DNA of 38,564 bases from Candidatus Woesearchaeota archaeon (GTDB lineage Archaea; Nanobdellota; Nanobdellia; Pacearchaeales; GW2011-AR1), in NCBI GenBank assembly GCA_964485045.1, contig CAZAGO010000004.1, forward strand, positions 1 through 38,564, read 5' to 3'. Under the pieces are notes generated by a model. It was not told the origin of the DNA, made no database searches, and saw only the letters and a list, made by a program, of their open reading frames with translations. Below are positions 1 to 38,564 of this stretch, one piece after another. Made by a program: the position numbers and the translations under genes. How positions within the stretch are numbered: the first letter of the stretch is position 1; each line of letters opens with the position of its first letter.

Positions 1-39
1 AGCTCGAAACACAAACCAAGGTTCAAATCCTCGATGATA

Positions 40-113
40 TGGGACTGCCCGGATTTGAACCGGGGTCATAAGGTCCCAAACCTCATAGGCTAACCAGGCT
101 ACCCCACAATCCC
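40..113 (-). tRNA. tRNA-Pro (anticodon UGG), 74 nt, no intron, CCA not encoded
   Basis: The reverse complement folds as a cloverleaf. Acceptor stem GGGATTG/CAGTCCC, D stem GGGT/GCCT, anticodon stem TGAGG/CCTTA with loop TTTGGGA (anticodon TGG), T arm CCCGG-TTCAAAT-CCGGG, discriminator A. Confidence 0.9.
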
Positions 114-137
114 ATCTAAAATTGAAGTAAAAATTTA

Positions 138-145
138 TTTATAAA
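138..145 (-). promoter_or_regulatory. TATA box (TTTATAAA) upstream of tRNA-Pro
   Basis: Palindromic octamer centred 28.5 nt upstream of tRNA position 1. It is the same octamer class as the mRNA promoters in this window. Confidence 0.45.
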
Positions 146-153
146 CTATTGTT

Positions 154-789
154 TTACTTCTTCTTTGAGGCGGGCGCTGCCGCTGGTGCTTTGGCTGCCT
201 CCTTACCTTCTTTCTTCGTATCCTCTATCTGTTTGAGTATCTTATCTTGTTCTACTTTTAGTTTAGCAAAATGCTTATTCAATAAATCTTTCTTTTCTTG
301 AGAAGGCTGAGTTTTTCCTTCAGATATTTCTTTATCATATTTGCCTTTATCAATATCCTTTTCAATCTCAGAAGCAAATTTATTTTCTATTAATATTCCA
401 AGACTACCACAACTTCCAACAACTGTTTTAACCGCTGCCTTTAAATTATCAGATAAAAGATTTGGAGATTTTGTTTTTGCTATTGCAATTATTTGTTCTA
501 TTGAAGCATTTGCAACTTGAACTTGTTTCTGAACTCCTGAACCTTTTGTAATTTTAAATTCTGATTTTAAAAGTTCTGCTGCTGGAGGAGAAAAAACATT
601 AACTTCTATTTTTCCAGTAGAAGGTTCTAAATTTACTTCTACAGGAACTTTCATTCCTTCAAAGTCTTTAGTTGCTTCATTTATCTTTTGAAGAACAAGA
701 TTCATACTAATTCCGGTAGGTCCAACTTTCTGACTAAGAGTTGGTCCTGGTTTCATATTTCCTCCTTCGGCAAGTATCTTAATTATCAT
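154..789 (-). CDS. rpl11: 50S ribosomal protein uL11 with a ~50-aa Lys/Glu/Ala/Pro-rich C-terminal extension
   Basis: N-terminus IKILAEGGNMKPGPTLSQKVGPTGISM matches the uL11 signature. ATG start. Lies downstream of spt5, as in archaea generally. Confidence 0.93.
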   Translation of the reverse strand: MIIKILAEGGNMKPGPTLSQKVGPTGISMNLVLQKINEATKDFEGMKVPVEVNLEPSTGKIEVNVFSPPAAELLKSEFKITKGSGVQKQVQVANASIEQIIAIAKTKSPNLLSDNLKAAVKTVVGSCGSLGILIENKFASEIEKDIDKGKYDKEISEGKTQPSQEKKDLLNKHFAKLKVEQDKILKQIEDTKKEGKEAAKAPAAAPASKKK

Positions 790-1048
790 TTTTATACAGT
801 GTGGGATTATTTAGTTTAATTAATCTTTCTTTTAAATCTGCAAGGCCATATTTAGAATAATCATTTTGTTCTGCACAACCGCTTGTTTTAGCTAAATTTT
901 CTAATCTATTAATTTCCTTTCTTAAACAAATTTTTCTTATTTCATTATACTCTTCTAAGATACTGCTCATTTTTTTCTCCCATTTATTTATTACATCCCC
1001 CAATGGAGTTTTTATTGTTTCATAATCTTTTTCTAAACACTCATTCAT
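779..1048 (-). CDS. hypothetical 89-aa protein (predicted helical/coiled coil) inserted between spt5 and rpl11
   Basis: ATG preceded by AGGAG 7-8 nt upstream. Overlaps the spt5 stop by 8 nt and the rpl11 start by 11 nt. I recognise no family. Confidence 0.55.
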   Translation of the reverse strand: MNECLEKDYETIKTPLGDVINKWEKKMSSILEEYNEIRKICLRKEINRLENLAKTSGCAEQNDYSKYGLADLKERLIKLNNPTLYKNDN

Positions 1049-1499
1049 TTTTTTCTCCTAAATCTTCTCTTCTTATGACTTTAACATTATCCAATTTAAT
1101 TGTAACAGGTAGTGGAACAACTGCTCCTAATAAGCTTACAACAACTTCTTCTTTTTGAGTGTCTATTCTTAAAACTTTTGCTTTTTCTTTTTTGAAAGGT
1201 TCTGAAATTATTTCTACTATATCTCCTTCTTTTATTGAAACAGTAGTTGCAGATGGTTCCACCATATTTTGTATTTCTTCATATTCTAGAGTTTTTCCAA
1301 CGATTCCTTTTACATAAGGAATATTAAAAACTGCTTCTTCAGCAGAATCTCTATCTTCAGATTCAAGAAGAATATACCCTCTAAGTCCATGAGGACGAGA
1401 TACAGAAAAGATATTCAATCCTTTTTTTTCTATTCTATCTGTAATCATGTCTAATGCTCTTTCTTCCTTATTTGTTGTAACTTTTATTATAAATATCAT
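1041..1499 (-). CDS. spt5: transcription elongation factor Spt5 (archaeal NusG)
   Basis: NGN-like N-terminus (IFIIKVTTNKEERA...GYILLES) and a KOW motif (IKEGDIVEIISEPFKKEKAKVLRID). Sits in secE-spt5-rpl11 synteny. Confidence 0.9.
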   Translation of the reverse strand: MIFIIKVTTNKEERALDMITDRIEKKGLNIFSVSRPHGLRGYILLESEDRDSAEEAVFNIPYVKGIVGKTLEYEEIQNMVEPSATTVSIKEGDIVEIISEPFKKEKAKVLRIDTQKEEVVVSLLGAVVPLPVTIKLDNVKVIRREDLGEKNE

Positions 1500-1587
1500 T
1501 TTCTTGTTTTGACTAACTCCTTAATTTATAAGAAGCAGATAGTATTATTTAAAAAAATGAGTTTATAAAATTTTCTGATTGAAAATT

Positions 1588-1770
1588 TTACCTAAAAAAA
1601 GGAGCTACGATCATAGAGACCAAAAATCCTAAAATTCCAATAATTAAAATTCCTATTGCTGAAACTTTTGAAATCATTTCAAACTCTTTCATTGTTGGCT
1701 TTTTCATTGTAACCCAAACCCTTTTACACTGAAAAAAGAAAGTGTTCATTGATGTTAAAACTTGATTCAT
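1588..1770 (-). CDS. secE: preprotein translocase subunit SecE / Sec61-gamma
   Basis: CKRVWVTMKKPTMKEFEMISKV followed by one TM helix (AIGILIIGILGFLV). Position immediately upstream of spt5. Confidence 0.85.
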   Translation of the reverse strand: MNQVLTSMNTFFFQCKRVWVTMKKPTMKEFEMISKVSAIGILIIGILGFLVSMIVAPFFR

Positions 1771-1791
1771 AAAAAGAAGTAGTCTGGAGTA

Positions 1792-1799
1792 TTTTTAAA
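1792..1799 (-). promoter_or_regulatory. TATA box (TTTAAAAA on minus strand) for secE, leaderless geometry
   Basis: Octamer centre lies 25.5 nt from the first base of the secE ATG (1770). Confidence 0.55.
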
Positions 1800-1812
1800 G
1801 GTTACTTCAAAC

Positions 1813-3687
1813 TCACTTTATCTTCATTTCAAATGAACCATCCCAATCTTTTGGAGGGGCATGCTTAGAATATTCCTTACATCTTTCTATGAATAATATG
1901 CAAGATTTATCTTTTGGTTCTTCTTCCAAGCATTTCTTAAATCTCTTTTCAGCTTGAGAAAATTTTTTATCAAAATAAAGCGAAAGAGCTTCTTCGTATT
2001 CTTTAGTAAAATTTTTTTTGTAAGCTTTCCATAGCAGTTCGTATATTTCAACAGCATTTTTTTTACCTTTTACCTTAACCCTATCTAAAAGCCTGCATTC
2101 AAAATCTTCTTTAATTAAATCTCTAGTCTCTTTTGAAAGAATTATTTTCACTCCATATTGCTTTGTTAACCCCTCTAATCTTGAAGCAATATTAACTGCA
2201 TCGCCCATTGCAGTATAATCAAATCTTTCATCCGAACCCATATTTCCGATTACTGCATCACCAGTATTTATTCCACACCCAATATTTATTTCTGGAAAAT
2301 TTTTTTCTTTCCAATCCTCTTTTAGAGATTCTAGCTTTCTTACTTGTTCTATTGCAGAATTACAAGCCATTTTTGCATGTTCTTTTTGAAAGAGAGGAGC
2401 ATTCCAAAGTGCCATTATTGCATCTCCTATAAATTTGTCAACTGTCCCTTTATTTTTTAAAATAATTTTAGTCATCTCGGTAAGATACTCATTTATTAAA
2501 TTAACCAATTCTTCAGGAGATAATTTCTCACTTATAGAAGTAAACCCTCTTATATCACTAAAAAAAACAGTAATATTTCTTTTTTCTCCTCCTAATTTTA
2601 GTTCATGTTTCCCTTTTAAGATTTCATTCAAAAGCTCTTTACTTATATACTTTCCAAAAGCACCGGTGAGATATGTGCTATGTTTTTTTTCTTCAAGATA
2701 ATTCAATGCAACTCCCGCTCCAGTGAATATAAAAAGAGATATTGGAAAAAAGAAAAAATCAATAAGATAATTATAATTATTAAAAAAGAATATTCCTGCG
2801 AGAGAATAAATAAAAATTATCAAAAGAAGAAGAGGAATAAGATAATATATTTTTATTCTTGAAAAAAAGAAAAATCCTGCAAAAGAAAAAAGAAAGACTA
2901 AAAAAAAGATAGAAAAAGTTCCTTGTTTTTTTAAGAAACTTTCTAAAAAAATATTTTGAATTATATTTGCATGAACTTCTACTCCTGGCATAGCTATTCC
3001 TTTTGAAGTTGGGACAAAATAATTATCATGAAGATTTGGAGCCGTTGCTCCAATTAAAACAATTTTTCCTTTAAAATCAAAATTCCCTTTAAGAACTTCA
3101 TACGCTCCAATAGAATAAAAAGCATTTGGACTCGAAGCAAAATTTATTGAATAAATCCCTTCTTTAAAATTGCTTCTTCCAGAATATGTTTTGTACACTT
3201 CAAATGCAAAAGGAAGTTCATCTTGCAAAATTCCAACCTCCACCTCTCTCAAAACTCCATCTGAAGAAGAAAGTAAATTTGTATATCCCGTATTCTTTTC
3301 AAAAATAGGGTGAAATAAATTTCCAGAAACAATCTCAGAAGCTAAAACGACATTATTCATTGACAAAAGAGTATCGTTTAAAGAAGAATCATTAGTGCTT
3401 GGCTCAAAAAAAGAAACATCAATTCCTACAACCTTTGCTTCTTTTAATTTTGGTAAAAGTTCTGAAAAAACTTGTCTATCCCAAGGCCATCTACCTATTT
3501 TATTTATGCTCTCATCGTCTATCTTTATTATAACTATATTTTCCAAAGGTCTTTTTTCTCCCTGAAGACTATCTCCCAGAACATTTCTAACATGAGAAAA
3601 AGAATTAACAAAAATAAAAAATGAAAAAATAAATAAAATTAAAAAATAAACGAAAAGGCTCTTTTTAGAAAAATATTTTTTTTGCAT
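1813..3687 (-). CDS. membrane sensor: CHASE2 ectodomain + class III adenylate/guanylate cyclase domain + C-terminal helical tail
   Basis: CHASE2-like IVIIKIDDESINKIGRWPWDRQ...GIDVSFFE, followed by a three-helix TM block. Cyclase motifs: FFSDIRGFT, DKFIGDAIMALW, GINTGDAVIGNMGS, GDAVNIASRLEG. Tail ends PPKDWDGSFEM. Confidence 0.85.
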   Translation of the reverse strand: MQKKYFSKKSLFVYFLILFIFSFFIFVNSFSHVRNVLGDSLQGEKRPLENIVIIKIDDESINKIGRWPWDRQVFSELLPKLKEAKVVGIDVSFFEPSTNDSSLNDTLLSMNNVVLASEIVSGNLFHPIFEKNTGYTNLLSSSDGVLREVEVGILQDELPFAFEVYKTYSGRSNFKEGIYSINFASSPNAFYSIGAYEVLKGNFDFKGKIVLIGATAPNLHDNYFVPTSKGIAMPGVEVHANIIQNIFLESFLKKQGTFSIFFLVFLFSFAGFFFFSRIKIYYLIPLLLLIIFIYSLAGIFFFNNYNYLIDFFFFPISLFIFTGAGVALNYLEEKKHSTYLTGAFGKYISKELLNEILKGKHELKLGGEKRNITVFFSDIRGFTSISEKLSPEELVNLINEYLTEMTKIILKNKGTVDKFIGDAIMALWNAPLFQKEHAKMACNSAIEQVRKLESLKEDWKEKNFPEINIGCGINTGDAVIGNMGSDERFDYTAMGDAVNIASRLEGLTKQYGVKIILSKETRDLIKEDFECRLLDRVKVKGKKNAVEIYELLWKAYKKNFTKEYEEALSLYFDKKFSQAEKRFKKCLEEEPKDKSCILFIERCKEYSKHAPPKDWDGSFEMKIK

Positions 3688-3696
3688 TTACTGCAT

Positions 3697-4524
3697 TCAA
3701 AGAGAAGCGTTCATCTCTTTTATTTTATTTGTTATAAAAATTATTTTTTCAACTGAATCCAACTTTATAGGGGATTTATCTCTTATTTCTTCTAAATTTA
3801 TTTCCCCTCTATCTGCTTTCTCCAAATAATCTTGTATATCTTCATCGGTAAACTCGTATCTTTCTTTAAGCATATCTATCTTTTTTTGGTGCTTGGCTAA
3901 TTCTAAATTTCTCAATTCTTTTAGATGTTTTATTACTTCAGCCTTTTTTGTTAAAATAATCTCTTTTTCTTCGGAGGTCATTTCTCTCTCCTTTAAAATC
4001 TGTCCAAAGTCTTCTATTGCTTTTCCCTCTTCAACTAAAAAAGACTGTTCCATTTTCTCATAATCAACTTTTCCTTCTCCTACAAATAAAAGGGAATCGT
4101 TAAAATAAAATCCTGTCCCTCGCACAGAAGCAACGCTTGTGCTTGTCCTAATTGTATATTTGTTTATACCTAATAATCCTGTAACCTGGCTCCATGTTCC
4201 ACCATTCTCTTGGACAAGCTCTAAATTCTTCTTAGCAATCTCTTTTAAAGTAATCGTAGTTCCAGAATCTAAAACAACAACCACACTTTCATAAAGAATT
4301 ATAGAAGCGCTACCAGTATCCGATACAGAGATTACATCTTTCTCTTCTAAAATTTGACTTTCAAAAACTTCTTTTCCATTAATAAAAACACTGTCTTTTT
4401 CAACTAAGAGCCTAGCGCTTATAGTTTTTGAAGAAACAAAAGAAAGATATAAGACTAAAAATATAACAAGAATGACTGCAAAAATTGATGTGAAAATTAT
4501 TATTTTTTTAAGGGGAATATCCAT
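3697..4524 (-). CDS. membrane-anchored FecR-domain protein with C-terminal coiled coil
   Basis: N-terminal TM helix (IIIFTSIFAVILVIFLVLYL). FecR-like beta region SASIILYESVVVVLDSGTTITLKEI...YTIRTSTSVASVRGTGFYF. Lies 9 nt upstream of the cyclase gene. Confidence 0.65.
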   Translation of the reverse strand: MDIPLKKIIIFTSIFAVILVIFLVLYLSFVSSKTISARLLVEKDSVFINGKEVFESQILEEKDVISVSDTGSASIILYESVVVVLDSGTTITLKEIAKKNLELVQENGGTWSQVTGLLGINKYTIRTSTSVASVRGTGFYFNDSLLFVGEGKVDYEKMEQSFLVEEGKAIEDFGQILKEREMTSEEKEIILTKKAEVIKHLKELRNLELAKHQKKIDMLKERYEFTDEDIQDYLEKADRGEINLEEIRDKSPIKLDSVEKIIFITNKIKEMNASL

Positions 4525-4545
4525 AGAATATTACTGTTTTTTAAG

Positions 4546-4553
4546 TTTATAAA
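4546..4553 (-). promoter_or_regulatory. TATA box (TTTATAAA) for the FecR-cyclase operon
   Basis: Palindromic octamer centred 25.5 nt from the ATG at 4524, directly after the ftsZ stop. Confidence 0.55.
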
Positions 4554-4558
4554 AATAC

Positions 4559-5731
4559 TCATTCAAGAAAATCTATTCCAAGCTCTTCCTCTATCTCTTT
4601 ATGTTTTATTCTCTCCCTTCCTTCTCCATGTCCTAGAATTTGAGAACTCTTTACCCCTGTAACTATAAGTAAAACTCTTATTGATTTATCCATATCCTCT
4701 GCTATTTGGGCCCCCCAAATTAATTTTGCCTCAGGATTGAGTTTTTCACCAACAGCCTCTATTATAGATTTACATTCTTCCAAACTCATATTTGGTCCTC
4801 CAACAATATTAACTAAAGAACCGGTAGCATCCGCAATATCTACATCAAGCAGAGGATTTTGTATTGCCTTTTCTACAGCTTCTATTGCTCTATTTTCTGT
4901 ATCTGCCTCTCCCATTCCAATGAGAGAAACTCCTCCTCCAACCATAACTGCTCTTATATCTGCAAAATCTAAATTTACCAGTCCAGATGTTGTTACAAGT
5001 TCTGTTATACCTTTAACTGCATTTGTTAGTATTTCGTCGGCAATTTTGAACGCTGTGTGAAGAGGCAAATCTGGTGCTAATTCTAATAATTTATCATTTG
5101 GAATAACGATAAGTGTATCAACAATTGATTCCATTTTATCTAATCCATCCATCGCATTTTCTATTCTCTTTTTTCCTTCTATTGTAAATGGAAGAGTTAT
5201 TATTCCAATTGTGAGAGCTCCTTGCTTTTTTGCAAGAGAGGCTACTACTGGTGCAGCTCCTGTTCCTGTTCCTCCTCCAAGCCCACAAGTTATAAAAATC
5301 ATATCCGCCCCAGAAATTTTCTTTTTTATCTCGGATTCGGATTCCTTTGCAGCTTCCTGCCCAACTCTAGGATTACTTCCAGCACCTAATCCGTGCGTCA
5401 ATTCTTTTCCGATAAGTATCTTTTGATCAGCATTTGCATATAGTAAATCCTGGGCGTCAGTGTTTATTGCAATTAGCTCTCCTCCTTTTATTCCAATCTC
5501 CCTCATTCGACTAAGAGAATTTCCTCCCCCGCCTCCAACTCCTATAACTTTTATCTTTGCTGCTTGCTTTTTTATGAGTTCCGCAAGCTCCTTATCTATC
5601 TCTCTAACTTCTTGAGAAATATCTGAAGGGTACTTAGGAACGGTATTTTTTGTATAAGTATTTTCCATCATAAAAATAACCTCTGATTTTTTTAAACTCT
5701 CTAATAGGCGATGATGAGCAATTTCTTTCAT
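4559..5731 (-). CDS. ftsZ: cell division GTPase FtsZ
   Basis: Motifs GVGGGGGNSLSRM, NTDAQDL and the tubulin signature GLGGGTGTGAAPVVA. The true start may instead be the internal MM at 5671/5668. Confidence 0.93.
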   Translation of the reverse strand: MKEIAHHRLLESLKKSEVIFMMENTYTKNTVPKYPSDISQEVREIDKELAELIKKQAAKIKVIGVGGGGGNSLSRMREIGIKGGELIAINTDAQDLLYANADQKILIGKELTHGLGAGSNPRVGQEAAKESESEIKKKISGADMIFITCGLGGGTGTGAAPVVASLAKKQGALTIGIITLPFTIEGKKRIENAMDGLDKMESIVDTLIVIPNDKLLELAPDLPLHTAFKIADEILTNAVKGITELVTTSGLVNLDFADIRAVMVGGGVSLIGMGEADTENRAIEAVEKAIQNPLLDVDIADATGSLVNIVGGPNMSLEECKSIIEAVGEKLNPEAKLIWGAQIAEDMDKSIRVLLIVTGVKSSQILGHGEGRERIKHKEIEEELGIDFLE

Positions 5732-5852
5732 TTTCTAGTATCAAAATTGCATAAAAATGCTTTTCAGAACTTTTATTATACTCAACTCTTTGCATTAGTT
5801 AAAATAATTCCCTATGTTTATAAAAATTGTTATAGTGTAAAAAGCTACACAA

Positions 5853-6497
5853 TCATTCTTTCTTTTCTATCTCTTGAATTTCTTGAACTTCAAGATCCAT
5901 TTCAAATATATCCTTATATTTTTCCTTAAAAAGAGCTATAAAATTGACCATGTCTTTTTTAGCTTTTAAGATTATTTTCTTATCTTTAACTTCAAAATCA
6001 AAATTTTTTCTAAACAAAAATTCATTAAAAGCGCCAATCTTTTCTTTAATATCTTCTACTTTTCTCAGGACTTTTATTTTGTAATTTACATCTTTTCCAG
6101 AAAGAGGATTATTGAAGTCTACTATAACTCTTCCTCCAGAAGAGGAAATTATTTTTGCTAATCTTCCATCAAAAGAAAACATAGTCCCAGGAATAGGGTT
6201 TAATTTATGCTCTCTAAAAACCTTTCCAGGTAAGACTTGTACAAGAGCAGAATTCCTATTTCCAAAGGCCTTTTCAGGAGAAAGCTCTAGATAATATTCA
6301 CCTAAATCTTTTCCAAGAAGAAAATCCTCTACAGATTTTAAGAACATCCCTTCTCCAATGCAAAAAATAAAAGGTTTTGGCTCAGAAGATAAATTTGTTT
6401 TTTTCAAATCTTCTTTTATATTGGAATCAAAAATCTCTCCTTCTTTTGTTTTTCCAGTAAATTCTATTTCAATAAAATCTTTTTTTTGTAAAACCAT
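5853..6497 (-). CDS. FKBP-type peptidyl-prolyl cis-trans isomerase (long archaeal type)
   Basis: KKDFIEIEFTGKTKEGEIFDSN and VDFNNPLSGKDVNYKIKVL resemble archaeal FKBP/SlyD-like PPIases. Confidence 0.8.
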   Translation of the reverse strand: MVLQKKDFIEIEFTGKTKEGEIFDSNIKEDLKKTNLSSEPKPFIFCIGEGMFLKSVEDFLLGKDLGEYYLELSPEKAFGNRNSALVQVLPGKVFREHKLNPIPGTMFSFDGRLAKIISSSGGRVIVDFNNPLSGKDVNYKIKVLRKVEDIKEKIGAFNEFLFRKNFDFEVKDKKIILKAKKDMVNFIALFKEKYKDIFEMDLEVQEIQEIEKKE

Positions 6498-6518
6498 ATC
6501 TTTTTTTGAGTAAAAACG

Positions 6519-6526
6519 TTTATAAA
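6519..6526. promoter_or_regulatory. single palindromic TATA box (TTTATAAA) shared by the divergent FKBP and aIF5A genes
   Basis: The octamer is its own reverse complement. Its centre is 25.5 nt from both ATGs (6497 minus strand, 6548 plus strand). Confidence 0.6.
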
Positions 6527-6547
6527 TCTATTTTTTTTGAATAGATT

Positions 6548-6934
6548 ATGATTTTAAAAATAATTGATGCTACAGAAATAAGAAGTGGAACAAACATTCT
6601 AATTGAAGGTATCCCTTATACTGTAAAAAAAATAGATATAAGTAAGACTGGAAAACATGGACATGCAAAAGCAAGAATAGAAGCTATTGGAATTTTCTCT
6701 GAACAAAAGAAAATAATTGTTGCACCGGGGCATGAAAGGTTTGAAGTTCCTATGATTAACAAGAATAAAGGGCAAGTTCTTTCTGTAGGAGATAAAGTAA
6801 GTATAATGGACTTAGATAGTTTTGAAACAATAGAAGTAACGTGTGAAGAGTCTTTAAAAGAAACTATTAAAGAGAATGATAACGTAGAGTATTGGGATGT
6901 TTGTGAAGAAAAAATAATAAAGAGGAAAATATAA
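6548..6934 (+). CDS. eif5a: translation initiation factor 5A (aIF5A)
   Basis: Hypusine-loop motif SKTGKHGHAKARIEAIGIF. Typical length of 128 aa. Confidence 0.92.
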   Translation: MILKIIDATEIRSGTNILIEGIPYTVKKIDISKTGKHGHAKARIEAIGIFSEQKKIIVAPGHERFEVPMINKNKGQVLSVGDKVSIMDLDSFETIEVTCEESLKETIKENDNVEYWDVCEEKIIKRKI

Positions 6935-7095
6935 TGGCAAAAATATTAGAAGCAACTAATCGACTTTTCAAGAATGTTTTTGTATGTAAAGTATGCCATA
7001 GCAAAATAAAATCAGATCCTCAAAGAATTTTAAAGGGAAAAGTTAAATGCAGAAAGTGCAGTAAAAAGAGATTTAGGCCTTTGAAAAAGAAATAG
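6934..7095 (+). CDS. rpl40e: 50S ribosomal protein eL40 (53 aa, below the ORF-track cutoff)
   Basis: Hand translation gives MAKILEATNRLFKNVFVCKVCHSKIKSDPQRILKGKVKCRKCSKKRFRPLKKK. This shows the C-x2-C...C-x2-C...RP pattern of archaeal L40e. The ATG overlaps the aIF5A stop (ATAATG). Confidence 0.8.
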   Translation: MAKILEATNRLFKNVFVCKVCHSKIKSDPQRILKGKVKCRKCSKKRFRPLKKK

Positions 7096-7101
7096 TAAAA
7101 A

Positions 7102-8532
7102 ATGAGTTTTATTTGGTACGATTTAGGTTTATTATTTGTATTTGTGGTGATGATTTCTTTTTTCCTATATTCTAAAAGAAAAAATATTCAAAAGGAAGGT
7201 TTGCTTCTTCTATATAAAACGCCTTGGGGAATAAATTTTATAAATAAAATAGGAAAAAAGTACAAAAGAACTATGAAAGCTTTAAGCTGGCTTTCAATAA
7301 TTTCTGGATATATTCTTATGGCTGGAATGATTTACCTTGTATTTAAAATAATACAGATTTATCTTTTTAATCAAGACATAGTTCGGGCCATAAAAGTTCC
7401 TCCTATAATGCCTCTTATTCCATACATAGATAAGATAGTTCCAGGACTCCCTAGTTTTTATTTTATTTATTGGATTTTAATAATTATAATAATAGCAATT
7501 CCACATGAATTCGCCCATGGAATTATTGCGGCATATAATAAAGTAAAAATAAAAACTACAGGTTTTGGTTTCTTTCCTTCTTTCCTTCCAATTTTCTTAG
7601 CAGCATTTGTAGAACTTGATGAGAAAGTAATGAATAAAAAAAGCAAATTCAAGCAAATGGCAACCCTTTCTGCAGGAACATTTGCAAATGTAATTGTAGC
7701 GTTTCTACTTTTGGGAATTCTTTGGATTACTTTTCCGCTTTTATTCGTTTCTTCAGGGGTTATATTTGATACCTATTCATTATCTCTTCTAAATTCTAGC
7801 AGCATAATCACAATTGATGGAGAGAATATTTCTTTACTTGATTATGGAATTCTGATTGAAAAAACTAATAAAGAAAATATAACTGAAATAAAAACTTCAA
7901 ATAAAACTTATATCCTAGATAAAGAGTTGGTATCAAAAGAGGGTTACGAAGAAATTTTTGATATGGGATATCTTGTAGTTTATGAAGATGCTCCTGCAAT
8001 AAGAGTTGGTTTAGAAGGAACCATAGTAAAAATACAGGAAAAGAGAGTAAAAGATACAAAAGAACTCCAAGAAGAAATGAAAAAATACTCTCCAGGAGAT
8101 AATATTACAATTTCAACTCTAATAAATGATTCTGAAAAAGAATTTCAAATAACTCTTGGAGAAAGTCCAAAAAATAAGACAACCCCTTGGGTAGGTGTTG
8201 AAATATTAAATACTCAACAAAAACCTCTAGCTGTATTTTTGTCTAAGATTATGAGCTTTAGAGATGCACATACTTCTTATTCTCCAAGATTAGGGGAATT
8301 TAGTATGTTTATATACAATCTTCTCTGGTGGGCAACCCTCATATGTTTCAGCGTAGCACTAGTAAATATGCTTCCAATTGGATTATTTGATGGAGGAAGA
8401 TTCTTTTATCTAACTGTCCTTGCAATAACTAAAAGTGAACAAAAAGCAAAAAAAACGTTCTCTATTTTAACTTACCTTTTCTTGCTTCTTATTTTAATAC
8501 TCATGGTCTTATGGGCTCTTAGTTTCTTTTAA
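7102..8532 (+). CDS. site-2 protease family (M50) membrane metalloprotease with a PDZ-like insert
   Basis: HEFAHG zinc motif within a TM segment. Second motif NMLPIGLFDGG. Multiple TM helices. Confidence 0.82.
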   Translation: MSFIWYDLGLLFVFVVMISFFLYSKRKNIQKEGLLLLYKTPWGINFINKIGKKYKRTMKALSWLSIISGYILMAGMIYLVFKIIQIYLFNQDIVRAIKVPPIMPLIPYIDKIVPGLPSFYFIYWILIIIIIAIPHEFAHGIIAAYNKVKIKTTGFGFFPSFLPIFLAAFVELDEKVMNKKSKFKQMATLSAGTFANVIVAFLLLGILWITFPLLFVSSGVIFDTYSLSLLNSSSIITIDGENISLLDYGILIEKTNKENITEIKTSNKTYILDKELVSKEGYEEIFDMGYLVVYEDAPAIRVGLEGTIVKIQEKRVKDTKELQEEMKKYSPGDNITISTLINDSEKEFQITLGESPKNKTTPWVGVEILNTQQKPLAVFLSKIMSFRDAHTSYSPRLGEFSMFIYNLLWWATLICFSVALVNMLPIGLFDGGRFFYLTVLAITKSEQKAKKTFSILTYLFLLLILILMVLWALSFF

Positions 8533-8758
8533 AAATAAAAACTTTCTTCTTCTTTAAGTAAATGATAATAGAAAAAATAAAAGGAACGCTTAGAAAAAAA
8601 TGCTATTCTTTGATTGTATATTTATAGAATAATCTTTGTAAAAATTTATATTGTCTAAATTTCTATTGCAGATATGAAAAAAGCAAAACTTGAATATCTA
8701 GAAAAACAAAGAGAATTTTTTATAAATGTTGAGGGAAAAATTGTTAATTGCATAGAAA

Positions 8759-9754
8759 ATGGAATCTAAAGGAATAATCGAAGTAATGAAAGAGCAAGGA
8801 TATAGATTTGTAGGAGACCATGCAGCAGTAAAAATATGCAGATGGACAAAAAAATCTCTCAGAAATGAGGGGGTTTGTTATAAAGAAAAATTTTATGGAA
8901 TACAAAGCCATCGATGTTGTCAAATGAGTCCTTGGCTTGGATGTGAAAATAAATGCCTTCACTGTTGGCGAGCATTAGAATTAGACTTTAATAAAATTAT
9001 AAATAAAAAAGAAATAAAAACACCACAAGAAATCATAGATGGATGCATAATTGCCCAAAGAAAATTACTTGAAGGATTTAACATAGATAAAAATTCAAAA
9101 AAAAGACAGCTTAGCAAAGCAGACATGAAAAAATTTGCAGAAGCGCAAGAACCGACTCAATTTGCTATATCTCTTTCCGGAGAACCCACAATTTATGATA
9201 ATATTGGAGGACTGATAGAAGAATTAAAAAAAAGAGGGAAAACGAGTTTCTTAGTAACAAATGGACTTCATCCAGAAAAGATAAAAGAACTTCTTGAAAA
9301 TAAACAACTTCCTACACAATTATATGTTTCTGTGAATTCACACAATAAAGAAAGTTATGATAAATTTCATAGAAGCTCCATGAAAGATGCTTGGGAAAAA
9401 TTAAATGAAACTTTAGAATTACTTCCAAAACTAAAAAAAATAACTAGAACGGTATTTAGAATGAATTTAATTTTAAATTTAAATATGAATAAAGAATACA
9501 TTAAAGATTATGCCATTCTAATTAAAAAATCTAAACCTCTATTTCTTGAAGTAAAGGGGTTTATGAGTGTTGGTTTTGCAAGACAAAGATTAGGATACGA
9601 TAGAATGCCTAAATTTGAAGACATTCTTAATTTTTCTAAAATGCTCTCAAAAGAATTAAAAGAAATTGGAGAAGATTATAAAATTCTTGATAGCCAAGAG
9701 TTCTCAAGAGTAGCTGTTCTTGGAAAAAGTAAGAAAGATTTGAGAATAAGATAA
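8759..9754 (+). CDS. taw1: tRNA 4-demethylwyosine synthase Taw1 (TYW1, radical SAM)
   Basis: HAAVKICRWTKKSL...CYKEKFYGIQSHRC plus the radical-SAM cluster region CENKCLHCWR. Confidence 0.85.
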   Translation: MESKGIIEVMKEQGYRFVGDHAAVKICRWTKKSLRNEGVCYKEKFYGIQSHRCCQMSPWLGCENKCLHCWRALELDFNKIINKKEIKTPQEIIDGCIIAQRKLLEGFNIDKNSKKRQLSKADMKKFAEAQEPTQFAISLSGEPTIYDNIGGLIEELKKRGKTSFLVTNGLHPEKIKELLENKQLPTQLYVSVNSHNKESYDKFHRSSMKDAWEKLNETLELLPKLKKITRTVFRMNLILNLNMNKEYIKDYAILIKKSKPLFLEVKGFMSVGFARQRLGYDRMPKFEDILNFSKMLSKELKEIGEDYKILDSQEFSRVAVLGKSKKDLRIR

Positions 9755-9784
9755 ACTTAAAAATAATGAATTTTTAAAAAATCA

Positions 9785-10345
9785 ATGAAAAATCTGCCTT
9801 GTTTGAAAAAAGAAAGCATAAAATTAATTCCTCCCACTTTAACTCAAAAAAATATAGATCTTTATACTAGGTGGTTGGATGATTCCAAAGTAAAGGAAGG
9901 TATAGGCTTGCTTGAAAAGATTTCAAAACAAGAAGTCTATGATTTGTTAAGTCAATGGAAAAAAGATCCTCTAAAGATGCATTGGTTTATTTATTCTAAA
10001 AAGTTTAAATTTCCTACAGGAGATATAAACCTAGATAAAATTCCAAATATTTTTGAAGAATGCCCTGATCTTTCTGATTTAGAAAATTATTCATTCCATA
10101 ATGCTGCAGAAATAAAGATAATGATCTGTGGAGATTACCAAAAACAAGGTCTTGGAAGATTATCTGCTCAATCTGTAATAGAATACGGATTCAAAGAAAA
10201 AAAACTTGATTCAATTTATGCATTCGTTTATGATGATAATATTGGTTCTAAAATTCTTTTTAAAAAATTAGGATTTGAAAAGATAGGTTCCCATATAGAA
10301 AAAGTAAGCAATAGAAAAGAGAATACTTTAATTTTAAAAAAATAA
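9785..10345 (+). CDS. GNAT-family N-acetyltransferase (RimJ/RimL-like)
   Basis: Acetyl-CoA motif region YQKQGLGRLSAQSVIEYGF...NIGSKILFKKLGFEKIG. A CTTAAAAA box is centred 25.5 nt before the ATG. Confidence 0.7.
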   Translation: MKNLPCLKKESIKLIPPTLTQKNIDLYTRWLDDSKVKEGIGLLEKISKQEVYDLLSQWKKDPLKMHWFIYSKKFKFPTGDINLDKIPNIFEECPDLSDLENYSFHNAAEIKIMICGDYQKQGLGRLSAQSVIEYGFKEKKLDSIYAFVYDDNIGSKILFKKLGFEKIGSHIEKVSNRKENTLILKK

Positions 10346-10347
10346 TT

Positions 10348-10424
10348 TATAAGTTAATTATTCCTTCCGGCGTTTTATGGAATAAAACGATGTAGGATAG
10401 AACTATAAGTTAATTATTCCTTCC
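10348..10424. repeat. 21-nt perfect direct repeat (10348-10368 and 10404-10424) flanking a 7-bp hairpin
   Basis: TATAAGTTAATTATTCCTTCC occurs twice, 56 nt apart. The second copy encodes the last 7 codons plus stop of the minus-strand gene. Hairpin CGTTTTA-TGGAA-TAAAACG lies at 10371-10389. Confidence 0.85.
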
Positions 10425-10753
10425 TTCGTTAAAGCAACAAATCTTACACCCATTGGAAGATCAATTAAAGCAGAAATTAAAGCCATGTGTTCTTTTCCAT
10501 CTCCAGATGCAAGACTCACTGAAACTTCCAACCCTTCAAATTTTCTATTAAGTTTTTCCTTAAATTCCTCTTTCAAATCCTTTATTCTTTTATTTAAATC
10601 TACTTTTATAAATTCAAAGGGCTTCTCATGAGTAAAACCTTTTGCAAAATCGTCTCCCAATATAAAAATTTTATCCCATTCGCCTTGTTTCATTAAACCA
10701 GAAACCTGTCCCCAAGTCCCTTTTCCAGAAGATAATAATGCCACGAGTTCCAT
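10403..10753 (-). CDS. hypothetical 116-aa Rossmann-like protein (start uncertain; the ORF extends to 10849)
   Basis: MELVALLSSGKGTWGQV...VSLASGDGKEHMALISAL. A CTTATAAA box is centred 26.5 nt upstream of the ATG at 10753. The longer ORF only adds an AT-rich 32-aa extension. Confidence 0.5.
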   Translation of the reverse strand: MELVALLSSGKGTWGQVSGLMKQGEWDKIFILGDDFAKGFTHEKPFEFIKVDLNKRIKDLKEEFKEKLNRKFEGLEVSVSLASGDGKEHMALISALIDLPMGVRFVALTKEGIINL

Positions 10754-10904
10754 GAAAGAATAAAAAATTATTCTATTTATAAGGATTATTGTGTTTTTTA
10801 AAAGAAGTTTTAATAAACTTATTTCTAAAACAAAACGTATAAAATTCATTCAAGATTTAAAATCAATAAGTTAACTTTATAAACCCAAAATTTCTAAGAC
10901 AAAT

Positions 10905-11068
10905 ATCCGATTGAACCATATCGCGAGTGCATATATTCTATGGTACTGGCGCATAATTTGGGAGGATAGAAATAAAGTTGGTTCGTACAACTTTAATCGG
11001 AGGCAATTAAAAAAGTTGCCTTTCAACGATTTGAGGAAAATCGAAAAAAACCAGAGGGTTGTTTTCAA
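10905..11068 (+). promoter_or_regulatory. structured 5' leader of the rpl1-rpl10-rpl12 operon with a candidate L1 operator (10995-11031)
   Basis: TTTATAAA at 10876-10883 predicts a start near 10905. Hairpin at 10975-10993. AATCG-GA-GGCAA-loop-TTGCC-TTTCAA-CGATT at 10995-11031, with an alternative hairpin at 11027-11043. GAGGG lies 10 nt before the ATG. Confidence 0.4.
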
Positions 11069-11692
11069 ATGGAAAAAGAAATACTAACTGCATTAGCAGA
11101 ATTAAGAAAGAATAAAGAAAGAAAGTTTGATCAAACAGTAGATTTAATTATTAATTTGCAAAAATTTGATGCGAGAAAAAATCAAATAAACCTAGTAATA
11201 ACTACTCCTTACAAAATCAAAGATAAAAAGATATGCGCATTTTTAGATTCTAAAAGCAATTATATAGACTCAGTTACAAAAGAGGAATTTAAAAAATATT
11301 CTGGAAAAAGAGAAGTAAAAAAATTGGTAAGAAAATATGATTTTTTTATAGCTCAATCAAGCCTTATGCCTTCCGTAGCAACTACTTTTGGAAGAGCGCT
11401 TGGGCCTTCAGGAAAAATGCCTTCACCTCAGATGGGAATAATCCTTAACTCTGATGAAAAAACAATAAGAGATTCTAAGGAAAAAATAAATAATAGTTTA
11501 AAAATAAAAACAAAAGAATCTAGCATAAAACTTTCAATAGGAAAACAAAGTATGAAAGATAAGGAAATAGCAGAAAATATTCTTGCAGTTTATTCAACTG
11601 TTTTAAAAAATCTTCCAAAAGGAAAAGATAACATAAAAAATATTGAAATAAAATTTACTATGACTAAACCCCAAAAATTGAAAACAAAATGA
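11069..11692 (+). CDS. rpl1: 50S ribosomal protein uL1
   Basis: FDQTVDLIINL..., FFIAQSSLMPSVATTFGRALGPSGKMP. Followed by P0 and P1. Confidence 0.93.
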   Translation: MEKEILTALAELRKNKERKFDQTVDLIINLQKFDARKNQINLVITTPYKIKDKKICAFLDSKSNYIDSVTKEEFKKYSGKREVKKLVRKYDFFIAQSSLMPSVATTFGRALGPSGKMPSPQMGIILNSDEKTIRDSKEKINNSLKIKTKESSIKLSIGKQSMKDKEIAENILAVYSTVLKNLPKGKDNIKNIEIKFTMTKPQKLKTK

Positions 11693-12498
11693 CTGAAAAA
11701 AATAAAATATCTCCTGAAAAAAAGAAAGTTACAGAGGACCTTAAAAAGTTGATGAAAGAAAGCAAAACTATTTTAATAGCTTCAATAAAAAATCTTCCAG
11801 GTTCTCAATTTCAAGAAATAAAGAAAAAATTAAGAGGAAAGGCTATAGTAAAAGTCCCAAAGAGAAGTCTTTCTTTGATTGCAATAGATTCTTTAAAAGA
11901 TAAAGATATGGAAAAATTAAAAGAAGAGATTAAAGAAAGTACTGCAATTCTTTTTTCAAAAATAGATTGTTTTGAGCTTGCTTCTGAGTTAGAAGATATA
12001 AAGAGCCCTGCTAAAGCAAAAGCAGGACAGGTTGCTCCAGAAGATATTGAAATTCCAGAAGGTCCAACGGATTTAGTTCCAGGTCCTGCAATAAGCGAAC
12101 TGGGAGCACTTGGAATTAAGATACAAATTGATAAGGGAAAAATTTTGATTAAAGAATCAAAAATAATAACAAAGAAAGGACAAAAAATTTCTCAAGGAGC
12201 ATGCGATATTATGAGTAAACTTGGAATAAAGCCCTTTACCGTAGGATTTGTTCCTCTTAGTGCATTTGATATTGAAGAGAAAAAAATATACTTGAACATA
12301 AAAATAGATAGAAAAGAAATAATAAATAAATTAAAAGAAGCCTATGGAAGAGCTCTTCCTTTTGCAGTTTCAATTTCATACACAAATGAAAAGACTATAG
12401 GTTTCCTTCTTGCAAAGGCAGATTCTCATGCAAAAGTTTTGAAAAATTTACAACCTTCAGATAATACTCAATCAGATAATACTGAGGGAGAAAATTAA
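11689..12498 (+). CDS. rpl10: 50S ribosomal protein uL10 (P0), short form lacking the usual C-terminal stalk tail
   Basis: GQVAPEDIEIPEGPTDLVPGPAISELGALGIKIQIDKGKI matches archaeal P0. Ends ...SDNTQSDNTEGEN rather than the P1-like tail. ATGA overlap with rpl1. Confidence 0.88.
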   Translation: MTEKNKISPEKKKVTEDLKKLMKESKTILIASIKNLPGSQFQEIKKKLRGKAIVKVPKRSLSLIAIDSLKDKDMEKLKEEIKESTAILFSKIDCFELASELEDIKSPAKAKAGQVAPEDIEIPEGPTDLVPGPAISELGALGIKIQIDKGKILIKESKIITKKGQKISQGACDIMSKLGIKPFTVGFVPLSAFDIEEKKIYLNIKIDRKEIINKLKEAYGRALPFAVSISYTNEKTIGFLLAKADSHAKVLKNLQPSDNTQSDNTEGEN

Positions 12499-12522
12499 TA
12501 AATAAAACAAAAAAACAAGATA

Positions 12523-12816
12523 ATGGAAAACATATATGCGGCACTTTTGTTGCACAAAGCGGGCAAAGAAGTGAACGAAAATAACATAAAAAGTGTTGTT
12601 GCAGCAGCAGGCATCGAGACAGATGAATCTAAAATCAAGTCTCTTGTTGCCAGCTTAAAAAATGTCGATATAGACAAAGAGCTAGAAACTGCTAGTTTGG
12701 CTATTGCTGCTCCAGCGGCTGGCGCACATGCCGATGCTGAGAAGAAAGAAGAAGCAAAGCCAAAAGAAGAGAAGAAAGCGGCTGCAGCAGAAGGTTTGTC
12801 AGCACTATTCGGATAA
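12523..12816 (+). CDS. rpl12: 50S ribosomal stalk protein P1 (aL12)
   Basis: MENIYAALLLHKAGKEVNE..., an Ala/Pro hinge, and the conserved tail EEKKAAAAEGLSALFG. Confidence 0.93.
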   Translation: MENIYAALLLHKAGKEVNENNIKSVVAAAGIETDESKIKSLVASLKNVDIDKELETASLAIAAPAAGAHADAEKKEEAKPKEEKKAAAAEGLSALFG

Positions 12817-12856
12817 ATTATTTTTATTTAAACCGAGCTGGCAAACCCGCACTTTC

Positions 12857-12877
12857 CTAGTTGAAGCTGGAAACTAG
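12857..12877. terminator. hairpin CTAGTT-(9 nt)-AACTAG between convergent rpl12 and the 93-aa gene
   Basis: 6-bp stem inside a locally GC-rich ~50-nt island (12831-12880). Overlaps the stop codon of the minus-strand gene. No clear T-run follows it on the plus strand. Confidence 0.3.
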
Positions 12878-13155
12878 AGACCCTTCTTAGTTAGAATTTC
12901 AAGAACAAAAGATTTTTCCTTATCAGAAATTAAGAGGCTAGATAATTTTCCTGTTTTTAATTCTTCTCCATTAATTTTAGATTCACGAATGTCAAAACTA
13001 TAAATTACTGGATTAAAACCTTCTTTAAGCAAAAGCCTCCCTCTTCCATTTAAATCATTTCCGATATAAACCATTGGCTTTTCAGAAACCAAATAAATTC
13101 TATTGTATTCTAAGTTTGGGTAATTCTCCTCTCTCAAAAAAGAATCATTTTTCAT
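12874..13155 (-). CDS. hypothetical 93-aa protein
   Basis: ATG with TTTTTATA (13177-13184) centred exactly 25.5 nt upstream. I recognise no family. Confidence 0.55.
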   Translation of the reverse strand: MKNDSFLREENYPNLEYNRIYLVSEKPMVYIGNDLNGRGRLLLKEGFNPVIYSFDIRESKINGEELKTGKLSSLLISDKEKSFVLEILTKKGL

Positions 13156-13199
13156 ATAAATTTAGAACCAATAAGGTATAAAAAGATTATTACAAAAAA

Positions 13200-13844
13200 T
13201 TACTTAAATCTATCATAAAAATTAAATCTAAGAATAGCCATAAACACGTCAAAATTCAACCACCATCTAAAAAAAGTCCCTTTTAAAAAACCATATTTTG
13301 TTTCTTTAAGGGTTTGAAAATATGGAAAAACTTTATATCCAATTTTTCCATTATTCTTTTTTATAAATTTATTCATTCCATATTCTATTCTAAAACGATG
13401 TTTGTAAAATGGAGGAATTTTATTCCAGGTTTCTTTGGTTAAGGCCCTCTCTCCGGAATTAAGTGCAACTAATTTCCAAGTTTTCTGCATTAGATTATTC
13501 CTTATTCCTATATACATTTCATATTCTTTTTTTAATACTGGAGAAATTATTGAGTCTACTATTGAAGGAGTTAAATCCTTTAAATCTGCATCACAGAAAA
13601 AGATTACAGAGGATTTGGCTTTTTTAACACCTTCATTCATAGAATAAGCCTTACCTTTATTTTTGTTATTTCTAAAATACCTTACTTTTTTAAAATCCTT
13701 AACTGATTTTTCCGTTCCATCTGTAGAACCATCGTCAATGACTATAATTTCTCTTATTAAATTAGAAGAAGAAAGGACTTTGAGAACATTTTCAATTCTT
13801 CCCTTTTCATTATAACAAGGAACTATTGCAGATGCTTTAATCAT
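13200..13844 (-). CDS. family 2 glycosyltransferase (dolichyl-phosphate sugar synthase-like)
   Basis: SAIVPCYNEKGRI...IIVIDDGSTDGT...FFCDADL is the GT-A/GT2 pattern. 4-nt overlap with the upstream esterase gene. Confidence 0.75.
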   Translation of the reverse strand: MIKASAIVPCYNEKGRIENVLKVLSSSNLIREIIVIDDGSTDGTEKSVKDFKKVRYFRNNKNKGKAYSMNEGVKKAKSSVIFFCDADLKDLTPSIVDSIISPVLKKEYEMYIGIRNNLMQKTWKLVALNSGERALTKETWNKIPPFYKHRFRIEYGMNKFIKKNNGKIGYKVFPYFQTLKETKYGFLKGTFFRWWLNFDVFMAILRFNFYDRFK

Positions 13845-14611
13845 TTTATTTTAAGTTGGGTCTGTTTAAAAAACTTGCTCACTTCATCAAATACTAAAAG
13901 TTTAGAGCTTGAAAAAAAAGGATTATGCCCTCTATCTTGAAGATAAATCCCTTTTTTTAATTTAGAAGAAACACTAGATAAAATCTCTTTAATAGAATCT
14001 TTTTTAGCAAAAAGATCGCTTGAAAAATGAAAAAGAATTATAGGACATTTAATCTTATGAAGAATTGACTTAATTCTTTTATTGCCTACTTTTATTATTG
14101 AAAGGCCTTTTGAAGGCATATAAATATAATGAAAAGATTGTTCAAGATAATGCTTCTTTAAAACATTCTTAGTTTTTTTAACCTTTTTTTTAAAGTAAGC
14201 TAATTTTTCTAAAAAAGGAATATTCCAAGGAAATCTCAAACTATATGGAATAGAAAATAAAAAAACTCCACTTATAGGATATCTGGAAGCCAAATCCAGA
14301 GCTAATTGTGCTCCAAAACTATACCCTCCTAAAAAAATATTTTTTCCTCTTTTTAATTCTTTTTCTAATTCTCCTTCTAATTGATTTAAAAAATCTTCAT
14401 ACTCTAGAGGGAATAAATCTTCAATTACGGATTCATGCCCTATAAGTTTAATCGCTTTGACTTCAAGATTTAATTCTTTATTTAGAAAACTTGGAAATTT
14501 TCCAAAATCTCCAGGGCTTCCAGTATACCCATGAATTAAAATAAGTTCGTTATTGGACTTAGAATTTAATTTGATATTCCCTGTTTTTTTAATATTTTGG
14601 TGCTTATCCAT
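13841..14611 (-). CDS. alpha/beta-hydrolase (carboxylesterase-like)
   Basis: LILIHGYTGSPGDF, nucleophile elbow GGYSFGAQLAL, and a C-terminal ...DRGHNPF histidine region. Confidence 0.65.
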   Translation of the reverse strand: MDKHQNIKKTGNIKLNSKSNNELILIHGYTGSPGDFGKFPSFLNKELNLEVKAIKLIGHESVIEDLFPLEYEDFLNQLEGELEKELKRGKNIFLGGYSFGAQLALDLASRYPISGVFLFSIPYSLRFPWNIPFLEKLAYFKKKVKKTKNVLKKHYLEQSFHYIYMPSKGLSIIKVGNKRIKSILHKIKCPIILFHFSSDLFAKKDSIKEILSSVSSKLKKGIYLQDRGHNPFFSSSKLLVFDEVSKFFKQTQLKIK

Positions 14612-15168
14612 TTTTTTAATCCTACGAATGTCAAAATCAATAGAACAATTACTAAAAGAGCTACCTGAACATTTTTAAAAATATTCAAAATAAGATAGAA
14701 ACTGCTTCCAGAAAACCATCCAAGAGAAACTACAATCACTATCCAAAATAAACCTACGATGAGATCACTTATAAAAAATTCTAATAATTTTGTTCTTCTA
14801 AAACCTAAATATAAAAGAGTGAGTATTCTTGTACCGAATATAAATTTTGTAGTAAAAAGAAGATTAAGCGTTCCTTTTTTATTAAGCTTTAAAATGAGAG
14901 ATTTATATTTTTTAGATAAACTGGCGAATCTTTTAAAACTAGAAATATTTTGTACAATTTTCATTCTTCCTAATGCATAAAAAAAAGTATCACAAAGAAC
15001 AATCCCTAAAAAAGAAAAAAGAAAAACTTTCCAGATTGGAATAATTCCGTTTGCGGATAAAAAAGAAAGGGTCATTATTACCTCTTCCCCAGCAAAAAAT
15101 CCTCCTAAAAAAGAAGCTAATCCTCCATAAGAAGAAATCAAAGATAAAATATATTCTACAATTCCCAT
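14566..15168 (-). CDS. DedA/VTT-domain membrane protein
   Basis: GGFFAGEEVIMTLSFLSANG...CDTFFYALGR plus 4-5 TM helices. TTTTTAAA (15190-15197) is centred 25.5 nt upstream. Confidence 0.55.
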   Translation of the reverse strand: MGIVEYILSLISSYGGLASFLGGFFAGEEVIMTLSFLSANGIIPIWKVFLFSFLGIVLCDTFFYALGRMKIVQNISSFKRFASLSKKYKSLILKLNKKGTLNLLFTTKFIFGTRILTLLYLGFRRTKLLEFFISDLIVGLFWIVIVVSLGWFSGSSFYLILNIFKNVQVALLVIVLLILTFVGLKKWISTKILKKQGISN

Positions 15169-15226
15169 CGAATAATTAGATTTTTTTAGTTTAAAAAGAT
15201 TTCAAAAAAAACTATCTTATTTAAAT

Positions 15227-15243
15227 GCCGCCGCCAGGAATCG
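15227..15243 (-). repeat. orphan copy of the tRNA-Ser 3' end (T-loop 3' part + T stem + acceptor 3' strand)
   Basis: GCCGCCGCCAGGAATCG is identical to 15499-15515. The sequence beyond it cannot form a T arm. Confidence 0.85.
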
Positions 15244-15498
15244 GCAAAAGTTATTCTAACTTTAGCTGCATTTTGAACAACACTTAAATTTTCAAAACAC
15301 AAACAAGTTCGATTCTCGCAACTTTCTTCGGAGGCAAAAATCCCAAAGGATTTTGGACTGCGACGCGGAACATTTAGTTCCAGCGCGGAGGCAATTGAAA
15401 AATAAACCTTTTGGAAAGGTTTCCAAACCAGAAATTTCCAAGAGTTGCCCTTCAAGAATAAGTGGAAAATAGAAAAAAACCTGGAGGTTGTTTTCAAC
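15244..15498. repeat. orphan paralogue of the rpl1 leader element, bounded by the 17-bp tRNA-Ser 3'-end repeats
   Basis: 15444-15497 versus 11015-11068 is about 44/54 identical. AAGTT..CAACTTT..CGGAGGCAA is shared, and the CGGAGGCAA motif occurs twice here, with extra hairpins inserted. The ORFs the track calls here and at 10877-11068 have similar 'proteins' only because the DNA is similar. Confidence 0.7.
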
Positions 15499-15625
15499 GC
15501 CGCCGCCAGGAATCGAACCTGGAAGCCCGAAAGGGCCCTGCTTTCTTGCTACTTCCTCGGGAAGGAGAAGTATGAACATTGTTCATCATCTCAAGGCAGG
15601 TGCATTACCATTGTGCCACGGCGGC
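15498..15625 (-). tRNA. tRNA-Ser (anticodon UGA) with a 47-nt intron at the canonical 37/38 position (intron 15543-15589)
   Basis: Acceptor GCCGCCG/CGGCGGC. Anticodon stem CCTGC/GCAGG, loop CTTGAG|intron|A. Long variable arm GCCC-TTTC-GGGC-TT (class II). T arm CCAGG-TTCGATT-CCTGG, discriminator G. BHB-like structure: CTTG pairs with intron CAAG, and 3-nt bulges sit at both splice sites. Confidence 0.85.
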
Positions 15626-15683
15626 TTAATTTGTGGACAAGGGTAGCTAAAGTCTGTAGGACTTTTGTGATTTGGATATTTTC

Positions 15684-15706
15684 TACCATTGTGCCACGGC
15701 GGCTTA
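15684..15706 (-). repeat. orphan copy of the tRNA-Ser 5' end (3 nt of leader + positions 1-20)
   Basis: TACCATTGTGCCACGGCGGCTTA is identical to 15606-15628. The copies are 78 nt apart, with a 55-nt spacer containing hairpin AAAGTC-CTACA-GACTTT. Confidence 0.85.
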
Positions 15707-15729
15707 TAATTTTAAAAGAATTAATTAGG

Positions 15730-15737
15730 TTTTAAAG
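15730..15737 (-). promoter_or_regulatory. TATA box (CTTTAAAA on minus strand) upstream of the outer tRNA-Ser 5' copy
   Basis: Centred 30.5 nt upstream of the outer G1 (15703). No comparable box lies upstream of the inner, complete tRNA. Confidence 0.4.
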
Positions 15738-15741
15738 ATTT

Positions 15742-16002
15742 CTACCAGAATTTCCACCAAGGTTTTTTTTCAATGGAAATATTTTTTTCATCAAAAGACT
15801 CATATTTTATTTTTGGCTTTTCATTAAAAATTGGAACTTCTTTGGAGATTTCTTTTTGAGCCTCTTCCATAGATTTTTCTATTAAAACTCTAGAATATCC
15901 TTGTTTGATTAACGCATACTTTAAAGTATCAGGAGTGTACCCTTTTTTCAAATTCTTCTTTATGTGCTCTTTAAGTTTTTCTTTGTATGTATCTCTAGCC
16001 AT
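15742..16002 (-). CDS. hypothetical 86-aa protein
   Basis: ATG with TTTTTAAA (16024-16031) centred exactly 25.5 nt upstream. N-terminal helical region GYTPDTLKYALIKQGYSRVLIEKSMEEA and a Trp-rich C-terminus. Confidence 0.55.
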   Translation of the reverse strand: MARDTYKEKLKEHIKKNLKKGYTPDTLKYALIKQGYSRVLIEKSMEEAQKEISKEVPIFNEKPKIKYESFDEKNISIEKKPWWKFW

Positions 16003-16037
16003 AAAAAATATATGTATTTGAAGTTTAAAAATATACC

Positions 16038-17525
16038 TTATCTCATTTTTATTGGAGAATTAGTTTTGTAAAACTTAATTGCTTCTTTGAGTCTTGCTTG
16101 AGAATCAGAATAGATCGTGATTAAATTATCCCCTTTTTGAATAGTTTCCCCTATATGAGCATATAGATACACTCCTGAAAATTTATCATTAGGGCATCCC
16201 GCAATTATTGCAAGTTCATTTATAAGTTTATTATTTATTTCACAAATTTTAGATTTTCTTTTTACAAAAATATCTCGCTTAAATTTGGCAAATCTAATTT
16301 TGTTTATATTTCCTTGTTGTGCAGAAATAATCTCTTTAAATTTTTTAAAGGCCATTCCAGACTCAAGTACTTGTTTTGCTAAATTATAACCTGCTCCTCT
16401 CTTTGCTTTTTTAGAGAGCTCAAAAATCTCTCCTGCTAAAAAAAGAGATTTCTCTTCTAAATCTTTTGGCCCTTTTTTTGTAGGGTCTAATATGCCTATT
16501 ACATCTCTCATTTCTAAGGCGGGCCCGATACCATTCCCTATTGGCTGATTCCCTTTAGTTAAAACAACTTTTACATCTTTCTTGAAATAATTCCCCAAAC
16601 TTTCAAATTTTTCTTTTATCCTCAAAGCTTTCTTTTTATTTACCTTGGCATTTTTACCATATGGAATATCTATAAGAATATACTTACTTCCTACAGAAAG
16701 TTTTTTTGCCATTATAGACGCTAAAAGTTGTGCTTCTGGGTCAACTTTTACTATTCTCTCTATAGTAATAATTTTATCATCAGCAGGAACGAGTCCAAGA
16801 GAACCCCCCCAAACCATGCATGCGTTTGTTTTTTCTATAATCTCTTGAATTTCTTTTAAAGAAAAATCAACATTTGCTATTGTTTCAATAGTATCTGCTG
16901 TTCCGGCTGCACTAGTTATTGCTCTAGAAGAAGTTTTTGGAAAAATCAATCCTTCCGCTGCACAAATAGATACGACTATAGGAGTTGTTCTATTTCCAGG
17001 AATTCCTCCTATGCAATGTTTATCGACAATACACTTTTTTTTGAGAAATAAAGTATTTCCTGTTTTTAATATAGAATTAATTAAAAAAATAGTTTCTTTT
17101 TCTGTCATTCCTTTTTGATACATTGCCGATATAAAAAGAGCAACTTCCACTTCAGATAAAGAATTATCAACAATATCTTCAATTATTTCTCCAATCTCTT
17201 TTTGGGTTAATCTTTTTTTATTAAGTTTCTTTTTTATAAAATCAAGACTTTTTGGTGGAGAAGAAATTGAAACCGAAACTTTTTTTCCATTTTTTAATCC
17301 AAGCTTTGCACCTAACTCTAAGGATACAGCTATTTCATCCTCTTTGATCATACCCTTTACTGTGTCTAATATAACTGATATTTTTATAGGATTATTTGAA
17401 AGAGTTTTAATAAGAACCCTTTCTTTTGTACCTACCCCTATTTTTTCGGCGGCTTTCTCATGAAGCATTGCAACAGGAATTCCAGTTGACCATTTCAAAA
17501 TTTTTAATTTAAGTTCCATTTTCAC
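16038..17525 (-). CDS. deoA: AMP phosphorylase (archaeal DeoA, thymidine-phosphorylase family with extra N-terminal domain)
   Basis: About 495 aa, with the N-terminal extension typical of AMP phosphorylase. Core motifs DKHCIGGIPGNRTT, SSRAITSAAGTADT, LASIMAKK. The track start is GTG; an ATG lies at 17519. Confidence 0.8.
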   Translation of the reverse strand: MKMELKLKILKWSTGIPVAMLHEKAAEKIGVGTKERVLIKTLSNNPIKISVILDTVKGMIKEDEIAVSLELGAKLGLKNGKKVSVSISSPPKSLDFIKKKLNKKRLTQKEIGEIIEDIVDNSLSEVEVALFISAMYQKGMTEKETIFLINSILKTGNTLFLKKKCIVDKHCIGGIPGNRTTPIVVSICAAEGLIFPKTSSRAITSAAGTADTIETIANVDFSLKEIQEIIEKTNACMVWGGSLGLVPADDKIITIERIVKVDPEAQLLASIMAKKLSVGSKYILIDIPYGKNAKVNKKKALRIKEKFESLGNYFKKDVKVVLTKGNQPIGNGIGPALEMRDVIGILDPTKKGPKDLEEKSLFLAGEIFELSKKAKRGAGYNLAKQVLESGMAFKKFKEIISAQQGNINKIRFAKFKRDIFVKRKSKICEINNKLINELAIIAGCPNDKFSGVYLYAHIGETIQKGDNLITIYSDSQARLKEAIKFYKTNSPIKMR

Positions 17526-17570
17526 CTCTATTTTTAATAATTAAACAAGAATGATTTTTATATTTTTTGT

Positions 17571-18578
17571 TTAATTAGGCTTTTTTTGCCTATACATTTC
17601 TAAAAAAATCAAAAGATAAGCTATTGCTAAAGGACCTATTAAAAATCCAAGTATTCCAAAAAGGAAAAATCCTCCAATCATTCCAAGGAAAACTAAAGAT
17701 GTAGGCATACTCGTCCTTCTTGAAACAATCATAGGTCTTAAAATATTATCAACAGTAGATGCTATAACTCCAAATATCAAAACCCCAAACGCTTGAAAAG
17801 TATTTTGAGCTATAAGGAGATAGATTGTAACTGGCAACCAAATTAAGAAAGGCCCAAAAATAGGGAGTATAGATGCTACAATAGCGAGAATTGTTAAAAT
17901 AAGCGCATTAGGAACTCCAAATAAAAATAAACTGATCCCTACAATTGCTCCCTGAATAAATCCTACTATAATAATTCCATAAAGAACTGAATATGTAATC
18001 CCCTTTGAATAATTAAAAAAACGTTCATCAACTTCTTTTGAGAAAGGAGATAAGCTTTTAACATATTTACCTAGTTCATCTGTATCTCTTAAAAGATAAA
18101 AAAAAGTTAAAAAAACTACAAAAAATTGCAAAGCCAGTGAAGGAAAATTTAATAAAATACTTGAAAAAGAATTTGAAAGAGAATTTGCTGAACGAGTAAT
18201 AAAAGATTTAATTATAGAACCCACCTCATGAGAAAATTGTTCAGATGCAAAAAAAGAAGGGGAGATTTTTTTTAATATGCCCACAAAATCCATTTGCTGA
18301 GAATTTGCATAAATCTTAAGAGACTGTTCTATTGCAATTGGAAGAAAAAACCATATGCACACCACAAGAAATATTGCAAAAATAATGCATATTAAAAATG
18401 CTGAAAAATTTTTGGAATGGGTTTTTTTATAAAGAAAATTGTAAACCGGAGAAAAAACAAATGCTAACAACATTCCAAGAATTATTGAAATAAGTATTGG
18501 TTTTAAAAGCAAAAAACATACCACTAACAGAAGGCAAAGCAAAACAATTATCCCTGTTTTTCTAAAATATTCCTCCAT
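17571..18578 (-). CDS. AI-2E family (PerM/UPF0118) permease
   Basis: About 8 TM helices and the C-terminal conserved region DNILRPMIVSRRTSMPTSLVFLGMIGG. Confidence 0.75.
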   Translation of the reverse strand: MEEYFRKTGIIVLLCLLLVVCFLLLKPILISIILGMLLAFVFSPVYNFLYKKTHSKNFSAFLICIIFAIFLVVCIWFFLPIAIEQSLKIYANSQQMDFVGILKKISPSFFASEQFSHEVGSIIKSFITRSANSLSNSFSSILLNFPSLALQFFVVFLTFFYLLRDTDELGKYVKSLSPFSKEVDERFFNYSKGITYSVLYGIIIVGFIQGAIVGISLFLFGVPNALILTILAIVASILPIFGPFLIWLPVTIYLLIAQNTFQAFGVLIFGVIASTVDNILRPMIVSRRTSMPTSLVFLGMIGGFFLFGILGFLIGPLAIAYLLIFLEMYRQKKPN

Positions 18579-18675
18579 TTTTTTATATATTGCTCCTATT
18601 TGTAAATAAACTCTTAAATTTATAAAGGTTTTGAGATGAGAAAAGATTTAAAAGTAAATTTTTTCTTTTAAATTA

Positions 18676-19404
18676 ATGAATTTTATAAAAAAGATATCTG
18701 AAAAAAATTTTGATGAATCAGTTCATTTACAATTTCAAAAATTTTCTAAGGGAGAATTTAGAAATAGGGCAGTAATTAATGCAAAATTTTCAGGAGGAAA
18801 ATATACTCTAAATACTTCTGCTGAATTTGCTAATGAATTAGTTAAAGATGTTGCTGAAAAACTTGGAACTACAAAAACAAAAATTACTGGAGCCATAGTT
18901 TCCACCCAAAATTTAAAAGAGAATCCAGAATTTAGTTTACTTCTTGCACATGCAGAAGTTAAACAATTTCAAGGAGTTAAAAGATTTATAATTGATGAAG
19001 AAATGTGTGGTAAAGATATCTTAAAATTTTTGGAAAAAAATCCCAAAGCTTTTTTTGCATTAAGCTTTGATTCTTTAAATGGAAGTATCCTTAAAATAAA
19101 ACCAAAAGCCCCAAAATCTGGAAAACCGGGTACAAAAGGAGAGGAAATTCCAAAACCAGATTTTTGTAAATTAATCACAAATGACTCTTCTCTTGCTAAA
19201 AGTTTTATATTTGAAAGAACAGATTTTAAACAAGCAGAAATTGTTCATAATTTTATAATTAATGAAATAATAATTCCTTCTGAGTTAAAGAATGAAAAAG
19301 ATTTCGCAAAAGTAAGAGAAAAAGCTTTAAGAAAAGGAATAGTACTAAGAAAAGCGAAAATAGATGGAAAAGAAATTGAAACAAAATTAGAAATTGAAGC
19401 ATAA
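18676..19404 (+). CDS. hypothetical 242-aa protein heading the ribosomal-protein supercluster
   Basis: ATG with TTTAAAAG (18647-18654) centred 25.5 nt upstream. Two domains joined by a Lys/Pro-rich linker (KPKAPKSGKPGTKGEEIPKP). I recognise no family. Confidence 0.55.
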   Translation: MNFIKKISEKNFDESVHLQFQKFSKGEFRNRAVINAKFSGGKYTLNTSAEFANELVKDVAEKLGTTKTKITGAIVSTQNLKENPEFSLLLAHAEVKQFQGVKRFIIDEEMCGKDILKFLEKNPKAFFALSFDSLNGSILKIKPKAPKSGKPGTKGEEIPKPDFCKLITNDSSLAKSFIFERTDFKQAEIVHNFIINEIIIPSELKNEKDFAKVREKALRKGIVLRKAKIDGKEIETKLEIEA

Positions 19405-19487
19405 GTTATAACAAGCTTTAAATACCCACTATTTCTCAATAAAATATTCCAGGGAAAGTAAAATGAAATTATCCGCTTTATTAATAA

Positions 19488-20432
19488 ATGCCTACAAAAA
19501 AATCACCAAGAAAAGGAAGCTTACAATTTTGGCCAAGAAAAAGGGCCGCTAAATTTTTACCTAGTGTTAACTGGAGAGCAATTAATTCTAAAAAAATAAT
19601 TAAAGGATTTATAGGATATAAGGCAGGAATGACTTCTGCAATAGTAAAAGATAACACACCTCATTCCATGACAAAAGGTAAAAAAATTGCAATCCCTGTT
19701 ACAATAGTCGAATGCCCTCCTATGAAAATTCTTTCGGTTAGATTCTATAAAAATGGAATAGTATCAAAAGAAGTTTTGGTAGAAAAGATAGAAAAAGAGA
19801 TGAAGAAAAAAATAAAATTCCCTAAAAAAACATTAGAAAAAGCCGAAAATATTTCAATAGAGAAATATGACGATATAAGAATAATTTGTTATTCTCAATC
19901 TAAGAAAACAAGTATAAAGAAAACTCCGGATATATCTGAAATAGGTTTAAATGGAAGTATTGAAGAAAAATTAAACTTTATTAAAGAAAATATTGGAAAA
20001 GAGATTTCTGTTTCACAAGTGTTTGAAAAAGGAGAACTAGCAGATATTAGAGGGCTTACAAAAGGAAAAGGACTCGTTGGACCTGTTAAAAGATTTGGAT
20101 TGACTCTTAAAAGCCATAAATCTGAAAAAGGAGTAAGACGTCCAGGAAGCCTTGGACCTTGGCATCCTGCAAGAGTAACCTTTAGAGCTCCACAAGCAGG
20201 ACAAATGGGAATGTTCACAAGAGTAGTCTATAATAATAAGATAATAGAAGTTTCTAAACCAGAACAAAGAAAAATAAACAATATAAAAAATTTTGGAAAT
20301 ATTAAAACAGATTATATTTTGATAAGAGGTTCTATTCAAGGAGCTTCAAAAAGACAGTTAATTATTACTTCTCCTTTAAGACAAACAAGAAAACAATTAA
20401 AAAAAGATTTGGAATTGGTTGAATTAAAATGA
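19488..20432 (+). CDS. rpl3: 50S ribosomal protein uL3
   Basis: PRKGSLQFWPRKRA N-terminus and GKGLVGPVKRFG...GSLGPWHPARV. Confidence 0.95.
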   Translation: MPTKKSPRKGSLQFWPRKRAAKFLPSVNWRAINSKKIIKGFIGYKAGMTSAIVKDNTPHSMTKGKKIAIPVTIVECPPMKILSVRFYKNGIVSKEVLVEKIEKEMKKKIKFPKKTLEKAENISIEKYDDIRIICYSQSKKTSIKKTPDISEIGLNGSIEEKLNFIKENIGKEISVSQVFEKGELADIRGLTKGKGLVGPVKRFGLTLKSHKSEKGVRRPGSLGPWHPARVTFRAPQAGQMGMFTRVVYNNKIIEVSKPEQRKINNIKNFGNIKTDYILIRGSIQGASKRQLIITSPLRQTRKQLKKDLELVELK

Positions 20433-21226
20433 AAATGAATATTTTAAGTTTAGATGGAAAAAGATTGAAGCAAATTGAAATGCCAAGCTTCTTTTTACAA
20501 AAAGTTAGAGAAGATTTAATTATGAAAATATTAGAAACTAAAAAAACAAAACAACCCTATAGTCCTTCTCCTGTTGCAGGAAAGCAACACTCTGCAAGCG
20601 GAATACTCATTCATAGAAGACACGTTTGGAAAAGCCAATACGGAAGAGGTATCTCGAGAATACCTAGAAAAACTATTCTAAGAAGAGGAACTCAATTTCA
20701 ACAAATAGGAGCAGAAGTCCCAAGCACTCGTGGAGGAAGAAGAGCACATCCTCCAAAAGCTGTTTCAATGATAAATACTAAAAAGATAAATAAAAAAGAA
20801 ATGAAAATGGCTTTAATTTCTGCTTTAAGTGCAACTGCAAATGAAAAATTTATTTCTAAAAGATATGAAAGATTAATTGGAGAAAAATTTGAAAATTTTC
20901 CACTGGTTGTAGAATCTAAGATTTCTAAAATGAAAACAAAAGAACTTCTTTTAGCCCTTAAAAAGATACTTGGAGAAAAGATTTTCGAATTATCTCTTAG
21001 AAAAAAAAATATAAGAAGCGGTAAGGGAAAAATGAGAGGAAGAAAATATAAAACAAATGCTGGATTACTTATAGTCGTTGGAGAAGAAGAAAACCCTAAA
21101 TTAAGTGCATTTGAAATAAAGAAAGCAAAAAATCTTAGCATAGTGGATATTGCAAAAGGTGGTCCTGGAAGAATAACCCTTTATACTGAAAAAGCAATTG
21201 AGGAATTAGAAAAAAAATTAAAATGA
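20429..21226 (+). CDS. rpl4: 50S ribosomal protein uL4
   Basis: HRRHVWKSQYGRGISRIPR...GGRRAHPPK. ATGA overlap with rpl3. Confidence 0.93.
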   Translation: MKMNILSLDGKRLKQIEMPSFFLQKVREDLIMKILETKKTKQPYSPSPVAGKQHSASGILIHRRHVWKSQYGRGISRIPRKTILRRGTQFQQIGAEVPSTRGGRRAHPPKAVSMINTKKINKKEMKMALISALSATANEKFISKRYERLIGEKFENFPLVVESKISKMKTKELLLALKKILGEKIFELSLRKKNIRSGKGKMRGRKYKTNAGLLIVVGEEENPKLSAFEIKKAKNLSIVDIAKGGPGRITLYTEKAIEELEKKLK

Positions 21227-21459
21227 AACCAATAGTTACAGAAAAAGCAGTTATGAAAATAGAATCTCAGAATACTTTAACTTTTGAGACAAGTAAGAAA
21301 GATAATAAATCTGAAATAAAAAAAGAAATTGAAGACTTATTTGGAGTAAAAATTGAAAAAATAAGAACAACTACTAGACTAAATAAAAAATATGTTTATG
21401 TTAAATTAAAAAAAGAGTTTCCAGCAATAGATTTGGCTATGAAACTAGGATTAATGTAA
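21223..21459 (+). CDS. rpl23: 50S ribosomal protein uL23
   Basis: Size and position between L4 and L2. TEKAVMKIESQNTLTFE...KKEIEDLFGVKIEKIRT. Confidence 0.9.
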   Translation: MKPIVTEKAVMKIESQNTLTFETSKKDNKSEIKKEIEDLFGVKIEKIRTTTRLNKKYVYVKLKKEFPAIDLAMKLGLM

Positions 21460-21460
21460 T

Positions 21461-22159
21461 ATGGGTAAAAGAATAATTTCACAGGCAAGAGGAAAAGGAA
21501 GCAAAACGTACAGAGTAAGAAGAATTGCATATCGATTTAAACTCGCTTATCCAAAAGATATCAGCGGGGAAGGAATCGTCTTGAAACTTATAAATTCAAG
21601 AGGACATACTGCTCCTTTGGCTAAAATAAAATATGATAAGGGCTTCTTCTATATTCCAGCATTTAATGGAATGGTTGAAGGACAAAAAATAAAATTAGAC
21701 ACTAATGAAATAAAAGAAGGAAATATTGTAAAATTAAAAGATGTGCCTATGAAAACAAAAATTTATAATTTAGAAGCAAAACCAAGAGACGGAGGTAAAT
21801 TCATAAAAACTTCTGGAACATATTCTGAAATAAATAAGATTATTGGAAAAGATGTTTTCATAATTTTGCCTTCAAAAAAGGAAAGGAAGTTTAATCAGGA
21901 ATGCAGAGTAACTATAGGTGTTGTTGCTGGTTCAGGAAGATTAGACAAACCAATAGTCAAAGCTGGAAAAAAACACCATATGACTAAAGCAAGAAATAAA
22001 TTATGGCCAAGAACTTCTGCTGTAAAAATGAATGCAATAGATCATCCATTTGGTTCAGGAAGAGGAAAGAATCCTAAGAGCAAAATTGCAAAAAGAAATG
22101 CTCCTCCTGGAAGAAGAGTTGGACATTTAAGACCGAGGAGGACGGGAAAAAGCAAGTAA
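21461..22159 (+). CDS. rpl2: 50S ribosomal protein uL2
   Basis: GGKFIKTSGTYSEI..., MNAIDHPFGSGRGKN, GHLRPRRTG. Confidence 0.95.
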   Translation: MGKRIISQARGKGSKTYRVRRIAYRFKLAYPKDISGEGIVLKLINSRGHTAPLAKIKYDKGFFYIPAFNGMVEGQKIKLDTNEIKEGNIVKLKDVPMKTKIYNLEAKPRDGGKFIKTSGTYSEINKIIGKDVFIILPSKKERKFNQECRVTIGVVAGSGRLDKPIVKAGKKHHMTKARNKLWPRTSAVKMNAIDHPFGSGRGKNPKSKIAKRNAPPGRRVGHLRPRRTGKSK

Positions 22160-22164
22160 AAACG

Positions 22165-22560
22165 ATGGAAATAAAAAAGAAAGATTTTACATATAGAGGA
22201 AAAACTATTGAAGAATTAAAAAAGCTAGATGTAAGAGAATTTGCAAAATTCCTTGAGTCAAGACCTAGAAGAGCTGCTTTAAGACAATTTCAAGATATTG
22301 AAAATTTTGTAAGTAGATGTAGAGAAAAAGAATCTAGAGATAAGAAAATAAGAACACACAAAAGAAATCTAATAATAGTTCCTCAAATGGTTGGAATGAA
22401 AATTCAAGTTCATAACGGAAATAAATTTCTTCCTTTTGAAATAACAGGTGAAATGCTTGGACACAGATTAGGTGAATTTTCTCCTACGAGAAATAGAGTT
22501 AAGCATGGAAAGACAGGAATGGGCGCAACAAAAGGAAGTAAAGCAAAATCAAAGAAATAA
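22165..22560 (+). CDS. rps19: 30S ribosomal protein uS19
   Basis: VGMKIQVHNGNKFLPFEITGEMLGHRLGEFSPTR. Confidence 0.95.
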   Translation: MEIKKKDFTYRGKTIEELKKLDVREFAKFLESRPRRAALRQFQDIENFVSRCREKESRDKKIRTHKRNLIIVPQMVGMKIQVHNGNKFLPFEITGEMLGHRLGEFSPTRNRVKHGKTGMGATKGSKAKSKK

Positions 22561-22561
22561 A

Positions 22562-23098
22562 ATGAGCGAACAAGAAAAGAAAAAGGAATTGAAAGAAGAG
22601 AAACTTGAAAAGAAAGAAGAAGTTAAAACAGAATCTTCAAAAGAAAAACCTCTTGAAGTTAAAAAAGTAGAAAAGAAAAAAAAGCAAGAATCAAAAATAA
22701 GAGCGGTTGGAGCACCTATATCAACAAGACATTCTGTAGCTATTTGTAAATTTATAAAAAAGAAAGAAATAGAAAAAGCTATTAAACTTTTAGAAGAAGT
22801 TCTCTCAAAAAAAAGAGCGCTACCAATGAAAGGAGAGTTTGCTCATAAAAAAGGAATAATGGCTGGAAAATATCCATATAACTCCACAAAATACTTTATA
22901 AGATTATTAAAAAGTCTTCAAGCGAATGCAAATTTAGATGATGTTAAAAACCCAATAATAACTGAAGCTATTGCTAATCTTGCTCCAAGACCAAGAGGAA
23001 GATTTGGAAGATACAAAAGAAAAAGAACACATATAGAAATTATTGCAAAAGAAATTCAAAAAAAAGAAAATAAAAAATTGACAGAAGCTAAAAAATAA
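22562..23098 (+). CDS. rpl22: 50S ribosomal protein uL22 with a ~45-aa Lys/Glu-rich N-terminal extension
   Basis: The first ATG after the rps19 stop gives MSEQEKKKELKEE... Core GAPISTRHSVAICKFIKKK...RGRFGRYKRKRTHIEI. The longer track ORF (22472, GTG) overlaps rps19 and is rejected. Confidence 0.9.
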   Translation: MSEQEKKKELKEEKLEKKEEVKTESSKEKPLEVKKVEKKKKQESKIRAVGAPISTRHSVAICKFIKKKEIEKAIKLLEEVLSKKRALPMKGEFAHKKGIMAGKYPYNSTKYFIRLLKSLQANANLDDVKNPIITEAIANLAPRPRGRFGRYKRKRTHIEIIAKEIQKKENKKLTEAKK

Positions 23099-23099
23099 A

Positions 23100-23801
23100 A
23101 TGGAAGAAAGAAAATTAGTTCAATTAAAGAAAGAAGAATTTGCTATTAGAGAAGAAATTAAGAAATCCCTTGGTAAAGGAAAAATAAGTAAGGTTAGAAT
23201 AGAGTATACTCCTATTGGAGAAAAAATAGTTATCTCTACCCATAAACCAGGTTTAGTAATTGGAAGAAAAGGAGAAAAAATAATTGAACTTACAGAAATT
23301 TTAAGAAAAAAATTCAAATTTGAAAACCCTCATATAGAAATAGAAGAAATAATGCAACCAGAATTAGACTCTCAAATAATGGCAGATGATATTGCCCTTA
23401 GCCTTGAAAAATTTGGCCCAATAAAATTCAAAGTTATTGCATATAAAACTCTCCAAAGAATAGTTCGTTCAGGCGCACTTGGAGTTGAAATAAGACTAAA
23501 TGGAAAATTGCCTAGTTCAAGAGCAAAATCCTGGAGATTTGCCCAAGGATATTTAAAAAAAGTTGGAGACAGTGCAAAAGTTGTAGATAAAGCTCAATCA
23601 ATAGCTCAAACTAAACCTGGAGTTATTGGAGTAAAGGTAAGCATACTTTCACCTCACGAAAAAATGCTTGATAATATTAAAATAGACGAAGAAGCAATAG
23701 AAAAAATAAAAAAGAGTGAGATAGACTTTGAAGAATTAAATAAAAAACCTATAAAAAAAGTAAGAGAAAAATCAAATGACAAAAAAAGCAAAAGAGATTA
23801 A
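23100..23801 (+). CDS. rps3: 30S ribosomal protein uS3
   Basis: KH-domain region PGLVIGRKGEKIIELTEIL and GALGVEIRLNGKLPSSRAKSWRF. Confidence 0.95.
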   Translation: MEERKLVQLKKEEFAIREEIKKSLGKGKISKVRIEYTPIGEKIVISTHKPGLVIGRKGEKIIELTEILRKKFKFENPHIEIEEIMQPELDSQIMADDIALSLEKFGPIKFKVIAYKTLQRIVRSGALGVEIRLNGKLPSSRAKSWRFAQGYLKKVGDSAKVVDKAQSIAQTKPGVIGVKVSILSPHEKMLDNIKIDEEAIEKIKKSEIDFEELNKKPIKKVREKSNDKKSKRD

Positions 23802-23982
23802 ACAAATAAGTAAGGAAGAAAGAGAAAAGAAATTGAAAGATTTAAAAGCAGAATTAATCAAAGCAAGAGTTAGTGGCTCTAAAACAGGAAGTTCAAAGAT
23901 AAAAGAAATAAAGAAAATGATTGCTCGAATACTCACACTCAAACAAGACAATGGATATATGCCCAAAATGTGGCTTGCCTAA
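23776..23982 (+). CDS. rpl29: 50S ribosomal protein uL29
   Basis: ISKEEREKKLKDLKAELIKAR...IKEIKKMIARILT. Position after S3. Confidence 0.88.
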   Translation: MTKKAKEIKQISKEEREKKLKDLKAELIKARVSGSKTGSSKIKEIKKMIARILTLKQDNGYMPKMWLA

Positions 23983-24247
23983 GCAAGCGTGTGTATGTGA
24001 ACAGATTGCAAAGAGTTCGCAGAGAATACAAGTAACAACAGAGAAGAAGAAATACGGAAAAATAGCGACGATGATTTCCGGATTTGGAAGTGGGATAGAT
24101 GGAAAAAAAATCGCAAAAGCTCTAAAAAATGAGCTTGCCTGTGGAGGAACCTATAAAGATAAGACAATCGAACTCCAAGGAGATCACCAAAAGAAAGCAA
24201 AAGAAATTTTGAGAAAACTTGGTTTTCAAGAAGATTCGATTGATTAA
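23951..24247 (+). CDS. eif1: translation initiation factor aIF1 (SUI1)
   Basis: ATG start gives MDICPKCGLPKQACVCE (zinc knuckle) followed by the SUI1 fold IQVTTEKKKYGKIATMISGF...ACGGTYKDKTIELQGDH. Confidence 0.88.
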   Translation: MDICPKCGLPKQACVCEQIAKSSQRIQVTTEKKKYGKIATMISGFGSGIDGKKIAKALKNELACGGTYKDKTIELQGDHQKKAKEILRKLGFQEDSID

Positions 24248-24258
24248 AAAACAAAAAA

Positions 24259-24648
24259 ATGGAAAAGAAAACAAAAAAAGAAAATTCACCCAAAAGTAAA
24301 AAGGGTAAAGAAAAGCAAAAAATAGAAGAAACAAAAATAGTGTCAACTTTATGCCAAGATAAAGATTGTCCTATTCATGGAAATCTTAGTGTAAGAGGAA
24401 GAATCTTTGAAGGAAGAATCATCAAAAAATTTTCAAAAAGAATAGTTATAGAATTTGAAAGAATGATATATGTTAGAAAATATGAAAGATATGCTAAATC
24501 TAGAACAAAAATACACGCAAGAATGCCTTTCTGTTTTCAAAATGAAATCGGTGTTGGTGATTTAGTAAGAGTAGGAGAATGCAGACCACTTAGCAAGATA
24601 ACACATTTTGTAGTAATTAAAAAAATAAAGTCAAAAGAAGAAAAATGA
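24259..24648 (+). CDS. rps17: 30S ribosomal protein uS17 with a Lys-rich N-terminal extension
   Basis: CQDKDCPIHGNLSVRGRIFEGRIIKK...GDLVRVGECRPLSK. Confidence 0.93.
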   Translation: MEKKTKKENSPKSKKGKEKQKIEETKIVSTLCQDKDCPIHGNLSVRGRIFEGRIIKKFSKRIVIEFERMIYVRKYERYAKSRTKIHARMPFCFQNEIGVGDLVRVGECRPLSKITHFVVIKKIKSKEEK

Positions 24649-24694
24649 AAATAAAAATAGAATTGTTAACTATTCCTTATAGGAGGATTACCAA

Positions 24695-25096
24695 ATGAAA
24701 GCTGTAAGCGCAAAAACAACTGCAGGATTAAATATTGGTTCTTATTTAACAGCGTCCGATAATAGCGGTGCAAAAATGGTTAAGATTGTATCTGTAAAAA
24801 AAGGTAAAGGAAAGAAAGGAAAACAAGGATGTGCTAAAATAGCAGATTGGGTTAAAGTAAGTGTAAGAAAAGGAATTCCAGATATGAAAGGAAAGGTTTT
24901 TGATGCAATAATTATAAGACAAAAAAAACAATACCGAAGATTAAATGGAGAAAGAATATCTTTTGAAGATAATGCCGTTGCAGTTCTTAAAGATGATAAA
25001 GGAAATCCAAAAGGAACTCAAATAAAAGGTCCTATTGCAAGGGAGGTAGTTGAGCGATGGCCTAGCGTTGCAAAAATCGCTTCAATCGCTTATTAA
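24695..25096 (+). CDS. rpl14: 50S ribosomal protein uL14
   Basis: LTASDNSGAKMVKIVSV...IIRQKKQYRRLNGERISFEDNAVAVL. GGAGG lies 9 nt upstream of the ATG. Confidence 0.95.
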   Translation: MKAVSAKTTAGLNIGSYLTASDNSGAKMVKIVSVKKGKGKKGKQGCAKIADWVKVSVRKGIPDMKGKVFDAIIIRQKKQYRRLNGERISFEDNAVAVLKDDKGNPKGTQIKGPIAREVVERWPSVAKIASIAY

Positions 25097-25097
25097 A

Positions 25098-25526
25098 ATG
25101 AAAACAATTTTTTCAAAAAACTGGAAAGCAAGTAAACAACCGAGAAAGCAAAGGAAATACATAGCAAAAGCTCCTTTAAGTATAAGAAAAAAATTTCTTT
25201 GTTCAAATCTCTCCAAAGAACTTAGAACAAAATATGAAAAGAGAAACCTGCCTTTAAGGAAAGGAGATACTGTAAAAATAATGAAAGGAAATTTCAAAAA
25301 AAGAACTGGAAAAATAACTGAAATTTATTTGAAAAATTCTAAGGTGGTTATAGAGGGAATCCAAATTAAAAAACAAGACGGATCGAAAGCGAATATTAAA
25401 ATGCATCCTTCAAATCTTCAAATAATAGAACTAAATATTGAAGATAGAAAAAGAAAAAATGCTCTAGAGAAAAAAACACAAAGAGATAAAAAGACACAAA
25501 ATGACGAAGGAGTAAAGAAAAAATGA
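25098..25526 (+). CDS. rpl24: 50S ribosomal protein uL24
   Basis: The ATG 1 nt after the rpl14 stop gives MKTIFSKNWKASKQPRKQRKY. KOW motif LRKGDTVKIMKGNFKKRTGKITEI. Confidence 0.92.
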   Translation: MKTIFSKNWKASKQPRKQRKYIAKAPLSIRKKFLCSNLSKELRTKYEKRNLPLRKGDTVKIMKGNFKKRTGKITEIYLKNSKVVIEGIQIKKQDGSKANIKMHPSNLQIIELNIEDRKRKNALEKKTQRDKKTQNDEGVKKK

Positions 25527-26176
25527 GTTATTTAAAAAGACAAAAAATGCCAAAGAGCTGGCCTATTCCAAGAAAAGGAACAGCTTATGTAGTATCACCT
25601 AGTTCAGGATTAAGCAAAGGTATCCCTCTTTTAATAATCCTAAGAGATATTTTGAAAATAACAAAAGATAGAAAAGAAACAAAAAAAGCAATTAAATCCA
25701 AAAAAATAATGCTTAATAAAAAAGAAATCTTTGAAGAGAGAAGTTTAGTTAATTTATTTGATGTAATTTCTATTCTCCCTTCAAAAAAGAATTATAGACT
25801 AATTTTATCTGAGAAAGGAAAATTTTCCGTAGAAGAAATAAGTGAAGAAGATTCTATTAAAAAAACTTCTAAAATAATAAATAAAAAGAAAATAAAAGAT
25901 GGAAAAATACAAATAAATTTGATTGATGGAAGGAATATTCTTTCTGATTTAAAAACAAAGGTAAACGATTCAGTTGTTTTTTTATTTGAAAAAAGAAAAA
26001 TAGAAAAAATTCTTCCATTAAAAGAAGGAGCAAGCGTTCTTATTTTTGCAGGAAAACATATTGGAGAAAAGGGAAAGATTAAAAGTATAGATAATGAGAA
26101 AAAAATGGTAGAAATTGAGCTTGATGGAAAACCAACTAAGGTTTTAATTAAACAATTGATTGTGGTTGAAGAATGA
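25523..26176 (+). CDS. rps4e: 30S ribosomal protein eS4
   Basis: LKRQKMPKSWPIPRKGTAYVVSP and a C-terminal KOW-like FAGKHIGEKGKIKSI. Confidence 0.93.
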   Translation: MSYLKRQKMPKSWPIPRKGTAYVVSPSSGLSKGIPLLIILRDILKITKDRKETKKAIKSKKIMLNKKEIFEERSLVNLFDVISILPSKKNYRLILSEKGKFSVEEISEEDSIKKTSKIINKKKIKDGKIQINLIDGRNILSDLKTKVNDSVVFLFEKRKIEKILPLKEGASVLIFAGKHIGEKGKIKSIDNEKKMVEIELDGKPTKVLIKQLIVVEE

Positions 26177-26673
26177 AACAAAACATAATGGAAAAAATAA
26201 AGTTAGAAAAGATTATTTTAGGTGTAGGAGGAACAGGAGAAGTATTAGAAAAAGGAATTAAAATAATTGAAAGAATCACTTTAAAAAAAGCATCAAGAAG
26301 AAAATCAAAGAAAAGAATACCTACTCTTGGAGTAAGGCCTGGACTTGAAATCGGTGCTATGATAACTATAAGAAAAAATCCAGAAGAAATGCTTAAAAGA
26401 CTTTTAGTTGCAAAAGAAAATACTTTAAAAATAAAACAAGCTAGCGAAAATACCTTGTCTTTTGGAATAAAAGAATATATAGAAATTCCTGGAATGGAAT
26501 ATCAAAGAGATATAGGAATAGTTGGCTTTGACGTTACAATCACTCTTAAAAGAGCAGGAAAGAGGACTGGATTAAAAAAAGTTGGCAGAGGAAAAAAATC
26601 CACAAGACAAATAATTTCAAAAGAAGAAGTAATTAAATTCATGGAGGAAAACTTTCAAACAAAGTTTATTTAA
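26173..26673 (+). CDS. rpl5: 50S ribosomal protein uL5
   Basis: FGIKEYIEIPGMEYQRDIGIVGFDVTITL. Confidence 0.93.
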   Translation: MKQNIMEKIKLEKIILGVGGTGEVLEKGIKIIERITLKKASRRKSKKRIPTLGVRPGLEIGAMITIRKNPEEMLKRLLVAKENTLKIKQASENTLSFGIKEYIEIPGMEYQRDIGIVGFDVTITLKRAGKRTGLKKVGRGKKSTRQIISKEEVIKFMEENFQTKFI

Positions 26674-26674
26674 T

Positions 26675-26905
26675 ATGGGCGCAAGTGATTGGAGAAAAAT
26701 ATTGAAACAGCTTGAAAGAAAGCCAGCTGTAAAAAATAAGTTCATAAAACACTGCAAGCCAAAAGAAAGAAAGACAGGTATAGCTGTAAAAAAGTGCGAA
26801 AGATGTGGAAGATTTGGAGCACATATAAGCTCATATGGATTAAATTTATGCCGACACTGTTTCAGAGAAATCGCTACAGAAATCGGATTCAAAAAATATA
26901 GTTAG
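26675..26905 (+). CDS. rps14: 30S ribosomal protein uS14 (zinc type) with N-terminal extension
   Basis: CERCGRFGAHISSYGLNLCRHCFRE. Confidence 0.9.
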   Translation: MGASDWRKILKQLERKPAVKNKFIKHCKPKERKTGIAVKKCERCGRFGAHISSYGLNLCRHCFREIATEIGFKKYS

Positions 26906-26913
26906 GAGAAAAA

Positions 26914-27294
26914 ATGTCACAAGATATCGTTGCCGATGCATTAAATATGATGAAGAATTCCAAGAAAGCTGGAAAAGAAGAAGTAAAAATAAAAAGAATT
27001 TCAAATTTATTGATAGAAGTTTTAAAAATAATGAAACAAAAAGGAGCAATAAAAAAATATAAAATAAATACTAAAGAAAAATCTATCGAGATCACAATTG
27101 GAGAATTATGGGAATGTAAAGCGATAAAGCCAAGATTTACTGTTGATAAAAATACAATAGATAAGTACCGAAGAAGATATCTTCCATCTAGAAATTTTGG
27201 AACAATCATAATCTCCACAAATAAAGGTTTAATGACTCATGAGGAAGCCGAAGGAGAAAAAATAGGAGGATGCTTAATTGCATATTTCTATTAA
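26914..27294 (+). CDS. rps8: 30S ribosomal protein uS8
   Basis: DIVADALNMMKNSKKAGKEEV...GTIIISTNKGLMTHEEA. Confidence 0.94.
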   Translation: MSQDIVADALNMMKNSKKAGKEEVKIKRISNLLIEVLKIMKQKGAIKKYKINTKEKSIEITIGELWECKAIKPRFTVDKNTIDKYRRRYLPSRNFGTIIISTNKGLMTHEEAEGEKIGGCLIAYFY

Positions 27295-27295
27295 G

Positions 27296-27841
27296 ATGAA
27301 AAGAGAAATTTTACAAGAGATAGAAATTCCAGAGGGAACAAATATAACTATTGATAATGGGGAAGTAGGAGTTAAGGGGCCAAAAGGAGAGATTAAAAGA
27401 AAATTTAATCTTTATAAGATTTTTTTAGAAAAAAAAGAAGGAAAGATTTTAATTGGAAATAAAAATTCTACTAAAAATGAAAAAAGAAAAATAAACACAA
27501 CTGCAGCACACATAAGAAATATGATTAAAGGAGTTAATGAAGAATTTGAATATAAATTAAAAGTATGCTTTAGTCATTTTCCAGCGACGCTAGAACTAAA
27601 CGGAAATAAAGCAACAATAAAAAATTTTCTTGGAGAAAAAGTTCCAAGAGTATTTGAATTTTCAAAAGAAGGAGTCAATGTTAAAAACGATGGAGGAATT
27701 ATCACAATTTCTTCTTGTGATTTAGAACTTGCTGGAAGAACCGCTGCAAAATTTGAATCAATAACAAGAATAAGTAAAAGGGATAGAAGAGTATTCCAAG
27801 ACGGAATATTCATAACACACAAGCCAGGGAGAGAAATATAA
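27296..27841 (+). CDS. rpl6: 50S ribosomal protein uL6
   Basis: The ATG 1 nt after the rps8 stop gives MKREILQEIEIPEG...VGVKGPKGEI...AAHIRNMIKGV. Confidence 0.92.
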   Translation: MKREILQEIEIPEGTNITIDNGEVGVKGPKGEIKRKFNLYKIFLEKKEGKILIGNKNSTKNEKRKINTTAAHIRNMIKGVNEEFEYKLKVCFSHFPATLELNGNKATIKNFLGEKVPRVFEFSKEGVNVKNDGGIITISSCDLELAGRTAAKFESITRISKRDRRVFQDGIFITHKPGREI

Positions 27842-28209
27842 TGGTTGAATTTTTGAGAAAAGGTTGGTTTAGATATTCAAAACTTGGAAAGAGAAGAAAA
27901 AATAAGCAAGTTTGGAGAAGACCTTCTGGAAGAGATAATAAAATGAGAGAGAAAAGAAGAGGATATCCTGCAGTAGTTAGCATAGGTTATGGAACTAAAA
28001 AAGAAGAAAAAGGGTTAGTACGAGGAAAAATTCCAGTAAAGATAAACACAATAAAAGATCTAGAAAAAATAGTAAAAGGAAAAATAGGCGTCCTTGGAAG
28101 AGTAGGAAAAAAGAAAAAAATAGAAATTGCTAAAATAGCTAAAGAGAAAAAAATAGAAATATACAACTTAAATCCAAAAAAAATAATAAAAAAGGAAACT
28201 AAAAAATGA
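27841..28209 (+). CDS. rpl32e: 50S ribosomal protein eL32
   Basis: WRRPSGRDNKMREKRRGYPAVVSIGYG. Confidence 0.92.
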   Translation: MVEFLRKGWFRYSKLGKRRKNKQVWRRPSGRDNKMREKRRGYPAVVSIGYGTKKEEKGLVRGKIPVKINTIKDLEKIVKGKIGVLGRVGKKKKIEIAKIAKEKKIEIYNLNPKKIIKKETKK

Positions 28210-28613
28210 ACCTAAATAAGAAAAAAGAATTAGCTGCAAGGGCATTAAAAGTAGGAAAAGAAAGAATATTCTTTTTTCCTTCTAGATTAAGCGAAATAAA
28301 AGAAGCCATGACTAAACAAGATATAAGAGATTTGCATAAAGAAAATGCTATAATTGTAAAAAGTATCAAAGGGAGAAAAAGAAAACCTTCTAAAAAAAGA
28401 AAAAAAGGAGATGGAAATAAAAGAAAACCTATGAAAGATAAAAAGAAAACATACATGGCATTAACTAGAAAGCTTAGAAAGGAATTAAATATTTCAAAAA
28501 AGGCTGGAAAAATTTCAAAAGAAGATTCAAAAGAAATAAGAAAGAAAATAAGAAATAAACAATATAGAAGTAAAGCACATTTTAAAATGCAAGAAGGAGA
28601 ACTAAAAAGATGA
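28206..28613 (+). CDS. rpl19e: 50S ribosomal protein eL19
   Basis: KKKELAARALKVGKERIFF and a basic C-terminal half. Confidence 0.9.
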   Translation: MNLNKKKELAARALKVGKERIFFFPSRLSEIKEAMTKQDIRDLHKENAIIVKSIKGRKRKPSKKRKKGDGNKRKPMKDKKKTYMALTRKLRKELNISKKAGKISKEDSKEIRKKIRNKQYRSKAHFKMQEGELKR

Positions 28614-29101
28614 AAGTTATGAAAAGAAGAAGGATGGAAAATAAAACTGATTATTCTAAAAGATTAAATCTTTTGAAAGGTGGAATTCCTAGGATTGTTT
28701 TCAGAAAAACAAACAAATATATCATTTCACAATATGTCGAGAGTAGTGAAGCACAAGATAGAATAGAAATAGAAGTAAATTCTAAGAAACTTTTAACAAA
28801 AGGTTGGCCAGAAAAATTTAAAGGAAGTTTAAAATCAATTCCTGCATCCTACTTAACAGGATATTCTATGGGTTTAGAAATAAAGAAAAAGAAGAAGAAG
28901 GAACCAATTGTTGATTTAGGAATGATTAGAGTTCTCCACAAATCTAAAGTATATGGTTTTTTAAAGGGATTAAAGGATTCTGGAATAAACATAAAATGTG
29001 ATGAAGAATTTTTTCCAGAAGATGATAAAATAGTAGGAAAAAATCTTAAAGAAGATTTTTCAAAACAATTTAAAGAAATAAAATCAAATTTAGAAAAATG
29101 A
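28610..29101 (+). CDS. rpl18: 50S ribosomal protein uL18
   Basis: RRMENKTDYSKRLNLLKGGIPRIVFRKTNKYIISQ. Confidence 0.92.
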   Translation: MKVMKRRRMENKTDYSKRLNLLKGGIPRIVFRKTNKYIISQYVESSEAQDRIEIEVNSKKLLTKGWPEKFKGSLKSIPASYLTGYSMGLEIKKKKKKEPIVDLGMIRVLHKSKVYGFLKGLKDSGINIKCDEEFFPEDDKIVGKNLKEDFSKQFKEIKSNLEK

Positions 29102-29847
29102 CAAAAATTGAAGGAATAAAAGAAAATAAAATAGAAGAAATCGCAGAGGGAGAAGTTCTTGAGATAATTGAAGAAGAAGTAAAGAAGAAAGAACCGACCC
29201 CAAAAGAAACTGTTTTATCTTCGTGGAATCCTAAGACTAAGCTTGGAAGAGAAGTAAAAGACGGGAAAATAAAAAACATAGATGAAATTCTCGATGGAAA
29301 ACAGAAGATTTTAGAAGAACAGATTGTAGATTCTCTTCTTGATATAAAATCAGATTTAATATCTATAGGACAATCTAAGGGAAAATTTGGAGGAGGAAAA
29401 AGAAGAGCTTGGAGACAAACACAAAGAAAAACTCAAGAGGGAAACGTTCCAACTTTCTCAACCATGGCAGTAATAGGAGATGAGAATGGCCATGTAGGAA
29501 TTGGGGATGGAAAATCAAAAGAGACACTTCCAGCTAGAGATAAGGCTCTAAGAAAAGCAAAATTAAATATAATTAAGGTAAAAAGAACTTGCGCATCATT
29601 TGATTGTGCTTGTTCTGAACCGCACACCGTTCCATTTAAGGTTTCTGGAAAGTCTGGAAGCATAAGAGTTTTTTTAATTCCTGCCCCACAAGGAACAGGA
29701 TTAGTAGTTGCCAATGAATTGAAAAAGGTCTTAAAACTTGCAGGAATAAAAGATGTTTATAGTAAAACATTTGGAAAACAAAGAACATCCTTTAACTTAA
29801 TAAAAGCCTGTATAAATGCATTAAAGGAGACAAACCTTCAAAAATGA
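29098..29847 (+). CDS. rps5: 30S ribosomal protein uS5 with N-terminal acidic/basic extension
   Basis: FSTMAVIGDENGHVGIGDGKSKE...PAPQGTGLVVANELKKVLKLAGIKDV. Confidence 0.94.
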   Translation: MTKIEGIKENKIEEIAEGEVLEIIEEEVKKKEPTPKETVLSSWNPKTKLGREVKDGKIKNIDEILDGKQKILEEQIVDSLLDIKSDLISIGQSKGKFGGGKRRAWRQTQRKTQEGNVPTFSTMAVIGDENGHVGIGDGKSKETLPARDKALRKAKLNIIKVKRTCASFDCACSEPHTVPFKVSGKSGSIRVFLIPAPQGTGLVVANELKKVLKLAGIKDVYSKTFGKQRTSFNLIKACINALKETNLQK

Positions 29848-30269
29848 TAGCGATAATAAGAATAATTGGAGAAGTCGGAGTGAATAGAGATTTAAAAGAA
29901 ACTCTTGATAGATTACGATTGAAAAGAAAATATTCTTGTGTAGTTCTTTCTTCTCCATCTAAACAACATGAGGGAATGATTAAGAAATTAAAAGATTCTG
30001 TTGCTTATGGGGAAATAGATAGTGAAACTTTTGAAAAATTAATTGAAAAAAGAGGAAAACAAATAGACAAAAAAAAGAAAATAGATTCAAAAAAAGTAGT
30101 TGAAGAAATAATGAAAGGAAAAAAATTTGAAGATTTGAACGTGAAACCTTTCTTTAGATTACATCCTGCAAGAGGAGGAATGAATACTAAAAGGCATTTT
30201 GGAAAAGAAAAAGGAGTTCTTGGAAATCATGGAAAAGAAATAAATAAATTATTGGAGAGAATGATATGA
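29844..30269 (+). CDS. rpl30: 50S ribosomal protein uL30
   Basis: IAIIRIIGEVGVNRDLKETLDRLRLKRK. Confidence 0.9.
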   Translation: MIAIIRIIGEVGVNRDLKETLDRLRLKRKYSCVVLSSPSKQHEGMIKKLKDSVAYGEIDSETFEKLIEKRGKQIDKKKKIDSKKVVEEIMKGKKFEDLNVKPFFRLHPARGGMNTKRHFGKEKGVLGNHGKEINKLLERMI

Positions 30270-30757
30270 GAATTAAAAAAAGAAAAAAATCTACAAGAAT
30301 GCATGGAAAAGGCATGGGAACTCACGGAGGAGGAGCGAGGAAAAAAAGAAAAGGATCTGGACATAGAGGTGGAATAGGTATGGCTGGTTCTGGAAAAAGA
30401 GCAGATCAGAAAAAAACGCTAGTCTTAAAATTATACGGAAATAATTATTTTGGAAAACAAGGGATAACGAGTAGAGGAACGAAGAGAGATATAAGAAAAA
30501 GAATAAACCTTAAAGATATTTTTCTTAATATTGAAAGATACAGAAAAAAAGGGCTTGCAAAAGACACTTCGAAAGGAATAGAAATAAACCTGAATAAATA
30601 TAAAATTCTAGGAGATGGAGAGATAAAAGAGAAAATAATAATTCATGCTAAAGAAGCTTCTCTTAGTGCTATTGAAAAAATAAAAAAAGCGGGTGGACAA
30701 ATTCATCTTGAACATCAGAAAGAAGAGAAAGAAATAAAAAAGACTAATAAGCTTTAA
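30266..30757 (+). CDS. rpl15: 50S ribosomal protein uL15
   Basis: RMHGKGMGTHGGGARKKRKGSGHRGGIGMAGSGKRADQK. Confidence 0.93.
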   Translation: MRIKKRKKSTRMHGKGMGTHGGGARKKRKGSGHRGGIGMAGSGKRADQKKTLVLKLYGNNYFGKQGITSRGTKRDIRKRINLKDIFLNIERYRKKGLAKDTSKGIEINLNKYKILGDGEIKEKIIIHAKEASLSAIEKIKKAGGQIHLEHQKEEKEIKKTNKL

Positions 30758-30760
30758 AAA
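30753..30760 (+). promoter_or_regulatory. TATA box (TTTAAAAA) for secY, overlapping the rpl15 stop codon
   Basis: Octamer centre lies 25.5 nt from the secY ATG (30782). Confidence 0.5.
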
Positions 30761-30781
30761 ACCCTTCTTCTATAATGAATA

Positions 30782-32173
30782 ATGGACTTTACAAAGATAT
30801 TCAAATATATTCCAGAGGTTGCAAAACCTGAAGAAAAAAAATTAGGGTTCAATACTAAACTCAAATGGACACTTATTGTTCTAGCTGGTTTTTTTGTACT
30901 TGCGAACGTCCCTCTTTTTGGACTTTCAAATAATGCTCTTGAGAGATTCAAATATCTTGCAATAATTCTCGGAACGGATTTTGGAAGTATAATATCTCTT
31001 GGTATAGGACCAATAGTTATGGCTTCTATTATTCTTCAATTATTAACTTTCTCTGGAATATTTGGAATAGATGTGACAACTGCTGAAGGAAAAAGATTTT
31101 TTCAGGGAATCCAAAAATTATTTGTGTTTTTCTTTATAATATTTGAATCATCAGTCTATGTTTTAATGAAAGGGCTTGAAGCTCTTCCCGGTTTTGCTCC
31201 TTTTTTAATATTTCAATTAATTCTTGGGGGAATTGCAATCTTTTATATGGATGAAGTATGTCAAAAGTGGGGATTCGGTTCTGGAGTAAGCTTATTTATC
31301 GCTGCCGGAGTTAGCTGGAGAATAATTACCAGTGCATTTCAATTTGTAAATGAACAAGGGAAGAATTGTTTATTTGATTTTGAAAACACTGCTTGTGCAG
31401 GAAAGGTTCTTGTAATGATACAAGCAATTTCTAGCAAATACCCTACTGAATTTTTATCTGCTCTTTCAGCTATTTTAGCCACCGCAGTTATATTTTTGAT
31501 TGTTGCTTGGGCCCAATCACTTAAAGTTGAGATTCCTCTTTCATTTGGAAAAATAAGAGGATACGGAATAAAATGGCCACTTTCTTTCTTTTATTCTTCA
31601 GTTATTCCAGTTATACTTACTGCTGCTCTCGTTGCAACTCTTCAATTGTTTGGAGGACTACTACAAAATTGGTTAGGATATGCTACAATTTTAGGAGGAT
31701 TTATAGATGGAAGAGCAGTTTCTGGATTTGCTTTTTGGATTGGAAATGAAAATATTTTGGATATGATTATAAGAGGAAGCTTTTCTTATAAATATATAAT
31801 TCAGGGAATTACTCATGTTCTATTTTTCACTGCTTGTTCTACTCTCTTTGCGATACTCTGGGTAAAAACAGCTGGAATGGATTCAAAAACACAAGCACAT
31901 AAAATTGCCGCATCTGGATTACAGGTTGCAGGATTTAGACAGGATGAAAGAGTTTTAGAAAGTATTTTAGATAGATATATCATGCCTCTAACAGTTATGG
32001 GTGGAGCAGCAATAGGGGTTTTAGCATCCATAACAGACTTGCTTGGTGCACTTGTATCTGGAACTGCAATACTTCTTGTAATAATGATTATGTTCCAATT
32101 CTATCAAAGTATAGGTCAACAGCATCAATTAGATATGGTTCCTGCAATGAAAAAGTTTATGGGAAAAGAATAA
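30782..32173 (+). CDS. secY: preprotein translocase subunit SecY
   Basis: IPEVAKPEEKKLGFNTKLKWT N-terminus and 10 TM segments. Position after rpl15. Confidence 0.95.
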   Translation: MDFTKIFKYIPEVAKPEEKKLGFNTKLKWTLIVLAGFFVLANVPLFGLSNNALERFKYLAIILGTDFGSIISLGIGPIVMASIILQLLTFSGIFGIDVTTAEGKRFFQGIQKLFVFFFIIFESSVYVLMKGLEALPGFAPFLIFQLILGGIAIFYMDEVCQKWGFGSGVSLFIAAGVSWRIITSAFQFVNEQGKNCLFDFENTACAGKVLVMIQAISSKYPTEFLSALSAILATAVIFLIVAWAQSLKVEIPLSFGKIRGYGIKWPLSFFYSSVIPVILTAALVATLQLFGGLLQNWLGYATILGGFIDGRAVSGFAFWIGNENILDMIIRGSFSYKYIIQGITHVLFFTACSTLFAILWVKTAGMDSKTQAHKIAASGLQVAGFRQDERVLESILDRYIMPLTVMGGAAIGVLASITDLLGALVSGTAILLVIMIMFQFYQSIGQQHQLDMVPAMKKFMGKE

Positions 32174-32182
32174 AATTAGAAA

Positions 32183-32584
32183 ATGATAAATGAATTAATA
32201 AATGCAAACCCAAAAGTTGCGGTAATATGCCTCTCTATAGTTGTTACTCTTCTTATGACTTTAGTTACAAAATTCTTTACAGATCAAATAAAGATGAAAG
32301 AATTAAAAGGGAGACAAAAAGAACTTCAAAAAAAATCTAAAGAAGTGAGAGGAGATTTAAAAGAAATGGAAAAAATAAATCAAGAGATACTTACAATTTC
32401 TATGGAGATGATGAAGCACTCTTTCAAACCTCTTTTAATTACAATGATTCCTCTCTTTGTGATTTTTTGGTGGGCAAGGAATAGCTTTGCTTCTACTACT
32501 CTTGCAAGCGCTTGGATTTGGTGGTATATTGGAACTAGCCTTGTATCAAGTATGATATTCAGAAAAATACTAGATGTACACTAA
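32183..32584 (+). CDS. DUF106 / EMC3-TMCO1-like membrane protein (archaeal YidC/Oxa1-like insertase candidate)
   Basis: TM helix, then a Lys/Glu coiled coil (MKELKGRQKELQKKSKE), then MEMMKHSFKPLLITMIPLFVIFWW. Lies at the usual archaeal position downstream of secY. Confidence 0.55.
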   Translation: MINELINANPKVAVICLSIVVTLLMTLVTKFFTDQIKMKELKGRQKELQKKSKEVRGDLKEMEKINQEILTISMEMMKHSFKPLLITMIPLFVIFWWARNSFASTTLASAWIWWYIGTSLVSSMIFRKILDVH

Positions 32585-32589
32585 TTAAA

Positions 32590-32985
32590 ATGAATGAACC
32601 TGATAAAGAACTTTTTTTCAAAATAAATATGCTTGATAAGTATATGCAAAATATGCAGCAACAAATAGAAGCTGTGGAAAATGAAATAAACGAATTGTAT
32701 CTTCTCAAAAAAGGGATAGAAGATTTAGAAAACTCGTCTGGAAAAGAAGCTTTTTCTTCTATAGGAAAAAATATATTCATTAAAACAAAAATAATTTCTG
32801 AAGAGCTCCTTGTAGGGATTGGAGAGAAAAACTTTGTAAATAAATCAATTCCAGAAACAGCAAAAATAATAGGAAATCAAATAGAAAAATTAAAAATAAT
32901 AAAAGAAGAAATTTTAAAAGAAATAAATGTCCTCAATAAAGAAGCTGAAAAAATTTTACTCTCTGTAGAAAAGAGTTCTAATTAA
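32590..32985 (+). CDS. pfdA: prefoldin alpha subunit
   Basis: Coiled coil, two beta-hairpins (FSSIGKNIFIKTKI..ELLVGIGEKNFVNKSIPE), then a second coiled coil. Confidence 0.7.
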   Translation: MNEPDKELFFKINMLDKYMQNMQQQIEAVENEINELYLLKKGIEDLENSSGKEAFSSIGKNIFIKTKIISEELLVGIGEKNFVNKSIPETAKIIGNQIEKLKIIKEEILKEINVLNKEAEKILLSVEKSSN

Positions 32986-33784
32986 TTCTTTTTAAAAAGT
33001 CATTATAAGAAAGTATCCCTTTTTCGGAAATTATTGCCGTAATGTATTTTTTAGGAATAAATTCAAAAGAGGGGTTTTCTATTTTTGATTTTTTTAATAT
33101 TTTATTCCAAACTTCTTTAAAGCCCCTTTTTTCCAGTTTAATATTCTCTTTTGTATATTTCCAAGAATTTGCTAAAATATAAACAGGAATTTTATTATCA
33201 TAGGCAATTTTAGCAAACATACCACTTCCAACTTTATTTATTACTCCTCCATTTAAAATAGCATCAGCTCCAAATAAAACTTTGCTTACTTTTTTAGTCC
33301 CTTGTGTATGAGTCAAAGCAATCATCGCTGCTGAATCTACAAACTGAGTAATTTTAATTCCAGATTTAGAAATCTCGGAAAAAGTTTTTCTTCCTTGAAA
33401 AAGAGGACGAGTTTCTGTATTATACACTTCAAATTTTTTTCCTTTCTTTTTTGCATATATAATTGATTCTACAACGCTTGAAGAATGACAATGAGTAAAA
33501 ATAACGTCTGAGTTTTTAATTATTTTAAAAGAATTTTCTTTTATCAGTTTTTTAGCCTTTTCTATTTCAAAAATAATTTTATTTAAAGAAGAACTCTCTA
33601 TATCTTCTAAGACTTTTTTTAACATTGGCTCAGTAGGTCTTAAAGAAAGAATTTTTCTTTTTGAAGAAATTGTTGGAAAAAGTAAATAGGCCTTTAATGC
33701 GCTTTTTGCGACATTTTCTGCTCCTTGTATTTTTATTGATTTTATTTTCTTTAAAATGAGATTAAACTTTTCTCTTTTATTCAT
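32978..33784 (-). CDS. eIF-2B alpha/beta/delta-family protein (aIF-2B-like; candidate ribose-1,5-bisphosphate isomerase)
   Basis: IFTHCHSSSVVESI, TETRPLFQGR, VLFGADAILNGGVINKVGSG, PVYILANSWKY. Confidence 0.65.
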   Translation of the reverse strand: MNKREKFNLILKKIKSIKIQGAENVAKSALKAYLLFPTISSKRKILSLRPTEPMLKKVLEDIESSSLNKIIFEIEKAKKLIKENSFKIIKNSDVIFTHCHSSSVVESIIYAKKKGKKFEVYNTETRPLFQGRKTFSEISKSGIKITQFVDSAAMIALTHTQGTKKVSKVLFGADAILNGGVINKVGSGMFAKIAYDNKIPVYILANSWKYTKENIKLEKRGFKEVWNKILKKSKIENPSFEFIPKKYITAIISEKGILSYNDFLKRIN

Positions 33785-33805
33785 ATCTCTTATAATTTAA
33801 GAAAG

Positions 33806-33813
33806 TTTAAAAA
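33806..33813. promoter_or_regulatory. single TATA box (TTTAAAAA) shared by divergent genes at 33784 (-) and 33835 (+)
   Basis: The centre is 25.5 nt from both ATGs. The 51-nt ATG-to-ATG spacing is the same as at 6497/6548. Confidence 0.55.
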
Positions 33814-33834
33814 TTCTCTTTTTTTAAAGGAAGT

Positions 33835-34701
33835 ATGCTTGAATCTCTAATAAACCCTAAGAAAAAAGAAAGAGGACCAATAAAGATGCTTTTCGTAGGA
33901 TTACTTTACGCTTCTTTATCTCTTCTTTTAACAAAATGGTTTTTTGGAGGAGACCCGGTTATTTCAAAGTACTCTGGATTTGTAGTTATTGCTTTCTGTA
34001 TAATGTTTACACTACCATTTATGTATTACCTAATAAAGCAAGAAGAGGAAGAAGATGAAGAAGCTGAAGGGATATATGAAATTTGGAAAGCTCATGGAGA
34101 TGCATTATATGCTTTTATGTGGCTTTTTTTAGGAATGCTTATCGCTTTTTCATTTTGGAATATTGTTATAGGAGATCCTAATCTTTTCAATGCCCAGATT
34201 GAAACATACTGTCAAATAAATAGCCCAGGAAATGTGGAGGGTTGCGTAAAGGAGTATTCTTTTGAAGATTCTCCTTCTATAACTGGAGATGCTTTAAGTA
34301 GAAAGGAGATGAGACTCCTATCAATAATTGAAAATAATGTTTATGTTATGATATTTACATTGCTTTTTTCTCTAATTTTTGGAGCAGGAGCTATTTTTGT
34401 TTTGGCTTGGAATGCAAGCGTAATTTCAACCGCAATAACTATATTTGCAAAAAATGAGATAGCTCATATTCCTTTAGGATTATTTAGATATATGATTCAT
34501 GGATTTCCAGAAATAGCCGCATATTTCATAACTGCCCTTGCAGGAGGAATTTTTGGAGTAGGCATTCTAAGAAATGGAATTAAAGCCCATAAATTCCTTA
34601 GAGTTTTAGAAAATACGTTTTTTTTACTTCTTGTTGCCGTTATTGTTATTATTCTTGCAGGAATAATTGAAGTCTATTTTACTCCTCTCTTTTTTAGATA
34701 A
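33835..34701 (+). CDS. SpoIIM-like (DUF95) integral membrane protein
   Basis: NNVYVMIFTLLFSLIFGAGAIFVLAWNASV...MIHGFPEIAAYFITALAGG. Confidence 0.5.
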   Translation: MLESLINPKKKERGPIKMLFVGLLYASLSLLLTKWFFGGDPVISKYSGFVVIAFCIMFTLPFMYYLIKQEEEEDEEAEGIYEIWKAHGDALYAFMWLFLGMLIAFSFWNIVIGDPNLFNAQIETYCQINSPGNVEGCVKEYSFEDSPSITGDALSRKEMRLLSIIENNVYVMIFTLLFSLIFGAGAIFVLAWNASVISTAITIFAKNEIAHIPLGLFRYMIHGFPEIAAYFITALAGGIFGVGILRNGIKAHKFLRVLENTFFLLLVAVIVIILAGIIEVYFTPLFFR

Positions 34702-34735
34702 TTAATTTTAAAAACTAGTAAAAGCAAATAAAAGT

Positions 34736-35713
34736 ATGTGGCAAGCATTAATTATTCCTTTATTAGTAAGTTTTTTTACAACACTTTTTTTTGTTCCATT
34801 TTGGATAAAAAAAGCAAAAGAACTAGGATTTACTGGAAAAGATATACATAAAATCTCAAAAGAAAATGTGGCGGAATCCGGAGGAGTCCCAGTATTATTT
34901 GGTTTTATTCTAGGAAGTTTAAGTTATATTGCAATTATGACTTTTGTATTTTATTCAAATGAAAATATTTCAAAAATATTTGTTTTATTAAGCACAGTAC
35001 TAATTGCCTCCTTTATAGGTGTAATCGATGATTTACTTGGCTGGAAAAAGGGGTTGCCTAAAAGAATTAGAATATTACTTCTTTTATTTGCAGCTGTTCC
35101 TTTAATGGTTGTCAATGCTGGTAATTCTACAATGATGGGGATCGATTTCGGATTATTTTTTCCATTAATAATAATTCCTATAGGAGTAATCGGAGCAACT
35201 TCAACATTTAATTTTCTCGCAGGATACAATGGATTAGAATCTAGCCAAGGTATAATTCTTCTTTCAGGAATTGGAATTGCTACTTTTTTAGTGGGAGAAA
35301 AAAATCTTAGTATTATTTCTTTGATAATGATTTTTTGTCTTCTTGCATTTTATCTTTTTAATAAATTTCCTGCACAAATCTTTCCAGGAGATACTCTTAC
35401 TTATTCGGTTGGGGCGTTAATTGCATGCCTTGCAATTTTAGGAGATGTGGAAAAACTTGCCCTCTTCTTTTTTATCCCTTACGGATTAGAAACAGTCTTA
35501 AAATTAAGAGGAAAGTTACAAAAAGAAAGTTTTGCTAGAGTAAAAGAAGATGGAAGCTTGGAAAACCAATATGAAAAAATGTATGGATTAGAACATATAG
35601 CAGTAAAAGTAATAAGTAAATTTAAGAAAAAAGTTTACGAAAAAGACGTTGTTTATTTAATAAATGGGTTTCAAATAATAATTATTCTCTTAGGATTTCT
35701 CCTTATTTACTAA
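34736..35713 (+). CDS. GT4-family polyprenyl-phosphate HexNAc-1-phosphate transferase (AglH/MraY/WecA-like)
   Basis: GVIDDLLGWKKGL, FNFLAGYNGLESSQG, FPGDTLTYSVG, and about 10 TM helices. TTTAAAAA (34707-34714) is centred 25.5 nt upstream. Confidence 0.8.
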   Translation: MWQALIIPLLVSFFTTLFFVPFWIKKAKELGFTGKDIHKISKENVAESGGVPVLFGFILGSLSYIAIMTFVFYSNENISKIFVLLSTVLIASFIGVIDDLLGWKKGLPKRIRILLLLFAAVPLMVVNAGNSTMMGIDFGLFFPLIIIPIGVIGATSTFNFLAGYNGLESSQGIILLSGIGIATFLVGEKNLSIISLIMIFCLLAFYLFNKFPAQIFPGDTLTYSVGALIACLAILGDVEKLALFFFIPYGLETVLKLRGKLQKESFARVKEDGSLENQYEKMYGLEHIAVKVISKFKKKVYEKDVVYLINGFQIIIILLGFLLIY

Positions 35714-35747
35714 GGTTTTTAAACATATTATTCAATAAAATAAGATA

Positions 35748-38564
35748 ATGAATGAGAAGGAATTTGCAAAAAAAATTTTTGAAGATAAGCTTACATTTAG
35801 TTTAATTATACTAGGCATACTTTTTTTTATTTTTAGTGCATTTAATATGTTTAAAATTTCACTAGGAAATAATTTTGTTACTCAAATAATAAATATTTTT
35901 TCTCCTACGATATGGATTCTTCTTGCAATAACTCTTATTGTGTCTTCAATTTTAGCTTATTTTAAAAAATATAAATTAATGGCTCTTATTCTTTTGGTTG
36001 CTTTAATAGGCATTACTGCTACAATAAGAACAAGCAACATAAACGATTTAAGAGATATGACTAATGGTGATTGGACGCTTGGACCAGATTTAGATCCTTT
36101 TCTTTATTTACGACACGCAAATGAAATTATAAATGGAACGCTTGAAAATCCAGATATGATGAGGGCTGCTCCTCTTGGAGCAAATAATTATGCTTATCAG
36201 AGCCTTATGCCATGGGCAATGGTTTTAATTTGGAAAATTGTTTCTATATTCAAACCGATATCCATAACTTATGCGGCAATAATTGCACCAGTTATTTTCT
36301 TTTGTATTTCTATAATTGGTTTTTTCTTGTTCGTTTATTTTTTATCTCTTCTAAAGTTTTCTAAAAAAATATCCATGATTACTGCTATTTTTGCAAGCAC
36401 GTTATATTCTATTATCCCTTCTATGGTTGCAAGAACTGTAGCAGGAGACCCAGAAATAGAAAGTCTTGGAATGGTCTGGTTTTGGTTTGCTTTCTTATTT
36501 TATCTTTTAGCTTGGAGAAGAGAAGAAATAAATTACAAAGTCTGTTTAGCAGTTATTGCTGGAATTTTTACAGGATTAATGTATATGACCTGGGGGGGAT
36601 ACAGGTATATATACATGGTTATTTCCATGGTCGCTTTTATTCTCTTCTTATTTGAAAAAGATAAGAAAGAAAATATAATAATTTTTTCATCTTGGGCAAT
36701 TACAGCTATAGGTATAGAAATTATAAAAGGGGGGCAAATACAATCTCTTTTTATGAGAGTGAGTGATATAGGTTTTGCTATCGTTGTTCTTTTATTTTTA
36801 ATAACTGATTGGATTTTATCAAATACAGAAATAAATAAAAAAATTAAGGAAATAAATCTCCCAAAACCAATAATTAGTATAATTTTAATTGGAATATTAG
36901 CATTTATTTTTTTAATTATATTTAATAGAGAATTACTTTTTAGCTTTCTATCACGATTAGTAGAAGGATTTCTTTATCCTTGGGGAAGAGAAAGAATAGG
37001 ATTAACCGTTGCAGAAAATAGAGCTCCTTATTTTATAGAAGCCTTAGGAGAGTTTGGAAATCTCACTTGGATATTCTTAATTGGAACTGTTTTTTTATTT
37101 TACCAAGCCATAAAACATTTCAAAAAAGAAAAAGAGAGCGATTTTGAGAAGTGGATATTTATAACAATTTCTGCTGGAATTGCTGCAATATTGTTTTATG
37201 TTGGAAGAGTATTAATTGGTGGAGATTATGCCTCAATGATTGAACAAATCGATTTTTTAATTTTATTGTCTTTGGTACTTTCTTTTGTTGGAGCAATTTA
37301 TTTTTTCATGAGAAAAAATATAAATTCTAGTCTTAATTTTTCTTTTTTGTTTTTTATACTCGCCTTAATATTTAGTAGAGTGTCTCCTCAGAGTAGTAGA
37401 CTAAACGGAGAATCCCTTTTCTCACAAGGAATTTACTTCTCGGGATTAATTTTATTTGGAGGCCTTATTGGAATAATTATAATTCTTGCATATAAAAATA
37501 AAGATGATATCTTAATAGAGAAGTTTAAAAAAATAAATTTAATGTATATTGTCCTTTTAGTATTCTCTTTTTGGGGAATAATTTCTATAAGAGGAGCAAT
37601 AAGATTATTCTTTATAATCTCCCCAATGATAGTTTTAGTCTCTTCATTTATACTTGCAGAAGTATACAATCAAAAAAAAGAAAAGAATAAAAAAATAATT
37701 TGGGGGGCAATAATTGTATTTATTCTAATTTTCTCTCAACTGTTTGCTTCTTACACTCTCCAAACACAATATACTTCAAAAGCAATGATTCCTTCTGCCT
37801 ATCATCAGCAATGGCAAGGCGCAATGCAATGGATTAGAGATAATACTCCAAAAGAAAGTATCTTTATTCATTGGTGGGATTATGGTTATTGGGTTCAAAC
37901 AATTGGAGAAAGAGCGACAGTTGTTGATGGAGGACACCAATGGGGGTACTGGGATCATTTAGTTGGAAGATATGTTCTTACAGCTACTTCTCCCGAAATG
38001 ATATTAAGTGCTATGAAAACTTACAATGCTTCTTATCTTTTAATAGATTCTTCGGATATAGGAAAATATCCTGCTTTTAGTAAAATTGGAAGCGACAAAA
38101 ATGGAGAAGATAGATATTCACAGATACCTATTTTCGCCTTAGATGACTCGCAAACAAAAGAAACGTCTAACAAAACAATAAGAGTTTATACTGGGGGAGG
38201 AATTGTTGATGAGGATATAATCTACACTCCAGAAGAAGATAATTCAAACGAAATATTTATTCCAAAGGAAAAGTCTTACCTAATTTTTATTTTAATAGAA
38301 ATTACTAAAGAAAGTGAAGAAAACGCATTAGAACAACCAAAAGCAATATATTATTTTAATAATCAACAGATTTCAATTCCAATAAGATATCTATATTATG
38401 GAGGAGAATTGTTTGATTATGGAGAAGGATTAAATGCGACAATTTCGCTCATTCCAAAAATTAATCCTATAGGGAATAATCAAATGCAATCAGATGAAAG
38501 TGGAGCTGCAATATACATTTCTCCGAAAGTAACCAAAACGGCCTTCGCTCAACTTTATCTTTTA
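35748..38564 (+). CDS. aglB: oligosaccharyltransferase AglB (STT3 family), 3'-truncated by the window edge; absent from the ORF track
   Basis: Hand translation from the ATG at 35748 is open for 939 codons to the window end. It shows a multi-TM N-terminal region with PDLDPFLYLRH, a TVAE (TIXE-like) motif, the hallmark WWDYGYW at 37872-37892, and a DK-like motif DSSDIGKYPAF. Confidence 0.88.
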   Translation, partial: MNEKEFAKKIFEDKLTFSLIILGILFFIFSAFNMFKISLGNNFVTQIINIFSPTIWILLAITLIVSSILAYFKKYKLMALILLVALIGITATIRTSNINDLRDMTNGDWTLGPDLDPFLYLRHANEIINGTLENPDMMRAAPLGANNYAYQSLMPWAMVLIWKIVSIFKPISITYAAIIAPVIFFCISIIGFFLFVYFLSLLKFSKKISMITAIFASTLYSIIPSMVARTVAGDPEIESLGMVWFWFAFLFYLLAWRREEINYKVCLAVIAGIFTGLMYMTWGGYRYIYMVISMVAFILFLFEKDKKENIIIFSSWAITAIGIEIIKGGQIQSLFMRVSDIGFAIVVLLFLITDWILSNTEINKKIKEINLPKPIISIILIGILAFIFLIIFNRELLFSFLSRLVEGFLYPWGRERIGLTVAENRAPYFIEALGEFGNLTWIFLIGTVFLFYQAIKHFKKEKESDFEKWIFITISAGIAAILFYVGRVLIGGDYASMIEQIDFLILLSLVLSFVGAIYFFMRKNINSSLNFSFLFFILALIFSRVSPQSSRLNGESLFSQGIYFSGLILFGGLIGIIIILAYKNKDDILIEKFKKINLMYIVLLVFSFWGIISIRGAIRLFFIISPMIVLVSSFILAEVYNQKKEKNKKIIWGAIIVFILIFSQLFASYTLQTQYTSKAMIPSAYHQQWQGAMQWIRDNTPKESIFIHWWDYGYWVQTIGERATVVDGGHQWGYWDHLVGRYVLTATSPEMILSAMKTYNASYLLIDSSDIGKYPAFSKIGSDKNGEDRYSQIPIFALDDSQTKETSNKTIRVYTGGGIVDEDIIYTPEEDNSNEIFIPKEKSYLIFILIEITKESEENALEQPKAIYYFNNQQISIPIRYLYYGGELFDYGEGLNATISLIPKINPIGNNQMQSDESGAAIYISPKVTKTAFAQLYLL

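Follow-up and report, generated by a model that had tools for sequence, protein, structure and literature searches.

What is the pair of genes that lies between ftsZ and secE in a Candidatus Woesearchaeota archaeon (Pacearchaeales; GW2011-AR1), and how did it come to lie there? The stretch of DNA that we analysed, hereafter the window, comprises 38,564 nucleotides (assembly GCA_964485045.1, contig CAZAGO010000004.1, positions 1–38,564). Its minus strand carries both genes in the same orientation, with the gene of a FecR-like protein first and that of a nucleotide cyclase downstream (ORF list; Table 1). Our analysis makes it likely that the pair is a two-gene module linking an extracytoplasmic sensor to cAMP, which is old in the DPANN archaea, entered them once from bacteria and has since been inherited vertically with losses.

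Table 1. Features of the two-gene unit and of its flanks, in window coordinates
Feature	Position	Strand	Basis
ftsZ, upstream flank (context outside the module)	4559–5731	−	TIGR00065 at 4e-127
TATA-like box TTTATAAA, putative promoter of the two-gene unit	4546–4553	−	Sequence, motif position, recurrence in orthologues
FecR-domain partner, type II membrane protein, 275 aa	3697–4524	−	ORF; Pfam matches of the family; AlphaFold2 and Foldseek
Partner, N-terminal TM anchor, aa 8–26	4447–4503	−	Hydropathy; helix 5–30 in model
Partner, all-beta extracytoplasmic FecR-fold domain, aa 37–181	3982–4416	−	Alignments, AlphaFold2 model, Foldseek
Partner, conserved C-terminal helical domain, aa 184–274	3703–3975	−	Five helices, high pLDDT
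Spacer between partner and cyclase genes, 9 nt (atgcagtaa)	3688–3696	−	Sequence
CHASE2 receptor fused to class IIIb adenylate cyclase, 624 aa	1813–3687	−	ORF, Pfam, PDB matches, residue alignment
Cyclase, CHASE2 extracytoplasmic sensor domain, aa 23–265, preceded by TM1 anchor, aa 10–28	2893–3621	−	PF05226; hydropathy
Cyclase, three-helix TM block, aa 257–331, then long signalling helix	2695–2919	−	Hydropathy; model
Cyclase, class III catalytic domain, aa 369–549	2041–2583	−	PF00211; CyaB 3r5g, CyaC 1wc1; Foldseek
Cyclase, C-terminal three-helix TPR-like tail, aa 555–624	1816–2025	−	Conservation; helices 558–608 in model
secE, downstream flank (context only)	1588–1770	−	TIGR00327 at 1.3e-16

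The arrangement of the two genes points to a single transcription unit. The spacer is only 9 nt long here, and orthologous pairs are separated by 0–3 nt or overlap, so that co-transcription is likely. The centre of the TATA-like box TTTATAAA (4553–4546) lies 25.5 nt ahead of the first start codon (ATG at 4524), and this spacing of about 26 nt suggests a leaderless or short-leader transcript. In the window, YTTAWAWW motifs are commonest 20–29 nt 5' of start codons (8 of 29 genes, versus 0–5 in other bins), and a TATA-like box recurs 25–35 nt 5' of the orthologous FecR-like start in six loci (L003, L004, L008, L001, L002 and L014). By its sequence and position, TTTATAAA would act as the promoter of the two-gene unit; secE has a separate TATA-like box at about 1792–1800. 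A first-pass annotation of this DNA had described co-oriented genes 9 nt apart with their own TATA box at 4546–4553 and had named ftsZ, secE, spt5 and L11 as neighbours, and both descriptions are borne out, by the ORFs and sequence and by profile searches, respectively.

The downstream gene encodes a membrane-bound receptor cyclase. Its CHASE2 domain (PF05226) is matched at 1.8e-42, with 146 bits against a cut-off of 26.3, over residues 23–265 and profile positions 7–249 of 257. Hydropathy predicts an N-terminus inside the cell, a TM helix at residues 10–28, an ectodomain at about 29–256 and three further TM helices at 257–275, 283–301 and 308–331; the N-terminus carries four lysines, in agreement with the positive-inside rule, and the AlphaFold2 model places helices at 257–277, 280–305 and 313–345. 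The Guanylate_cyc domain (PF00211) is matched at 2.6e-27 over residues 369–549, with 96 bits against a cut-off of 21.9, and the closest structures are CyaB (3r5g, 2.2e-41) and CyaC (1wc1, 6.3e-34) by sequence, with Foldseek matches at 1e-11 and probability 1.0. The residues D378, K418, D422, T492, N499 and R503 are invariant in 29 family members, and all six align with their counterparts in CyaB and CyaC. They comprise the metal-binding aspartates D378 (FFSDIRGFT) and D422 (FIGDAIM), the transition-state residues N499 and R503 (VNIASRLE), and the adenine-type specificity pair K418 and T492 (YTAMG), which aligns to 'DFTAIG' of CyaC and 'DYTIIG' of CyaB. We take K418 and T492 to be the specificity positions, and the replacement of Asp by Thr to be the class IIIb signature, following the CyaC literature. 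Judged by its residues, the protein is a class IIIb adenylate cyclase whose catalytic residues are intact, and its product would be cAMP. The C-terminal tail, ending in PPxDWDGxF..K, is conserved among CHASE2 cyclases from archaea, CPR and other bacteria. Most of this had been anticipated: the signal anchor, CHASE2 ectodomain and three TM helices agree with Pfam and hydropathy, the metal Asp pair, the adenine-type Lys and the Asn/Arg pair with the alignment and with their invariance, and the helical tail ending in PPKDWDGSFEM proved real and conserved in the bacterial cyclases too, whereas T492 had gone unmentioned.

The upstream gene encodes a protein whose match to Pfam FecR (PF04773) is sub-threshold (E = 0.002, 19 bits, cut-off 24 bits), so that the Pfam check proposed in the first-pass annotation gave significant matches for CHASE2 and Guanylate_cyc but not for FecR in the window protein itself. 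The same profile is matched by 35 of 37 members of the partner family at E ≤ 0.01, the best at 3.7e-10, and the partner also matches part of NCBIfam Lsa33 (1.1e-8). Its AlphaFold2 model (pLDDT 87.9, pTM 0.80) has as best PDB matches in Foldseek the FecR-type anti-sigma factor structures 4m0h/4m0n (about 2e-7 to 7e-7, probability 1.0), followed by PupR (6ovk, 1.3e-4, probability 1.0), with 131–137 aligned columns across these structures. The family matches and the predicted structure together support a FecR fold despite the sub-threshold Pfam score. Hydropathy predicts a single TM helix at residues 8–26, with K6 and K7 cytoplasmic and the remainder outside, and the alignments show the conserved motifs ILYES, GxTW and ASVRGTxF in the FecR-fold domain. 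The TM anchor and FecR-like beta region had thus been recognized correctly, whereas the presumed coiled-coil tail is, in the model, a five-helix domain of about 90 aa. This domain has no PDB match in Foldseek and occurs, among the sampled sequences, in the archaeal clade only; CPR and other bacterial partners align only to HMM positions 1 to about 190. The partner family comprises at least 275 clusters at 50% identity (E ≤ 1e-30).

These features suggest how the module may work. One TM helix would anchor the partner, whose FecR-fold beta domain and archaea-specific helical domain would face outside, and the second product would be a four-TM receptor with its CHASE2 ectodomain in the same compartment. 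Most likely the FecR-like protein would serve as co-sensor or modulator of the CHASE2 ectodomain through a putative contact between the two. An external cue, by analogy possibly a macromolecular or host-surface signal, would be relayed by the three-helix TM block and then by the signalling helix to a cytoplasmic class IIIb catalytic domain that presumably acts as a homodimer and converts ATP to cAMP; the enzyme may in addition respond to bicarbonate, as other class IIIb cyclases do. The scanned genes of the window include neither a cNMP receptor nor a phosphodiesterase, and the earlier remark that no cNMP receptor is visible in the window holds for every one of them.

Full-length relatives of the cyclase number more than 100, and its clusters at 90% identity more than 120; the named relatives in the archaeal clade are labelled Nanoarchaeota, Woesearchaeota or Pacearchaeota. 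Neighbour-joining, the one method used for the trees, recovers the archaeal cyclases as monophyletic with respect to bacterial homologues with 98.5% bootstrap support, and with 80% after Dayhoff-6 recoding. Among the recoded replicates that recover this clade, the nearest neighbours are CPR-like in 140 of 160; a single clade of archaeal and CPR-like sequences has 26–49% support, the CPR sequences branching as a grade and not as a clade. The nearest bacterial cyclases are those of CPR/Patescibacteria, with 35–40% identity over the full length, whereas alphaproteobacterial homologues have about 30%, and the CPR pairs (L009, L010, L012, L034, L052 and L055) give the top HMM scores among non-archaeal sequences for both proteins. 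The two genes are adjacent and in constant order in every archaeal locus with room for both (L001–L005, L007, L008, L014 and L089–L092), and they are adjacent also in CPR and some other bacteria. That CPR/Patescibacteria hold the nearest non-archaeal relatives of both genes suggests a single ancient transfer: the module probably came from bacteria in one event, CPR/Patescibacteria being its nearest relatives there, with direction and donor both read from these relationships.

The history of the junction was followed in 66 informative loci, defined as those with FtsZ 75–95% identical to that of the window. secE directly follows ftsZ in 50 of them, which agrees with the earlier view that the pair interrupts an ftsZ–secE arrangement, and a FecR-like gene occupies the junction in only two. 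Relatives that lack the pair include loci with FtsZ as much as 93–95% identical (L094 and L097, both with ftsZ then secE). By comparison, at least four other lineages carry the pair at the same site with cyclase identities of 58–73% (L003, L004, L008 and L089), and L123 is also among the loci with this position. Divergence of the pair tracks that of the flanking housekeeping genes (r = 0.89, from 10 non-independent pairs, one close pair largely driving the correlation), and in GC, GC3 and codon usage the pair matches the average of the window. L094 and L095 lack the pair, yet in each flank gene they resemble the window no less closely than L003 does. In the flank tree the pair-bearing L003 branches outside the window and the pair-less L094/L095, which favours loss in the latter two, and absence from close relatives is most simply explained as loss. 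In other lineages the pair has been relocated (L001, L002, L090/L091 and L092), and in a marine subclade it lies between rpoD and secDF. The ftsZ–secE junction of relatives, as well as the neighbouring secE–spt5 junction, holds various unrelated cargo genes, so insertions do occur there. The module would accordingly be pictured as long established in Woesearchaeota/Pacearchaeota-type DPANN archaea, with vertical inheritance, occasional relocation and repeated loss, and in this lineage it would occupy a variable slot between ftsZ and secE.

Other histories deserve weighing against the same data. A recent bacterial acquisition inserted at the ftsZ–secE junction of this reduced genome, conferring a new cAMP output, would account for the uninterrupted junction in most loci, relatives with FtsZ 93–95% identical included, for an architecture typical of bacteria (PMC9239204) and for a slot that accepts other cargo. 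It is nevertheless highly improbable and largely refuted, since the archaeal clade is large and monophyletic, the closest bacterial homologues are only 35–40% identical, at least four other lineages have this pair at this site with divergence proportional to that of the flanks, and its composition is indistinguishable from the rest of the window. Of the first-pass reading of the pair as laterally acquired, the bacterial-type architecture stands (FecR and CHASE2 gene clusters are documented in bacteria; PMC9239204, PMC5192318), whereas the recent import does not; a shared site with an archaeal-only phylogeny, which that annotation itself had named as the sign of vertical inheritance, is largely what we observe. 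Alternatively, the module may be polymorphic through spread between related DPANN on homologous flanks, by recombination at ftsZ and secE, instead of being ancient and lost. Pair-bearing loci are scattered among many pair-less ones in both the FtsZ and the concatenated-flank trees, so that ancient presence with many losses competes with such spread, which would also fit the diverse cargo at both junctions and the relocated pairs. We regard it as unlikely: pair distances scale with flank distances, as co-inheritance predicts, the placement of L003 favours loss, and no repeats, integrase or mobility genes were noticed beside the pair in the gene lists of the window and of some relatives' loci.

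As to function, the cyclase could instead be a defence-type, Pycsar-like enzyme or another non-cAMP nucleotide cyclase that activates an effector through its product, given that its catalytic domain matches PADLOC PycC models (best 1.1e-30) and that the pair in L001 sits amid PIN/RHH and HEPN/nucleotidyltransferase genes. These matches, however, span only the generic class III domain with scores comparable to PF00211, K418 and T492 are adenine-type specificity residues of class IIIb adenylate cyclases, CHASE2 with four TM helices is the architecture of a signal-transduction receptor, and housekeeping genes surround the pair in most contexts, all of which leaves this reading scarcely credible. 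A Pycsar anti-phage system pairs its cyclase with a cNMP-binding effector, whereas the partner here is an extracellular FecR-fold protein with no PADLOC match and no cNMP-binding domain. A functional tie to cell division or protein secretion is very unlikely as well. It could be argued from the two independent contexts beside Sec components (ftsZ–secE here, rpoD–secDF in the marine subclade) and from the common orientation of the genes with ftsZ and secE in the window, but the pair and secE each have their own TATA box, many close relatives retain ftsZ–secE without the pair, the pair has unrelated contexts in other lineages, and the slot also hosts unrelated cargo. The preferred sensor-to-cAMP module admits a bolder extension, quite unlikely as it stands and drawn by analogy: the pair may be a host- or surface-contact sensor of Woesearchaeota/Pacearchaeota-type DPANN, in which the partner's helical domain and CHASE2 would read a macromolecule of the host or a neighbouring cell, much as a plant protein is sensed by the CHASE2 cyclases of S. 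meliloti, cAMP would steer symbiont physiology, and the module would have been exchanged between CPR and DPANN. If true, this would be the first cAMP-synthesising signalling system to be defined for Archaea, and one exchanged between two ultra-small episymbiotic radiations, the CPR bacteria and the DPANN archaea.

According to reviews, cAMP occurs in archaea although no archaeal protein for its synthesis, breakdown or binding has been characterised (PMC10249747), and archaeal class III cyclases are rare (PMC8646023), in agreement with the sparseness noted in the first-pass annotation. Against this background, our results point to a class IIIb cyclase family in DPANN archaea that is large and conserved, has its catalytic residues intact and always has a FecR-fold surface protein as partner. 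Signalling proteins are very few in these organisms, which makes a conserved receptor facing outward a good candidate sensor of host or environment, and its soluble catalytic domain could be expressed and assayed directly. The presence or absence of the pair among near-identical syntenic blocks illustrates cleanly how genes come and go in reduced genomes, and that CPR bacteria hold the closest relatives of both genes is of evolutionary interest. The architecture is already known from bacteria, and the proteins are already labelled adenylate/guanylate cyclases in public databases; the module is thus of value for its lineage, its distribution and its testability rather than as a system of a new kind.

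Our comparison with known systems reveals both shared and distinct elements. The catalytic domain shares the metal Asp pair, Lys/Thr and Asn/Arg with P. aeruginosa CyaB (3r5g) and Spirulina CyaC (1wc1), whereas the sensor modules of those enzymes are not CHASE2, they are soluble or otherwise anchored, and they have no FecR partner. The membrane domain of CyaB is of the MASE2 type, and CyaC carries other N-terminal domains. The partner has the extracytoplasmic beta-domain fold of the FecR/PupR anti-sigma factors (4m0h, 6ovk; about 131–137 aligned residues), but it is not an anti-sigma factor: only seven residues precede its TM helix, which leaves no cytoplasmic anti-sigma domain, and it also lacks an ECF sigma factor, a TonB-dependent transducer and an STN domain. 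A FecI/FecR/FecA system was likewise rejected, the host being an archaeon, and neither sigma-70 r2/r4 nor TonB-dependent receptor genes occur among the window genes scanned. The best-studied CHASE2 cyclases, CyaD1, CyaD2 and CyaK of S. meliloti, share the CHASE2 ectodomain, the TM block and the class III cyclase and raise cAMP in response to a host-derived protein signal, although identity to alphaproteobacterial homologues is only about 30%. Perception there requires NsrA, a beta-barrel of the outer membrane, and Clr, of the CRP family, is the known receptor (PMC13001267, PMC5498481), whereas for the archaeal pair no counterpart of NsrA and no receptor is known.

Closer in gene content is the Campylobacterota cluster (PMC9239204), in which a CHASE2 class III cyclase lies beside a FecR-domain envelope protein in one inferred pathway. 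The cyclases agree in architecture, including the C-terminal TPR-like tail of many bacterial homologues. That cluster usually adds a cAMP phosphodiesterase and a TPR protein, neither of which adjoins the pair in the window or in the archaeal loci examined; the archaeal cyclase itself ends in a short fused TPR-like tail. In addition, the Campylobacterota FecR protein is described as residing in the outer membrane (PMC9239204), whereas the archaeal partner is single-pass in a host without an outer membrane and differs from the sampled bacterial partners by its extra helical domain of about 90 aa. In the Burkholderia 'BiofilmReg' system (PMC5192318), a FecR gene lies immediately upstream, with a gap of about 10 bp, of a CHASE2 receptor with one TM helix, CHASE2 and three TM helices; signal output there is by a histidine kinase and a response regulator instead of a cyclase, and the partner carries a peptidoglycan-binding LysM domain that is absent here. 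The CPR pairs share gene order and 35–40% cyclase identity with the archaeal pair, although their partners are longer (350–700 aa) and lack the archaeal helical domain. With co-oriented genes 9 nt apart, in the same order as in CPR and other bacteria, the archaeal pair belongs to the two-gene modules in which FecR lies upstream of CHASE2.

The cyclase (624 residues) consists of a CHASE2 receptor region (Pfam match 1.8e-42, residues 23–265) and a catalytic domain (Guanylate_cyc, 2.6e-27, residues 369–549), both proposed in the first-pass annotation of this contig and both strongly matched by their profiles. Hydropathy predicts an inside N-terminus with four lysines, TM1 at residues 10–28, an ectodomain of ~230 residues and three transmembrane helices within residues 257–331 followed by the cytoplasmic catalytic domain, in agreement with the signal anchor, ectodomain and three-helix membrane block originally read. 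The closest solved structures to the catalytic domain are P. aeruginosa CyaB (3r5g, 2.2e-41) and Spirulina CyaC (1wc1), with which a Foldseek search using the AF2 model (pLDDT 85) agrees; the full model returned cyclase-domain matches only and no match for the CHASE2 fold. Alignments with CyaB and CyaC place the metal-binding aspartates at D378 and D422, the adenine-type lysine at K418 and the Asn/Arg pair at N499 and R503, as initially claimed. In addition, they reveal T492 at the second specificity position, a residue absent from the first list, which is a sequence signature of class IIIb. All six residues are invariant among 29 family members of 43–73% identity. The protein also carries the helical tail ending in PPKDWDGSFEM noted at first; this three-helix C-terminal tail, with its PPxDWDGxF..K ending, is also kept in CHASE2 cyclases of CPR (Patescibacteria) and of other bacteria, and is thus shared by the family and not peculiar to the window protein.

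The partner, taken alone, falls below the Pfam threshold for FecR (19 against 24 bits), but PF04773 is matched at E ≤ 0.01 by 35 of the 37 partner-family members. Its AF2 model (pLDDT 87.9, pTM 0.80) comprises a transmembrane helix, an all-beta domain (residues 37–181) and a five-helix C-terminal domain (residues 184–274), and Foldseek matches the beta domain to the FecR-type anti-sigma periplasmic domains 4m0h/4m0n and to PupR 6ovk with a probability of 1.0. The family matches, model and Foldseek results therefore support the FecR assignment, whereas the supposed coiled-coil tail, although indeed helical, is modelled as the five-helix domain. Foldseek found no PDB match for this helical domain, and it is missing from the partners examined in CPR and other bacteria, which match HMM positions 1 to ~190 only. 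Searched with a profile at E ≤ 1e-30, 1.84 billion representatives yielded at least 275 partner clusters at 50% identity, almost all of 270–300 residues and spanning the whole profile. An anti-sigma role was rejected, as only seven residues precede the transmembrane helix and neither an ECF sigma factor nor a TonB-dependent transducer was found among the window genes scanned. Weak S4 matches in eight homologues and an NCBIfam S4 match in the window protein were likewise judged not to represent a real S4 domain, because they reflect a shared V.VNG....L..GD.I beta-motif.

The window, a whole contig of 38,564 bp from an AT-rich archaeon, has a GC content of ~29% and encodes archaeal Spt5, SecE/Sec61-gamma, L11, aIF5A, a ribosomal-protein cluster, SecY, AglB/STT3 and an intron-containing tRNA.

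Coordinates of the gene pair, its flank and other features of the window
Feature	Position	Strand	Remark
ftsZ	4559-5731	-	Upstream flank
34-nt spacer after ftsZ, holding TTTATAAA	Box 4553-4546	-	TATA-like motif
Partner ORF, 275 aa	3697-4524	-	First gene of the pair
Gap between partner and cyclase	9 nt	-	From the sequence
Cyclase ORF, 624 aa	1813-3687	-	Followed by secE, spt5, L11
89-aa ORF	779-1048	-	Wedged between spt5 and L11, overlapping both; no Pfam match
tRNA, 128 nt	15498-15625	-	Rfam match over the whole model, 44.7 bits; ARAGORN silent
AI-2E family transporter gene	17571-18578	-	
Small EMC3/YidC-like insertase gene	32183-32584	+	Directly after secY
Family-4 glycosyltransferase, then AglB/STT3 oligosaccharyltransferase	34736-38564	+	N-glycosylation gene pair; AglB/STT3 at least 939 aa, running off the contig end

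A positional count across the window shows that TATA-like motifs peak 20–29 nt upstream of start codons, and several other loci, some with a different genomic context, have a box like that in the spacer ahead of their orthologue of the first gene. The ORFs, the gap, this peak and the recurrent box bear out the earlier description of two closely spaced, co-oriented genes with their own TATA box. We infer that the box is the promoter of the pair, whose genes are probably co-transcribed. Elsewhere in the window, the tRNA spans the whole Rfam model within its 128 nt, and an intron is thus implied. At the place of the 89-aa ORF a gene is also called in two relatives (L085, 89 aa; L089, 127 aa), and the ORF may encode a real small conserved protein.

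The extracytoplasmic parts of both proteins are predicted to share a compartment, and their genes are always adjacent; in the best-supported model, the partner would be a co-sensor or modulator of CHASE2. For the mechanism as a whole, including cAMP as the product, we infer that the FecR-fold partner would act as co-sensor or modulator of the CHASE2 ectodomain, that the signal would pass through the three-helix membrane block and a long helix (313–345 in the model) to the catalytic domain, and that a homodimeric class IIIb cyclase would then make cAMP. Bicarbonate modulates class IIIb enzymes, CyaB and CyaC among them. An analogy for the cyclase described here is offered by the CHASE2 cyclases of S. 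meliloti, which are responsive to a protein from the host (PMC13001267). As first remarked, no cNMP receptor is visible: profile searches found no cNMP-binding, GAF, CARF, CRP-like or phosphodiesterase gene among the scanned genes of the 38.5-kb window, and ~15 ribosomal-protein ORFs and three ORFs without a Pfam match (10403-10849, 12874-13155 and 18676-19404) offer no receptor candidate. The cyclase matches the PADLOC PycC models, but a Pycsar-like defence role is unlikely: these matches were judged to reflect generic cyclase-domain homology, the partner lacks any domain for binding cNMP, and the specificity residues are those for adenine.

Full-length relatives of the cyclase form more than 120 clusters at 90% identity (43–96% identical to it), the named ones labelled Nanoarchaeota, Woesearchaeota, Pacearchaeota or simply 'archaeon'. 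An exact-sequence look-up returned no record for the window cyclase; that of the partner led to contigs of the same organism. Wherever the upstream sequence of an archaeal locus is long enough, the partner gene lies directly upstream of the cyclase, 0–10 nt away or overlapping; CPR/Patescibacteria and some other bacteria share this order. Two members of the archaeal clade carry other labels. The first, from an 'uncultured Methanosarcinales archaeon' MAG (L014 4805-7944), is basal, and its 384-aa partner includes the archaeal helical domain; the second is protein P0084 of 'Methanococcoides sp. SA1', encoded on a contig of 569 kb. The family may reach beyond DPANN, or these records may be mis-assigned or mis-binned.

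In a neighbour-joining tree of 88 sequences, the archaeal cyclases form one clade with 98.5% bootstrap support, and with 80% after Dayhoff-6 recoding, used to damp AT-driven compositional bias. The outgroups were sampled from a scan of genome contigs, in which the matches listed were mostly bacterial, with ~7 archaeal loci; among these, the family is far more diverse in bacteria. The nearest outgroups are CPR-like sequences: of the 160 recoded replicates with an intact archaeal clade, 140 place such sequences immediately next to it. A single clade of archaeal and CPR-like sequences has only 26–49% support. For both genes, the highest non-archaeal HMM scores belong to CPR proteins. The simplest reading would be one ancient bacterium-to-archaeon transfer, with CPR probably involved, which we hold tentatively because the trees are distance-based. 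The sole exception to the archaeal clade is a truncated cyclase without CHASE2 in one Nanoarchaeota MAG (L061 5725-6969, 414 aa), which groups with CPR sequences, so that separate acquisition or mis-binning of the contig may explain it.

A scan of metagenome contigs anchored on FtsZ yielded 80 loci (FtsZ 75–100% identical), 66 of them with room downstream. There, secE lies directly 3' of ftsZ in 50, other short inserts follow ftsZ in 14, and a FecR-like gene follows it in two, one of these being from the window's own organism. The surrounding block is otherwise collinear (TYW1-M50-aIF5A-FKBP-ftsZ-secE-spt5-L11). Because many unrelated cargo ORFs occupy the ftsZ–secE and secE–spt5 junctions in different relatives, both are variable slots. 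Such cargo (L093–L172; for example L124 1976-2266, L117 7323-9647, L108 3981-5090 and L127 7182-8971) includes a 72–96-aa family in nine loci, a 508–774-aa family with an N-terminal hydrophobic segment in six, and an ORF of 369 aa that contains a radical-SAM-like CxxxCxxC motif. L003 (10003-11164), the pair-bearing relative nearest to the window, shows further turnover at this junction, with two additional small ORFs of 134 and 142 aa between cyclase and secE.

The proposed insertion between ftsZ and secE thus holds structurally, but not as a recent or private event. Exactly this junction also holds the pair in L003, L004, L008 and L089/L123, with cyclase identities of 58–73%. The flanks of the window and L003 are at a distance of 0.21 and their cyclases at 0.27, with 0.33–0.38 and 0.37–0.43, respectively, for other locus pairs; overall, cyclase and partner distances scale with those of the flanking proteins (r=0.89). 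Furthermore, in GC, GC3 and codon usage the pair cannot be told apart from the remainder of the window. Together with the monophyletic archaeal clade, these observations contradict a recent lateral acquisition by this genome. In two relatives (L094/L095), every flank gene is as close to the window as that of L003, yet secE follows ftsZ after 8 nt and the pair is missing; as a concatenated-flank tree groups them with the window, inside L003, loss in their lineage is favoured. Other sublineages carry the intact pair elsewhere: a marine group (L090, L091) has it between rpoD and secDF, and its contexts in L001, L002 and L092 are unrelated. Spread by homologous recombination among relatives is a live alternative; the picture that emerges is of a long-resident module, sometimes relocated and often lost. 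Since the family does not keep the pair at one conserved position, a functional link with ftsZ or secE was rejected. The marine pairs (L090 4124-9424, L091 578-5840) lie directly upstream of secD/secF, a second context beside Sec-translocon genes after the secE of the window, which may be coincidence.

The archaeal relatives are already labelled adenylate/guanylate cyclases in public databases, and literature searches on class III or CHASE2 cyclases in DPANN or Woesearchaeota found no paper describing this family. According to reviews, class III cyclases are seldom found in archaea, where no protein that makes, degrades or binds cAMP has been characterised (PMC8646023, PMC10249747). The main value of the pair lies in offering a candidate for archaeal cAMP synthesis that can be assayed directly, and in a possible CPR–DPANN exchange. 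Given the bacterial precedent and the rare, uncharacterised archaeal cyclases, we regard the pair as a new member, from archaea, of a known module, and its partner carries a lineage-specific domain. The architecture and the FecR/CHASE2 pairing are, as first recognised, of bacterial type: the clusters known from Campylobacterota combine FecR with a CHASE2 cyclase, the same pairing as in the window (PMC9239204), whereas those of Burkholderia combine FecR with a CHASE2 kinase in place of the cyclase output found here (PMC5192318).

Follow-up and report, generated by a model that had tools for sequence, protein, structure and literature searches.

The window analyzed here is a 38,564-nucleotide stretch of a contig from a Candidatus Woesearchaeota archaeon, and one of its intergenic segments poses a question: why is the 3' end of a tRNA-Ser gene repeated 255 nt away, with gene-less sequence between the two copies that resembles the stretch preceding the rpl1 start codon? 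The segment, 15227-15515, is probably a composite insertion at the 3' end of tRNA-Ser(UGA), made up of a target duplication, a module designated T and a copy of a dispersed element designated R1. The first of these pieces would be a duplicate of the last 17-24 nt of the tRNA, from T-loop position 56 to the end; the second a ~70-nt module that recurs with a like duplication at another tRNA; and the third an expanded R1 copy that precedes no gene, referred to below as the orphan. The positions of all features are shown in Table 1.

Table 1. Features of the window discussed in the text, ordered by position.
Feature	Position	Strand	Remarks
R1 copy, diverged	5668..5755	(-)	Directly 5' of ftsZ ATG; covariance model 33 bits, E=4e-5
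Ancestral rpl1 Shine-Dalgarno (SD) sequence GGGAGG	10960-10965	(+)	
R1 copy at rpl1	10982..11070	(+)	Between ancestral rpl1 leader/SD and rpl1 ATG (11069); covariance model 86.6 bits
Outer repeat DR1	15220..15243	(-)	Core 15227-15243 = tRNA positions 56-72
Module T	15244..15315	(+)	Hairpin H + spacer + inverted T-loop copy; ~70 nt
Hairpin H	15245-15267	(+)	CAAAAGT-N7-ACTTTAGCT
Inverted tRNA T-loop copy CAAGTTCGATTC	15304-15315		Complementary to 15510-15521
Orphan: R1 long form, gene-less	15313..15499	(+)	Covariance model 65.6 bits, E=4e-11, full-length
Orphan P1	15319-15325 / 15441-15447	(+)	CAACTTT/AGAGTTG
Orphan loop motif CGGAGGCAA	15329-15337	(+)	Second copy 15386-15394
Orphan nested insert 1	15338-15394		57 nt
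Orphan nested insert 2	~15403-15440		~41 nt
Orphan pseudoknot strand CCCTTCA	15448-15454	(+)	
Orphan P3	15473-15481 / 15486-15494	(+)	AAAAAAACC/GGTTGTTTT
Orphan SD-like TGGAGG	15482-15487		Pseudoknot CCTTCA/TGGAGG
Inner repeat DR2	15499-15515	(-)	= tRNA-Ser 3' end, positions 56-72
tRNA-Ser(UGA)	15498..15625	(-)	~47-nt intron about 15543-15589; Rfam tRNA 44.7 bits
tRNA 5'-end duplication	15606..15706	(-)	23-nt exact repeat: 15606-15628 and 15684-15706

The first-pass annotation of this DNA had reported the 17-mer GCCGCCGCCAGGAATCG twice, and both copies are present; the window contains no other, even when two mismatches are allowed, and none would be expected by chance. The match extends imperfectly, with two mismatches, to 24 nt (15220-15243 against 15492-15515), in which 15220-15226 is a diverged copy of the tRNA trailer (TTTAAAT against TTTCAAC). 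The outer repeat has orthologues at the tRNA-Ser loci L001, L147, L149, L150 and L151 of other genomes. ARAGORN finds the tRNA-Ser gene only with introns allowed, and the anticodon loop CTTGAGA together with synteny with an intron-less tRNA-Ser(UGA) in about 30 relatives identifies it as tRNA-Ser(UGA) with an intron of ~47 nt. A C/D-box guide RNA in this intron was considered and rejected, ATGATGA being present but no D box. The 5' end of the same tRNA is also duplicated: the 23-nt repeat listed in Table 1 consists of 3 nt of leader and tRNA positions 1-20, and flanks an insert of 55 nt in which hairpin H is found, oppositely oriented, at 15645-15667. This second duplication occurs in L147, L149 and L151 and is absent from L001, and the one in the window is spanned by metagenome contigs. 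The 255 nt between the 3'-end repeats contain no credible open reading frame. An assembly artefact can be set aside because contigs from several independent metagenomes span the entire arrangement and show no differences from it (X1 record 2, for example, covers 15053-15549 with 0 differences; others are X5 and X7). The organism is present in metagenomes from landfill, groundwater and wastewater.

Syntenic loci were collected through the neighboring AMP phosphorylase gene, giving 80 loci that derive nearly all from Pacearchaeota, Woesearchaeota and Nanoarchaeota bins, plus a few other archaeal bins. The closest relative is L001, 96% identical in protein. In the order common to these loci, an AI-2E transporter, AMP phosphorylase and an 86-aa gene precede tRNA-Ser, after which comes a convergent rpl12-rpl10-rpl1 operon; in several genomes this operon directly follows tRNA-Ser. 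Given that L11 is not adjacent to L1 in this shared order, the separation of the two genes is old.

Consistent with what had been described between the repeats, a stretch of ~95 nt does match the sequence in front of rpl1, although the wider claim of homology to the rpl1 leader over all 255 nt does not hold, since 15244-15303 and the two nested inserts have no counterpart there. Identity to the sequence 5' of the rpl1 ATG is ~80% over the last ~56 nt, close to the 81% reported earlier (blastn: 15464-15497 against 11035-11068, 88% identity, E=3e-4), and alignment of the orphan's L001 orthologue with 10974-11068 of the window gives a Smith-Waterman score of 107, compared to 23.8 +/- 3.7 for shuffled sequences. 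The duplication of the CGGAGGCAA motif is likewise real, and the similarity does stop where the ATG of rpl1 would be, one base before the tRNA, because the 3' boundary of R1 itself falls at that point.

Comparison of the rpl1 leaders places this similarity in a different light. In eight relatives the leader consists of a TATA box, a conserved structured stretch (CCGATTGAACCATATCG ... GGCGCATAATKTGGGAGG), 5-8 nt and the ATG. The window contains these parts at about 10876-10965, and a further ~95 nt separate them from the ATG; the similarity to the orphan is confined to those additional nucleotides. R1 is absent from the rpl1 leaders of L004, L007, L009, L013, L014, L022, L027, L046 and L110, and among the 80 syntenic loci it lies beside tRNA-Ser only in L001 and before rpl1 in none. 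In the genome of L001 (the sister genome), rpl1 has the ancestral leader with a different insert of ~75 nt that ends TGAGGAAATCTCATA-ATG; the insert in L014 is different again and lies after codon 3 of rpl1. R1 is thus present on the tRNA side in the sister genome, whose rpl1 carries another insert, which places the tRNA-side copy before the split between the window and L001 and makes the rpl1 copy the younger of the two. The latter is also closer to the R1 copy in the RFC leader of the sister genome (L082, 87% identity) than to the orphan (80%). The orphan is therefore not a paralogue of the rpl1 leader as had been proposed: what it matches is itself a lineage-specific insert and not the ancestral leader, and the two are alike only because a separate, younger R1 copy entered before the rpl1 ATG in this lineage. 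The same observations do not support the suggestion that the segment is a decayed duplicate left by an L11/L1 rearrangement, nor does the gene order of the relatives, in which these genes are already apart.

The part of the rpl1 leader that is conserved in the clade, about 10906-10965, is the actual candidate L1 site, and it has no counterpart in the orphan; the conservation in relatives' rpl1 leaders expected of an L1 operator is not seen in the R1 stretch. The window does not contain the 23S rRNA. From the sequence we find no evidence that links the orphan to L1 binding. Two readings that take the resemblances at this locus at face value are, taken together, most improbable: that the segment is a segmental duplicate of the rpl1 leader serving as an L1-binding decoy, or that the outer fragments are exons of a split tRNA or of a tRNA with a T-loop intron. 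The ~80% identity to the pre-ATG stretch speaks for the decoy, but the missing ancestral leader part and the R1-free rpl1 of the sister genome speak against it. For the exons it can be said that CCAGGTT, corresponding to tRNA positions 49-55, is found at 15484->15478, contiguous in tRNA numbering with the outer fragment both in the window and in L001, and that inverted hairpins adjoin the 5' and 3' tRNA fragments; however, Rfam detects no tRNA-like match outside the known tRNA gene. CCAGGTT and the outer fragment had seemed to covary in L001. A T-loop intron was rejected because this heptamer belongs to R1, as its class-A SD region, and is not found in L147, L149 or L151, where the T stem is CCCGG. 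A split or nested tRNA was rejected as well: no tRNA can be built from the outer fragments, because these cover only positions 1-20 and 56-72 and positions 21-55 are missing, and L001 is without the 5' part.

R1 is a dispersed, hairpin-rich, non-coding element of ~85 nt that is present in many copies in Woese-, Pace- and Nanoarchaeota genomes. The family was collected in one genome per species with the exact pattern AAAAAACCNGNNGGTTGTTTTCA, taken from the conserved 3' part, which matches 63 stretches; ~53 of these are in Woese-, Pace- and Nanoarchaeota bins, and the bacterial matches are few and chance-like. Genomes have several R1 contigs each, up to 4 among the matches listed, and copies are more alike within one genome than between genomes; tandem copies also occur. 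The 3' end of R1 mostly lies 0-3 nt upstream of the ATG of a protein gene, and the genes that follow are housekeeping genes, including L1 and those confirmed with Pfam as L11, S10, S3Ae, L24e, TBP, an RFC-like AAA ATPase, SMC, an Mre11-like phosphoesterase, PheRS-beta, a GatB/E-family protein and FtsZ (Pfam Tubulin/FtsZ). Orthologous housekeeping genes are preceded by R1 in different genomes and species. A covariance model built from 47 copies identifies three copies in the window, at rpl1, beside tRNA-Ser and at ftsZ. The context of the orphan, with no ATG after R1, is in the minority and is shared by its orthologues; other tRNA-linked copies are one lying antisense within a 211-nt tRNA intron (L105) and one located 19 nt upstream of tRNA-His (L128). 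R1 has no match in Rfam, and the Rfam search of the window region returns only the tRNA down to E=10, so that a known RNA family was rejected; no description was found in the literature searched.

Covariation was tested on the 47-copy alignment and on a model-based alignment of 58 copies, and the fold that it supports consists of two hairpins, P1 and P3, and a pseudoknot. P1 is 95% paired, with changes on both sides in seven of its eight pairs across the 58 copies; at one pair, for instance, 29 copies have GC and 22 have AU. The pseudoknot is formed by CCNTT just 3' of P1 and the SD-like purines in the loop of P3, and one of its pairs is CG in 33, GC in 13 and UA in 6 copies. P3 is composed of an A-run and a T-run with compensatory changes, although this support comes from a few variants found by the covariance model, because the sequence of P3 was invariant in the search pattern. 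The observed covariation score is not reached in any of 500 shuffles, and sliding the pairing partners abolishes the signal. When one copy is folded by minimum free energy, a GGCAA/TTGCC helix is preferred, for which there is no covariation in the R1 family. The operator fold drawn in the first-pass annotation, AATCG/CGATT with GGCAA/TTGCC, thus differs from the one supported in the 47- and 58-copy alignments.

The orphan contains P1, P3 and the pseudoknot, with a P1 loop that is expanded relative to the short form of R1. It differs from the majority of copies at its 3' end, where the complement of the tRNA-Ser 3' end follows in place of an ATG. Its orthologue in L001 is a short form scoring 83.8 bits with the covariance model, those in L147 and L149 score 73-77 bits, and the R1 copies at the tRNA-Ser loci L147, L149, L150 and L151 span 54-77 bits. 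The orphan is a gene-less, expanded member of R1, and not a paralogue of an L1 operator or of the rpl1 leader.

The direct repeat belongs to a tRNA-end module, T, that is separate from R1. Hairpin H of module T occurs exactly twice in the window where 0.11 would be expected, the second time on the other strand in the insert at the tRNA 5' end. At another tRNA of the sister genome (L082), a 19-nt repeat of the tRNA 3' end, from T-loop to discriminator, flanks 73 nt with hairpin H at their beginning, an inverted T-loop copy at their end and no R1; L082 is the only occurrence of the module-T pattern in the species genomes, apart from three chance matches in bacterial coding sequence. A decayed tRNA was rejected for module T for lack of any Rfam tRNA signal. 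A metagenome scan yielded four more versions of the tRNA-Ser locus, L147, L149, L150 and L151, each of which has the outer repeat, module T, R1 and the tRNA. The outer repeats carry the T-stem variant of their own lineage, with 0-1 mismatches in 17-18 nt, and the three loci that reach far enough (L147, L149 and L151) also have the tRNA 5' duplication with the hairpin. In L149 a remnant of a further R1 end lies directly before the outer repeat, and the diverged TTTAAAT/TTTCAAC beside the repeat in the window and L001 fits such a remnant. The sequences beyond the outer repeat differ: rpl12 follows directly in L151, an unannotated 836-aa ORF, possibly a surface protein, in L147, and genes for a VTT-domain membrane protein, a hydrolase and a glycosyltransferase in the window and L001.

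Duplications of target sequence are also found at R1 copies elsewhere. Some copies are flanked by direct target duplications of 12, 13, 14, 17, 23, 32, 42 and 42 nt, and a short inverted copy of the target often lies just 5' of R1. Five orthologous loci share the arrangement GAAGCAGC ... element ... GCTGCTTC, L134 has a duplicated mini-ORF of 42 nt at R1, and L132 a duplicated SMC start. Alignment of the R1 copies reveals no terminal inverted repeats, and R1 has neither these nor the fixed-length duplication that characterize a MITE. Together with the variable lengths and the inverted copies of the target, the absence of terminal inverted repeats speaks against a classical transposase. The metagenome contigs show no empty-site allele at this locus and we know of no partner transposase or integrase for R1, so it is from its distribution that we infer R1 to be mobile. 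The insertions may have been made by a copying or recombination process that duplicates its target, for example by template switching or at staggered cuts or breaks, and at tRNA-Ser the duplication would have been retained because the tRNA stayed intact.

The first-pass annotation had also suggested a small element inserted into the tRNA T-loop/3' end with an att-like duplication. The insertion itself and the target duplication, running from position 55/56 to the discriminator, are borne out and have the 19-nt parallel in the sister genome; the att-like logic is not, and there is no integrase. The insert is composite, and other R1 duplications are 12-42 nt long and lie at the starts of protein genes. 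In its stronger form, in which the repeats are attL and attR scars of an integrative element at the tRNA-Ser 3' end that was later almost entirely deleted, this reading is very unlikely. The direct repeat does cover the tRNA from the T-loop to the 3' end and leaves an intact tRNA at one side, this portion of tRNA genes is the classic target core of archaeal and bacterial genomic islands, and the gene content adjoining the outer repeat varies between lineages. However, the variable genes lie outside the repeats, of which the window has no third copy, and the repeats enclose only 155-255 nt without integrase remnant or cargo; in the window these 255 nt are fully accounted for by module T and R1. 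Moreover, the repeat sequence follows the tRNA variant of each genome, and is therefore a duplication of the target and not an att site brought in by an element.

Within the composite insertion, the orphan is most likely a passenger and possibly a terminator of the tRNA; at most, the antisense P3 hairpin with its U7 would terminate tRNA-Ser transcripts. It is unlikely that the tRNA-side R1 and module T form a retained functional unit, either a terminator or insulator or a plus-strand antisense or decoy RNA. As a terminator, the antisense P3 hairpin and U7, 5-30 nt after the tRNA, would end transcription or insulate the downstream genes, and the antisense strand is indeed predicted to fold into a hairpin whose terminal U7 lies no more than 30 nt from the tRNA, a plausible archaeal terminator. 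Position and structure are kept in the window/L150, L001, L147, L149 and L151 despite the different gene content past the outer repeat, P1, P3 and the pseudoknot are intact in at least five diverged lineages, and the pseudoknots of orthologous orphans show compensatory differences (TGTT/AGCT, TTTT/AGAA and CCTTCA/TGGAGG). The orphans of the window and L001 are 94.8% identical, compared to 81.9% at four-fold degenerate sites (P~2e-6), but other short spacers are equally conserved (94-98% identical), the window orphan tolerates 98 nt of nested inserts, and gene conversion from other R1 copies could equally preserve the structure. The conservation of the orphan is a hint of either constraint or gene conversion. 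Relatives without the insert end the same tRNA with a plain T-run, moreover, and a simple terminator scan found nothing. For a plus-strand transcript, the proposed TATA box TATTTAAA is present at 15218-15225 as described earlier but is absent in L001, and a conserved plus-strand promoter was rejected. The VTT gene has a box of its own at about 15190-15199.

An R1 copy in front of an ATG provides an SD-like sequence, which pairs in the pseudoknot. It is possible, if doubtful, that R1 constitutes an undescribed class of cis-acting RNA that acts as a self-spreading translation gate. Its insertion, duplicating the target, before the starts of core genes for replication, transcription, translation and division would convert leaderless genes to SD-led ones, in which a pseudoknot, opened by some global signal or factor, locks the SD; copies at tRNA ends would be kept as terminators, and the bounds of the duplications at tRNA ends would point to a mechanism of copying in which RNA ends are used. 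Should R1 indeed gate translation, it would exemplify global control by RNA, rarely seen in archaea, as well as a regulatory part spreading like a mobile element in a reduced genome. At the locus itself a false lead is removed, there being no second L1 operator, and a strongly covarying element of ~85 nt is seen to precede many essential-gene starts in ultra-small archaea. Duplication of target ends, be they gene starts or the 5' and 3' ends of tRNAs, is a recurrent feature of small inserts in these genomes, and such duplications mislead gene callers on start codons (as at ftsZ here) as well as tRNA finders.

The locus and the R1 family can be compared with four kinds of known system. Integrative elements and casposons leave duplications of tRNA-gene 3' ends, and the direct repeat described here, from T-loop to 3' end with an intact tRNA on one side, is similar. 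It differs in that no integrase, casposase or terminal inverted repeats are present, only 73-255 nt lie between the repeats, and a matching duplication is found at the 5' end of the same tRNA.

The archaeal L1 autoregulatory mRNA site is represented by the L1-L10-L12 operon of Methanococcus vannielii and M. jannaschii. One R1 copy is in the rpl1 5' leader and has a GGAGGC motif reminiscent of the published site, but R1 is missing from the rpl1 leaders of eight relatives and the sister genome and is present before many unrelated genes, and the fold supported by covariation differs from the helix/asymmetric-loop/helix of the L1 site.

Leaders in which a pseudoknot sequesters the SD include the preQ1-II and SAM-II/V riboswitches and the E. 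coli S15 leader. R1 resembles these in having an SD-like loop that pairs with upstream pyrimidines, with covariation, just before the start codon. Unlike them, R1 has no evident ligand pocket or ligand-related regulon, no Rfam match, and a broad set of housekeeping genes downstream, and its copies are mobile-like and sometimes in tandem.

Small non-autonomous dispersed repeats are represented by the Correia elements of Neisseria, the enterobacterial ERIC and REP sequences, pneumococcal BOX and RUP, and the Rickettsia palindromic elements. Such repeats have been reviewed (PMC10969869 and PMC3184786). R1 is similarly short, hairpin-rich and non-coding, has many copies in a reduced genome, and lies in or next to genes, including tRNA genes, with which it is probably co-transcribed. 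In contrast to these repeats, R1 is without terminal inverted repeats and is associated with duplications of 12-42 nt and a short inverted target copy; its 3' end lies 0-3 nt before gene starts, with an SD-like sequence contained in a covarying pseudoknot, and orthologous housekeeping genes keep it across species.

The start of rpl1 is an insertion site that has been struck repeatedly, as indicated by the different inserts present there in L110, the rpl1 locus of the sister genome, and in L014, that of another relative. These inserts are distinct from R1 (the dispersed ~85-nt structured element) and are placed between the ancestral Shine-Dalgarno sequence or start and the working rpl1 ATG; in L014 the insertion leaves an upstream open reading frame of 23 codons, with a stop that overlaps the true rpl1 ATG. 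If rpl1 has an L1 autoregulatory site, the better candidate for it is the clade-conserved part of the leader, which is 94% identical between the window and L110. Upstream in the window, a 35-nt insert lies between 21-nt repeats (10348-10424), and because the same insert is found in L110 (91% identity), this duplication also predates the split between the window and the sister genome. A diverged copy of R1 precedes ftsZ, which likely starts with the ATG at 5671 rather than with that of the longer reading frame at 5731, the latter falling within the R1 element.

Features of the window and of loci in related genomes and metagenomes (L handles)
Feature	Location	Details
Diverged R1 copy before ftsZ	window 5668-5755	(-)
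Clade-conserved rpl1 leader part	window 10906-10965	CCGATTGAACCATATCG - hairpin - GGCGCATAATTTGGGAGG
Non-R1 insert before rpl1 ATG	L110:4645-4725 and L014 (rpl1 start)	~66-75 nt, ends TGAGGAAATC..ATG
Mini-hairpin AAACCTTTTGRAAAGGTTTCCAAACCAGAA	window 15404-15433; also within L151 R1 copy	~30 nt
tRNA-Ser 5'-end duplication	window 15606-15706	counterparts in L003, L005, L006, L007, L013, L023, L029, L030, L070
Antisense R1 copy in tRNA intron	L105:691-977	ARAGORN reading: 211-nt intron at position 37/38

The gene-less R1 copy beside tRNA-Ser(UGA) contains a nested mini-hairpin, located in the P1 loop in the window and in the P3 region in L151, a metagenome version of the locus; it is apparently another tiny insertion element, the third here. 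Apart from 4 differences, a 39-nt piece of module T (15266-15304) is found again in a 127-nt contig that occurs in three metagenomes at 4-10 times higher depth; the flanks of the piece in that contig are unrelated (..CACAAGTTCAGT / CTAAAGGTTCGAATC..). The R1-bearing tRNA of L105, a relative's locus, is tRNA-Asn according to ARAGORN; the loop could also be read as Tyr.

In many distant relatives, the initial 10-21 nt of tRNA-Ser(UGA) are duplicated 45-115 nt upstream of the gene; the copy is directly behind the TATA box and always shows the acceptor-stem variant of its own species. The intervening sequences are structured, and those of L003, L005, L006 and L023 show partial homology to one another. 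For L007 and L013, the upstream copy resembles positions 1-26 of the tRNA, carrying a D-loop insert of ~46 nt. The orientation of tRNA-Ser(UGA) relative to the AMP phosphorylase gene is inverted in three relatives (L004, L008, L025), and variable genes spanning 1-3 kb separate it from rpl12 in many genomes. The 3' flank of this tRNA is a rearrangement hot spot.

At the sister genome's tRNA-Ser locus (L001), the outer repeat (6129-6146; CCTGG CGGCGGC) is of the window tRNA type and differs from that locus's own tRNA 3' end (5955-5973; CCGGG TGGCGGC), and its tRNA and intron resemble the type of the metagenome version L147. The L001 tRNA may thus have undergone gene conversion or been replaced by another allele.
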